From Pocillopora damicornis (Eukaryota), in the NCBI RefSeq assembly GCF_003704095.1, contig NW_020845812.1, positions 434,001 to 498,000 of the forward strand: a DNA stretch of 64,000 bases, written 5' to 3'. The notes under the pieces were generated by a model, which saw nothing but the letters and a program-made list of their open reading frames with translations, had not been told where the DNA came from and ran no database searches. The first letter of the stretch is position 1; each line of letters starts with the position of its first letter. The translations under genes and the position numbers were made by a program. Of this stretch, positions 1 through 64,000 are shown piece after piece.

Positions 1-2
1 AA

Positions 3-692
3 GGGAAGGTACGTTTTTTCTTGGGGGGAGGGAGGGCTGGGGAATTTTGGTATTTTTTCCAAAAGAAAGTGTTGGCCCTCCCTCATGTTTTGATTAAAAA
101 ACTCCTGACCCCCCCACTTTTAGGTGACTGACAAAAGTGTGACCCTCCCCTCACTACCACATGGTATGCTCCATGCCATAGAAAGCTCAGAACATTTTTT
201 GACATTTTGCTTGTAAACGCAAAATGTTTGAATATGAATAAATCTAAATATTGAATATGTGCGCGCTGAAACAAGAAAATGCGAACCATCAGTGTGGGAT
301 CCGGGCTTTACTTTTTTTCATATAGATGAAGTTTGAATATAGAAGTATAAATTCGAAACCATACCCGAGTCAAGTACGTCATGATACGGATGGAAAAGGA
401 CATGAGTAATCCTAGAAAATTATGTGCCATGGAATAATATACATGTAGACACCCAGTAACCTTGTAAAACTAGTACCTGCACCGAATTAAAAGAAACAAG
501 TTGAAAAGAAAAAACTTAGTTAAAGAAAAATGGAAAATAACATCACAAAAATCCCCATGAAAAATTCTGTGACCCTCCCCTTGAATAGCTGAAAAAGAGG
601 GTATGGCCCTCCCCCTTTGGTGCCCACTTTCACTGATGACCCTCCCCTCTGAGGCCCCAGCCCTTCCCCCCCAAGAAAAAATGTACCTTCCC
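3..692. mobile_element. Non-autonomous DNA transposon (MITE), PIF/Harbinger-like, in AMN1 intron 1
   Basis: Terminal inverted repeats GGGAAGGTACGTTTTTTCTTGGGGGG..GGGCTGGGG (from 3) and CCCCAGCCCTTCCCCCCCAAGAAAAAATGTACCTTCCC (to 692). Flanked by AA at the window edge and TAA (693-695), consistent with a 3-bp TAA TSD. No coding capacity. Confidence 0.7.
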
Positions 693-940
693 TAACCATC
701 TTAACTTGTAGGTAATTTCAAATGAATCAGAACCTTAAACAACCTGCAAAGGTATCAGTCCAGTCGTGCTGATTGCAAATAAGTAATTATAAATTAAAAC
801 GGCGATAAAAGAAAATAAAATCTGCCTCCATTTCATCTACTACATTTTCAATCCTCAAATCCCACTTTCTCAGCAAGAGTCTGGGCAAAATCCCAGTCCC
901 CGTTTTCTTCTTCTAGATCCAAGGACAATGTGTGACTTAC

Positions 941-1111
941 ATTTCCAAGATTTGCGTCCGTTAAAAGACCTCGTTTTGATAGCAGATTAACCAGCTTTGT
1001 CTTAATCTCGACAGGAAGCTGGGCTAACGAGGTTTCATGATTTGGTAACTGGCCGGCGACTGCTCTGAGGCAATGATTTTGCAAACTGCTCACCACGGCA
1101 AAAACCGCCAT
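941..1111 (-). CDS. AMN1: AMN1 homolog (leucine-rich repeat protein), first coding exon; the gene continues beyond the left edge of the window
   Basis: MAVFAVVSSLQNHCLRAVAGQLPNHETSLAQLPVEIKTKLVNLLSKRGLLTDANLGN (57 aa) resembles the AMN1 N-terminus (VSxLxxxCL...LPxxIKxxLxxxxSxxGxxTDxN). Phase-0 donor GTAAGT at 940. Confidence 0.75.
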
Positions 1112-1424
1112 ATTTTGTAATGTTATAATGAGTGGCAACCGCTAGTAACTGAAATGTGGGCTCATGATCATTTGGGAATCAAATCATTTGGTTTTGGCGT
1201 TGGTTTTTCTTAACTAGTATTCCATGGCAGCTTCTTTTACTGATAGAAAAGGGTCTAATGGTGCTGTATTCTAAGTTTTGCAGAGCTGTAATTTTCCTTA
1301 ATTTTCTGAAAAAATTCAATATAGGCCATGATCAAGCGAATTTTAGCTTTTCCCCAGTCTGTAGAGTCCTCTTACCCAGCTTCCTCTCTTTCGTGTACTC
1401 TAACTGCCCGTCACGTTGTCTAAC
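1112..1424. promoter_or_regulatory. Putative bidirectional promoter / 5' UTRs shared by AMN1 and DERA
   Basis: Only 313 bp separate the divergent ATGs (1111 minus, 1425 plus). Confidence 0.55.
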
Positions 1425-3155
1425 ATGTCTTCACACTTGGTGCGTAATCCAGGCATTCCGCTAGATTTAGAGTGGGTAGGTAGGACAAGAGTTAACCTTC
1501 CTGCTGTAAAACGACGGGCTGATACGCTCAAGACTCGCCGGTCAGTAAAGAAGCAATGGCAAGCGGCATGGCTTTTGAGAGCAGTGACTTGTATCGACCT
1601 TACCACCCTGTCTGGGGATGACACCGCGACGAATGTGTCCCGACTCTGCTTCAAAGCGCAAAATCCTGTAAGGAAAGACTTACTGGAAAGCATGGGTATG
1701 GCGGACAAGGGAATAACTACAGGTGCTATTTGTGTGTACCCGTCTCGTGTCCCAGACGCCGTAAAGACTCTCGAGAATCTTAACTCCAAGGTTCCAATTG
1801 CTTCAGTGGCTGCAGGATTCCCAGCAGGTGATCAACAAAATGAAATTATCGAAACTGCTTCTTAAAATTAAGAAATTGGTTTACACCTCGACGTTGACCA
1901 TGAATTTATAAAGTTAATGAAAATACTCCTATGAATTAAATGTGCTTTTCATCCAAGTATAACCCGTTCCCCCTTCCCCCTCCCCCCTCCACCTTTTAAA
2001 AAATTGCGTCTACAGTGTTTGTTGAAGAGTGACTAAGTTGAAACTTTTGTTTCTGGTTGGAGCCTTTGCTTATCATTGAAAGATCCAGCATTTAGATATT
2101 ATTATCCAAATTATTATCCAAATTTTTCTGTTATAACCTTAATATTTTGTAATATTTCCAATCAGCTTTTTTTGTTTTCATGTCTTCTCCTGTTTTCTCC
2201 CAAACTCAAGTGGGACATAGGAGAAGAGATGTGGAGTGATATTTGTGATATTTGGGATTGTACAGTACAGCTCAGAGATAGAGAAAGAATCACTTTCAAT
2301 GAGCTTTTGAAGAAGAAAGGCTTTTCATGGTCTTGATTACAACCATAATTTTGGATTGTAATGCCACACCCCCCCCCCCCCCCCCCAATCTTATTGCACA
2401 ACAAACCCAAGTGGCAATTGTTGAGGAGAGAGATGGCAATTCTAGCTGTTAATAGTATTTTCAATAGCTCTTATACCAGATGACATTTACTTGCAGAAAA
2501 TTTACTTCCAAGCCTTGTTTGCTCTGACATTTTTCTTGAATCTTTGCCTCTTTCTTGTTGTTTTAATGTGGGTATTGCTATTATTTCAGTATTTGGTGAA
2601 TATTGACTCATTAAAATTTACTAGTCCACCCCATGGAAGTGAAGCCTGTGGGTGAAATTTGGTATTCCAATATAAACATGCTCAAGACCTTTTCAGAATT
2701 AATAGTACAATGTGCATTCGTTATTTCCCTAAATGAGTATTTCACAATTGTGCTTAGTCTTGTCTTACTAGTTTTGTTTTTGTTTAATCCTTTACACCTA
2801 AACATCACTGTGTGTATTCTTCACATTATTCTCTATACATTTCCTAAGGTTCTGACAAAGGTAAATGAATAAATAGGGTAAGTTTCTAAAGAAACTTTGG
2901 TGCTGCCTCAGTAGGGAAGTGTTACAGGATAATTTTGGTTTTAGCAGGTAATTTAGTATTAACAACTGAGTTGAAAACGTAAACTAGCCACCGTAAAGGG
3001 TAAAAAAGCTGATGTTTCGAATGTTAGCCCTTTGTCAGAGCGATTGATGAAGGGCTAACGCTTGAAACGTCAGCTTTTTTACCCTTTACAGTGGCTAGTT
3101 TATGTTTTCAACTCAGTTGTTAATACTAAATTACCTGCTATACTCTCCCACCAAT

Positions 3156-3187
<32 letters not shown>

Positions 3188-6100
3188 TTTATTAATTTTG
3201 GTTTTATTTTGGTAACTGATTTGATGATGTAAGTTAGCCAGTTTACATAATCAATTCAGATGATAAAACCAGAATTATCTCATAAGAGCTTCCTTAGTTG
3301 TTGATCCTTCCTTTAGTTCTTGTTACCTTAATCTGTGATTCAGGGGTGATATTGTAAGGAAAAATTAAATGTTTGTCACTTTCAGCAGTCAAATGGTTTA
3401 AGATAGATAAAATGTTTTTGTTTTCAGGTCAGACACCCCTCAAGCAAAGACTAGAAGAGATAGAAACTGCAGTAGCTTCAGGTGCCACAGAGATTGACAT
3501 TGTGATCAGCAGAGCATTTGTTCTGGAGGGTAACTGGGAAGCACTTTACAATGAAGTACAGGCAATGCGCAAAGCTTGTGAAGAAGCCCATCTTAAGACA
3601 ATCATTGCCACAGGTACAATTAGGGATAATTTGATAGCCATGTCTATCATTAATGACACTGATCATATTTGTGGTGAATGTACATTGTATACAGCTGTTT
3701 CCAGAAAGGTTGTCAGAAAAATAAGTGTTAAGTACATGAGACAGTGCCTAAAGGAATTGTGGGTTGTTTAAAAGTCTTTAACTGTTAAAAACATCATTAA
3801 AAGGATGAGGCATCATGGGTTTGGTAAATTTATTTATTTGACTTATTGAAATTTGTTGATTATTTGGAAACCCATTTTTTTATTTGAGATTTTTGCATAC
3901 ACTTTTGTCCTTTTTCCAACAACCTTTCCTGAAACAGCTGTAAAATATTTTATGCTAGCAACCATAACCACCATTTGTCATTTCAACAGCCTGCTCTTTA
4001 ACTTGCTCCTACCGACTGAGTGGGGCCTGGGGCAGGTTATGATGGGTAGCAACACTCTTAGTTGCTTCATGCCTATGAAAGTTCCCAGATTGTGAGCCAG
4101 TTTCTCATTTGCTTGGTCTCTCACTTGACACCACCAAATGAAGGTCTGGAGCAGGTTATAATGGGTATTAACACTTAGTAGCTTCATGCCTGTGAAAGCT
4201 CCCAGATTGTGAGCCAGTTTATTGTTTGCCTGTCCTTTTGTTTGCTTTGACCAACTGAGGCCTTGGTCAGGTTATGATGGGTAGCAACACTCTAAGTTGC
4301 TTCATGCCCATGAAAGCTGCCAGGTTGTGGGTCAGTTTGTTGTTTGCCTGCTTTCTTGCTTGCTTCTACCAACTGAGGGCCTGGAGCAGGTTATAATGGG
4401 TAGCAACACTCCTACATGTAGTTGCTTCATGTCTGTAAAAGCTTCTAGATTATGGGCCATTTTTGATCTCTTGGGACCTCTGTTTATATACTGTATGCTT
4501 ATGGTAAGCATTCAGTAATGATATATCTCTTTTCTTAGGTGAACTTGGCTCTCTAACAAATGTTTATAAAGCTAGTCTGGTTAGCATGATGGCTGGTTCT
4601 GACTTCATTAAAACATCAACTGGTAAAGAGTCAGTTAATGCTACATTTCCTGTCGCACTGGTTATGGTGCGGGCAGTCAGGGATTACTATCAGGTATGCT
4701 ATATATGTTTGTTTATATTTGATATGTCCTTGCATGCCCAAATGTTTTTGGCACTTGAGAGCCAAAAGTACACAGAAATGTTCAATTCAATGTCTCTCAA
4801 AACAAGCATGAGAAGACAGTGTCCAGTGACTAGCTTGTTAGACTCTTGATTAAGGAGCTGGTTTTAGCTCTGACTTGATCATTGGGTTCTGTTCTTAGCT
4901 TGAATACTTGTTTTTTTAAGTATCTCTTTGCATCTAGAGGTGCATTATTTGTGGCTAGTCTGGGAAACTGTGAAAGAAACTTGATAAAAATGCTTGGGGT
5001 AACTTGCGGTGGATGAGCATTCCACTAAGGAATAACAGTCTTACCAGTCTGCTGAGATCAAGCAATAAAAGTCATGGGCTACTGGGTTTTAAGAATTTAC
5101 CTCCATTTGACCCTTAAAATAGCTAAGGAGCCTTCAAGGTGTGGGTAGTAACTGTTGTGATGTGATAATTTGTTGACATCTTTGCATGTGCGCGCTGATA
5201 TTCTGTGACTATTGTGTTTTTAAAACAGTCATTTGCCAAAGGAGACTTGAATATTGTTGAATACTGGTAATATCTGAGACAAAGTCAAGGGGATTATTCT
5301 ACAATATTCACTGAGTCTGGGGCTGTTCTGTAATTGCCCTGATTCTTTCAAGTTCTATAGTAAAATTTTTGTTGTTACAACCATTCCGTAAATGAAGAAA
5401 GCAGTGCATGGAATATTTTGTCGCAAGTATTATTTTGATTACTGGTATTGAGATAGGCAACCAGTTTCCATACTTAAATCAGCAAAAACTTCATATCTTA
5501 CTTTTGAAAAGTGTCTCGCCACACTGAGTAACATATTTTTGGCACTTTGCTGTTGAATTTTCTTTGATCATGTTATTACTTCCTCTGTAATTTGAAAAAA
5601 GCAAGACAGCTATTTTAAAATTTAGAGCCAATGTTATAATCACATTGTTGGAGGTGATTGATAGACTGCTCTGTGATTTACTGTGTGACTCTATTGAGAA
5701 GTTAGTCAGAATAAACCCTTGAGTGGTAAAGTTTGTTGTCAAGTCTTTTCGTTTTTGCATGATGTTACAGTTGATTATGGAAACATCCCGCTTTGATCTA
5801 AAACCTATTAAGTAAATCTTGCTGCCCCATTCCTCTGTGGTAATTTTGTTTTTGCTCTTCAACTATTTGTTGGATATAATGCTGTACATGTATATATTTT
5901 AAATGATGAGGACCAGTTTTATAAGAATGAGCTCTGGGAAGTGAAGGGCTGGTATAATTGATGTCACTCTAGATTTTATTTACATGTAAATAGAAGAAAC
6001 CAACACTTTTGGATTAAAAGTGAACAATTTGAATTTTGCCCTGAGGACCTCCCAAAATTTTCAACAAGGGTGTAACATTTTTAATATATTGTATGATAAA

Positions 6101-7021
6101 TTATTTGTTACTGTTCAAGGGCATTGCAGTCTATGCCCTTTTAATTTCTTTTTTTCAACATAGCAAACAGGTCACAAGGTAGGCTTTAAGCCAGCCGGTG
6201 GAATCCGCAGTGCTAAAGATGCCCTAACATGGCTCTCTTTGATGAAAGAAGAACTTGGGGATGATTGGACACATCCTGATCTGTTTAGGATTGGTGCCAG
6301 TTCACTGCTGGGAGACATAGAAAGGCAACTTTTCCACTTTGTAACTGGAAGGTTTGTTACAGTTTGTAATTTTGTACTTTAATTTGAAATTAACAGGGCA
6401 GACTACTAATTTAATGCAGGAGAAGGGGAAATGGCATGTTTAATATGTTGTCATATATTATTAATAAAATGATATAGGATTTATTGTTACTTGGACCAGT
6501 AGCATTTTAGTTGAAGGTAAAAATATATTATTTCTTATCAAGTAAAGCAACAATCATAATGAATTTTGATGCAAGTCATAAACATGTAATAGCAAATTGT
6601 ACATATCTGTTTTCACTTTCATGTATTTTTCTCACCAGATGTAGAGTATTAGTCAGATTGTAATCAAATTTCATGGGCTCTTTGCAATTCTGTTTGTTTA
6701 CAATGTGTCCACTGGAGGGCTTTAAATGCCAATGATTTTCTTCCATCCTTTTAAACTCTTTCGAGAATGAAATGGTAATTTAAGTCATAGCTCATTTTCA
6801 TTGGTTTTTGTTTAAAATGTTTGATTTTACTGTTTACTGTTTATTCCACAGCTGCAGTGTACATGTATTTGCAATCAAATAACTTGTGTTGATCTCTAAA
6901 AAAATTTTTGGGTAGAGGCTTTTAATTTAAAAATAGGTACCAGTATTACTCCTTATAGTAACATTTTATTTCTCTTACTTTGTTTAGATATGCTGCTCAA
7001 CATGAAATACCTATGGCATGA
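1425..7021 (+). CDS. DERA: Deoxyribose-phosphate aldolase, 5 exons, 321 aa
   Basis: Exons 1425-1827, 3428-3613, 4539-4693, 6164-6351, 6988-7021; all GT-AG, 966 nt. Motifs IDLTTLSGDDT, GFPAGQT, GATEIDIVI, GSDFIKTSTGK (Schiff-base Lys), GFKPAGGIR, FRIGASSLL and C-terminal GRYAAQHEIPMA are colinear with metazoan DERA. Confidence 0.97.
2784..3401. mobile_element. TTAA-flanked (piggyBac-like) MITE interrupted by nested insertions
   Basis: Left part (TTAATCCTTTACACC..ATTCTCTATACATTTCCTAAGG) and right part (GTGATTCAGGGGTGATATTGTAAGG..AAATGGTTTAA) both resemble the copy at 61899-62098. Confidence 0.6.
2944..3192. mobile_element. Palindromic element with inverted minimal hammerhead-like motifs (Penelope-like retroelement-derived), copy 1
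   Basis: ~100-bp inverted arms centred near 3041; core TGATGAAGGGCTAACGCTTGAAACGTCAGC; flanking direct repeat TAATTTTGGTTTTA (2930-2943 / 3193-3206). Homologous to 26038-26285 in the opposite orientation. Confidence 0.7.
3990..4462. repeat. ~118-bp tandem repeat, 4 units, in DERA intron 2
   Basis: CAGGTTAT(G/A)ATGGGTA..CAC..AGTTGCTTCATGCC..TGAAAG recurs at ~4033, 4151, 4268 and 4387. Confidence 0.85.
4810..5103 (+). mobile_element. Degenerate SINE-like interspersed repeat
   Basis: Decayed tRNA-like head followed by AAAATGCTTGGGGTAACTTGCGGTGGATGAGCATTCC, resembling cnidarian SINE2 bodies as I recall them; highly diverged. Confidence 0.4.
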
Positions 7022-8197
7022 GGAATAGTACATTTAGGCTTAACAGTGTTAGAGAATACAATGGATATTTTTAAAGGGAAAGGGACTGAATTAGTCTTTG
7101 ACATTATGTAATTGGACAAAATGCATACACTTGGAGAAATATTATACACACTCATGGAAAAGGCCAATTTTTCATCAGAACTTTAAATGTGACTATTTAA
7201 ATATGGTTTATAAATGAAACTGCTCTTTTGAAATTATGTGATAGGTTTATTGCAATTGAGGTGTTAAAATTGAAAACATACACACATTCCCCAACTTGAT
7301 TTATCGTTTTACTGGAAGGTTGAAAATGATCAACACCATTTTTTCTTTTTGCAAGGTGTTACAAAAGTAATTGAAAAGTATGTGAAACGTTTGCGAAAAA
7401 TCTTAACCTTATAAGGCAGTGTTTTCACATACTTTTCAGCTAGTTCTTGACACCTTTTTGAGAAAAATTTGGGTCCAAGCATGCACTTGAGAGCCTCTAT
7501 GGTAGATTAAGCCTTTACTTTCAAAATAGGGCTTTCATATATGAGATGACCGAGTACTGGGAATTATGCCCAGTGATTGGTTCCCAGGATAGAATTGGTA
7601 TTCTAGTTAAAAAAAAAATTCTCATCTTCTGAAGATCACATCAATAATTTGCAGCACTTTCTGTGTTGCTAGTGATATTGCAGTTATAATTATTTATGGC
7701 AAGCCAAACTTAGTAAAAGGTGAGATGAGTGTCAAGTCAACAGTTGAGTTTCTGTAGTTAAGTTTAAGAGGACAACCAGATTCAGCAAGTCTGCAAATAC
7801 TGTAATAGCGAATCATAATAACTTACAGTATATCATAAGGAAATCACTTGCACTTTTTCTATCTTATCTGTGTAATTTTTTAATCATATAAGCCCTGGTG
7901 ATATAAGCAAAATAAAGTGATAATTTTGCAGCTGAAGTTCTAATAATTAATTGATATTATTAAATAATATCATTAATCAGTATTATTTTAAATATAGAGA
8001 GGAAGGGTGAAAGCTGAGGCAAATTTTGAAGTACTTTTTGTTTCATTTAATTTGATTCTGTTTCATGAATTTTATGAATCCCCTTAGCAGTATAACCAGC
8101 TCGAAGAGTGTGGTCTTTGCAAGCTTCACGTCATTCTTCCGATCGAGGCCGCGCATCTCACAACGCAGCACTTCATACGTTGCGTGACATAGACTCC

Positions 8198-8203
8198 TAT
8201 AAA
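8198..8203 (+). promoter_or_regulatory. Putative TATA box of the cystinosin-like gene
   Basis: TATAAA ~180 nt upstream of ATG 8378, within a CpG-richer patch. Confidence 0.35.
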
Positions 8204-8377
8204 TGGCTCGTCGCAGCCGTAAACAAAGAGTGACACACAAAAGGAAGGTCACAATTACAGGTTAAAACAAACACCGATCGAATTTTTAAGTGATTGGTGA
8301 AAAAGTTTTGCGTCACAACCATCCTGAAGGACTGCAGAATTCTCCATTTGCTTTTAACTGCCGCAACTCGCCAAAGC

Positions 8378-10096
8378 ATGACGAATACAGCAGCGCTCAT
8401 TACCGTGGCCGATATAGTTGGTTGGGGTTATTTTTTGTCTTGGACGGTATCGTTTTTCCCACAAATTTATGAAAACTGGAGGCGAAAATGTGTGGTTGGC
8501 TTTTCTTTCGACATGTGGGCTTACTTCTTTCTCAGTTATATTACCTACATGATTTACAATGTGACGGTCTATTTCGACCCGAAGGCGGTCATGTCTAATT
8601 TAGATCAGGATAACCCGGTCAAGCTGACAGACGTGGTATTCTCTATCGTAGCGTTTGCCTGTACTACTACTCAGGGCATACAGTGCTTGATGTACGATCG
8701 GGGATCGCAGGAAATTCATCGTAGCACAATTGCCATTTGTGCTGGTTGCTTACTGGCCCTCGTTGTACTAACTGTTCTCAGCCTTTTTGGCATCCTCGGC
8801 TCGTGGTTTGTGGTCCTTCAGTATTGTGGATATGTTAAGTTTATCGTTTCATTTGGGACGGTGAGTACAAATAAATTGAGTACCAAAAACGAATCCATCG
8901 TATCTCATTTAAACTAATTTTTAAATTATCAGCTTATTAGATTGTTAAGGACTAACTACACGTCCATGCTTGAACCATGCTGCATTTTTCGTAATAGGTC
9001 CAGATCGGCGTTTAGTAAATGGTGTTACATTGAAAAATACACGTGGTTCATCTAAATTTCAGAAATAATATTTACGACTTAGGCATTATTATTGTTTCAA
9101 ATGACGCCATGTGGTTTGGCTCGACATCTCATGCTTGCGTAATCAGTGATGCATGTTGTGTTTGAACAAGTGGCCTAGCAGGAAGGGGAGGTCGTGGAAT
9201 ACACTTCGAGCCATTATTACTGATTTTGATTCACGTGGATCAGACTGTTAGAGGTTGGCTGAATTACTCATTCACTCCTTTATTTTAGTTGCTTTGTTTT
9301 GTTCTGTGCTGTGTTGGTTTGATTTTCCTTCTTCTTATGAGTTCAGCCTTGCACGTCATGATAATGAGTACTGGACTGGACGGAAAGCAACAATTTTTTT
9401 CATTTGGTATCAAAACCATTGGTTATTTAATTGTAATACGGCCTGTATAAAAATGAACCCCTCATCTGTGCAGGGTCGCACTATTTTTATTTATTTATCT
9501 TTCCATGGTGGCTTGATTTATGTGACTTTTCTCTTGAGGCGTGGCTAAAATTTGTTAATTTGATCTTGCAAAGAACGGGAATTTTCCTGTAAAGCATTTT
9601 AATCCCTATAATAATTAAGAACTTTGCTGGAATTGGAATTAATCAATTTGTGAATTTTTTTTGTGCATGTCTATTGTAGTATTCACCTCAAGTGTGGCTC
9701 AACTTCAAACGCAAATCCACAGAGGGGTTCCATATTGGTGGAGTGCTGCTGGATTTTGGTGGAGGAGTACTCAGTCTGTTACAGATGGATCTTTACTGCT
9801 TCATTGAACACAGCAACAATCAGCTAACAGGGAACATTCCTAAGATGGCACTTGCTGTCTCCACTCTCTTATTCAACATCATCCTCATTTGGCAACATTA
9901 TGTGTTCTATTTGGGAAATGAACACCGTTCTAGTGATAGTGAGAAAGAACCTCTGTTAAGAGGTGAAAGGTCAAATGAGTTTTATACAGTAAATGTCCAT
10001 GCTGAGGATGGAGATTATATTGTGATAAGTTTTCAAGATTCAGAGGAGGAAAGCACAACCCAACGTGCTGCTGGTTCTCAGGAGTCTTTGGTGTAA
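8378..10096 (+). CDS. CTNS: Cystinosin-like PQ-loop lysosomal transporter, 2 exons, 299 aa, lacking the N-terminal luminal domain
   Basis: Exons 8378-8860 (donor GTGAGT) and 9680-10096; 900 nt. PQ-loop 1 GWGYFLSWTVSFFPQIYENWRRKCVVGFSFD; PQ-loop 2 YSPQVWLNFKRKSTEGFHIGGVLLDFGGG; IWQHYVFY; 7 hydrophobic segments. Family is clear, but this is probably a divergent paralog rather than the ortholog. Confidence 0.85.
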
Positions 10097-10916
10097 ATTT
10101 TTCTTTTAAAGCAAAAACAATCCTCAAATGTTTTATATTTTGATTTCAACAGGGGATGATCTGATTTTGTATATATGCATTTGAAAACAAATGTAATCAA
10201 AAATTTGATAATCTACATTTTTATTGATAGTTTTATCTTTACAAAGAATTTTTTATTTATTGAATTTTTTAATGGCTAAATTTTAGTGTACATATTAATC
10301 TTTAATTGTTGGAATTGAAAGTGGACTTAAAATTACACCACATAATTAAGGGAAAAACTCAAGTCTGCATTGTGTACAACTATTACACCATGCCCCATCC
10401 ACCAAATTTTACTTGTGATTCAAAATTGAAAAAAATATGTCGACAAAAATTCTATAATCTCTGAGTACAAATTTTTAACTTAAGAGCAATTAAAACTTCT
10501 CTGTCGTTTTTCTCTTTTCAAAAATCTCCAAATCTACTTTTGGGAAGGGGCAGTGTTAATGCACTCACCTTGGGCTTTAGCAGGTGTAACTTGTTGGTTA
10601 AACTTGGTATATACAATATATGTACATGCTGATTCTTATCCCTCCCCTGATAGTTTTCCTCCTGGTAGTTAAACCATTAAGGTGATATCAAGTGATAGCC
10701 AATCAATTTCATGCAGACTTCATTGCTAATTCATTCATTTTTTATCTATCCGGCACTTGACTGAGTACATAGGTGAAATGTAATGGGTAAAGTGACTAGA
10801 AAAATGATTTTATAATGTGTTAGAGGTAACTTTTTGGGAGTATGTTAATAGGATCAACCAAAGTCATCCATAAGGTAGGCTAAGTCATCAGAATTTCAGG
10901 GAATTAAAACTTTTCA

Positions 10917-11128
10917 TAACCCTTTCACTGCCAAGATCTGATTGTTAATTCTCCCCTCTAGCTGCTACATATTTGCTTCTAAATTAGTCAAGAGAATTTG
11001 GTGTTAGATCAAGAACAACAACTTCTATGCGATAAGTTTAAGTATTCTCATTACCTCTTTGCTAGATACTATGTGGATATTATAGGGAGAAGTTACCTCT
11101 CAATCACTTCTGGGAGTTAAAGGGTTAA
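10917..11128. mobile_element. TTAA-flanked piggyBac-like MITE (~210 bp)
   Basis: Termini TAACCCTTTCACT..C / GGGAGTTAAAGGGTTAA; related to 46225-46415 and 49360-49532. Confidence 0.7.
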
Positions 11129-11456
11129 GAGCATATTTGAAAATCTTACTCAAAAGGTCAGTGTTGAGGAAAAGAAACTTTAAAATAACTAAGTATAGCC
11201 TATTTATGTGCTAAGGATGAGCACTATACAAACACCTAACCCTAAAACCCTAAGCAAATTTTAATGGGAATGTTTAGGAGAATACAAGGACTTGAAACCC
11301 TTTATTAATCATTACAAAGCACATGTACCTATTTCTTGAAGTGCAAAAGTTATTTTTGATGGAAAGTATCAGTTACTACAATAGGGGAATTTTTATGGGA
11401 TTTATTGCAAATGTTGGAAGTTTGATAAGCTAGTGAGACATACATTGATTAAGTTA

Positions 11457-11960
11457 TTAATAATAATAATAATAATAATAGTCTTTATTAATTCATGAGA
11501 TAAAAACTACTTATCCTATTTTACAAAACTTCCAATTTAGAACAAAGTTACATTGTATGTAATAATTACAAAGCTAATTATCTTTAAAAATGTACAAAAT
11601 ACCAGTCACAAAGCTGGGTCATATTTAAAAATTAGGTGATTAAAATAGGGGTTCCTCACTTTGTCTGTGTTTAATTTTGGCTGGTGATTAGATTTGTGTC
11701 TTAAATTGTACTCTGTGACCTTCAGTTTAGGTATAAGGTTTCTCAGAGGATGTTTCTCTTGATATTTTACCTGGACGATTATTTTCCTTTCCTGTATTTC
11801 TAATAGATCATAGCTGTTTACCACCTTAGATATGTATCTCTGCTTGTGACATGGGTCCAGGAAACACTGTACAGTTGTAAGCTCTGCATCAATGGCACTG
11901 AAGACTGATAGACCAAAAGTTAAGTAAGGGATAGACAGTCTACTTCTGCTGCAGTATAAT
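11457..11960 (-). mobile_element. 5'-truncated non-LTR retrotransposon (L2/CR1-like) 3' end
   Basis: Minus-strand frame FGLSVF..LTTVQCFLDPCHK..HPL..YNLR..PKLNTDKVRNPYFNHLIFKY resembles the C-terminal region of L2-type ORF2. A short 3' UTR and an (ATT)n tail follow at 11457-11480. Confidence 0.7.
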
Positions 11961-12800
11961 CCTCTTTCCTTCATGATCTAAGTATAGAAAGACATTTGTT
12001 AGCTTTAATTAGCTTATTTCTTACATTTGCAGTAAATCTGCAATCTTCCTGGAAAGTAACACCAAGAATGGAGAGTGCACTGGTTTGCAAAATACCTGAC
12101 ATATTATTAGATATGAATATTATAAGAACCTTATTGGTTTGAATATTCTCATGAACTCTGGGTATTTTTACGATTAAATTGTAAATGTTAAATGTTAAGT
12201 CAAATGCACTGAGTGTGGTGAGCAGAACTGATGTTTGGGTAACTTTGAAGACTTACACCCCAATCTGTAGATGGTGCAAGATATATCAATGAGAGGATGA
12301 AAGACATAGATATACAAACAAATCTTTCTTGCTCACAAAAACGGCATTGAAGTGAATCAAGAAAATTATTTTATAATTAACAGATTAAATGTTTTTAAAG
12401 GAAACAGGCTTCAATTGTCATTAACCCTAGAGTCTCCAACCCTCAGTTTTTTGGAGGGTGTGGGGGCAACTGCACACAGGATAGCTGAACACTGCATCAA
12501 AGTGTCTAAAGGTGTTTGATGAAGATGTTATGATTATATATCCATGGTCATTAGGGTGACAAGTTTTAATCAATGAAGTGTCCTTGTAATACAAGAGGAA
12601 TTTGTACTATGACACGGCTGACAGCAACTGTTTCATGTTTAACTAATCCGCTTAGGAGACACTAAAGGGCTTAATGTATTATTTTCTGTTTTTCTGATTA
12701 CTAGGTTTTCTTGACGAAGATCTATTGCCATTAATTTTGAGTGGTTTACAGAATTTATATCGTAAAGCTTACCACTATTTTGCTCTTTCAGGATGTATGA

Positions 12801-13002
12801 TTAACTGTTTGATCCCTAGGAGTGACTAGACATTAATTTCCTACATTAAATTTCCTACAATGTAATGTCACCCCCGAGAAAAAAAGAAATGATAGAAATA
12901 AGCTCATGATTGGTAAACAAACTCTCATGGTCAGCACCTTAATGTATGGTAGGAGAACGGTATGGAGAATCTGTTTGCTGATGTTCAGTTTTAAAGGGTT
13001 AA
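12801..13002. mobile_element. TTAA-flanked piggyBac-like MITE, opposite orientation to the 61.9 kb copy
   Basis: TTAAC..GATCCCTAGGAGTGACTAG at the left end, GCTGATGTTCAGTTTTAAAGGGTTAA at the right end; reverse-complement similarity to 61899-62098. Confidence 0.65.
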
Positions 13003-13697
13003 GCGGAGCGTTTAATTACTTCTAAAACTCATTTCACGGCTGATTGAGCATAATAAGATTCCTAGTTAAAAGGTCGTATTGGCTAGGTAACAAATCATTT
13101 AGTGAAATACCCGTCTTACTGGAGCCACATTTTCATAAGGAAAAAGTTCTCGTGGATTTCTCATGGATATTTTAGATAAACTATCATTTTGATTTGTTGT
13201 TTACTTCGACTAGCACCGGTCCATTGTAAAGTTTGTTTGTTATTTTTAGCTTCGAAGGTTGATTGCTTGATCTAATTGATAACGTTGACCAGAAACTCAT
13301 TAGCTCGCAATAAACCACTCTTGTCATACAAACTTGTCTTACAAATCTCCTACCGTTGTTTTTTCCAGTCTAGAAACCTGTCAAATTTCTTGTCAAGGTA
13401 CTTTTCGCGGTCCAAGAATTCTCTTAGAGCCGTAATTAGCGTTCGATGGGTTCAGAGCATTTTAATAATGACATTCTCTTGGGATGCATTCTCGACACCC
13501 CTTAAACAATACTACTGCTGGTCTGAAATTATTTTATCACATGTTCACCACTTGTCTTAATGTCGGGCCAATTGTCGTGGTTCTTTTTTGTTCTGGAAAA
13601 TACCGTTAATTGTTAGTCAAAACCAGTCTGTGTTTATAGAGTTACAGACATTTTCGCAATCGCTTGGAAGGGGTTGTGTAGGATTTTTTTTGTTGCA

Positions 13698-15146
13698 ATG
13701 ATTGGCAAATTTATGACGGAAAGAAAAGAGATTTCGAAGAGGAAGGTGTTCGTGGCTTCAAGTAGTGCCTATGACATGGAAGATGATCTACAGAGGTGCT
13801 TGATGTCACGGAATATTGACTCAAAGAGAGAAAAACACAAGAGAACAGGCCAAGAAATGTCAGAAAGAAGAATATCTGACGGATATTTTATAACGAAGGA
13901 TCCTCAAGTAGCGACATCCAAGGAATTAATAAGGAACTATCCAAGAGGGCCGAGCAACAATAAATCTGAAATCCTTGTAGAGGGAACTGCGCTCAGCTAT
14001 AACAATTTTGTTCAGGATTCAGATGTCGCTGAAATAAATGTTAGCATGAAGTCCGGTCCACAAGGACAGAACGTTTGTACTAGCAAAGACGGTGGTAAAA
14101 CCGACGCACGCACCGCTCAGGGCGAGAGTAGTTTATGTGAGCTTCGCGTATGTGTGTCATCCGACCGCCGCGATCAAGAGAATACAAGTGAAATGAATTT
14201 ATCGGGATCAGCTAAAGAAGCACCAAGGAGTCTCAACCCGAGCCCTTGGAAAGAAATCTGGTCGGTCTTACAGGACAGGAGTTTGACAAGTTGCCTCTCG
14301 ACCAGGAACATGGAATTTGGGCGAGACGTGATCGAAACACCATTTTCGACAAGGACTAACCCGTACAGCGGGCCGAGGAAGAACAAACCTCAAAGAATAC
14401 CGCCGCTGTATAACACAAGAAAACCATTTCCGACGAGCCAAGGAAACAAAGAAAAAATGCCTTCTTTTGATGATGCTGTTGTATTTCATACCGTGTTAAA
14501 AGACGCGAGACGCGACCAAGGTATCGGGAGTCCCAAAGACATGAATTGCGAACAACGCTTGGAATTAAAAAAGGCAAAAGAGGTCAACTTAAAGAAAGAA
14601 CCTGTTGAAGGTAACACCTCCGGAAGATACGAAAATAAATGTGAGAAAGAGAGGACTGATATTCTTCCAAACATAGCCTACCCAGCAGCGTCAGAACGCT
14701 ATAAGAGCAAGTTTCGGGTGAGGCTACTTCCTCTTGTTGCTAAGAGCGATTCCCTTCCGAATTTGACGTCGTCATCAACTTCGGTGCCTTCGGAGCTCAT
14801 CGTAACTGCACCGATGAACGTTGTTCACCCTGACGAAAGTGTCCTCTTAGGTTGCTTCAAGAATGCAGAGAGAAAGACAAATTTGGTCAGCGAATCAGAA
14901 TTGGTAAAATTCAGGAAGAATCGCTCGATGTCGCTTGATTCAGTTTTCTCCTTGGAATCTTTCGCTGCTTACCAGGCAAATAAAAGTTTTAGTAAAGAAA
15001 TAAATGTGAAAGGCCTCCAAGTCTTACCAGACATAAAACAGTCTGAGTCAAATGAAAGGAAGCCGACGATGAAAAAACCCAGAGAGGAAGGTCTGAATGT
15101 TACTCAAATGCTAAATGTCATCTCACTTCCTTGGAAGTGCACATGA
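13698..15146 (+). CDS. Uncharacterized, probably disordered S/K/E/R-rich protein (orphan ORF1, ~480 aa)
   Basis: 1.45-kb uninterrupted ORF in AT-rich DNA; first ATG at 13698; no recognisable domain. Confidence 0.7.
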   Translation: MIGKFMTERKEISKRKVFVASSSAYDMEDDLQRCLMSRNIDSKREKHKRTGQEMSERRISDGYFITKDPQVATSKELIRNYPRGPSNNKSEILVEGTALSYNNFVQDSDVAEINVSMKSGPQGQNVCTSKDGGKTDARTAQGESSLCELRVCVSSDRRDQENTSEMNLSGSAKEAPRSLNPSPWKEIWSVLQDRSLTSCLSTRNMEFGRDVIETPFSTRTNPYSGPRKNKPQRIPPLYNTRKPFPTSQGNKEKMPSFDDAVVFHTVLKDARRDQGIGSPKDMNCEQRLELKKAKEVNLKKEPVEGNTSGRYENKCEKERTDILPNIAYPAASERYKSKFRVRLLPLVAKSDSLPNLTSSSTSVPSELIVTAPMNVVHPDESVLLGCFKNAERKTNLVSESELVKFRKNRSMSLDSVFSLESFAAYQANKSFSKEINVKGLQVLPDIKQSESNERKPTMKKPREEGLNVTQMLNVISLPWKCT

Positions 15147-15304
15147 TCAGTGCAGACCCTACGGAACTGAGAAAAAGGATTCTTATCTTAATTCTGTGAA
15201 TGTTAACGTGTATGGGAGCCAAAACGAATGTTTCAAAGTAGCCTAAGAATAAGCTAGTCCTTCGGGCCGGCTTTCGGCCATTACATGGTTGGGGTGGCAG
15301 GGGA

Positions 15305-15358
15305 TCCTCAACTACATGAAGGAGCCAATTTTCCTCAACTACATGAAGGAGCCAATTT
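15305..15358. repeat. 27-bp perfect tandem duplication
   Basis: TCCTCAACTACATGAAGGAGCCAATTT twice. Confidence 0.9.
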
Positions 15359-15556
15359 TTTCATATTTATGTTAAAACAGAAGGACAAATTTTGAGAGCA
15401 GGTGTTTGCAAATTTGACTGAAAAATGAATAAATTATCAAACTTCAACCACCACCGACGGCTGAAGATGTCTATCGTGAGAAACTTCGATCCCAATCATT
15501 TTAAGCCTTAAGCATTTTTCTATTTTTCTCGTGAACTTTCGGGAAATACAGCAAAG

Positions 15557-16333
15557 ATGGATTCAAAGCACGCTAAAATACAAACAGGGAGTAATCAGAT
15601 CTCGGCCAAGATTCAAAGTAAACAAATCCAAGATAGAACACAATTTTCCGGCTATGATGAAGACGTTAAAAGTGTCAGAGACTTGTTCATCTTCGGTGAA
15701 AAACATTGCGAACCGAAATCATTCAGCAGAATGGAAGCTTGGATCAACGAAGAATACAGAAAAGTAAAGAGGGTTAAAACTGGGCGCTTTCAACAAACTG
15801 GTAACTTTCTGAGAGATCTAAAAACCGAAGCGTCCAATAAGACAAGTTATAAGTTTTTCCCTTCTCCCGAATTCAAGCCGGGAAATTATTTTCTACTGCC
15901 AGAAAACTCCGATGAAATGGAGTACGACGCCTTGCGATTTGACCGATGCGTTCCCTCATACACTTATGTCAAGCCCTCAAATCAGTTGTGTAGGAATAAT
16001 ATTATGAGAAAGGCATTTTGCGAGGTTGTTGGGAAAGACCTGTGTATTGACTGCAATGGTGGTAAATTGAGGCAAAGATTCAATCACAAAATGGATTCCT
16101 TGTACCCTTGTCTTCAATATGATAAGGATAAAAGACCTTACGGGTACTGTCCAAGGGCGATTCGTCTTACAGAGCCTTTGCCGTCAAGAGTTGAACGACG
16201 ACCAAAAAGCTTAAATTTATATGGAAGATACCGTAATGCAACAAGCGGGAATGTTCTTGGTTTTGATCCAAATGATTGTGATAACGATGCACCGATGAAA
16301 ATTTGTATTAACGCTAGACCGTACACGAGATGA
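15557..16333 (+). CDS. Uncharacterized basic protein (orphan ORF2, 258 aa)
   Basis: ATG in good context (AAGATGG); 777-nt ORF; AATAAA ~60 nt after the stop; no recognised domain. Confidence 0.65.
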   Translation: MDSKHAKIQTGSNQISAKIQSKQIQDRTQFSGYDEDVKSVRDLFIFGEKHCEPKSFSRMEAWINEEYRKVKRVKTGRFQQTGNFLRDLKTEASNKTSYKFFPSPEFKPGNYFLLPENSDEMEYDALRFDRCVPSYTYVKPSNQLCRNNIMRKAFCEVVGKDLCIDCNGGKLRQRFNHKMDSLYPCLQYDKDKRPYGYCPRAIRLTEPLPSRVERRPKSLNLYGRYRNATSGNVLGFDPNDCDNDAPMKICINARPYTR

Positions 16334-17896
16334 ATTTACACAATTCCTGGAGAACGGAAAATCTTCAGGCTCGAAAAGCGAAAACGACAATAGAATAAAT
16401 ATTTATTGTGAAATTGCTTCGTTTCTAGGATCGAAGAATCATTTCTTTCCTAGTTAATATATAATTATAGATAAAATGTGTCTCTTTTTATCCGTATACG
16501 TATTAGTTTTTATAGGTACTAAGTTTTAAGAGAAAGAGACAACTTTATGGTGTTGTCATGGTTTCATTGTATATGTCCTGAACTGTGAAGAATGAGAAAC
16601 CAGAGCCCGCGGTTGTGACGAGCGGATCAGTAATTAACTTTTTAAACAAATTTGGTGTCTTCAGAAAATTTATTGAACTTGCTCAAGATTTATATGACTT
16701 ATATGTGCCGATCATTATGAGCCGGGCTAAACGTAAGAATTACCGCAGGGTGACACTAATTTACTGCTGCGGATACTATTTTACAAAGAAATATGTTATT
16801 CATTCTATTGAAAAGAAATACGTTATTCATTCCATTGTTCATTCTAAATATATTATTCTATTCTGAAATCTAGGTTGTCCATAGGATTTTCAATTCCATA
16901 CTTCAAATTTCGCAGTGTGATGTTTTACCAACTAAAGCTATAAAAAATGTTCACATTCCTCATGAGTCTTACGTATTACCTGGATCAACCATGTGATTTT
17001 TTTTATTTGAAGATGAGACTCGACATTTATCATCTCCTCAATTAACTTTTCTTGTATAATTTTGTACATATTGAACAAAGAATACCCTGAGAATATCAAG
17101 CAAACAGCTTCACATCACCTAACTTTGTGTTAAATTTGGAATACGAATCGTCCGACGAAAATTTTAGTCCTTTCGTATGTCTTCTAAGTGGTATATAAGG
17201 TTTGAATTTTGGATTTTTATTAAACGTCGTGCTTCTTAATCCTTTTTGTCATTCCCAATAATTAGTGAGCGTGTCAAATACTGGATACGTACAATTTTGA
17301 CAGTCGCGCAGATCAGGGAACAACCGTATAATATGTGAAATAGTCAGGTATTCAAAGCAAGAAAAAAGTGTTTGTTTATTATTTGCAGGATTTTAGTTTT
17401 CAACAAACTAAGGGACCGGCCGAAGTTAAATGGCTGTACTGACAAGGTTAACGAAGGCATCAAATATTCCTTGCAAATTATGTACTGGCGTGACCTCTCT
17501 TTTATTGGACAGCCCTGTAATTTCATATTTCGTTTAATCCTTGAAGTGTCGTATAATCAGTCAATTTTACCTGGTAGGAATAATAGATTGATTCACTTGG
17601 CATGAACTTCGAATACACTTAACTATATCACCTCTTTAGTTATTTTTAAAAGTTCTTGTATATGAGGCGGTTAGTAGGTTGAAACTATGCTACTGAAGAT
17701 GCAAAGGAAAGGGCATGTCTTTACTGCGACTCTTTTTGATGGTGGGACCATTCTCTCGATGTGTTATTAAATGTCCATTAAGCTAACGTCAAGCCGAGTA
17801 ATATATATGCAAATAATTCAAAGAATCAAAGTCAATTGTTCTTCAGCCACAACCGACTGGTCATTTGTTTTCCATAATCAAAGCATGACTCGTATT

Positions 17897-17909
17897 GTTA
17901 CCCGGCAAC
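17897..17909. promoter_or_regulatory. RFX X-box-like motif upstream of orphan ORF3
   Basis: GTTACCCGGCAAC fits GTNRCC-N(0-3)-RGYAAC. It lies upstream of a candidate first exon ending at CAA|GTAAGT (~18076); an acceptor lies at 18972. Confidence 0.4.
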
Positions 17910-19024
17910 ACTTCAGTGCAGTTAGAAGTCGCACATCGACAGCCGTGAAAGTGAAGTATTTTATTCGCATATCTATTCCTCCCCGTCATGGCCTTCAAAG
18001 GTAGCCATTTACGTACACTACAAGATGCACAAGGCATATGGAGGCCCGGTACCTCTCAAGTGGATTGTCAACACAAGTAAGTGGCAATCCATCGAGTTAA
18101 GTTTAGTGTTGACTAAAATCCTTCATCGGATAACAACGAAACGCCGATGAAAATGTTCACTGTCAATCCTTCAAACCGAGATAAAGCTTGGTCCTTTTGC
18201 GAGTATTTGCAGTCACTAGAAAGCACGGTCCCAGGAAATGAGATCACTAGTTATTAGGTAGTTCGAAGTCAGTTGGTTGGAAATTCGAGTGAAATTTGCG
18301 GTCGAGATGTTTAACTGATAGGAATTGAAGTATGGCTGTACTGATTGCAACTGATTTCAAACACAGAAAAGGTCAGCCAACGAAAAATGTTAAACGATTC
18401 ACTTTATGTGGTCTCGCGTTTGTTCCACAGTGTTTCTCCCACTTTCAGAGTTGAACGAAGGAATTGAGGACCCATGATGCGTTTATATAAGGGTGAATTT
18501 GATAAAAACGGTATTTAAGTAAAGTCAGAGACTAACGACATGGAACAGATACGCAGAATTTGTTACTGTGGGGCATGATTAATGGTTCTTGAACAGAGTA
18601 CTTAAATGACCAATTTAGTAATCATTTGGCTCGAAGGTGAAACTATATTTATCAACTCATAAAGTTAAGTCTGAAAGTCGAATACACATCTTGTGCGACT
18701 TGTGGCCTTCTAAAATGGCTGTCGCAAAATATTTCAGAATTTACAGAAACGTGTAATGTAAGCACCTAGAGGGCAGATGTAGATATTGTTTCAGAAAGAA
18801 ATATTTTGCTCCGTGGTTTGGATCAAATTTTAAACTTGTGAAGAAAGGCATACCTTTATGCTAACGCACTTAATCAAGACCTCCTCTACATGTCCGGTTT
18901 TATATGTGGCGCTTTAAACAAATTCACAACTCTTGTCTCAATTTTTTAATAATTTAACCTTAAATTCTTCAGGGTAAACCTCAAAACTGTCACTGTAGCC
19001 TTTGACAGGAACAAAATCTTTGAA

Positions 19025-19861
19025 GTGCCACACAGTCCTACCAAGAATAGGCCCATCGAGCAATCTTTGACAAAAGAAACAGAAGCACCAAAGACGGATT
19101 ATTATGCTTCAATGACAGCACCAAGTGACTCTCGCCAAAACGTAAACAACTATCACGATTATGTCACTCCAACCAGCACATGCGCTCTGGATGACACTCG
19201 GTCTGTCCATTCCATTTCAGAGGCTTCTCCGGATAGAGTTTCCAGAACAAATATTTTATCACGCATGGCAAAAACAAAAGCGTCCTGGGTAGAAAATCAG
19301 AAGATTCATGAATCTCTTCCGCATAGGAAGAGTCCAATACTCTGCAAAGGTAGTCCGGTTGGAGGTCTTCCATTAACACCGTTCATGGAGAAAACGTTGT
19401 CAACGGATAGGGCGACAAAGGGAGTTCGAGACGGAAAAAAGTTTGATCTACTACCAATATCAAAATATTTGGCCCACTATCGAGACCAGAGGAAGTTCAG
19501 AAAGGAAAAAAAGCTACCCTTGGTTCGCATCAGTTCCTACCACACTCTATGTGGTTGCCTGGACGGCTTAGGATCATGGGATTGTCCACAGCAAGAATAT
19601 CAAGAAGAAAAACGACAAACTGCGACATTCTTTACGACAAAGGACGTATTTAAACCTTTCCATTCAAGATTGTTACCCACTAGGGGCGAGGTTTTATATG
19701 TGGAGCCTGCGCAGACGAAGTTAAATTCTTATCTTACAGATCACGTCAGGTTACCAAGTCTCCAAGGAAACAGCAGGAACGACACTTTTGTCACTGAATT
19801 TACCGAGAGGTCCAGATTCAAAGCAAAAAGAAATACTACATTTCCCGTCATTGTGCACTGA
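19025..19861 (+). CDS. Uncharacterized protein (orphan ORF3); start uncertain
   Basis: Frame is open from the splice acceptor TTCTTCAG (18972) to the stop at 19861; first in-frame ATG at 19112; no recognised domain. Confidence 0.65.
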   Translation: MPHSPTKNRPIEQSLTKETEAPKTDYYASMTAPSDSRQNVNNYHDYVTPTSTCALDDTRSVHSISEASPDRVSRTNILSRMAKTKASWVENQKIHESLPHRKSPILCKGSPVGGLPLTPFMEKTLSTDRATKGVRDGKKFDLLPISKYLAHYRDQRKFRKEKKLPLVRISSYHTLCGCLDGLGSWDCPQQEYQEEKRQTATFFTTKDVFKPFHSRLLPTRGEVLYVEPAQTKLNSYLTDHVRLPSLQGNSRNDTFVTEFTERSRFKAKRNTTFPVIVH

Positions 19862-21558
19862 CAGGAGTTTCGGTTTGTGAGCAAAAACGTTCAAGTCATT
19901 CATTTCTGTCTGGTTCCTTTAATTTAAAAAGTAAATTTGGAGTATATGATACTGAAAATCTAAAGGGTTGTAAATCTATCTGGTTGTGGAGTTATTCAAA
20001 AAAAGGAACTGAATAGGACTTGCAGAGAGTGATACTCCATTTAAAGCTTTCAGACACTGAATATCGACAACTGCCTCATTTAATATAGGGAAAGGCAATC
20101 TCTGGAAATAAATTGTTGAGTATTTTATGGATTCTTTTGTTTCTCAGAGCGGTGACCTAATCGTACTTTCACCTTATCCTTCCCAAACTGTGATTTTACA
20201 ATGTCCCTTTTCACTTTTCTTTACCTTTCGCATACTTCAAGTAGTATTCTTTATATGACTTGAATGTGAAGAGCGTGTAGTGTCTTATCAGAGTTGATTA
20301 GAGGTCTCGTAATAGAGACGTATTAGGGGGGTTGTTACGAGACGAGTAAAGGGAGCGAGTCTGTAATAAAGAGTACAAAGAACGTTACCGAGCCCTAATG
20401 TATTGAATCAATTATCAATAGCTATAAAACAACTTCCAGTCGACTAAATCGCAAAAACAAAAAAAAACCAAAAAAAGAAATAACTCAGAAAAACCTGCCA
20501 ATAGATGATAGATGTTGCTTCTTAACTAATATTTATTGACTTATATTCGAAACATTTGTATCTTATAAATGTTTCTTTACCTTTAAAAATATTTTTTTCT
20601 GTTTTATAATTCCGACCTCTTTGATTTATGATATGAATAATTTTTATCTTTAACGCTCCCGTGTTTACGAGACCACCGAGATATTGATTTTACCTCATAT
20701 CTGATTTTTTTTAATGGTGAGACGGATCAGCTTTGTTATCAAAAAATTCAAATCATGTAAGATATTGAAGGGAACGTACTTCTAATCCCGAGCTGAGAAA
20801 TTCATTCCCACATGCTTTTCAGTTAAGGTTTTATTCGGTAGTTCAAGAAGTTTTTCCTTCAGACAAAGTTTGAATATTTCCTCGACCACTTTTGTGTTGT
20901 CTTCAGTCCTGGTATACTCTTGGACCGGTTAGTCGCATTGTAGAACCACAATGTTACGAGTCCGATTTTTTGTGTTTCTTGTGAGATTTTTACAGAAGTT
21001 AACTTATCATATGGTAAGGTCTTTTGTAAATTGTTATCACATTAAAAGCCTCCAGTTTTTATAGGTAAAATAAACATCCTTTCAGGAGAAGCCGCTTTGT
21101 TGCTGCGACACGTAGGATGCACTCTTTCTTTGTTTGGGTAATCTCGCTTTTTTCATTCGTTAAACCGTTCTTTTCATTATCAAAATAGGCCCGTTAGTCA
21201 TTTGAATTTTTAATAACTCAAATCTCCTTCAATTTGAATACCTTGTCGGCAAAATTAATTATTTGTAACTTTGTAAATCGGTGTCAGCTATCTTGTCTCC
21301 TGTCCTTGTTTACCCTTTGGCGTCATGAAATGGGAAACTATCTCTTTGGTGAAATCAGGTTATTGACTTGTACAAGACTAGTTAACATTCTCGACTATGC
21401 AGCTTACTATTAGACGAGTAATATTTGAAAACCTAAATTCAGACACGTTGTTTAATAATAATCACACTTTTACACTTTCGAGAAAAGTTACCCGCTGAAT
21501 GGAATCTATGGATTATATTTGGGGGGCAAATGAGGTAAACTAGCTTTTGCGGTAAATA

Positions 21559-22404
21559 ATGCGCAGAAGCAAATCAAGTAGTGTCAGAAAGAAAACACTG
21601 GAAGGTTATTCAAGCTACTTTAGGGATGGTTATCGAGCTAGATCTTCATTAAACATATCTAACACCTTAAATTGTAGTAGTGACGATACAAAACAGAAAG
21701 GAGGCGATGAAGTTCGGAACTCAAGAGAGAAGGACTCCGTAAAAGATAACCAAAGTAAAAATCCGGCTGAACTGCCTTTCGAAACGATTGCATTTTCATC
21801 GCTTCTAAACACCAATGAATTAGTCTTTTGTGAAGGCTGCAACCATCTGCGCAGCGTCAGCGAAGATGACGTCTCAAAGTTTTTTGGTTTAGGAGAAGCA
21901 GATTACGATTATCAGGTTTACTCCTCGAGGGATATGGAAACGGCTTTACCAAGATATAAGAAAGGAACACATTCCTACCGCTCCAACAGGGAAGGCTTTA
22001 AGACTTTGGAAAAACCAAAACCCAGAACTACTTTAAACGATAAGGTGATAATTCAACATTCAAAGGACATAGCGAGCAAAGTAAACAATGATAATGCAAA
22101 GGCAGGTGGATCTTTGCCGTTGCTAAAAACATTTGCGCAGGAAAGGGCTGAAAATTTAAATGGAAAGATCGGTACATTCGGAGAAGCTAAACCAGGATCT
22201 AGAGGCAATGATGAGGATATAGGAACTGTCAACGGCAAGAAACTTACAACTTCATTGTCTTCTGAGTTTCACAATTTAAGGCACTTTCTGCCATTACTGA
22301 CGCTGTGCCAATGCCCTGATTATGATTCAGCTATCATAGAAGTCGTTCGGGATTATAACGATCCATGCCGCGGTGTGTCTTCACATATGTTTACGTCTTA
22401 TTAA
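21559..22404 (+). CDS. Uncharacterized protein (orphan ORF4, 281 aa)
   Basis: 846-nt ATG-initiated ORF, S/K/D-rich, with small CxxC and CxC patches. Confidence 0.65.
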   Translation: MRRSKSSSVRKKTLEGYSSYFRDGYRARSSLNISNTLNCSSDDTKQKGGDEVRNSREKDSVKDNQSKNPAELPFETIAFSSLLNTNELVFCEGCNHLRSVSEDDVSKFFGLGEADYDYQVYSSRDMETALPRYKKGTHSYRSNREGFKTLEKPKPRTTLNDKVIIQHSKDIASKVNNDNAKAGGSLPLLKTFAQERAENLNGKIGTFGEAKPGSRGNDEDIGTVNGKKLTTSLSSEFHNLRHFLPLLTLCQCPDYDSAIIEVVRDYNDPCRGVSSHMFTSY

Positions 22405-22480
22405 GATTGAAATTTTTATCTAAGTATACTTCAATGTAGTCTGAAATAATTTGTGTGATTTTAAACTGATTGATCATCCA

Positions 22481-22620
22481 TGCAGGCCCATTGAATGGAG
22501 ACCAATGTGGTCAGAAGTCGTGTAATTTCAGATTTGAACGAGCGTGCAGCTCCATTGAATGAAGACCAATGTGGTCAGAAATCACAGCTGTGTTTTCACA
22601 TTTGAACAAGCAGGCAGCTT
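22481..22620. repeat. ~64-bp tandem repeat, ~2 units
   Basis: CCATTGAATG(G/A)AGACCAATGTGGTCAGAA..TTTCA(G/C)ATTTGAAC(G/A)AGC twice. Confidence 0.8.
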
Positions 22621-23267
22621 CTTTGAGTGGAGTTCTTTTTGGTCTGATATCATAAATATTAATTCAGACCCTAAAAAAAAACAGACTCTTATCTCACCAC
22701 AAAATTTTCGCCACACGTATTTCAGTTGCTTCTTTTTTAAATCCTTCTTGCAATGTCGTATTATAGCCTCCTAAATACGTTCCCTTTGTCAAGATTTTAT
22801 TGATCCAATAGAAATACTAAACATGAAATATTTCGATTTGTAAATAAATTGTGCCGCAGAAATCTAATCGGTTGGTTTCTTTTGTCTTCCGCTCCCACTG
22901 GCTTGGGAAAAGATGTGAATGAAGGCAAAAATTAGTGACTCGTTTATAGATCGCACTCCTGAGAGCCAGTTAAATTGCTAAAAATTCTTTGATTTAAAAT
23001 ACGAATGTAATAATGACAATGAATTACTATGAGAAAATAAAAAATTGCTCGGCTTAAATGGACGGTTGCAATACAATACCTTGATTTCTCTTCTCCCAGC
23101 ATATTTGGAGGGCAGTGTAAACTTCTCACAATCACTCAAGTCTGACAACGTTGGCATTGCACAATCACTTGCACGATAACAAAGAACACCTAACAGTAAA
23201 TGTCCTAATGCTTAGAGAGAATGAAGTTTACTCAGAAAATCAGTGACAGGGTAATGAAATGATAAGT

Positions 23268-23382
23268 CGTGAATGACAGTGATCCTCGCAGTAATGTGCA
23301 TTACTTGAGCAGTAGCGAGGATCACTTTCATTCACGTCTTTATCCGCAGTTCAAATAGATGACTTTCATATATTCTTAGCCA
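23268..23382. mobile_element. Short hairpin-forming insertion with an 11-bp TSD
   Basis: Direct repeat AAATGATAAGT at 23257-23267 and 23383-23393; internal inverted repeat CGTGAATGAcAGTGATCCTCGC / GCGAGGATCACTtTCATTCACG. Confidence 0.65.
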
Positions 23383-26037
23383 AAATGATAAGTGTCTAAA
23401 TCTTTGATGTCAAATGCAATCTAACTGACATAATGGGCATGTTTTATGGATGAGAGTGGAATAAGCTTCATCAATTTATCAATTCTCCCACTTTAAGAAT
23501 TTTTGACGTATCCGGGAACACTCTTTGCTTCCCTTAAAACACCTCCTGCCTTCTTCCGTCAGGTTTTTCCATTACTCAGTCCGAAAAAACCGGAGAGGAT
23601 TCGGAATAACAGAGAACACATTTTCACAACCGAGTGCCGTGCTGAAAAAAGCAAAGGCAGTAATATTATATGACTTCAGTCCGTGTGTTAGTAGCTTGTT
23701 AGATCATAGGCAACGAGCGATCATAAGTTTCATCGCTGGGGTTACGATTTGAGGCATGTGATCTCGAGGATCTCTCTTTTGACAACCAATGTCTTTATTC
23801 ACACAGCCGCGCGCGTATAAATTCATACCACGGCCGTCAGTCGTGGTTGAAGAATTTTCTTGAAACAGAGGTTAAAACTCCAAATTATCTTGCTGTTAAT
23901 AAATTATATTTTACAATCAATATGCTCAATGTTTTTTAATGACCCAACCCTATTTTCGCAGTTTCCTCCAAACGACTGGACTTGAGCGCATTTTCTTTCT
24001 CCTTCAGCCCAATAGCGTTAGTTAACTGCATTAGCCCATGCGAAATTTTCTCAAGTTAATTGGTTTGGGTGATTTGAGGGCTCAGTTCCGTAAGAAGTAG
24101 TGAGATGCTTTATCAACGGTAACCACTAATCGCTTCCAGCACAACGCTGATGAGATCACTTCTTGTGGTCCGCATTGTCATTATAAAGAATTTGGTTCTT
24201 CAGCATCTGTTTTCTTCATTCAGTACCTATAACAAGTCGAAATTGACAAAAAAAAGTTTTCCCGGCAATGTAATGATTGAGATTTGTTATTAAAACAGTT
24301 TTAAAAACATCCGAAAAAAACTCAAAACATAGAGCCAAAAAATAATTTTATAGAGAGATAACAAAATCTTAACCAATAAAATCAGGAGTATTTATCTTTG
24401 GCGGCAAAGGGGTAAGATCTGTGTTATGAGTACCGCCTGCAACCTTTCTTTACGGAATTACAAGAATTAAAACCGGTGTTTCGCGGTGTTTAATCCTCAG
24501 TTAAAGTAGCAAGTGGCTTGGTTTTTTTTTTTCCGACAGAAAAGAAATTTGCGTGACTAAATCTAAGCTTTCCTAGTCAATTAGTACCACATCAACCGAA
24601 GTGATAATGTTAAAACCCTCCAAATGTGTGTGCAATTACAAATCAATTTGAAGATGAGTCGTCTTATATTGACAAAAGCAACTTATCAATAATTTAGATT
24701 GGCGTCAAGCGGTCTTCCGTACCTTTCATATCTAACATTTAACGAAGCGTATAAAAGCATTAAGACAAAGCTGTGATAATAAGTCTAAAACAAGAAAAAT
24801 TAAGGCCTGTGGATCGTCTTAAGTCAGTTTTTTGATATCTGGATTCAAAGGTTAGTCATGGTCAGTTTACAGGGCTAAAATCAAAGTTGTGTCTTGTCGC
24901 ATATGTCATATCGAATGAAAAAGTTTTCCACATGGGAATAAATGATAGGAAATGTTTTAAAAAGCATAGGTCACACTGGGTTAAAAGAAAAAAAAAACTA
25001 TCATCAGTTTTGAAAAAGGAAGGGAAGATGTTCTCTTGTACTGTCCATTTTTAGGTAGATGGCCTCGTTAGTTTCGGGGATGATTCCCTTTCAATAACGG
25101 AATGCGAAAGAAAAAAAAAAGTGACAAAATCAACAAGGTTAAATGGCCCTAAGATTCGTAGTGAGTAACTAATATTTTTTTTTAGCAGAAAGGAAAATTA
25201 ATCTGAAACACGAGGCTCGCCGCCGAATTTATCTTCTTAAAACTGTCCAGCTATTAAATCTGTTGTATTACACCCTATGAATGAGCCTAGTAATTCATCC
25301 AAGTTTTATGTAGCGATGGGTTTATTATAGGGTCAAATAATCTTTGACAGTTGTACTAATCAGCACAGAGTTCCGGTGTTTATATATCACAGTCAATATG
25401 TACCCTGCCAAAATGACTAAGGCAACACAGATCACTACCCTTGATCTAAATGTGGGCGGATATCTTTGCAGCTGTCACTAAACTTATGAGGAAGTGAAAG
25501 ATCTTTAGCTGGAGATGAAACTCAAAGTTTCTCTCCCAGCTTAGTTGTCGAACTAGAGCCCAGGTAAGGTGTTAAAAATGGGCTCACTGGACGTTTAGAA
25601 AAGAAATTGAAAAGATAAAATTAGCGCGTAAATTAAGATGCAAAGAAAGATAGAAATCGCGCCGGAAAAATTGGACCACGCAAGAAATTCCATAAAGTCG
25701 AGTCATAAAATATTTACCTTTCTTTTCAGTTTTTTATGTTATAAGCAGATCTTGAGTTTGATGTGTAAGATATCTTTGCCTTCCCTAGCACTCCCTTTTC
25801 ATCGGTTTACTGCCGAGCTGCTGACTACTTGAAATCAAGTCCAATTTTAAATGTCACGTTTTCTTTTTAGAGCATTTGCGTAGTTTATTTTAGTAAATAT
25901 CCATCGTGAGAGAAGGAAGAATTAATACCTCTGACAATTCTTATTGAAAGGAACATCAAGGGGTAGTGAATGGTAAAATCCAAGACTCGAAAGACGCCGA
26001 GACCCCCGTCGAAAAATCCAAGATTGTACCTTAATGA

Positions 26038-26039
26038 AT

Positions 26040-26072
<33 letters not shown>

Positions 26073-26285
26073 AGCGTCGGTGGGAGAGTATAGCAGGTAA
26101 CTTAGTATCAACAACTGAGCTGAAAACGCAAATTGGCCACTGTAAAGAGTAAAAAAGCTAACGTTTCGAGCGTTAGCCCTTCGTCAGAGCGATTGATGAA
26201 GGGCTAACGCTCGAAACGTCACCTTTTTTACTCTACGGTGGCCAGTTTACGTTTTCAACTAAGTTGTTAATACTAAATTACCTTC
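26038..26285. mobile_element. Palindromic element with inverted minimal hammerhead-like motifs, copy 2
   Basis: 13-bp TSD TGTACCTTAATGA (26025-26037 / 26286-26298); inverted arms centred near 26191; homologous to 2944-3192. Confidence 0.75.
26157..26190 (-). ncRNA. Minimal type I hammerhead ribozyme motif
   Basis: gct-CTGACGA-a-gggc-taac-gctc-GAAAC-GTT-agc: intact CUGANGA and GAAA boxes, 4-bp stem II, palindromic ACGU in place of stem III, and a gcu/agc stem I. Confidence 0.55.
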
Positions 26286-29200
26286 TGTACCTTAATGATT
26301 TCAGCCATTTTGGCTGTGCTATTATGACAGTCATTTCATTTACAAGATACCAGGAAATTGATGCGTTACAGTTGCCATACTCACTTTTCGCGATCACAGT
26401 TTTAAAGCTACTAAGCTTGGTATCTTGGGTATAAGCTTTAATAACTGTAACTAACTGATAATCGTCATCTCTTCCCGGGTCGATTGCAGTCTCGCACCTC
26501 GAGCGTCCAGAAACCTAATGTTTTTAACCATTTTAGCAACATCACTACTGCTTTGATTCAAAACGTTAAGTTGCCAGGTTTATTTTAATATCCTTTGGAA
26601 TAACCAATATTCTCTTGATGTTCCTGATTTTATTGTAACTTGACATCACTACCAAATCGTTCATACGCGATGCTCTTTGTTATGCCCGATCTCAGTGACA
26701 CGAAACAATACAATAAGGTAATGTACTAAAAAGTGTGCAAAGGTTTTTCGTCCTCTTCTCTTGAAATAGCAGATAGATGCCTGAATGCCTCTTGTTCCAG
26801 CCTTCATGATTTGGATATCCATCATATGCCTTAAGTTTAAAAGAGGCTCGATGGATTCCATGAAGTTCAATTCTAGAGTGTACATATAGCTTAGTTTCTG
26901 TTGAGTTCTGGGACACTGACAGATCTTACTCGTCGTTTCTTCCCTTGCTGTACGTGCGTATTTGTAGATAAAATATTTAGCTTTAAATTCAAGGTCAATA
27001 CAAGTTTCCGGCCCATTGAATGCCCACTTAGCAAAACGGGTGTTTGGTTCGTCTGAATAGTATCGTAACCGTCATCTCCCGTCACCAAAGACCCATCTTG
27101 AGTCAAATGCAATTACCTCCCTCACTAGAAGAAATGTAATGCATATATCAACCAAAGCTATAAATATATTGTCGGCATTTTCAAAATACATCAAATGCAT
27201 CAGTTTGATAAAGTCGGGCTTGATCAGCGTAAGCAATCCAACTTGAAATTGGGGTAGTTGTATTACAGCTATCTGGTTCTTTCGAAAAAAAACAAAAATG
27301 TTTTTCAGCGGAGAAACTTTTAAAATAAGATCGAAAGCTCTTTTTATCTTTTCGTTTCGTACCCTCTACGACTCGGTGTTCCCCTTTGTGCACAACCTTG
27401 TTGGCAAGGTGCTTTAACCTGATTCTTTAAAATGCTATTTAAATTAATTTAAAGATTATTCTACTTACTCATGGCATATATCAAGTTGCAACAAAAGAAC
27501 ATGACATAAAATTCTGTTTTGTTTTGTTTGATCTCCACAAGGGCCCAGAAAAAAACATGAAAGGAAACTGCTAAAAACAGAATTTGAAACAAAATGAACC
27601 AAACAAAGAGCAAGTGTCTCATGATCTCCATCTTAGTGATAACCGACAAAGAAGGACACCAGCTCAATCTTCGGTAATGAGTAGAAATAAATGTCAAAAT
27701 TTGTGCAACAATTGTGCGAAAAATTGATCAACATGAAAAACAGGTAGACCAAGGGGATTAATGCAGCTTTAAGTAATGGAATAAACTTGCACTGGATCTC
27801 CAATACCAAATTTGCAGAACTCAACATTAGCCATTAAGATAAATTTCACGGAAATCGCAATTCGGCGTCTCCCTCGTGAAAGTGTTAACCACTGCTTAAA
27901 TACACCGAAGACAGGATCGATAGCAAAATCAATTTCAAAAGTAAAATTGAAATCAAAATATCGTAAGCAAGATCTGTTTGATCGTCTTCTGATCGTCTTT
28001 TCTTGCAACACACCTCATACTTTCAGATGATCTTAAACATTCCTCTTAAGAAATCATGACCAAAATGTAAATTAATATAAAATGTGACCAAAAAAGAAAA
28101 GCACTATTGATGTCTACTTTGTCAGTCGTGATAAATTGTCACGGTTATGTTTGTCCTCTTTAATTATCAAACGTCCCGCTGAGACGCTTGATGCAATTAA
28201 AACAATCACTACTAGTTTTGTCGGATAATTTAACACGACATACCACGATAAAATTAGTAATGCAGTTTCACTTGTAAGAATCACGCATGAGACATCGTTG
28301 CGTAACACTGAGCAGCCCACATCCATCTCGCGATCGTCGGCATCTACATGCTTACACGACTTCCCTGGATTTCTGGGCGGTAGGAAATTTCTTTTATTGA
28401 TAACTCTCAAACAAAGACGTTGGTCGATGATTTTGTAATATAAGTAGGTAGGAAATATCTCTGTTAACATCGTATACCGTCCTTTACTTCTTTAAAAAAG
28501 TCCAAGGATTTATTCGAATTTTGGATGGTTTATTTTAATTCTTGTCTAAAGCTTGTATAGTTATATAAAAGGAATCGTCTTTGTTCTTTTATTTAGACAG
28601 AGCGAACAAACGCTTTGACAAAACAATGAATATGGGACTTGACAAGTTGTGTTTTAAAATACAGTTGTCGTTTGGATAATTCGGGGTCGAGATGCATGTA
28701 GAATTGAACCGTTTATACAAGGCTTTATGAAGAACAGGCCTAATGAGCTAGATATTTTAGCAAGTAAGCTTTAAAAACATATCTTTTTTTTGTTTTAGCT
28801 CACTTAGGGCGAGATATTGTGGGTTTATTTTCGTCTATGTTGTAACCAAATCACCATGAGGTTAAGGCATTGCCTCGATCTAGGCTTTTGTGTAAATCGA
28901 CACCAAACCCGAATAATACATTTTCAAGGTTTCTTTACTGATTGACTTTTCCCCCAACTAAGTGCTCTCTTCAGTCAACTCAGGATTACCTTTCACAAAT
29001 TTTCTTCATAGATTTGATAACGATTTCTTCGTTGCGGTTTAATGGTTCGAAACGCTCTAATGTTTTGGAATTCTGCATAATGCTAGTGTAAATAGACAAA
29101 TAAGGCAATTTACACTCCAAGTTCCCCTTACATTTTACAGACAGTTGTTTAGTTTTATTGCGTTGAAGTAAAGCTTGAAGTTAGTCCGCCGGGTATTTAA

Positions 29201-32200
29201 ATCGCGTTCTGGGGTTGTCAGAACTGATTGTTTATACTCATGAAACAGTCTTAAAGGTAATCAGAAAGGATTTTGTCTCTCCAATTCGTCACGCCATTGA
29301 ACAGTTTGTAAGAAAAAATGCTACACTATTGTTTCTCACAGTGTCAAACGTAGCACTACCAAATCTAAATTAGACAAGATATCAATTTAAAGCCAACTCC
29401 GAGAAGTAATTCGTGATTGAAGACACTTTTCACTGCGCGCGTGTCATAGCCACGTGTTAGTTGTGTTATTACTACCCGAGGTTGATGTTTTTAAGAAGTC
29501 TAACATGAGGCGTTAGCTTGTCTAGTGAAACATGTGGATACACACGAGGTAACCCGGCCTGCCCGCTGGGCGCATGAAAAGCAGCGTGGTTGGTGACATT
29601 GTTTTTCTTTCTGCTGAAAAAGGGGCAATGAAACTTTCCCAGCGTGAATAATCCCCCAGCGCAACACTCACATCAGGCGGCAAAACATAGTTAACATCCC
29701 AAAATCATTGCCATAGCAGTCCAAGTTGTCATGAAGTTCAACATATGATTTGTGCCGGAAAAGAAAAGGAATGATGCTTGGTACAGAATACGCACAAGGG
29801 TTAGACAAAATATTTCAGTCTCATTTCTTCTTCTCGTAGATTCTCATTTCCAAAGAATAGTGACAAATCCCACAATATAAAACTGCCAATGTCGATGTGA
29901 TGATTTTATTCCTGCTGTTTAATCTATTGTGACCTGGTGTGATCGAGGAATGGGATAGATTGTTAACGCTGTGTATGAACAGACAATCGTAAATTTACGG
30001 CTTTTCATGGAATTCCAGATAATTCAAACCTTCGCTAGCTGCAAAATCTTAGACGAATTTAAGTGTTGCATCTCACAGTGCCGAGAGTAACTGAATTTTC
30101 TAAGAGCCCACTTTCACTATTGTTGGACGCATGTTAGGAACATTCGCCCACATGTTGTCGTGGATCACTGCGTGGAAAGTCAAACGTAAAGACAAGGAAA
30201 GGTTATCCTTTTTGATAAACTACTGTTTTTACAAAGCGTTAAACCAATTAAGTCGACTTTGGAATTAACTAAAACCAAGAGATTACAAAACGAGTAAGAA
30301 ACGAGAGGAAATTTCTTACTGAACTTCGACTTTATGAATCCGACCCAGACTTCCCCTTTTCGAATCTAAAAATATCGAACCTGCTCGTGATGGTCGGTAA
30401 AGCTCTTCACGGATATTGCAAAGATACTGACTTTCCTTCAGTCGGTTAATGATTTTTTTCTTACCTCTCCACGGAATGATCTTGTCGATCCTATGTATCA
30501 GTTTGAGTCTATTCTATTGTTGCCAGAATTTCAAACGTAGCTCAATCAGTAATGTCGATTTTTTCGCGCTACTGACCAAGAAAAAAATATGTTACTTGCA
30601 CAGAAATTTATCTGCTCTTAATTAAGTGATTACAGGGCCTACTTTTTTTTCAATTATTTTGCGAGACGATCTTGTGAATCACGGTTATTCGTTGGTTCAA
30701 GGAAAGTTTTAATTAAAAATTGTTTTTATAAGGATCTTAATTAAAGATTCACTGACAGATATTCTGTGTGGACACTGCAAGAGAATAAATGACGGCAGTG
30801 GAACAAAGCCATTAAGGCCAACTGATATTTGTATGTCGTAAAAGATTCCTTTGTAAAATTAATTTTAAACAAAAAGAAACCTGATGTGAACCTTTCTAGA
30901 GGAAAAATAGAAGGAGGTCTACTTAAATGCGTCGTAAATTCCAACAATTTATCATAATCTTTGAATGTAATCACTCATCCTGTGCACAACTTGAACTCGA
31001 TAGTATTTTCAAAAATATTTCTAATCTTGAACGATGATAATTCCACATTCAATGTTATGGTAAACGAAGAGGTGGCAATATACTGGCATATAAAAACAAG
31101 CAAGCCGGCAAAATTAAAAATAGGACATTTCTGTCCCTTTGTGATGGTTTGCCAAATTTTGAGTTTTCCGGTATTGTCCACCGAGTTAAAATTAATAGGC
31201 CGGTGTTAAGTAGCTGACCACACTGCTTTTATCCTGAGCTGTTGGCCTTTGTTTGGTACTGCATACGTGAGGTGAATGAAATTAATCATTCTTGGTTAAC
31301 GAAAACAACCAACGTAGAAAGGTAAATCGATGCTAAAATTGAGATGTAACAAAGGATTTCCCTTATGTAATAATTTTCTCGGGTAATTACGGATTCAGGA
31401 CTGACATTCACTTGCAGAGACCAAGGTTAGCTCAGCCAGTTAAATATCCATAGATACCAAGGAAACTTAGGGATTTGTTTGGTTCAACCTGCGATGTTAT
31501 CAAAAAAACAAAATCGACTTTCCTTCGGTAAAATAGTTGTTCAGAATGCAGTAAAAACTAAAAAAAATTTATGCACGGCTAGACTTGATATCAAAATTTC
31601 TTGCATTAAGGCCAAAATGCCTGTCCCATTCACATTCAACAACGAACGCAAAAAAAAAAAATATTTTGTGTGATATTCTTGAAAAGCTTGAAATAAAGAA
31701 AGGAAATAAATGTTTCTCTGTTACCTGTAGTTTCCCAAGTCACTTGTCACTATTAAATTTAAATATGTTGATTCATATATTTGGTTATTATAGAGATGAT
31801 GCTTTTTTTTCCAAGGCTTACCAACGTCGGAGGGGAATTCTTGATATTTATAAGGCAAAACCCAAACATAATAGTATCGATCACAGTTAGTCAACTCTAT
31901 ATAGCATTATTTTCTTCATCTCCTGTGATTTCACATAAAAGTCTACGTCAAAAAGGCTTTTTTCAAATCAGCAAATATCATGTCATTCAGGCCTTTCAGA
32001 AATACTGCATAGCCTTGTAAAAGGTTATAAGATACATCAGCTTATTTTCCTTAGGAAACCGGAATCAGATCTAGCGCACCATTGGTCCGGATTGAAGTAA
32101 TTGCTTTTATCTGATGAGGTGACGTTGTCTTAAATCATTCAATGCTAAAAATGCTAACAAAGACAACCAGTTTATTGTTTATTAGCTATGTGGCAGGTTT

Positions 32201-35200
32201 AAGGCAGAATATTAAGGTAACATATTATATAAAATGCACTTGTTTTTACTGATGGTTCTCAGTGAAATAAACAAAATAATTTTGTGTCAGGAGTGTTCTA
32301 GTTAGTTCGGAAGATAATAAGACTGAGAGATTTCGCTCGCATTAAACATTTATGAAGGTCACATCGATTCTAAATTAAAAATATCGATTTAAATTAAAGA
32401 AGGGGAAAAAAATCGTTTTGAATCCGACCATTTACTCAATTAGTTTGAATTCGTTAGCTTATGGAGAAAAATGACAAATGTATTTATTGTAAGCTTTCTT
32501 TTAAGGCTGTTACCTTCCGCTACGTGTGCAGGCGGTCCAACTTGTTTATATTTTGATGCATTAACACCTCACAGTATTACTGCGAATACAACGAGCAAAA
32601 TTGTAAGCATCTAACATGTAATCTTATCTCCAACTTGGAGGAAACAATTTAACTCTACATGAGTGGGAAAATCAGTTGTACTCCTGAAAACATTGTTTAC
32701 AGGCCACCAAGGATATTATTTAGAACATTGTTTGTTACTCTCAGAGATTTTCGGTCGAAAAGTTTATTATCAATGGTGATCAGATTTTCTACAGTTTCGT
32801 AATTCGTGTGGTTTCATTTAAGCATTGAGCGTGTATAACGCAATGTTTCTTTTACATTTTTCTCTGATTTTGTTGCTGATTCACTGATTTATTTCGATAC
32901 TGGTTTTGTTATGTTGGTGATCATTGAATTAGAGTAAATTAATTGAAGGTAATATGACTATTAACTGAATGAGAGGGAAACAATCGTTTCCAATCTGGCC
33001 ATGATGAGTTTTGGTAACCTATATATGAATCAGCACCTGATTACATTTCGCAACTAAACGAAAAAAACATCCTGAGGCTAAGTAACGGGCATTTGTAATC
33101 TATCAATTGTCTTAGCATATATTTTCTCAAACAGCTCGGGTTTTAATATTGAAGAACCAGCTTCAAAATAAAGTCATTCAAAATTAATGAGTCTTTCGTG
33201 TTTCGCAATCATGTAATTAGAAACGAATGCAAATGACTGAAGAGGAATCGACAGAAAGATCTCAACTCCTCGGTACGTTACTTGTTCAGTTATTTCATGG
33301 TTTTTTCTGATTAATTCCAAAATTTTCTGCCCTGAATCTGTTTCGTCAAATTTACTTGTACATGGCGTGACCGTTGAGCCTGATATGTACAAAGCTACAA
33401 CAATATACCTATCGTCATTCCCAAACAACCTTGGAAGAATGATTCTTTCATTTCAATCCCTGTCTTTGTCATGTCAATGGACAAAAAATTTACTTTGTGG
33501 AATGACATTAGATTTGACCGACTACTAAATTTTTTGAAAACATCAGGTTTTTTATTTCTTAGTTTGACGGCATAATCAAAGCGATAAACTTTGGGTTTTT
33601 GGCAGTTAGGACGATGATTGATTTTTGGGAAATTTTACTTCCTTTTTTCACTCCGTGTGGTTTCTATTGCTCTCCGTTATTGGTAGAAAAATATTCTGTA
33701 AATCTTTAATTATAGTACACAACGTTCAAGGTGAAGTACATCTTTAAAGTAACACTCACTCACAAAAGATTAATTTAGTTCATTTCATGCAGTACGTGAT
33801 CGCAAACTTAAAACACTCGGATTTGCTAACACATTTTGAAAGACTGTGAAGTCGTGCACAGGCAACAGAAAGTTACTCGCTGAACTTAGCTGTTCGGATG
33901 GCATGTTATTTATTGTAAGTACCTAGATACCCCACTTTCAAAAAACAAGAATACTTTTTAGTAATTACTCTTTTTAGAGTGTAAGTCCAGTCCCCTCAAA
34001 AAGTTTTGTTGGTCGCAACTCTGTGCGCACTGGAGATAATCCATCTGTAACTTGCACATCGAAATCGACATAAGTTATAAATTTGGCAAATCTTAACGCA
34101 TATCTTCAATCTTATCTTTAAAGAGGAGATGCTTAGTTATGTTTTTACTTGAATAGCGGTCATGTTTTCAGTAGAAGTTAATTTTGTTCTCAAGCGAAGG
34201 TAGATTTATGGGGTTAATTGCATCGTACGTGACGTTGAAACATGAGTCTATAGCAACTTGTCATTCTACTTAAAGAAGGGCGTGTGCCACTTTAAATTTG
34301 CCAAACCAATTTTACATGCTAAGTTATAACTTTGAAAATGAAGTAAACGCATAATGTGCAAGCCGCAGTTCTGTGGGAATAAAACAAGATAAAGAAACTT
34401 CTGTTAAAAAAAAAAAAAATCCCTAGCATATCAATTCAGAGAGACCTACTTCTCGCTTGAAATCACGTAGAAATCTTTTGATAACTCATCTTGATAGTAT
34501 CTCTTCGAGATTACTCCGAAAAGTTGGTTTTTTGTTCATACATGATTTTAAATATAATTGTATATTTTCCGCCTATTGTACATATTAGGAAGTACTCCAT
34601 TCAAATGAAGGTTTTTTTTTTTATCTAATAACATGAACTGGGCGCCCTTAATTCGAGGCTAAATAAAGGAAACTGGTCTAGAAGAACCGACACTTAGTCA
34701 ATGCAAATTCAATGCTAACAAACAAACCAAGAGATTAACCTGATTAAATTTGCAAAATCATGTTATCATGCGGACGCCGAACATAAAAACACCAAATTGA
34801 TTAGTGCAGATCTTGTCGCGGTGTACCAAGAGCGTTTACCTCCTCTCCGTTTCCTTAATTTTGAATTATTAGAAAGGTGATGGAGCAAGTTCAAAACGAT
34901 CCTGGTAATGCTATTTTATAGAGTTCTTCCGTTTTCTTTTCAATATATCTGTCGTGATTTTTTGCTTTGACAGCTGCGTTCTAAAAATGATCAATTTGGA
35001 TTGGCGCACAGTCGAAAGTGTGAAAACCACATCCGCATTACCTTCAAGACAATAACATCATAACATACATCTATTCCTGTTATTGTACGGCGATTTGCTT
35101 CTCTTGCCTGGACATAACTTGACTTGAAAAAAAAAAAATTAAAACAGAACAAAAAACTGATACGCAAGAAAATAAAACATGCGAGACTAATAGAGGACAT

Positions 35201-36176
35201 TTGGTGCAGATGGACAAACCTATTTGCTTGGCAAGGAGATCATAGTACGATGAGCGTCAGAGACAATTTTCTCGGAAGTGAGTTTATTCTTTAGGGGATA
35301 TTGGTTACTTGACAAACAACGTAAAAAGCGTGTTTTTCTTCACCAACAAATCCTCTTTGTTGCGGATGATGGATGGCGCTAGTCGCTCTAGGAGACTAGT
35401 AATTGAAAAAAAACAAAACAAAAAACAAAAAAACATAATTCATTTATACAGTGATTTTCGAGTGAACATCGTTCCTAAGCAGAACAATCGAACTATTAGG
35501 ATTGTTTCATTGTTAGTGCAGTGACCTGTTCACAATGTAAGGACACGTACGTATACTCTTCATGTTTGTGTACAGTCGGTAAGTTTTAAGTTCGTGTAGG
35601 TAATAAATTAATCTATCAGGTCTAAAATATGTAGCCGCTGTGAACAGCCAATATACGGCAAACCAAAATATCAGTTCTGAAATGAACTTGATATATTCAA
35701 CTAATTGCTAAATCCACAATAAAAATATCAGATTTTGGGTAAATTGCCACAGCCATGATCTCGAAAACGAAACATATGCAACAATTTTTGAGTTTCGAGT
35801 CGCGAGTTCTCAAGAACACTCCATTACTAAGCCTTCTCTATTTACAGTCCATTCACAAGTGTTCTTCTCTATTTGCAGGGCTTCAGAGAGGTAACGAAAA
35901 CAAAAAGACCCTTGCTATTTAAAAGAAAGCATAATTTGAAGGTGTCACCGTCTGCAGTCGATCATTTGAAACTGGTTGAAACAAATGCAGTCTTCATCAT
36001 TTAAAACTAAATAGATTTTACTCGGACTGCAAGAGTGAGCAATATTCAAGGTAGGAGGAAGAAATTTTATTAAACAGCTTGCCGGATAATCAGCGCTGAC
36101 TGACGGTTGGACACATCACATCAACCGCCACCAACGCCAAAAGCACGACTCTCCACGGAGCTTTTCATAACTCAAG

Positions 36177-37187
36177 ATGTCCCAAGCATACTCACTCAAA
36201 CTGGTTATTCCTCTCAGTATTTTATCAGTGAGCGTTATAGTAACCAACACACTTGTCTGCCTGTTGGTGTACAAGGTCAAATCAATGCGCAACTACACCA
36301 ATGGATTTGTAGTATCGCTCGCCATTTCTGATATTGTGACAGGTGTTGCTATCCTCATCCAATATAACGCCAAGCTCCACGAATGGTCTCGAGCAACACT
36401 TAACGTCTTGTACGCTATTGTGCTTTTCGTGGGGGCATCAAATCTCTGCGCAGTGACTTATGACAGATACTTGGCAATTTTGCACCCATTTTCATACGCT
36501 GAAACGATAGCGAAAGTTTTCAAAATCGTCGTGCCAGTAATTTGGATCTTCTCGGTGGTGGTCGCATGTATACCGCTTACATGGGAAGGAAATACGACAA
36601 TTCTCCACACAAGAATTTACATCGTCTTCTTTCTCATCATTTGTATAGCTCTACCTTACGTGCTAATAGTCTGTGCAAATTATAAGATCTTTCGATTAGT
36701 GAGGCAATGTGTGCGTCGTGAGCGAGAACTGAGCATCTCCTCGCATGCTTCGAAAGCGGATACGAAAAAAAAATGTACGCCAAGGAAGATTTCCTCTGAA
36801 GCTAAAGTGGCGAGGGTCTTCGCTGTAGCATCATTTATGTTTGTGTTGAGTTATTTTCCAAGTTTATTTTGGTCGGCAGCGAACGCCGTGGGCCATAAAG
36901 AAGTGGTTCCTACGCTTTTACTGGACTTCTCGCCTTTCTGTGTGGTTTTTGGATCTCTTGTAAATCCTGTTTTGTACTCGTTCATGAAACCGGATTTTCG
37001 TAGAGCCCTGGAGAAAATTCTTAGTGGAAAACGAGCCTATCTGAACTCGAGAAGATCTCAGAGGTCATCAATGCCAAGCATTGGAGAAACATACTCTACG
37101 CCAATTGTTCCAATGAAGACAAAGCAAACTCTAGTAGTCAATGGTGTGTTGTGCAAAGGGAGCGATCCTACCGAGAGCAACGTCTAA
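36177..37187 (+). CDS. Class A (rhodopsin-like) orphan GPCR 1, intronless CDS, 336 aa
   Basis: 7 TM segments; TM1 Asn, SLAISD, DRY, TM4 Trp, LPY, SYFP, NPVLY, helix-8 KPDFR. Confidence 0.93.
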   Translation: MSQAYSLKLVIPLSILSVSVIVTNTLVCLLVYKVKSMRNYTNGFVVSLAISDIVTGVAILIQYNAKLHEWSRATLNVLYAIVLFVGASNLCAVTYDRYLAILHPFSYAETIAKVFKIVVPVIWIFSVVVACIPLTWEGNTTILHTRIYIVFFLIICIALPYVLIVCANYKIFRLVRQCVRRERELSISSHASKADTKKKCTPRKISSEAKVARVFAVASFMFVLSYFPSLFWSAANAVGHKEVVPTLLLDFSPFCVVFGSLVNPVLYSFMKPDFRRALEKILSGKRAYLNSRRSQRSSMPSIGETYSTPIVPMKTKQTLVVNGVLCKGSDPTESNV

Positions 37188-38795
37188 CATAACCGACTCG
37201 AAGAATGATGAAGACGGCAATGATTGTAATTAATACCCGAAAAATCGTGGAAGTAAGAATAATATAATAACATTTTTCTGGGAACTAACAGATTTTTTCA
37301 TGAAAAGACAAAATCGAAAATATAAAGTCTATCATATCTTCCTTTTTGTTCTGTCTGTTAAATCAGACGGTGTTTACGGACATCGGATTACATGGAAATA
37401 ACAATTAGCTCATGTATGGCCGGAGAAAAAAACTTCGACGTCTTGTCAGTTTTTTTAAAGCGCCATGACAAAGATAGTGATAGTGATTAGGATGCTTTCG
37501 TTTAAACATTTACTATTTTCATCATTAGTATTTCCATTATTATAATTATCTCCATTACCATTATTATTTTCATTATTATCATGGATACTGCCATCATTAC
37601 TATGATGTCATTGCTGCTTTTTTAGAAGTATCAGTGATTTATATGCAAAAACCGTTTAAGTTATCAGAAAAAGCAGAAGTACACTGCTGTTGTCCGAGTT
37701 GAAAAAAATAAAACAACCTCTCCATACTATATATGTTTTTGAGTTCTTGATACGTATTTTTTTCATTAAAATCGCACAAAGTCGCTTTTCAGCTTGTTTC
37801 CGTTGCTAATAAGTTCTTTGCATATGATCATTAATTTACATCTGGTGTCTACGAGACATCTCAACTATTGTCAAGTGTTATAGCTGTAAAACCCAGATTA
37901 TTCTATGCGTGGTAATAAACTATTGGCTAAAAATAAGACAGGATGATCTTATGTAAATGAAAACTGTGAGATGGTGGACAGAAATCTAGCTAAAAAGTGT
38001 TGGTTCTTTTCAGCTCTCTCCTGAGCTTTACTCTCATTATTATAAACACTGAGCAACTACATGACCCACTGTAGATGGAAATAAGAAAGATGGTAAGTTT
38101 TGAACTCGGTAAAGAAATAAAGAAAGATGTTTTTCGTCTTGTCACAAGCGTTGGAGTCAGTTTTTTTTTCTTTGTCCCACGCTCGCGACAAGACGAAAAA
38201 CATCTTTCTTTACATGACTCATTGTTACCCATAACTCTTTCAAAAGACTTGCATTGCGTTCGCGTGAAATTCTAAACACATCCGACATTTGACAAAAATG
38301 AAGCAAATTTTGGATTCGTTGGCTTTTTAACTTGTCTATTATGTACCCTACTTCAGAAACGGTGTCACCTAAAAAGCTTGATCTATGAACGAATTATGGG
38401 AAATGTTCGTACAGTTAATCGGTGATTCTCTTTCCTCGTGTCTCATGGGAAATCATTTTTTTTCATGATGATTATTTTTTTTCAGGAATTGAAACCTTGA
38501 AAAGCTACTATCATTTCCCGAGTGCAAAAAACGGTTTTTATCATGTACATCTGACTCATAAAGCCGTATGGCCTCATGGTTCATTTTAGACGCTTTTTGG
38601 TGTCAACGAATTTATATACTCAAACAAGGACATCACCTTGGTGTCGGTGAAAGTGGTAAATATTTACCCCCACCGCACTGGAAATTTTAACAGCTATGGG
38701 AGAAATACAAATAACTGAGATGCCCTCGTCAAAAAGTCTTCAGTTTTATTTTTAATACAACACTAGTAACTTTTCTTTGATCAGTCAAAGTTTTT

Positions 38796-40943
38796 CTACA
38801 GCTCGGCGTTACATGAGTTGGCAAACAGTGCATCACTGACGAGTTGAATTCCAACCTTCTCGACGAAGTTTGAATATTGTTTTATAATGGGGGAGTTACA
38901 GTTTATTTCACTGGCCTTAGTCTTGTAGCATGCAAACCACTCGACTGAATCTCTACAAATACGTTGGTTTTCCTTCATCAAATCTAGAAATTTTTTGCTA
39001 CATGTCCTGTGAACTTGAACAGCACAAGAGTTGAAAAAATCGTCTTGATCTGAAAAACCGAGAACAGCAACGCAGCATGAACAATTAGCACCCTGCTTTA
39101 AAAGTGATTCATAGAAGTTTGCATCGGTTTCATTTATTCCATTTAGTTTGGAACAAGAGCACAGAATTAATTAATTAGCATTTTACAGAATTTTCTGATT
39201 CAAATTCGTCCAGAGGCCTTATATCACATGCTAAGAATAGCAACATGAATTTCTGAAATGTCGGACACATCATAATTATAAACATTCCTTGCCAAATTAA
39301 GAAAAAAAAAAACAAAACAAAACCAGAAACAAACTTGAGCTAGCAGTGAAATTTGGAACTTTAGGTACTCCTTCTTTTCCTTTGGGCGAGGAATTACGTT
39401 AAGAAAAAACTGACCAAAGAGAAGTTCTCTTACCTAAGTTTTCCACCAACATGTATCCCGCGGCAGCACCTGTGGCAGAAATAGAGTTTTGCTTAAAGGC
39501 CATGTTTTGTCATTGATCTTAAATTGCAATTTGGACTCGGATGGCTGGATTCAGATAAAATAATATAATGATGGTTTGAAGCATGAATGCAAAGGCACTG
39601 TGTCTAGATATTATAAAAATGTTACCCTTTTTAAACTAAAGTGCACATCTAGCAAAATGGAACAACTCGAAGCGACATCATCCAAATCGAGATTAGCCGA
39701 AGACAACATCTATTCTATTTCACCTGTCTTCTCACTGGTATCCTTAAGGCCTTCATGGTTAACCCTTGGACAAACCTTCAGTTTTACTTCTAGCATTGCC
39801 TCTTGCAAAATCCACAAACGAAATCGGTTTATTGATTGTCCTTGGCAAGAAGGATTTTCAGCAAAGCAATCGACCACTCCCTTCGGTTTAATCAGAAAAT
39901 AACTCTTTTAGATCCTATGACGCAAGAATTCATTTTCTACTGTAATAATATACATTAAAAATTACACGCTTCTAATCGAATGAAAAACGAATGCATTCTC
40001 ATGTAATACGAGTGAAAAATTGTAACACGAAAGCAAAATTGTAACACGTCTTCAAATTACAAATAGCGTGCGCACACTTTTAAAATTTCGTCTGTCTTGA
40101 CTTTACAAATGTTCTTTCATGCACACTAATAACAAGTAGTAACATGATTTCTCGGGCAGTTTGGTGTAATAAGCGCTTGTAAATTGCACTTTTCTGACGG
40201 GCTCGTGCCTTTTGCTGTTTAGCAAAAATTTTTTCGTGCTTATTAACATTAAATTGTACCCAAAATCATCTTATTACCTTTACTTAATTGAGATGGTGCA
40301 ATTTACATTTTAAAGTGAATATTCCTTCCGGAGTGGGGGAGGGGGGGGAGGGGGGGCATCGTCAGCCGAGGAACGAAGTAAGCCTTCCTTTTATAGAGGC
40401 TCGTAGGAGTTTTGGAAGATTATACCAAAAATATTTATAATAATGACGAAAACCCCTAAGAACAAGCATTTTATACCCAAGGAAATATCGGATTGGGACA
40501 ATAGGGCCTGTCTTAAAATCAAATTATCATGCAAATATTGTTCCGGATTGTTCTAGTTTCGATAAAAAAAACTACTCTGTCTCAAATGAGATATCTATCC
40601 GAGAAATGTCTCCAAAGGAGAGGTTACCCTATATATCGTACTTTCTCCAGATCGGGACATGAACCGTCGTGGAATTGATGGGAAATAAAAGGAAAAAAGA
40701 CTGCCTTGCCTTAAGCATAACATTCATGGAGACTTGATCAGAAATTTTCCTTAATATCGTCAGTCTTACCTGTACACGTGTACAATGCTGTTCATTATTT
40801 GGTTTTTCCTTTACAAGTTCTCTATAGCGAGAAATGCATCTGTGTAGCAACTCGGTTTCACAGTTATTTGCTCGTACAGAGGTGAGCAAGAGGGACATAC
40901 TAAAAATCAGAATAAGCACTCCAATTTTTCTTGATGCTGTCAT
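38796..40943 (-). CDS. Uncharacterized signal-peptide protein with two 6-Cys domains and C-terminal NAEL (paralog A), 4 coding exons, 206 aa
   Basis: Exons 40943-40770, 39880-39724, 39469-39434, 39049-38796; GT-AG, phases 0/1/1, 621 nt. MTASRKIGVLILIFSMSLLLTSVRA-NNCETELLHRC..HCTRVQGVVDCFAENPSC..VCP..SCAVQVHRTC..IC..AC..NC..SCNAEL*. Same architecture as paralog B. Confidence 0.85.
39945..40288. repeat. Interspersed repeat (probable MITE) in intron 1 of paralog A
   Basis: Internal AAAATTGTAACACG duplication and a terminus CAAAATCATCTTATTACC that I recall from a common anthozoan repeat; single copy in this window. Confidence 0.35.
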
Positions 40944-43621
40944 GATGGCCGAGTTGAAATCTGTAGAAAGACAAAAGTTGGTAACGTACATCCAATGTTA
41001 CTACCTTTCCTACGTGTGACCAAACGTGCTGATAGAGGGAGCCGTATTGTATTGATTTCTTTTATTCCCTCCATGATTTGACGAGAAAAATCACGCCACC
41101 CTCTCAATTAAGTGCAATCAGATACAAAATTAAACAAATGGTGACGTTTTCATTCTATTTTCGCGCGCTTATGATTATCGGTTCTCGGTATATTTTCCTT
41201 TGTCCCAACTGATACTTTTCTTGGACTCGGATGTAGGAGACTTAATCGAAAATTCGTTGCACGCGTTGTTAAAAAATGTTTCAAGCAATCAAGCTCTATT
41301 GGTAACAAGCTAACTTCAGAAAATCCTATCCAGTTCTAAGGTTTTGTTGTAGTTATTCAGTAAGTGTTACTTCAGTCCTCATGAACAAGAACACTAATCA
41401 GTGCTAACACTCTAAACAACTGTCGCTGTTTTGGCACTGAAGCACAGGCTTTACAACTGTTTTGTTTTATTTATTTGTTCTGCTCGAAAAGTCAGTTCCT
41501 TATAGCAAGTGTCTTCTAATTGGCAGTGTTTGGATAGCCTGGTCCGTCTTATAGCATCCATCTTGAAAATAACATAGTCAGAAATTATCAAAGGAGAGTA
41601 GATTTTATTTTCACAAGAGGAACATATCAGTACATCCACCCATGAAAAACAAAAATTGTCTTCGAATGCACTTCGTGTGACAAAGCGTTTTCTATATACC
41701 TCGCACTAAAGTTATCCTGAATGAAAACAAAATGAAGTAATTTTCAGTTTCTTCGAGAGAAAATCAAGAATTCCCTCAAGAAGCCACACCGACGTTTTCA
41801 TGCTGCTTTTTGGGTGGATATGTGCTGTCTACTTCACTCAATCCTAATCCTTGTGGTAAATTTACTAACAGGAAAAGGGTTTGCGTTTCCTTACATATAG
41901 GTACAGTGCTGCTAATGAATGTTTAAAGGTACGATATGGTTTATTGAAATGAGAGTGGAATACTAGTTATGAATAGTTCGTCTACCGTTTAGAATGACTG
42001 TAGTTTGAATTTAAATAAACTACACTCTTTTAGTGCACTGGCGATATTTCATTCTCTTTACTTAAGAATTATGTGCAAGATATTTCTTCACTGAAAATGC
42101 GACCGGCCAGTGATACTTTAACGACTACTAAATTGTTCAGAATTTTGCAAATAATCGTTGATTTTTCTTTGCGGTCTTAACAACCTGGAGCTGAATTAAT
42201 GAACAACCTTTTAATGAACCGATTTACCGCCATCCCCCGAAAGTTTTCGGGATCACTCAAAGGAAAAAGGGAGGGGCTTTCTTTCTTTAACACAAGTCTT
42301 TTTACAGCCCAAATATGAAATGGTGAAAAGAACACGTTTCTTGTCATTCAGTGTGAGCTTAATTAATATTAAGAAATCTGTACCTCTTTCTTTTGTTGAA
42401 CTTGAAGCTAACTTAAAGGTTCCTCTTCTGCTCTTCAAAATATAAGTATACCCAATTTCAAAGCTAGTGCATTCACTTTAAAGAGTGATCTTTCATAAGC
42501 ACAGTTTTTCTTTTATACGTAGATAAGGGAAATTTCTCAAGAAAGCAGCTGCAAAAAATAAATATTCAATGACATTTGAGAAATTTTACAAAAAGGCAAC
42601 TGCAATAAAGTAAACATGATTATTGAATAATTTTTCGCGTCCGTCTATTAAAAACAGCAAGTAGAGCCTTGTTATCTCAAACTACAAAGACGAAACTAAA
42701 CCGGTTTGGATATCATGGAGTTCAAGGTGTTTTTTCCGGTAAATGACTAAAAATTTTTCAAGGGAAATTACGTCAAGCTCGACCTCACCGCTGAGTAAAG
42801 TCAGTTAGGTTCCACTGAGTGATGGTAATTGACTTTTGTCCGATAAAATTTCCTGAATATCAAAGAATGAGCGACAACGACTTACGTGTATTATTGAATA
42901 TCATCCCCAATCAATAAAGCATTAACGGATGAACTTAGATTTCAAATTAAAACATCGATGACATAGATTCCGTATTCATCGTCTTGATTTGAAAATGATG
43001 ATGTACAAATAGCGGCTAAAGTGTTTCACGGAAATTGGTCGGTAAGCTGAGTCAGAAAGATAAGACAAAAACAGAAAAAAAGATACTGAAACACTCTAAG
43101 TTTGACAACTTATAATTCACAGGTGAAATAAAAAATAAGAAATCTGCGATGTAACTTCTTCCAATCTCGCTTGATTCGTTTCAATTCACTACAATCGGTT
43201 TAACACGAACCGGACTTGAAACGCCCCCAGAAAAACACAAATAATATTTACAATGATGACGGTTTGAAGAAGGTGATAACAAGCTTACTTTATGATCTGA
43301 AAGGAAATGGAAGCCTCGTTTCATTTGTAAAAGAAACATACAAACCTTAATTTTGAAATTGAATAACTGAAACTTGGTATTGATGACTAACCGGTATTGC
43401 CGATTTAAATTTATCGCATTCATTTTCATGAACGACTCGTACACCCCGTTGTTTGAATTTATTTTTGGCGGGGGAATAAAAGCAAATTGTGACCGAATTA
43501 TACAACGGAGAAAAAAATACGATGAAGTTTTCACTCTTTTTATTATGCATTAGAGAACGAGAGTACTCATTTGCAACTGCTCGCAAGTTTTTTTTTCGGC
43601 AACGGTTCAACTCGAACTGTT

Positions 43622-43820
43622 TCACAGCTCAGACCGTTTACAGTCGCTCGCCAGTTCTGGTGCTAATTCTGCAACAAAATTAGCGAAGGGGACGATAACC
43701 AACCACTCGTCACAAGTGCTTCCCTTATAGCATTCCAGCCAGTAGCTGCCATCGTCCCGGATACGATGGCTTTTCCGTAAATTTGTGCTGTGCACGGCTT
43801 TTCCTCGTGAAATGTATCGA
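43622..43820 (-). pseudogene. Decayed duplicate of the last exon of paralog B
   Basis: EEKPCTAQIY/RKSHRIRDDGSYWLECYKGSTCD..FVAELAPELASDCKRSEL* versus B: KDKQCATQIH..RKNHRICDDGGYWLKCYGESGCD..FVAELAPKLVSDCKRSEL*. Carries a ~34-nt frameshifting deletion and a Cys>Arg change; no acceptor AG at the homologous site. Confidence 0.8.
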
Positions 43821-45952
43821 AGGAAAACATATCAGTGAATGAACATGGATCACAGACGGCGATAAGCAATATTCGTAGTGCCAAGGCAATGTATGTGAAT
43901 TGATAAGAAAAACGATGTGAGTGGAATTGGCAGTATTACAACACGATATATTTAATTAAGATGGACTCAAGTAACTGAAGTCCACGGTAACGGGTTGGGC
44001 ATATGATAATCATGCATATTCAGCCTGCTCGTGTGTAGTCAAGTAACCTACAAAAAAAAGCATAATTCACGAGCTACTTCTGGTTTTGCAAAGGTTCGCT
44101 GATGACTCGTCCTCTTATGTATTAGGTATCCCATTGTGAATCTTTACACGCCCAAACAGAATGGTTGTGTAAAGATTCACAATGACCGTAGTAGAATAAA
44201 ACTGTCCATGATAAACTTATTCTCGCCTTTGAAGTCGCAAACTGCAGTTGTGTTTTTTCAGATTGAATATTGTGGCGATACTTTCGTTCTGTACTCTAGC
44301 CTGCAATGCAGACGTTTTATTTGGGCGAGTCAACCGTTAAGACACTTGCGATCGTTTATTCAATCGGCCACGTTTGATTTGGAGTTAGAATCAACGGTGG
44401 GGGGAGGGGGCGGGGAAAGACTGAAGGAATATTCACTGCCCCACCCCCTCCCTTCTCTCTCAACTCCTCGGTACAAATTTCGAGCACTCGCCCGCCAAAA
44501 TTACGCCTTCTCTGCAAGTTATCTGTCCTCGAGCTTTACATCAAAACTAAGGCCAGTGTTCCGGGATACAATATAGGCAAACAAATTATTGACGATAGGA
44601 GTGAATTAGCAACTTCATTAGTTACTAACCACGTACGCTTGGTATTCAAGTACTCATTGGCGCTTCTAGGCCGTGCAACATTTTTGAGGACGACGGAGGA
44701 AATATAACCATCATTTGGTGGATCATAATCGCCAGATTATCCAAAAAAAGTAAGGTCCTCTTATAATCTGCAGGATAGTAGTTGTATCAGTTTTGCTTTG
44801 TTCTGTTTTGTTCTTACAGGACACAAATCAAGAAACTTGTCCAATGTTGTAACTATCATAGTACTCGTCCTCTCCGCCGTCACCTTTGAAGTTTCTAATT
44901 AGCCAAAGGCAGAGAAATGCCTGAATAAAAACTTTTGGTTGGGCTTTTGAAATTTTTCCCTGAACCGTTCATTTAAAACAATCTTGTTTCCCAAACATTT
45001 ATGAACAAAGTAAGCTAAGATCTATATCATGGAGGACAAGTGCATAGCACCTGTTGTATACAGTTCAGGCCAGGTTCCTCCCACGTACTTAGCAAACTTT
45101 CGGCTTCGTTGATTCTACCGTGCGAGCATGCTCTCATTTGCACCGCCACACGTGTGACGAAACTCTCGTGTCTCCAGTCGGCAAGCAGTGTGTGTCAGCG
45201 AGAGGTCTGCGAGAGTTCTGGCATAAAAACAAGCGCCATACAGGTGCCCGTTTTCATTAATACTGCGAACTCTTAGTTTTCTTCATAAATAGATCTGATT
45301 TAATTCAGTTATATACTGCAAGAAGCCAATCACTGATAACACGTCTCATCATTTAACTCCCTCCCTCCGTCTCTACACAACAGTTAACTTAAAGGTAACT
45401 CCAAGTCGAGTTGTTGTTGGGTTTTTTCACAGTGCTTTTCAATTGTCCTTTTTGAACGGTAAGTTTACCAGCAGGAACAACTTGAGTGCAAATGAGCTGA
45501 GCTCAATTCGAAAACTAAGTCGTAGATACCGAGGAAATCAATAATGTGTTGGTGAAAACTCCTAACGTGTTTAAGGTTTTCCTCGATAGAAACTCCAGTC
45601 GTTTCTTGTATCATTCACTAGGGTTTTCTTCCGATTAACGATAAAAGCTAACGACTGTGATGAACAACCTAGCCGGGACTATGTGCTTTTAAAACAACCT
45701 TATTTTAACTACCGACTGAAAAGGGTCATACACAATGACCTTAGCAGACGTCGTAATAGACGGCTTTCGGAGGAGAAGTCCTAAGGATATTACATGAGTG
45801 GTAGGTTTCAAATTGACTTAACTCAATGTTTAGTAGACATAAATAACGATAAAAAATACTATCCACAATGAAGTTTTCACTTTTAATCTGCATAAGGGAA
45901 CATGAATACTAATTTGCAACTGGTTATACTAATTTTTTGATCCCAAATGGTT

Positions 45953-47726
45953 TCACAGCTCAGACCGCTTACAGTCACTGACTAGTTTTGGTGCCAATTC
46001 TGCAACAAACTTTGCGTAGCGGACAATCGCCGACTCCTTGTCACAACCGCTTTCCCCATAGCATTTTAGCCAATAGCCACCATCATCACAAATGCGATGA
46101 TTTTTTCGGACCAGCTCAACGAACTGCTTCTTGCAGGATTTGTGGATTTGGGTTGCGCACTGCTTGTCCTTAGCAGATATAGCTATGAAGGTAATATTTG
46201 TGAAAATGAGCATGTACTAAAGGCTTAATCTAATTAGAAATTTTCCTTACTGTCTGCCATACTATTCTTGTGATGTGAGCATAGTGAATTTGGTATGGGA
46301 GAACTAACAATCCCCTAATTGATATTTCTCTTTATTCCTATCACTACTCTGCTTGAGTTGTAACGATATCATATGGAGAAAATCTCTCTTGGTCACTCGT
46401 GGGAGTTAAAGGTAAACTATCTTAAAACCGTTACCTTGTCATTTAACTCTAGATGAGCAGAAGGGGCACGAGCTCAAACCTTCTACTATAGAGAGGTAGA
46501 GCTACATTTTTAAGATGAGTTTCACTTCTTAAGAAAAATTCAGTTGTAGATATTATTCAGACTTTCCTACAATGTTTTTCTAATTCCTATTAGCCACTTA
46601 CGTTTCGCCTTTAACCGCTCATAGATGCGTCTTGGTTTGGCTACATGTTTAGGGTAAGAAAAGGGAAATGGAAATGATTTGTGAGAAGAGTAGATAAGCA
46701 AAAAAACACACGGGGATAAGGAAGATCATTAATCGGCGTTATAAAACGTAGGCCATATCGATCGTGAAAGATAAAAGAAAAACTGCACGAGATATTGTTA
46801 AACCCTCCTTCGAATTATTAGTCACGGTGTGGAATGTAGCAAAGTGGGTAAGTAAAAAGAGGAGAATAGACTACGACTCTTTTTTTCGAACCACAGTCAA
46901 CACTATATATATGTTCTTACAGTCATCTGGAAGGTATTCGTAGAACTTTTGCAGCTGCTGATCGTCCCTTGGGCATATGTCAAGAAACTTCTCCAAAGTT
47001 GCAATCATTAATACCCACCCTCTCCACCGTCTTATGTTTTGACCCTTGCAGTCTCTGTTTGACCAAAAGCAGCCAAATACCTCCTACAGTAGTAAAATGG
47101 TATAACTATAATAACATCCGTAATGTGGATGAGTTTCTTCAGCTTTTGAAAGCTACAATTTCGTGAAGTCTGTATTTGCAAGTATTATATTTTACAAGGT
47201 CCATGGGATTTTATCAGGGAATCTATTATTATCAAGCTAGCATAAGGATACGATATCTTCCGTGATAAACTCTTTTGGTATGAATCTGTGAACAGCCAAA
47301 TTATTAAAAAGACGCGAGTTCTACTTCCCTGTTTTGGGAAAGAAGTTTTTATCTACATTTTCTTTCTTAGTTCAGTTTAATTCATCAAAACCAATGCGAT
47401 GAAAGTGCATTTATGACAATATTTATACATCTGGTGATAGGTATAAACCTTTAAGGACAACTTACATGAAAAATGTTTTTTCGCAATTCTCTGTGAACAG
47501 AATTAAAGTCAGACGGCTCATTTGCAACGTTTTGTAAATTCCTGTATTTTTAAAACCTACTCATCTATTAAGTTACCTTTAAGCGCGTACAGTGAGAGCC
47601 CTCGTCTGGTTTCTTGTCCAACAGGGTCACATAAGATTTTGTGCATTTTTTTACCAGTTCTCTTTCACATGCATCAGAAAATGAAGTCAAGCAAAGAAGA
47701 ATAGCCAGGCAAAGCAACCACTTCAT
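45953..47726 (-). CDS. Uncharacterized signal-peptide protein with two 6-Cys domains and C-terminal RSEL (paralog B), 4 coding exons, 193 aa
   Basis: Exons 47726-47577, 47083-46921, 46640-46602, 46182-45953; GT-AG, phases 0/1/1, 582 nt. MKWLLCLAILLCLTSFSDA-CERELVKKC..HCTRLKEVFGCFWSNRDC..ICP..QCATQIHKSC..IC..KC..GC..DCKRSEL*. Confidence 0.87.
46225..46415. mobile_element. Partial TTAA-family MITE in intron 3 of paralog B
   Basis: Right end GGTCACTCGTGGGAGTTAAAGG and the body resemble 10917-11128. Confidence 0.55.
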
Positions 47727-47886
47727 TTTGATTTGAATCTGAAAAGAAGAAGAATAAAAAAATATGCCGAGAAACAAAAGTTATTAAAGCTGATCACCAT
47801 CTGATTTACAGCCGTTCCAACGTCGTAACTCGCGGCCCAGCCATCTGGAAAGAACGTCGGCATGATCCGTTTGAATTCCATGAGCA

Positions 47887-47894
47887 TTTTTATA
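47887..47894 (-). promoter_or_regulatory. Putative TATA box of paralog B
   Basis: TATAAAAA on the minus strand, upstream of a candidate short 5' UTR exon (~47860-47799) and the acceptor at 47739. Confidence 0.4.
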
Positions 47895-49359
47895 CTGACT
47901 CATTCGCTTAACAGTAGATGAACATCCGACACGTAGTCGGGAGGTTTGAGGTTAAGATCATCATTGAGGACTTAGATTATTTTCATTTTGCACAAACAAA
48001 TTTTTAAGTTCCTCTATATTAGCTTTGTCTAGAGGATACAGCCCTAAATAGCAGTTTAAGCGGTAGACCCTAGAGAAAGTTTACTTTTTCCGCGCACTTG
48101 CAAAATATCGACAATCCGTCGTGACTAGAAACAGGTGCGACATTATTTAACCTTCCTTTTCCACCAATTTTTTTTGTCTCAACCGAAAGTGACCACAGAG
48201 TATTTATTTGGTTCAGTTTACTGAGGTATAACTTGAAAACATAGAGGGGGAAATAATAAGGTTTGAAACGATGTCCAAAAGGCGACCTTGAAATGTTACA
48301 GATATACTGTGACAAACTACAGACGAAGCAGTTCATTTAATCAGTTAGTATTTCTACGCTTGGTGCCTCAGTTTATATTATTACGTTCATCACCGTTACG
48401 CCACAAAATTAGTTAGTGGAAAATAGGATATACCCTCCAGCTAAGCGAGTGTTTGGAATTTACAGATCCCAAGAAACAGTCTCTTTCCCTGAAGAATTTT
48501 GAATCAATATCGCTCTTTTTTCTTTTGTTTACTCACGAAACTGAGAAAAAATGCATACGGCTGGACTTTTCAGAATCGTTTTGGTACCATACACGCACCT
48601 TCAATTTTTAGCAGCAATCTTTAAAAATGCGAAGGAAAAGTAACTCAAGTCTTAACTAACTACCTTAATCAACTCCAATGCTGAAGTTATACGATTTTGG
48701 ATAAAAGACACCTACTTTTTTAAAATGCCGTGGCAAGAATCGTTCCGAGCTTATCCTTCTACAGGGGTTCAAGCCATCTGGAATTAAGAACTTTGATAGA
48801 TTAGAAAATACTTATTTTCATACTTTCAAATTAATTTCCGTTTTTTGTTGACTCATGGACGTGTGAGAAGTAAATAAAATTGGCTTGTAATGAATCAGCT
48901 TTGGTGCTAAATATACATGTCAAGTTTTAAAACCATCTTTCTTTTTTCCTAATTTTGCGACTGTTAAACAATAGTCATTATTTCTTTCCCTTTTTTTTTC
49001 TGCACTCTTCGACCAGTTTTATGCATATGTTCCTCCCAATCCAAGCTTTCAGGAATTAATAAAAATATAAAAGCACCGATGTTTGTCATTATCGATAATA
49101 AAACGTTCTGCTAATGTCATTTAGTTTGAAGCTTTGTTTTTTTTGCTCATTAAATTCCTATCAATCAAATTTTCGGTTTTCAACTGCAATTGTATCGCAG
49201 TTATTACTCCTCACTGTAACGCTTTGTTCTACTTCGGTTTATCAGACCTGTTGTTGATACTGTGATATTCATTTCTCTAGCGTTTTCTGCGACGGCGCCT
49301 TTGAAGTGCAAGAAAGTCAAACATCTTAGTTAACCGGTCATGTCTCCTCGTACCAGGAT

Positions 49360-49532
49360 TTACACTTTAACTCCCCCAGCTGGTATCCATTCGTTTCTTT
49401 GTTGCCTGCTAGGGAGAATTTTATAACATGGGAATAAACATTCCCAATTTGATACTTTCCTTGTCTCTCATTACGTACCTGCTTGACAGTCAATCAATAC
49501 AAACGATTCACTGATTGTAGTGGAAGGGTTAA
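49360..49532. mobile_element. Degenerate TTAA-family MITE
   Basis: TTTAACTCCC start, GGAGAATTT core, AAGGGTTAA end. Confidence 0.5.
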
Positions 49533-52500
49533 GGAGCTGCCATAGAGCCGTTAAAATCAAGCTCTAAAGTTTAGTTCAACTCTGGAGCCATTAGAAGGTT
49601 GGTTATGTTTTTTTGGTGCCTTTAAAAGACAAATTAAAATGGAACAAAGACTTTGCTTCGATAATAGAAATATGAATCGTTTGGAATCGAAAGAGGTCGT
49701 CATGGAGATGTTTACATACTATCTGCCTGTTTAGTGATGCTGAGGGGAGTTCTGCAAGCTTGTAGCTCTTACAACTGTGGAGTTTACTCCTAAATACATA
49801 AAAAAGTTGCTAAGCGGTCAACAGTGAGCAGATAATTATCAGACTAGTTCGATGGCCTCGAGGGGGGGGTGTTTGTAGGCAGGTCGGTCTTGCAACAATT
49901 AAGTTGACTACTAGATACACCCAAAAGTTGCAAAGTTTCACTGTTGTCAAACAGTGAGCAGATAATTATCAGGGAGCAATTTTTTTTGTCTATTTTCTAA
50001 CGAGTAACTTGAATCTTTAACTACTAATGCGCAACAAATGCTAATATGAGAAGACGCCATTGTCAATACTCGTCGTGCTTAACATGCATTAGTCAAGTGG
50101 CTCAATCCTCTTTGAAAACAATGGCGCGTCACTTGTGAGGATAGCGCACCCGTGCCTTAAATCACATCGTCCACTTTATGCTTTGTGAAAATATTCAATC
50201 TGTTATCTTTTTTCGGTGTGTTTGAGTGGCTTAGCTGACATTACCTTATTACCTTTGGAGCTTTCAAGCTGTCAGAGCACGTTCCTCTTTCGAAAATTTC
50301 AGTCCGCTATTTATTGTGCTTTTTTTGCTGCGATCGAATTTTTTGTCCAAACAGGAAAAGTAGTGAGTCACAAAGAGCTTGAAAAATTCTTTTTGCCAGT
50401 TTCTCGTGAAAAAAATCAGTGTTCAATGATTGAAGACAAAGCAAGGTGCACGACCCATGTAATCTTTTAATCTTGGTGGAACCACTCTGGCGCAAAATCT
50501 TCATTTCTTAAACAGTTCTCATTCAAGCTTCGAAAAACGGAATATCTTGTTATGCAGGATTTTCATGCTATAAACCAAACCCCTGTTATAGAATATCTGA
50601 GACTGAATGTTTCCCTCCTCAAGCAGTATACATAGGGGGTATACACAAATGATTCATCTCCTGGAAATAAATAGATACAATTTTTACCTTCTAAACAAGT
50701 ATGTGATTAAATCTCATTAAATCTTTGCAACTTCCACAGTGATAAAAGGATTACCCTTCCTTTATTCTATCGCTATCTATCAGTTACACTTTTAACTTGG
50801 GTGGGAGTAAATAACTCATTAACATTATATAGCTCATAAACACTTAATGACAGACAAAAGGCGCAGTGTATTCATCTTTTTCGATGAAAGTTAAAAGGAA
50901 ACTGGACAAAGATCGTGTGGTGAGGGATGAGGGTTTGAGTGGAATCAGGGCGCTCTCCACCATTCACTATTAACAAACTTAGTTACCTTCTTCCCACGCG
51001 TGCACGACTTCACAGCATTTCTTTTTTTATCAAACCTCCCGCATCAAACATAGCAATCACACATTTTTTTTCAAGGACTTTTAGATAAAGATATCGGAGC
51101 AGGAAAAAATTCGAGATTGCCTTCACTTGACTTCTCAGGTTTCTCCTTTTATTTTCTCTCTTGCATTTCTTTCTTGTGCCATCGATTTACAATTGTCAAA
51201 CAATTGAGTCGGAAAAAGGAAAAAAAAAACAAGTCAAAACAGTCCGTTGTCTTGAAAATGTCATGAACATTTTATCGCTATTATATTACATCGAATGAGC
51301 CGCATGATACTTTGAGTAAACTAGTTTCACGAATCAAATAGAAATAAAGGATTTGATTTCCGCAACTAACCGTTTAGTGCCACTGTTTAGCAAGCTCAGA
51401 TGTATTTTTCATTTGGTTTTCCTTCTTACACTCGTGCGGTATTTATGCGTGCATTTGAAACCTAATACTTATTAGATACTCATTATCATAAGGAAAGCCA
51501 ATTATTCCCTAGACCCACATAAGCTAACCTGGGAGAGGATCATTTCATTCCTCGGGCCGATTTGGCATAAATATTTAGAATTCTTCAAAACATCTTAACC
51601 TCATTACACATATCTTTTTTCTAATATTTTCAACTGCGTCATTAAGGAAACATGTACTATAATTTTTTCGATTCGTGGCAATTAGCAGCGATTACAAAAG
51701 AATTACAGCTTCCGTGCTGGATCATGGAAATCAGCAGCTATGGTCTGCCAATCATCAAAGACTAGAAGTAGGAATATATTTTTCATCAGAGTCATGAAAT
51801 TGTATATATCCTGAACTTGTGCCCTATACTGGATGGTACCATTCCAAAATTGGACCCCTCTGTTGGACGAAAGCAACCAGAATAATTTGTTAATTAAAGC
51901 TGTTTCATACACATGAAAAAAGCTAATCGTGTTATAAGGTGTTATTTAGAAGGTTCTCTATCGTGCTTCCTTCATTCAGCTATCTTACAGTAGTCACCTG
52001 TTTTCCCTTGAGTTAAATTCATTGTTGTCAACGTTCCTCAAGCAGTACTTTAGCAAAATGGTTAAATAACAGCCTTAAGTATTGTATACCATTAACGCTA
52101 ACGAACAGAATGTTCTCTTTACTGATGAAAACCCTTTTACATCTTTACAGGAAGTGTTGACCGGACGTCCACTTAATTTCGTAAAAGTACAATGAAAGAG
52201 GTTTATGTATACAAACATTTGATCTAAGTAGTAATATCCGAGCAATCCAATCATCGCTCCATGGCTGAGAAGTAAGTTGTTTTGGCTCGGCTTTACAACA
52301 AATGGCACTTATAAGTTTGTGGCACTCAGTTACTGAGCAAGGACACCTGAAGGGGCAAAGTGTTTTGCGGTTTGTTGATCACGCTATTTACTGCCTCTGG
52401 GCACAATGATAAAATTTTTATGTCACGCGAACCTACCGGTCAAAAAGAGACAGATAGAATATCTAATCTGTCAACTGACTTGTCATTGAATACCGTTCCG

Positions 52501-52703
52501 TCCCAAGCCCTTGAACAGTGGATTTGGTACGATAGGTAAATCCCTCGAAGTCTCACAGTTTTGCACATTACAACCAGACATCTGGGTCAATAACAGAACA
52601 GGATCAATTTTCGCCGCGTCATTCAACCAACAATCAAAAGGAGACAGCGCTTGAAGTCATAAACTGAATTTTAATTTTGCAATAGTTGAAACGTCTATCG
52701 CTA

Positions 52704-53678
52704 ATGCGGCCAAGTGAGATTGCCATCCCGTTGGGCTGCCTGTCATTGCTGATCGTAGTTACTAACAGCTGTGTGTGCCTCTTGGTGTATTTACATCCCA
52801 AGCTAAGGACTTACACCAATGGATTCGTTGTGTCCCTTGCAGTGTCAGACATACTCACAGGTGCCCTCCTTTTGCCTTTGTACATTGCTTTGCCAACGCA
52901 CCCTGTCACAGGATACATCGTATGCGCTATTTTGCTTACGGGGGTCGCCAATGTTTTTTTAGTGACTTTAGACAGATACCTGGCTATAAAAAAACCTTTT
53001 AATTACTATGCCGTCATGAGGAGATATTTCTTCAAATTCATTGTAGGTTCTTGGATTGTTCCTTTGTTTGTGTCAATCATTCCTCTCATTTGGGGGTCAG
53101 AAGACAGTATACTAGCTCAAACAATCTACATGTTTATGCTACAAGGTATGGGCGTTGTTGTGCCGTATTTATTTGTGTGTATAGCCTACTACCAGATCTT
53201 TCAGCAAGCTAGGCATATTGTCAAGCGGTTACGACGAGATAGCAGTCTCGGCAGCTGGCGAGGCAAACGGGACAACAAAGATAAACTGAAGAAAAACTCT
53301 AACAGCACGATGGCTTCAGAGACAAAAGTTGCCAAGATGTTTGCACTGATATCTATTTCCTTCCTCTTAAGTTGGACGCCAGTGTTATACTTGACCAGCA
53401 TATGGTATGTATATGCAATCACTGACAAAAACACTGTGGAAATGTTATCGCCGGTGTGGCTCTTGGAATTCTCTTTGTTTACTGTCGCACTGGGCTCTGC
53501 GGTCAATCCAATAGTCTACTCTTTCTTCAAACCCGACTTCCGGGGCATTATCAAAAAAAGATTTCCTAACCGAACTCCTTCGTCAACTCTGAAACAGGAT
53601 TCAACATATGTTATTGATGTTGCTGTGGTAGTAAAAAACCTTAAAAATGAAAAACATGGCAAAGAAACCGACCTATGA
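52704..53678 (+). CDS. Class A orphan GPCR 2, intronless CDS, 324 aa
   Basis: First ATG 52704; RTYTNGFVVSLAVSD, DRY, SWTP, NPIVY, KPDFR; clear paralog of GPCR1 and GPCR3. Confidence 0.93.
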   Translation: MRPSEIAIPLGCLSLLIVVTNSCVCLLVYLHPKLRTYTNGFVVSLAVSDILTGALLLPLYIALPTHPVTGYIVCAILLTGVANVFLVTLDRYLAIKKPFNYYAVMRRYFFKFIVGSWIVPLFVSIIPLIWGSEDSILAQTIYMFMLQGMGVVVPYLFVCIAYYQIFQQARHIVKRLRRDSSLGSWRGKRDNKDKLKKNSNSTMASETKVAKMFALISISFLLSWTPVLYLTSIWYVYAITDKNTVEMLSPVWLLEFSLFTVALGSAVNPIVYSFFKPDFRGIIKKRFPNRTPSSTLKQDSTYVIDVAVVVKNLKNEKHGKETDL

Positions 53679-56600
53679 GAACTGTGAATATAACGCTTGG
53701 AATTCATCAAACAGAACCAAACGCCGCCTTAAGATAACTCTACTATGTGTGTGAAAAGAATTTGTTATTTTTTAGTTTCGCTGTCACTAATTGATTCCAA
53801 ACCAGCCAAAATACTTAGTAAATACTACTAATCAAACAGCCCGTTACAAGACCGCCGCGGGCATGAACAATTAGTCCTATCACCACTTAATGACTTAATC
53901 CAAGAATATTTTTTCACTTTCATTAAATCAATAGTTATGTAACTTATGTTGGAAAATTAGTTTCACAGAACTCGGCGGATACATGATTCGTGAGTTTTGT
54001 CTGACAACCAGATGTTGCATATAATGGTACTTAGCAATTTTTTGGAGAAACGTGAAAAGGAGCACGACATGGCATGTGACACTGTTCAACTTTTATGATT
54101 ATCTTTATGCTTACGAGAAAACTGGTATCAACAAGTGGCAGATATTTAATTAACATCGATATGGATCATCGAAGTGGCTGAAATCCGTTCAATAGATTTA
54201 ATGTGGTGCTTACTCGCCATATGATGACTTGAGATACGGAAATGTTAGCCTTATCTTTTAACACCCCAACCCCTATAAAAAAGTAAAACATGCCGGATAA
54301 AAATTCCGTTTGTTCTTGTTGTCATAATCGGTTTAAGGAATTCTTGCCCCGTGCGTCGCTTGATGTAACTATGGTGAGAGGGGGGGCAAAGGTTAGATAG
54401 ATAAAACAACGAGATTAAAAATATGCGCATGAAACCGGTAAGAATAGTAAACCAAAGATGGATAGCTACCGAGAAATACATATAAGAAGAAAAAATTAAA
54501 TCAGTAACATCACAGTGTATTGTATAGAGAGACAGATATCGGAAAATGGTGGCAATGATTATTTACAGTGAAATAACAATTGCAATGAAAAACAATCCAA
54601 TTTGAACTTTATTCTTACATCTAAGATAACCGTTAACTGAGCTTCGTTTGATGCATCTGTTTATTATTCAGTAATAGTTAAAAATATATCTAAGACTGAA
54701 TTGTTATATTAAACCAACTTGATTTCTTCAAGTGTATATTTAACCCTCAAAGCTAGCAATTGAAGGTCTATAAATTGATGGATTGATGGATTGACCGATT
54801 CATCGACAAGATAAGAAACGACTATATCAATCATTTCGGCTCGTGTTTGAAAACGAGGGTTGTTGACAACTCGTTACAACAACCACGTCTAGCTTTTTTT
54901 TATCACTATGAAACGTTCTTCTTGGCACGTTTACAGCACATCAAATTACCTGTACCGAATTGGGTAAAGCCGAAGAGAAGGTAGAGCGATATGCTAAGTT
55001 GCTGCACATGTTTTGTTCGCTTAGATATACTGTGGCCTACCTATGAACACATTTCGTTTATTTTGTAAATTTTCATCTTAAGAGGAAAAAAATCGTCCAC
55101 CATCTGCACAACAATCAATCTTTTCTTGGCTATGGTAAACACTTGAACAGAGGACGAAAGAAAATAGGTAATTCCGCAGAGATGTAAGTTTCCAAATTTT
55201 AAAAACTAGCCATACTACTTAAGAAACATTTCCAGAGACCGACGCAGTAAAATAACGATCTAGTTAGCCAACAAAAAATTAGGCATATTCTAATTATCAA
55301 CTTGAATTTTTATTGGCCAAGAATTTGATCATACCCGTTTGCGAATGTGATAAATTAAGACAAGACATTCTAAGATCTGAGACGATCACTCACAAATTAT
55401 TCGCTAATAATGAAGTGGCTTTCGCTTTTTAAGAGAAAGCTAATTTAAGAGATACTGAAAATTCAAAATTAAATGATTGTCGCAAATGTTATTCGCAATT
55501 TGCGGCATGAGTTCAACAACACACAGCTACAATTATCTTTAGGAGCGTAAAGAAAGCCGCCAGGCAACAGAAACATTTTTGAGAAAAAAGGAGTCTTCTT
55601 TGCAACCTTTAAATCATTTTTCTTTTTATAGTGAAAATCAGTTCTTTATCTGTTTGATCAAGTGAGGAGGTGAACATGACCTTTAGCATGAGAAATGATC
55701 ATCCTGCAGACACGATTGTTTTAATAAACATCGTTACATTATCGCCTCTTTCACCTGAGCGGGCCATTGATTTTCACGCAGAATTTTGTGGAATCTTAGC
55801 CCTTAAACTCTTCAACATCTTTCATTTTTCACAGAACTGATTTTAATTTCGCCTACAATTCGCTTCCTCTAATTACAAATTACACTCGTGCGTGGTTCAG
55901 CTGCTGTAAAGTGTATATTTGTAATAAGGTATACCAATAGAAATCAAGGTGGTTTTCCAGTGGAAAGTGGGCAATATTGATGCGGAAACACAACAGGCTT
56001 TCGACTTCCCTTCGTTCCTGTGACTCATGATGGTGTTTTACATAAACGAGGAAAACATTACCAAACGTTTATCTTGGTTTTCGCCTAAGTATGCCCATTA
56101 GCTCTCTTCGTATGCAAAACAAGACTGTACTTAAGTGTATTTTAATGAATATAATGTACTTGCTCTATGGCTAGTCTCTTCATACTGAAGAAAGCTTTGT
56201 ATGTCATTAACGAATCTTAATTGCTCTTTAGTGCATTTCAAAGCGTTGAACAAGAAAATAAATATTGTCTCATGTTTATGCGACTGAGTAGCACCACTGA
56301 AGTGGTTGGTTAGTTTTCTTTTTCAAAGGGCAATTAAGATTCATTTCCGATCTCAATGTTTGTTGTAGATTTCTCAATAATTGGTTTTCAGGATCGAGAG
56401 GTTGCACAAAACGTGATAGGAGTATCAACACCGCAAAAATATCCGTAAAAGTAACCAGTGCAAATGAAAGTAAGAAATAGTACTTTAATCAGGCAAACTG
56501 AATGCATCCAGGATCTTGTAAAGAGTTGTGGTGGATTTCAATTGTACACTCGGAAGCCTTTATTGCTTTTTAATGAGCTCTCGTGGGACGTTACAATTTA

Positions 56601-56922
56601 TTCATAAAGGAAGGAAAACCAACAACATTGAAATCATTGCGGTACTACGCTCAGCACGGGATTAGGAACATATCAAAGATTTTCAAGATTGTGGATTGTA
56701 GAATAGATTCATCGCTTGAACACCTACGAGAGACAACCACAAAGTCGGGAATAACCTTGGTACTGGTGATCAATGGCAACAAAGTACTACCATAGTCAAC
56801 TCTTCGGCAATTTTATCGCACCAAAACAAGCTGCCCACAGAGTTGAATACGTTTATTAGGAAAACACAAAAGGAAGACAATTATAGAAGTCAGCGCTGCA
56901 TCAAAACGTGCTCTGCCGAAAA

Positions 56923-57939
56923 ATGGCTGAAACTGATCACAACGCGGATTTTGTGGTAGTATCTCTGAGCATTCTTTCAATTCTCATCGTTTTATCGAAC
57001 CTTTGCGTTTGCCTCTTGGTTTATTTCCAGAAAGATCTTCGAACCAACACCAATTGGCTAATGGTGTCACTCGCCGTGTCGGACATTTTAACAGGAGGAG
57101 TTTTGCTGCCTGTCTACCTCATCAAGCCTTCTTCGACTGTAACAGGTTATTTAGTGTGTATGATATTGCTCTCTGGTGTTGCAAATCTATGCACTGTGAC
57201 CTATGATCGATATGTTGCCATAATGAAACCACTGGAATACTCATATCGGGCGCCTAAGAAACTCAAAATAGGTCTCGCACTTTCGTGGGTGCTTCCAGCA
57301 ATTTACTCCTTACTCCCTCTGTTTTGGGAAACTGATTCAACTCGAATAATACATAGGGCATATATGGTCTGCATGATGTTTTTCGGCATCATCCTGCCTT
57401 ACATCTTCATTACGTTTGCCTACGTACGAATGTTTAAGCAAGTTCGCAGAAGCCTGACAATGAAAAAGAATTTGGATTCTCTTAGAGTGCACAAGAACGA
57501 ACGAAAACGATTGCATTCTGAAGCCAAAGTAGCCAAAGTTTTCTCCATAGTTGCTTCAGCTTTTCTACTCTGCTGGCTACCAATCGTCTACATAACAACT
57601 GCAGACATCATCTTTAATAGACCTAACATCATCCCATATGCACTGTCCATTATTTCCTTTTTCACCATAGCAACCAGTTCATTGGTAAATCCACTTATGT
57701 ACGCGTTTCTGAAACCAGATTTCAAGAAGGCCATCCGGACTTGCCTTCGTGAATGCACTCGTAAAGAAACAGCATCCACCATTCGCAATCTTCCGCTGGC
57801 CGCTTTAACCATCGGAGGACCCGAGAGGATATACGAAGCAAAATTACCTAATAACAATTCAGCAAAGACCGAGGAATTATTATCCAAAGAAAATAATGAC
57901 TCTCAGGAGAGGTCTTCCCAAAGTTCAGTTCATTGTTAA
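56923..57939 (+). CDS. Class A orphan GPCR 3, intronless CDS, 338 aa
   Basis: First ATG 56923; SLAVSD, DRY, EAKVAKVF, CWLP, NPLMY, KPDFK. Confidence 0.93.
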   Translation: MAETDHNADFVVVSLSILSILIVLSNLCVCLLVYFQKDLRTNTNWLMVSLAVSDILTGGVLLPVYLIKPSSTVTGYLVCMILLSGVANLCTVTYDRYVAIMKPLEYSYRAPKKLKIGLALSWVLPAIYSLLPLFWETDSTRIIHRAYMVCMMFFGIILPYIFITFAYVRMFKQVRRSLTMKKNLDSLRVHKNERKRLHSEAKVAKVFSIVASAFLLCWLPIVYITTADIIFNRPNIIPYALSIISFFTIATSSLVNPLMYAFLKPDFKKAIRTCLRECTRKETASTIRNLPLAALTIGGPERIYEAKLPNNNSAKTEELLSKENNDSQERSSQSSVHC

Positions 57940-58289
57940 TGCGTTTTTAAAAACTGCAGAAGGATGAATTTGTTGACTGCGTCTGCAATTTCAGACCTAA
58001 ATGATACTACTCCTATGATTATTTTTTTTAAATCACACATTGTTGAATTATTTGTACATAACAGAATATCGTGTTAATGTAAAGAACATGCTACAGCCCC
58101 TTGCAAAATATAACCAATTTTTCGTTCGTAGCTTGTATAAATCATATCATTGTCATTTTCTAAGTTATCTTTCACTTGAGTCTAAGGAAGGCCGATAAAA
58201 TGGTTCTATGGCAATTTTTTTGTCAAGATGGATGGAATGAAGGTTTTGCTTCCCCGCATCTTACCTGCTGAGGAATCAAATTAGAAAAA

Positions 58290-58565
58290 AAATTTCCAAG
58301 GACATCATTGTCTAAAATTAGACTTTAAAGTCCAAAATTGGAAACTAGTTGCTAAAATCCAACGCAAGTGTCCGTAAAATCAGCCATCAGTGTCCAAATT
58401 CGGACAATAGTGTCTAAGATCGAACAGTAGTGTCCAAAATCGGACTATATTGTCCTGAAAATCGATAAATGGTGTCCAAAATCGGATACTAATTTCGATT
58501 AATCGTATAACAGCCTCCAACATTAAACACTTTTGTCTAATTGTGGACCACAGTGTCTAAAATCG
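58290..58565. repeat. Degenerate ~20-bp minisatellite
   Basis: Consensus AGTGTCCAAAATCGGACA.. repeated roughly a dozen times, clearest at 58388-58487. Confidence 0.75.
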
Positions 58566-59561
58566 TCATCAATGCCTAACTTCATACGAATGTCGTTTCT
58601 CGGATTCTGGAAAATATTCTCTCCTGTGTCAAATATTCCTTGCAGCACACTCATAACAACTGATGCAAAGGGTCAAACTATGAAATCAAAACAAGATATA
58701 ATTTAGAGTTAGGGTAGGAGCAGATGAATGTTTTTGAAGCAAAAACGGCATACACTGAAATCTGTTGGTTTTATGTCGAATAATAATTGCAGTACCATAG
58801 GGTATTGATTGGTGGACTTTTACCTTTCCCTCATTGAACCCTTTGTTTCAATGAATTAACAGTTCAAGTAGCTCAGTTCGATTGACGAGAAAGTGCTTTC
58901 TCTTTGTCAGTTTTGCGTTGTTGGCAACAATAGCGGATTAGTTTCTATTTCCTATATCAGGTGAGCTAATTCTGACAACAGGTGCGTTTGTTCATTTCGT
59001 GTTGATTTGCCATTTGTCATAATTATCTTATAACATGAATACATGTCATCAAGAAGTAGCAGTTTCATAAACTGTGGCAATTTTTTCATGGGTTCAAATA
59101 ATTTTTAAATTCTTAGGTTCAATATCCAATACTGTATTTTTTGATCACCAATGCTTGTGCTTATGCTCTTGTTTGGGAGAAACACTACCCCTTTATATAA
59201 CCTTTGGATTTACTAAAATTGCACACGAATGAAAGATGTTGGTGTTGGTGCTGTTATTTTTATTGTCCTTATCGTTGTTTATGCTGTTGTTATTGCAAGT
59301 GTTATCCGTGAATGAGCAGAAATCAGAACATTATCCATGGTAATCCTTGTTTGGCTTTGATTAAGGGAATATTCCATCGACACTGACAGAAGCAAACATA
59401 CGTGTTAATTAATATGCACAAATGTGATTGAGTGACTTACTTAAACAAAGCTATACAATTAAGAACAGCTTGGTTCAGTGTTGTTCAATCTAATCTACTT
59501 CACGCACAAGTGATAAATTCACTGGTACTCTGTGAAGATTCAATTTTCAATACATTGCATC

Positions 59562-61356
59562 ATGAAGATGTGCGTTTGGTTATTGATTGCTCTGGCAATA
59601 ACCCCTAAAGGTGGAGAATCCTCCCCTCCAATGGGAAAGGTATCTTCTGACTTATCATTTAATTAAATACTTCAGGATTTTCTTGATAACAACTAAACCA
59701 TGTTTCAACGTGGCATTTTATGTCCATTTTTCTTCAAAGAAATTACACAATTATATCGAAGAAAAGGACTCCACTCGCGATGAACAAGGTATGTTCAACA
59801 AATGGTATAAGAAATTCGTAGACAGTGTAACGAATAGCACTAACCCTAACTCTTACCTTGAAGCTTGAAAATAAAAATTTGTAGACTCGATTGATGTAAT
59901 TCCCTTCTGTTCGATAGTCTGGTCTTTGCTCCCGAGCTACCTCTCTCCAAAGGTCGCGAGGAAGGTACACTGGCAATAGAGGGCCTATGCCTTCATCTGG
60001 TGCAAACTTAAAGAAATACACGTGCATACCACCCCAGTGCAAATGCAAACACAAGTAAAATCATCGCCGCAAGAGATGAAAAATGTTCAGTTTCTTGCAT
60101 GTTTTTATCTTTTTTCTTCTAACCAGATAATTTAGTGACGCGGAAGGAGAGGAATGTTGGGCAATTTGGCGCCATGATCGCTTGTGAAGTTAAAGATCTG
60201 AGATCGTCAGTCCTTAACGGCTACGGGTGCTTCTGTGGATTAGGAGGGAAAGGGAAACCTCTCGACGACATTGACCTGTAACTATAAATATTCTAGCCTT
60301 GTAACGTTTTCAGGTTCTAATTCAGAAGTAGCTGTAAAACACATGTAGAACTAAGTTTTAATGGACGGAACCAAGGATATATTGTTAGAAACGGCTATAA
60401 TCGACGCGTTTAACGAAAGAACACAGATTATCTGTTCTCTCTATGGCTTTAGCCCCCCCTACACCATGATCACAAGAAGGACGACGTTTATCAACAGATG
60501 TGGAACCTTATTTGCACATTTCCCAGAAAAACTTTAGACGTTAATCTCCGATAGGGCATTGGCCCAATTGATCACATGTTACGTTAACCAGTGAAAGAAA
60601 TTTATAGCATACGAAACTATGAACAAAAATAAAACAAAGTAAAGAAAAAACGAAAAAAAATATCAAAACAAGCAATCAAACAAACGAAAACAGCAAGAAA
60701 ACAGTATTTTATGCACAAAAACCCTGCGAGAGAGGTGTAAACGTTTTCTCAGATATCTTAATGCTTGTCTTCTTTGTTCTGTAATTTTTCTAAAGCTGAT
60801 TTTCAACTCTTTCTTCGTTACCGATATCATAAACTACAAAACAATGCATAATAATAGTTCTTTTCACATAATCTCTTCGTTAGATGCTGCTATGTCCACG
60901 ACAATTGTTATGGCGACATACAAAGAACAAAGATATGTGGCCCAGATCCTAATGCAGTGTATTATGTGACATACCGGACACAGGGGTGCAGCGGCTGCAG
61001 TAAGTGTACTTATCAATCACAACCTCAGGGTTCAACGTTTGATTTTCAAGATGTGCCGGGGGGGAGATAAGAGTGTTAGTGGAAGGGAAGGCCGGTTCAG
61101 TGTACTGCTGGATAATAAAACTCTCGAGATCCATTTGCAGATACTGGCTGCGTTTTAGAAATACTAAAGGTTATCAATGGATATATGTTACTTTTCGAAT
61201 TCAGGAGGATATCATTTCCTGTGGTTCCTTGGATATGGAAACAGCAAGTGTCAGAAGAAGCTCTGCGAATGCGATGGCGTTGCGGCCCGTTGCTTCAAAA
61301 GCCACTTCTCGAAGCTGCAAGATCGTTACATAAACTATGATAAATCAAAGTGTTAG
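59562..61356 (+). CDS. Secreted phospholipase A2 (group I/II-like, cnidarian type) prepro-protein, 5 exons, 181 aa
   Basis: Exons 59562-59639, 59740-59788, 60127-60277, 60884-60999, 61205-61356; 546 nt. Signal peptide, acidic propeptide ending in RKER, mature NVGQFGAMIAC, Ca-loop YGCFCGLGG, catalytic CCYVHDNCY, LCECD, 14 Cys; AATAAA at 61399. Exons 1-2 are less certain than exons 3-5. Confidence 0.92.
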
Positions 61357-61898
61357 GAATCACCTCAAGCTCCGAAACTCTTTCTGCATCTGAACAATAA
61401 TAAAAGATATGAAGTGAAATGAATAGCATTTTCAGGAACATGAAATAAACTTTAGTGGTAGCTGTACTGAAAAACAATTTATCTAATACTAATACAATGT
61501 ATCAGAAATAGACTGATTTCCTGAAAAGAAGCCTAGCTCAGCTGATTTTTAAGACCACACCTAACTAAAATCAATATATGAATACTGATAAACCTCTAGT
61601 TTATCACTAGCCCTTCATCCGAACCAAAAGAAATGAAGGCAAAACATTAGAGGAGTCGATATTCATCCAAAACTGGACACGTTGACATGATCGAAAGGAA
61701 CACTTGACTCCTGGATATTGTTGAGTGTGACCGAAACCCCTTCTTCTTGCAACTGCTTCCTCCGTGAAGGAATTAATTGTGGAAGAACCTTTTCCAAAAT
61801 CCACCATGACTCATGATTGTTGAGTTGCTAACACAGCACTCAAGTGTTTCAACAGCTTACTACGACACATTCTATATAGTTTTCTATAGAAAATTTTT

Positions 61899-62098
61899 TT
61901 AATCCTTTACACCCTAACATCAGTATGCATATTCTCGCGTAGCGTTCTCTATACATTTCCTTGGGTGTTGACACGGAAAGTTTGTTTAACAATTAGGAAC
62001 TAAATAAGGAAAGTTTAGACAACTAAAAAAGGAAAGTTCTCTTTTTTCTCGTGACCTTGATGCGTGATTCAGAAGTGATATTGTAGTGTCGAGGTTAA
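61899..62098. mobile_element. TTAA-flanked piggyBac-like MITE
   Basis: TTAATCCTTTACACCCTAACATCAGTATGCATATTCTC..GTGATATTGTAG..GGTTAA; matches the copies at 2784-3401 and 12801-13002. Confidence 0.7.
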
Positions 62099-64000
62099 TG
62101 CCAACATATCACTCAGAATTTTTCCCTTGAAGTAATATGTTATAATTAGTAACCATGATCATACAAAAATCAAGTAATTATCCCCAGCAAAATATTCTGA
62201 CTTGTCGGTCTACTTCGGTGCGTTTCTTTTTTTCGGAGAACAACCAAATTGCTTTACTACAAAGGGTCTTTAAACTGAATCTTATCGGATGAGAAATTCG
62301 CCCGGTCGATATGTGAAATTACTTTTATTAGATGATTTTCTGCACTGCTGGTTGTTTCAGAGAAAAACGCCTTTGCCAACTCATTTCTTGAGCTATTTGA
62401 GAAGTTACACGTGTACCACAAGTAATTGAATTATACACCTGCTGCTTGGTCTTTTCATTAACCTGTCATTTTCATTATTTTTTACACAAATATCTCTTGC
62501 TTCGAGTCTCTAGAATCGGACTTAATGATGCTCACGAGTAAGTTATTAAAAACTGCTCATTTTTTTCCGTGTTATTTGAAACAAATATTAATTTAGTAGG
62601 ATGTCACAATGTTTTACGGACAGTGCATAGTGATTCCAGTCCTTTCCTAAAAATATTTTAAACTGATGAATGTAATTATCCATATCAAAGCGTTAATAGG
62701 ATAATAATTATCTCAAGCTCGCCAAGATGTTTTCTTCAATATTTCAAGACGAAACAATTTTAACATTACCACGCTTAAGACACTTTACTAACCGTCAATG
62801 ATAACATTGTCCCCTCTTTGTTAAAAGCAAAGTAATATGAAGAGTTCATTATCAGTTATTCAAGTTTTCAGTTTGGGGCTTTTAGCGTCAAATACAGCTG
62901 GCTCAACAAAATAAACTATCTTAGTTGAAGTTAGGAACACCTGAGTACACAGAACTGTCAAGTATACAAATAAGTGGTTATTTTACGATACTTCATCATG
63001 GCCATGACAACATTAACGTACGAGTGGTTGATCTTTTCATTCTGGCACCAAATCAGCAAATACAGTACATATCGCGCTGAATTTTAACTCCTCACCGAGC
63101 CAGTTCGCATACAGTGTACTTGACTCCGAGTATATTGATTCTTGTTGGAGTTTTTTCATTCAGCTGTCAAGAGTTTTGATAGAATCTCTCCGAGTACTCA
63201 AACGCTTTTAAATACATGCCATTCTGATAACAGTAGTGCTCAAGGATTTTATTTGGAGGTTTACCAGTGATGATCAAACCAGAAATTTAATCGCTTTAGT
63301 GCGTTACATTTAAACTAGTTTCTTAAATCCTCGTCAATTTCCCCAGTCAGAGTCAAGATTCACTTCAAATGTTAAGCCCACTTTTCCAAATCTTGAAACG
63401 TAAACGTTGTTTTGACTTAATGTGATTCTCATTGCATTGACAACTTTGAAAATCAACAGGCGTTTCTTGGACGCGGAATAAAATAATTTTTCTCCAGTTT
63501 AGCCCCATGATCCTTTGCGAAGTTGGAAGAAGCCCGGCTAGTTGACGAGATCGACGAGTAAACATCTTATAGCCTATATTGCAAATCATGGGTACTTAGC
63601 TAACATAGGACAAACTGAAATTTCAGAAAATTAGAATTTCTTGTAAAATTAACGTCTTGAGTTGACGTCGTAAAAGTTCGCCACTCCACGTACTTTACTG
63701 AAGTTCTCGAGATGTCTAACAAGTCGTTTGATCTTTTATAAATTCCTTTGGCTTTTTGAGGTGTTACTACATCTATGATCAGTGTTATATTGCCATAGAG
63801 AAGAGTAATATTTGCGATTCGTTTCCAGTGTTATACATTCTTTACAATAGAGATGGCTGCGGTGGATGTCGTCAATAAACTTCCACAAAAGTATTTGAAC
63901 GTTCATTTTTACATAAATCTTGTTTGGTTTATTCCTAAAGCGTGATTGCATTTAACTTTTCATTCTTATTTTGTTCAGTCAAGAGTGTTGTTATTTCCCT

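Follow-up and report, generated by a model that had tools for sequence, protein, structure and literature searches.

Genes A and B, on the minus strand of a 64,000-nucleotide stretch of the Pocillopora damicornis genome (contig NW_020845812.1; hereafter the window), are tandem paralogs in a real, unnamed small protein family that has been seen only in Hexacorallia. We lend about even credence to the view that its members are two-domain, disulfide-stapled helical proteins that enter the endoplasmic reticulum (ER) and carry an ancestral tail for retrieval by the KDEL receptor.

Gene structure and transcription

Both genes have four coding exons. On assembling the exons, gene A (40943-38796) encodes 202 aa with a C-terminal NAEL and gene B (47726-45953) encodes 193 aa with a C-terminal RSEL, in agreement with the ~200 aa proposed in a previous sequence-only reading of this DNA. 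The features of the locus, in window positions, are:

40770..40943, minus strand: gene A, predicted coding exon 1 (58 aa), with the predicted signal peptide and Cys1-3 of domain 1
39736..39880, minus strand: gene A, predicted exon 2 (145 nt), with Cys4-6 of domain 1 and a phase-1 donor (GTGAGA)
39434..39469, minus strand: gene A, putative linker micro-exon (36 nt), phase 1 in and phase 1 out
38796..39049, minus strand: gene A, predicted exon 4, with the complete domain 2 (six Cys)
43622..43830, minus strand: pseudogene C, exon-4-like piece, ~81% mean column identity to exon 4 of gene B over the aligned stretch
44790..44900, minus strand: pseudogene C, exon-2-like piece, with an in-frame stop, indels and Cys4 and Cys5 gone
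45953..46182, minus strand: gene B, exon 4, with the complete domain 2; matches RefSeq protein P0019
46602..46640, minus strand: gene B, linker micro-exon (39 nt), joined on both sides in four RNA runs
46921..47083, minus strand: gene B, exon 2 (163 nt), with Cys4-6 of domain 1; RNA joints in four runs
47577..47738, minus strand: gene B, first coding exon (coding part 47726-47577), with the ATG at 47726 and Cys1-3 of domain 1
48716..48777, minus strand: gene B, non-coding 5' exon, placed in the window from the loose ends of RNA contigs at 47738

The sequence-only reading had called for RNA-seq support of the splicing, and for gene B the RNA contigs of four runs, each from a different study, show all three coding introns as GT..AG joints (47082/83>47576/77, 46640>46921 and 46182>46602). 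The predicted signal peptide is encoded by codons 47726-47670 with a predicted cut after S-D-A, and RSEL by codons 45967-45956, followed by the stop codon at 45955-45953. The protein is identical to XP_027047044.1, a RefSeq "uncharacterized protein" of P. damicornis. The RefSeq gene model starts at an upstream in-frame ATG, which adds 33 residues and would bury the signal peptide. This upstream start is not shared by the orthologs, and the RefSeq start codon is probably too far upstream. The non-coding 5' exon is an addition to the sequence-only reading: GT comes directly after its 3' end at 48716, and it is spliced to the acceptor ahead of 47738. The contigs give it a length of at least 62 nt, 48777 not being a defined 5' limit.

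A matching structure is predicted for gene A. Exon 1 ends in a phase 0 donor (GTAAGA) and contains the predicted signal peptide (codons 40943-40869, predicted cut after V-R-A), while exon 2 starts four residues ahead of Cys4, as it does in gene B and in a further paralog, D. The micro-exon of gene A is proposed by comparison with that of gene B, which RNA confirms. NAEL is encoded by codons 38810-38799 and the stop codon lies at 38798-38796. Counterparts of the exon 4 ORF are conserved in 69 database ORFs. In the protein collections gene A is represented only by last-exon ORFs with intron read-through, and no full-length model was found there. The intron phases proposed before (0/1/1, with a 36/39-nt micro-exon) hold in both genes, every intron being GT..AG, and the outer coordinates were exact, with 38796 as the final base of the stop codon of gene A and 47726 as the A of the gene B ATG. 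The full-length model of gene A and the start of gene B amount to small annotation corrections.

Between the two genes, at about 43622-44900, lies a third, decayed B-like copy, which also adds to the sequence-only reading. Its exon-4-like piece has a 34-nt frameshifting deletion that takes out Cys2 and carries Arg in place of Cys3, while the RSEL end is kept. No RNA contigs were found over either piece in the RNA contig set used for gene B.

Domain architecture and family spread

Both mature proteins contain 12 Cys residues, the number that had been claimed. In A and B, domain 1 has the spacing C-x7-C-x17-C-x8-C-x6-C-x24-C, and domain 2 has C-x7-C-x14-C-x8-C-x5/9-C-x23/28-C. Local alignment shows A and B to be clear paralogs (z = 44 against shuffles). 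The internal duplication suggested earlier gives a weak signal in pairwise comparison of domains 1 and 2 (z 3-5 against shuffles) and is supported by profile-profile alignment with hhalign, which gives E 5.5e-5 at 66% probability over 59 columns and keeps Cys1-Cys5 in register.

The N-termini of A and B are hydrophobic (Kyte-Doolittle 2.7-2.9 over 12 residues) and have small residues at -3/-1 of the predicted cuts, V-R-A and S-D-A, a pattern that points to cleavable signal peptides. Neither protein has a second hydrophobic stretch (maximum KD19 0.87) that could serve as a membrane anchor or C-terminal hydrophobic signal, and no N-glycosylation site was found in them. An AlphaFold2 model (pLDDT 81.8, pTM 0.72) is entirely helical with three helices per domain; full-length searches and folding of B used the database records P0019 and P0020, and A was covered by exon. 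The cysteines of each domain are predicted to form disulfides within it, in the pairing 1-5, 2-4 and 3-6. Cys1 and Cys5 are lost together in anemones, which suggests that these two residues pair.

Orthologs of gene B were identified in Stylophora (XP_022799635.1) and Oculina as well as in P. verrucosa and P. meandrina, and full-length homologs in the anemones Actinia, Exaiptasia and Actinostola. Besides D, there is another paralog on C3576. All relatives found belong to Hexacorallia (stony corals and sea anemones). Four long proteins from the HMMER search (P0004, P0009, P0011 and P0015) consist of ankyrin, Ig or PKD repeats and were set aside as spurious. No paper on this family was found in the literature by accession, locus tag or theme.

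C-terminal tails and possible ER retrieval

The tails found in the family are NAEL (A), RSEL (B), RSDL, KEEL, RVEL, which occurs in two clusters, and KMEL, which is shared by three anemone genera. About 8 of 13 lineages have a [K/R/N]-x-E/D-L tail, and both deep clades in the tree of domain 2 include such members. In the other approximately 5 of 13 it is absent or masked: among the non-pocilloporid B orthologs, that of Oculina and three more B-type coral proteins end in C-x-S, P0006 ends in CDKK, P0016 stops at its last Cys and the C3576 paralog ends in LMC. Paralog D ends in QMELK, where the extra residue would mask the tail.

According to a reporter screen in human cells, the KDEL code is permissive, with K, R, H, N or an aromatic residue at -4, any residue but Pro at -3, E preferred over D at -2, and L or F at -1 (Raykhel et al., 2007; PMC2140024). 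Every position of RSEL, NAEL, RVEL, KMEL, KEEL and RSDL is allowed by this experimental code, which was derived from single substitutions in KDEL and hence does not guarantee combinations of residues; none of the combinations RSEL, NAEL, KMEL and RVEL was found in the paper's main text. The strict PROSITE pattern PS00014, quoted there as [KRHQSA]-[DENQ]-E-L, fails for NAEL and RSEL and fits only KEEL among the family tails. The human ER proteins listed in the same study have tails such as KAEL, KVEL, QSEL, KTEL and RTDL (PMC2140024). The coral genome contains a KDEL-receptor gene (PF00810, E 6.9e-26).

The proposal that signal peptide and xxEL end together mark ER luminal proteins is partly supported: the tails agree with the permissive code and occur in both deep clades, but the tail is lost or masked in several homologs (C-x-S, CDKK, an end at Cys, QMELK), a finding that had been named in advance as evidence against it. 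Taken together, retrieval appears plausible but not universal in the family. For A and B, ER retrieval by the tail is plausible from their sequences, and most probably the tail represents an ancestral signal for retrieval by the KDEL receptor.

Similar tails are known from MSRB3 (KAEL), ERp27 (KVEL), AGR3 (QSEL) and AGR2 (KTEL), human ER proteins outside the PROSITE pattern (PMC2140024). These share with RSEL, RVEL, KMEL and NAEL the form [K/R/Q]-x-E-L with a non-acidic residue at -3, but their folds are unrelated (thioredoxin-like and others). MANF/CDNF (ARMET), with tails RTDL/KTEL, are ER-resident, conditionally secreted, helical and cysteine-rich. Like the coral proteins they are small and soluble, with a signal peptide, disulfide-bonded helical domains and a non-canonical KDEL-like tail that would permit both retention and regulated release. 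In contrast, the coral family has two times six Cys and lacks a saposin-like or SAP domain, there is no sequence, Pfam or fold match between the two, and the ER localisation of the coral proteins is a prediction.

Alternative readings and relation to named families

No significant Pfam match was obtained for any coding exon or for eight full-length homologs, and a sequence profile search of the PDB gave no match either (ROR-beta, at E 0.2, was a chance match). Structure searches of the PDB with Foldseek and VIA-align, using the whole model and domain 2 alone, returned generic helical bundles only and nothing above background. The earlier statement that the proteins fit no named family therefore stands. 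Its suggested resemblance to the N-terminal domain of RGM and to neuritin does not. RGM N-terminal, neuritin and GFR-alpha/GAS1 domains are likewise disulfide-stapled helical bundles of the secretory pathway, and a six-cysteine three-helix bundle gives the coral domains a general likeness to them. The neuritin spacing, C-x9-C-x24-C-x8-C-x7-C-x27-C, is also loosely like that of the family. However, RGM_N (PF06535), NRN1 (PF15056) and GDNF-GAS1 (PF02351) gave no match at E<=10 in exons or homologs, and genome scans with the NRN1, RGM_N and GDNF HMMs hit other loci or nothing, never A or B; RGM_N recovered a genuine locus elsewhere in the same genome. RGM, GFR-alpha and GAS1 chains were absent from the best 50 of 48,161 chains in each of two VIA-align searches and from the Foldseek matches listed. 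Those proteins are moreover GPI-anchored or membrane-associated, unlike A and B. Membership in this group is very improbable. Descent as a remote cnidarian offshoot of the ecdysozoan group DUF19 (T20D4.11-like)/CPG4/DUF1397 is more credible, though tentative, and would fit either localisation. Members of DUF19 (PF01579), CPG4 (PF15481) and DUF1397 (PF07165) in nematodes and arthropods are secreted proteins of about 200-230 aa with a signal peptide and many cysteines, 12 of which are conserved; their function is obscure too. In a language-model feature search the coral P0020 reached DUF19/CPG4 clusters at 0.80-0.83 and the divergent anemone P0013 reached the same clusters at 0.86-0.89 (173-186 shared features, 204-234 aa), which makes these families the nearest neighbours of two divergent members by such features. 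By the tool's own standard the scores amount to no more than a lead, and values < 0.9 are noted there as common for shuffled proteins. Two coral members matched CPG4 below threshold (E 0.22 and 0.86), both aligning domain 2 to the initial part of the profile, but the HMM match is not significant, the best score being 12.5 bits against a gathering score of 32.7. Genome scans with PF01579 and PF15481 gave no match at the A and B loci; three weak DUF19 matches elsewhere were unrelated (two in a GTPase-like gene pair, one in a VWD-like region). The language-model search points weakly, but repeatedly, to a possible DUF19/CPG4 kinship.

As to localisation, the proteins might simply be secreted, for instance as small helical carriers or ligands, with the terminal EL a structural remnant of the last helix that has no role in retrieval. 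The roughly 5 of 13 lineages in which the tail is absent or masked, close B orthologs included, would fit this, as would the fact that most family tails fall outside the PROSITE pattern. A secreted ligand would also suit the rhodopsin-type GPCR genes that lie tail-to-tail, 1-1.6 kb from both Pocillopora loci, although with about 2576 first-look GPCR candidates in the genome this is a weak hint, and the GPCRs at the A/B and D loci are not close kin, so that the shared neighbourhood is not one duplicated block and may be due to chance. We consider plain secretion unlikely: eight lineages spanning the coral-anemone split have EL/DL at the last two positions and K/R/N at -4, the position of the tail is fixed even though its spacing to the last Cys ranges between 4 and 5 residues, and the pattern is far above chance with the geometry that the KDEL receptor requires. 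KDEL-like tails also speak against export as venom or nematocyst components. Such a role, common among cysteine-rich secreted cnidarian proteins, would agree with the signal peptide, the cysteines, the lineage restriction and the tandem duplication, but the proteins are helical and 20 kDa, unlike the SCRiP neurotoxins of corals, which are small and cysteine-rich and were the sole family of this kind to emerge from the literature search, no toxin family was matched in Pfam by coding exons or homologs, and we regard it as highly unlikely. Hardly more probable is a broader scheme in which an ancient metazoan 12-cysteine helical module, kin to DUF19/CPG4, would have become a retained/secreted switch in hexacorals by gain, loss or masking of [K/R]xEL, its released form being a ligand of the adjoining rhodopsin-type GPCRs.

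Under the preferred reading, that of ER-entering proteins with an ancestral retrieval tail, the products of A and B would be soluble, ~20 kDa proteins that enter the ER through a cleavable signal peptide. Each would fold into two tandem three-helix domains, stapled by three disulfides apiece. An internal duplication long ago would have produced the pair, and the micro-exon would encode the short helical linker between them. If the tail works in retrieval, A, B and the anemone proteins would be retained in the ER and early Golgi or would cycle through these compartments, while members without it (C-x-S, CDKK) would be secreted constitutively. The proteins may act as luminal helpers or as factors that are released under certain conditions.

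Corals and sea anemones have many lineage-restricted secretory proteins of obscure role, and for one such family the gene structure and the domain architecture are now defined and a helical model has been predicted with confidence. If true, the DUF19/CPG4 link would mean that a large family of uncharacterised ecdysozoan proteins dates back to the ancestor of cnidarians and bilaterians. Members that naturally have or lack the tail allow retained and secreted forms to be compared directly.

Two tandem genes and a decayed copy

The tandem paralogs A and B were read from the minus strand and their splice sites placed by script. Together with a decayed copy they comprise the following features:

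40943-40770, 39880-39736, 39469-39434 and 39049-38796, minus: four exons of gene A (product 202 aa)
47726-47577, 47083-46921, 46640-46602 and 46182-45953, minus: four coding exons of gene B (product 193 aa)
43622-43830: exon-4-like piece of the decayed copy (mean column identity with B ~81% where aligned)
near 44790-44900: exon-2-like piece of the decayed copy (in-frame stop, indels, two Cys lost)

All introns are GT..AG with phases 0, 1, 1 in either gene, and the linker between the domains is coded by exon 3, a micro-exon of 36 nt in A and 39 nt in B. Exactly 12 Cys residues follow the predicted signal-peptide cut in each protein (after V-R-A in A and S-D-A in B), and the C-termini are NAEL and RSEL, respectively. 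Phases, micro-exon, mature Cys count and termini had all been claimed in the sequence-only reading and are reproduced by both gene models; its limits, 38796 and 47726, match the stop of A and the start of B exactly, and the Cys spacing it described was recovered. Both proteins have a mass of ~20 kDa (pI 6.5, A; 9.2, B), and a sequence check of both revealed neither an N-glycosylation site nor a further hydrophobic segment. Their local alignment is colinear (z = 44). B is identical over 193/193 residues to part of the RefSeq record XP_027047044.1 of Pocillopora damicornis (P0019), and the genome is accordingly that of this coral or of a very close relation. In protein collections, A is represented only by its last exon, as an ORF that reads in from the intron (P0003, together with 68 others of its cluster); no full-length annotation was found by searches within length windows.

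Parts of the B stretch are present in 22 public RNA runs from nine studies. RNA contigs from four runs, one each from four studies, were aligned to 43500-47850, and the three predicted joints of B (47082/3>47576/7, 46640>46921 and 46182>46602) were present in 4/4 runs, each as CT..AC on the plus strand. All three coding introns of B are thus seen to be spliced out. The core observation of two genes with shared structure, 12 Cys and EL ends is confirmed. The contigs are assemblies and therefore carry no information on expression level. They break at 47738 and resume in letters found at 48745-48716, followed by GT, so B carries one non-coding 5' exon or more. The RefSeq model (226 aa) takes as its start an in-frame ATG located in 5' exons, ahead of the conserved MKW start (47738-48777 and upstream). 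Since the MK[W/R] methionine opens the orthologs from P. verrucosa (193 aa), Stylophora, Oculina and two further corals, without extension, this residue is probably the true start of B and the RefSeq start too early.

Between A and B sits the decayed B-type copy. A 34-nt frameshifting deletion in its exon-4-like piece takes out Cys2, and one further Cys is changed to Arg. Neither piece is covered by RNA contigs from the four runs, and we read this copy as a pseudogene. Within the same region, 44335-44520 is rich in G/C homopolymers; it is probably repetitive or of low complexity, because the RNA contigs it draws show odd internal skips. A similar G/C-homopolymer-rich stretch (C runs; G on the other strand) lies at 40330-40400 in intron 1 of A. 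A short element in intron 3 of B (46228-46412) has 90–95% identity to very many RNA contigs in 4/4 runs, with a summed contig depth of up to about 19,000; as these contigs continue into unrelated sequence, it is a high-copy transcribed repeat and not part of B.

Relatives, fold and named families

A HMMER search with the last exon of B against 1.84 billion representatives gave 16 matches at E ≤ 1e-3. Four were set aside as ankyrin, Ig or PKD repeat proteins, and P0012 was set aside because its sequence consists of short units repeated in tandem; the remaining matches are short cnidarian-type proteins. Word-based searches with full-length members and their alignment added proteins from Stylophora, Oculina, Actinia, Exaiptasia and Actinostola, all named "uncharacterized" or "hypothetical", and returned no members outside Hexacorallia. 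In Exaiptasia, a 207-aa gene without Pfam match (LJWW01000605.1, 1078-4432; L020) lies 5 kb upstream of the family member on the same strand and may be a tandem paralog; the identical protein P0022 is also listed under two LOC numbers.

Scans of the genome assembly (234 Mb, 4393 contigs, with the window at C2447:434001-498000) with the family profile recovered both genes and the pseudogene. They also revealed paralog D, which is complete, on C2707 (~448860-450670, +; loci L005/L008) and two more divergent domain-2 exons, on contigs C3576 and C1899. D has 12/12 Cys and shares its first two intron positions and phases with A and B. Together with the canonical sites and the colinearity with B, this argues for splicing of A as modelled.

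Each protein had been described as an internal duplication. Pairwise, domain 1 and domain 2 score only 3–5 SD above shuffles. Profile comparison with hhalign (domain 1, n = 9; domain 2, n = 14) bears the claim out, with 59 aligned columns (probability 66%, E 5.5e-5) and Cys1 to Cys5 in register, and unconstrained MAFFT even put exon 1 of A onto domain 2. The duplication is real but old. The AlphaFold2 model of P0019 (16-row alignment; pLDDT 81.8, pTM 0.72) is all helical, with three helices per domain and short linker helices; domain 2 modelled alone also gave three helices (pLDDT 78). Domain 1 of the three anemone proteins has lost Cys1 as well as Cys5, with the other ten Cys retained, and this joint loss points to a Cys1-Cys5 disulfide. 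The remaining pairs would be 2-4 and 3-6.

The view that the family is unrecognised was supported: no Pfam model matched the exons or the eight full-length homologs scanned, the PDB searched by sequence profile yielded one chance match and no more, and Foldseek found no PDB match at E ≤ 0.001 for either model. The suggested likeness to the RGM N-terminal domain and neuritin was not supported, as the NRN1, RGM_N and GDNF HMMs miss the A/B loci in a whole-genome scan; the RGM_N HMM finds a genuine gene elsewhere in the genome. The sole repeated pointer to named families came from Atlas, a protein language-model feature search. The nearest neighbours of the coral homolog P0020 were clusters of DUF19 and CPG4, Pfam families of nematode and arthropod proteins (0.80–0.83). 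The anemone homolog P0013 is very different from P0020, yet it had these same clusters as neighbours, and two arthropod clusters besides (0.86–0.89; 173–186 shared features; similar lengths). The CPG4 HMM has sub-threshold matches on domain 2 of two coral members. Against the genome, the DUF19 and CPG4 HMMs did not find the A/B loci, and three weak DUF19 matches were unrelated genes. We keep this kinship as a lead, albeit a rather doubtful one.

The C-terminal tail

C-terminal tails of family members
RSEL: Pocillopora B, three species
RSDL: Stylophora B
NAEL: Pocillopora A
KEEL: P0007
RVEL: P0005, P0010
KMEL: three anemone genera
C-x-S: Oculina and three further B-type proteins
CDKK: P0006
none, last Cys at the end: P0016, C3576 paralog
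QMELK: paralog D

Raykhel et al. (2007; PMC2140024) showed that retrieval in human cells accepts K, R, H, N or an aromatic residue at position -4 and excludes only Pro at -3; position -2 takes E, or D with weaker effect, and position -1 takes L or F. ER proteins with such tails include ERp27 (KVEL), MSRB3 (KAEL), AGR3 (QSEL) and AGR2 (KTEL). The KDEL-like tails of the family (RSEL, RSDL, NAEL, KEEL, RVEL and KMEL) all obey these rules; the PROSITE pattern is fitted by KEEL only. A KDEL-receptor gene is present in the genome. In the domain-2 tree, the anemone proteins and D group together with support of 100/99, and the second clade takes in every other coral member. A [K/R/N/Q]-x-E-L tail occurs on either side of this deepest split and is therefore probably ancestral, with loss in some branches and masking in D by one extra Lys after MEL, which would hide a retrieval signal unless trimmed. 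As many such proteins remain in the ER without the tail (Raykhel et al., 2007), presence of the motif is not proof of its use. The proposed ER retrieval is a reasonable but unproven reading, one that does not extend to all members of the family.

Receptor neighbours and possible role

Intronless rhodopsin-family GPCR ORFs flank both loci:

36177-37187, 52686-53678 and 56908-57939, +: flanking the A/B locus
C2707, 441963-443114 (+) and 451660-452811 (-): flanking the D locus

Two of these ORFs lie tail-to-tail with family genes, one ending 1.6 kb from A and another 1 kb from D. A 7tm_1 gene lies 7 kb from the Actinostola homolog, and none was found within 10 kb of the Exaiptasia member. The adjacency may be due to chance, since the receptors at one locus are not closely related to those at the other and a first look at the genome turned up about 2576 candidates for 7tm_1.

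Taken together, the family would represent a helical protein with two domains and six disulfides that acts in the early secretory pathway, restricted to hexacorals as far as detectable, in which an ancestral KDEL-like tail would have been lost repeatedly. Our guesses at its role are that it may serve as a luminal helper or as a MANF-like, conditionally released factor.
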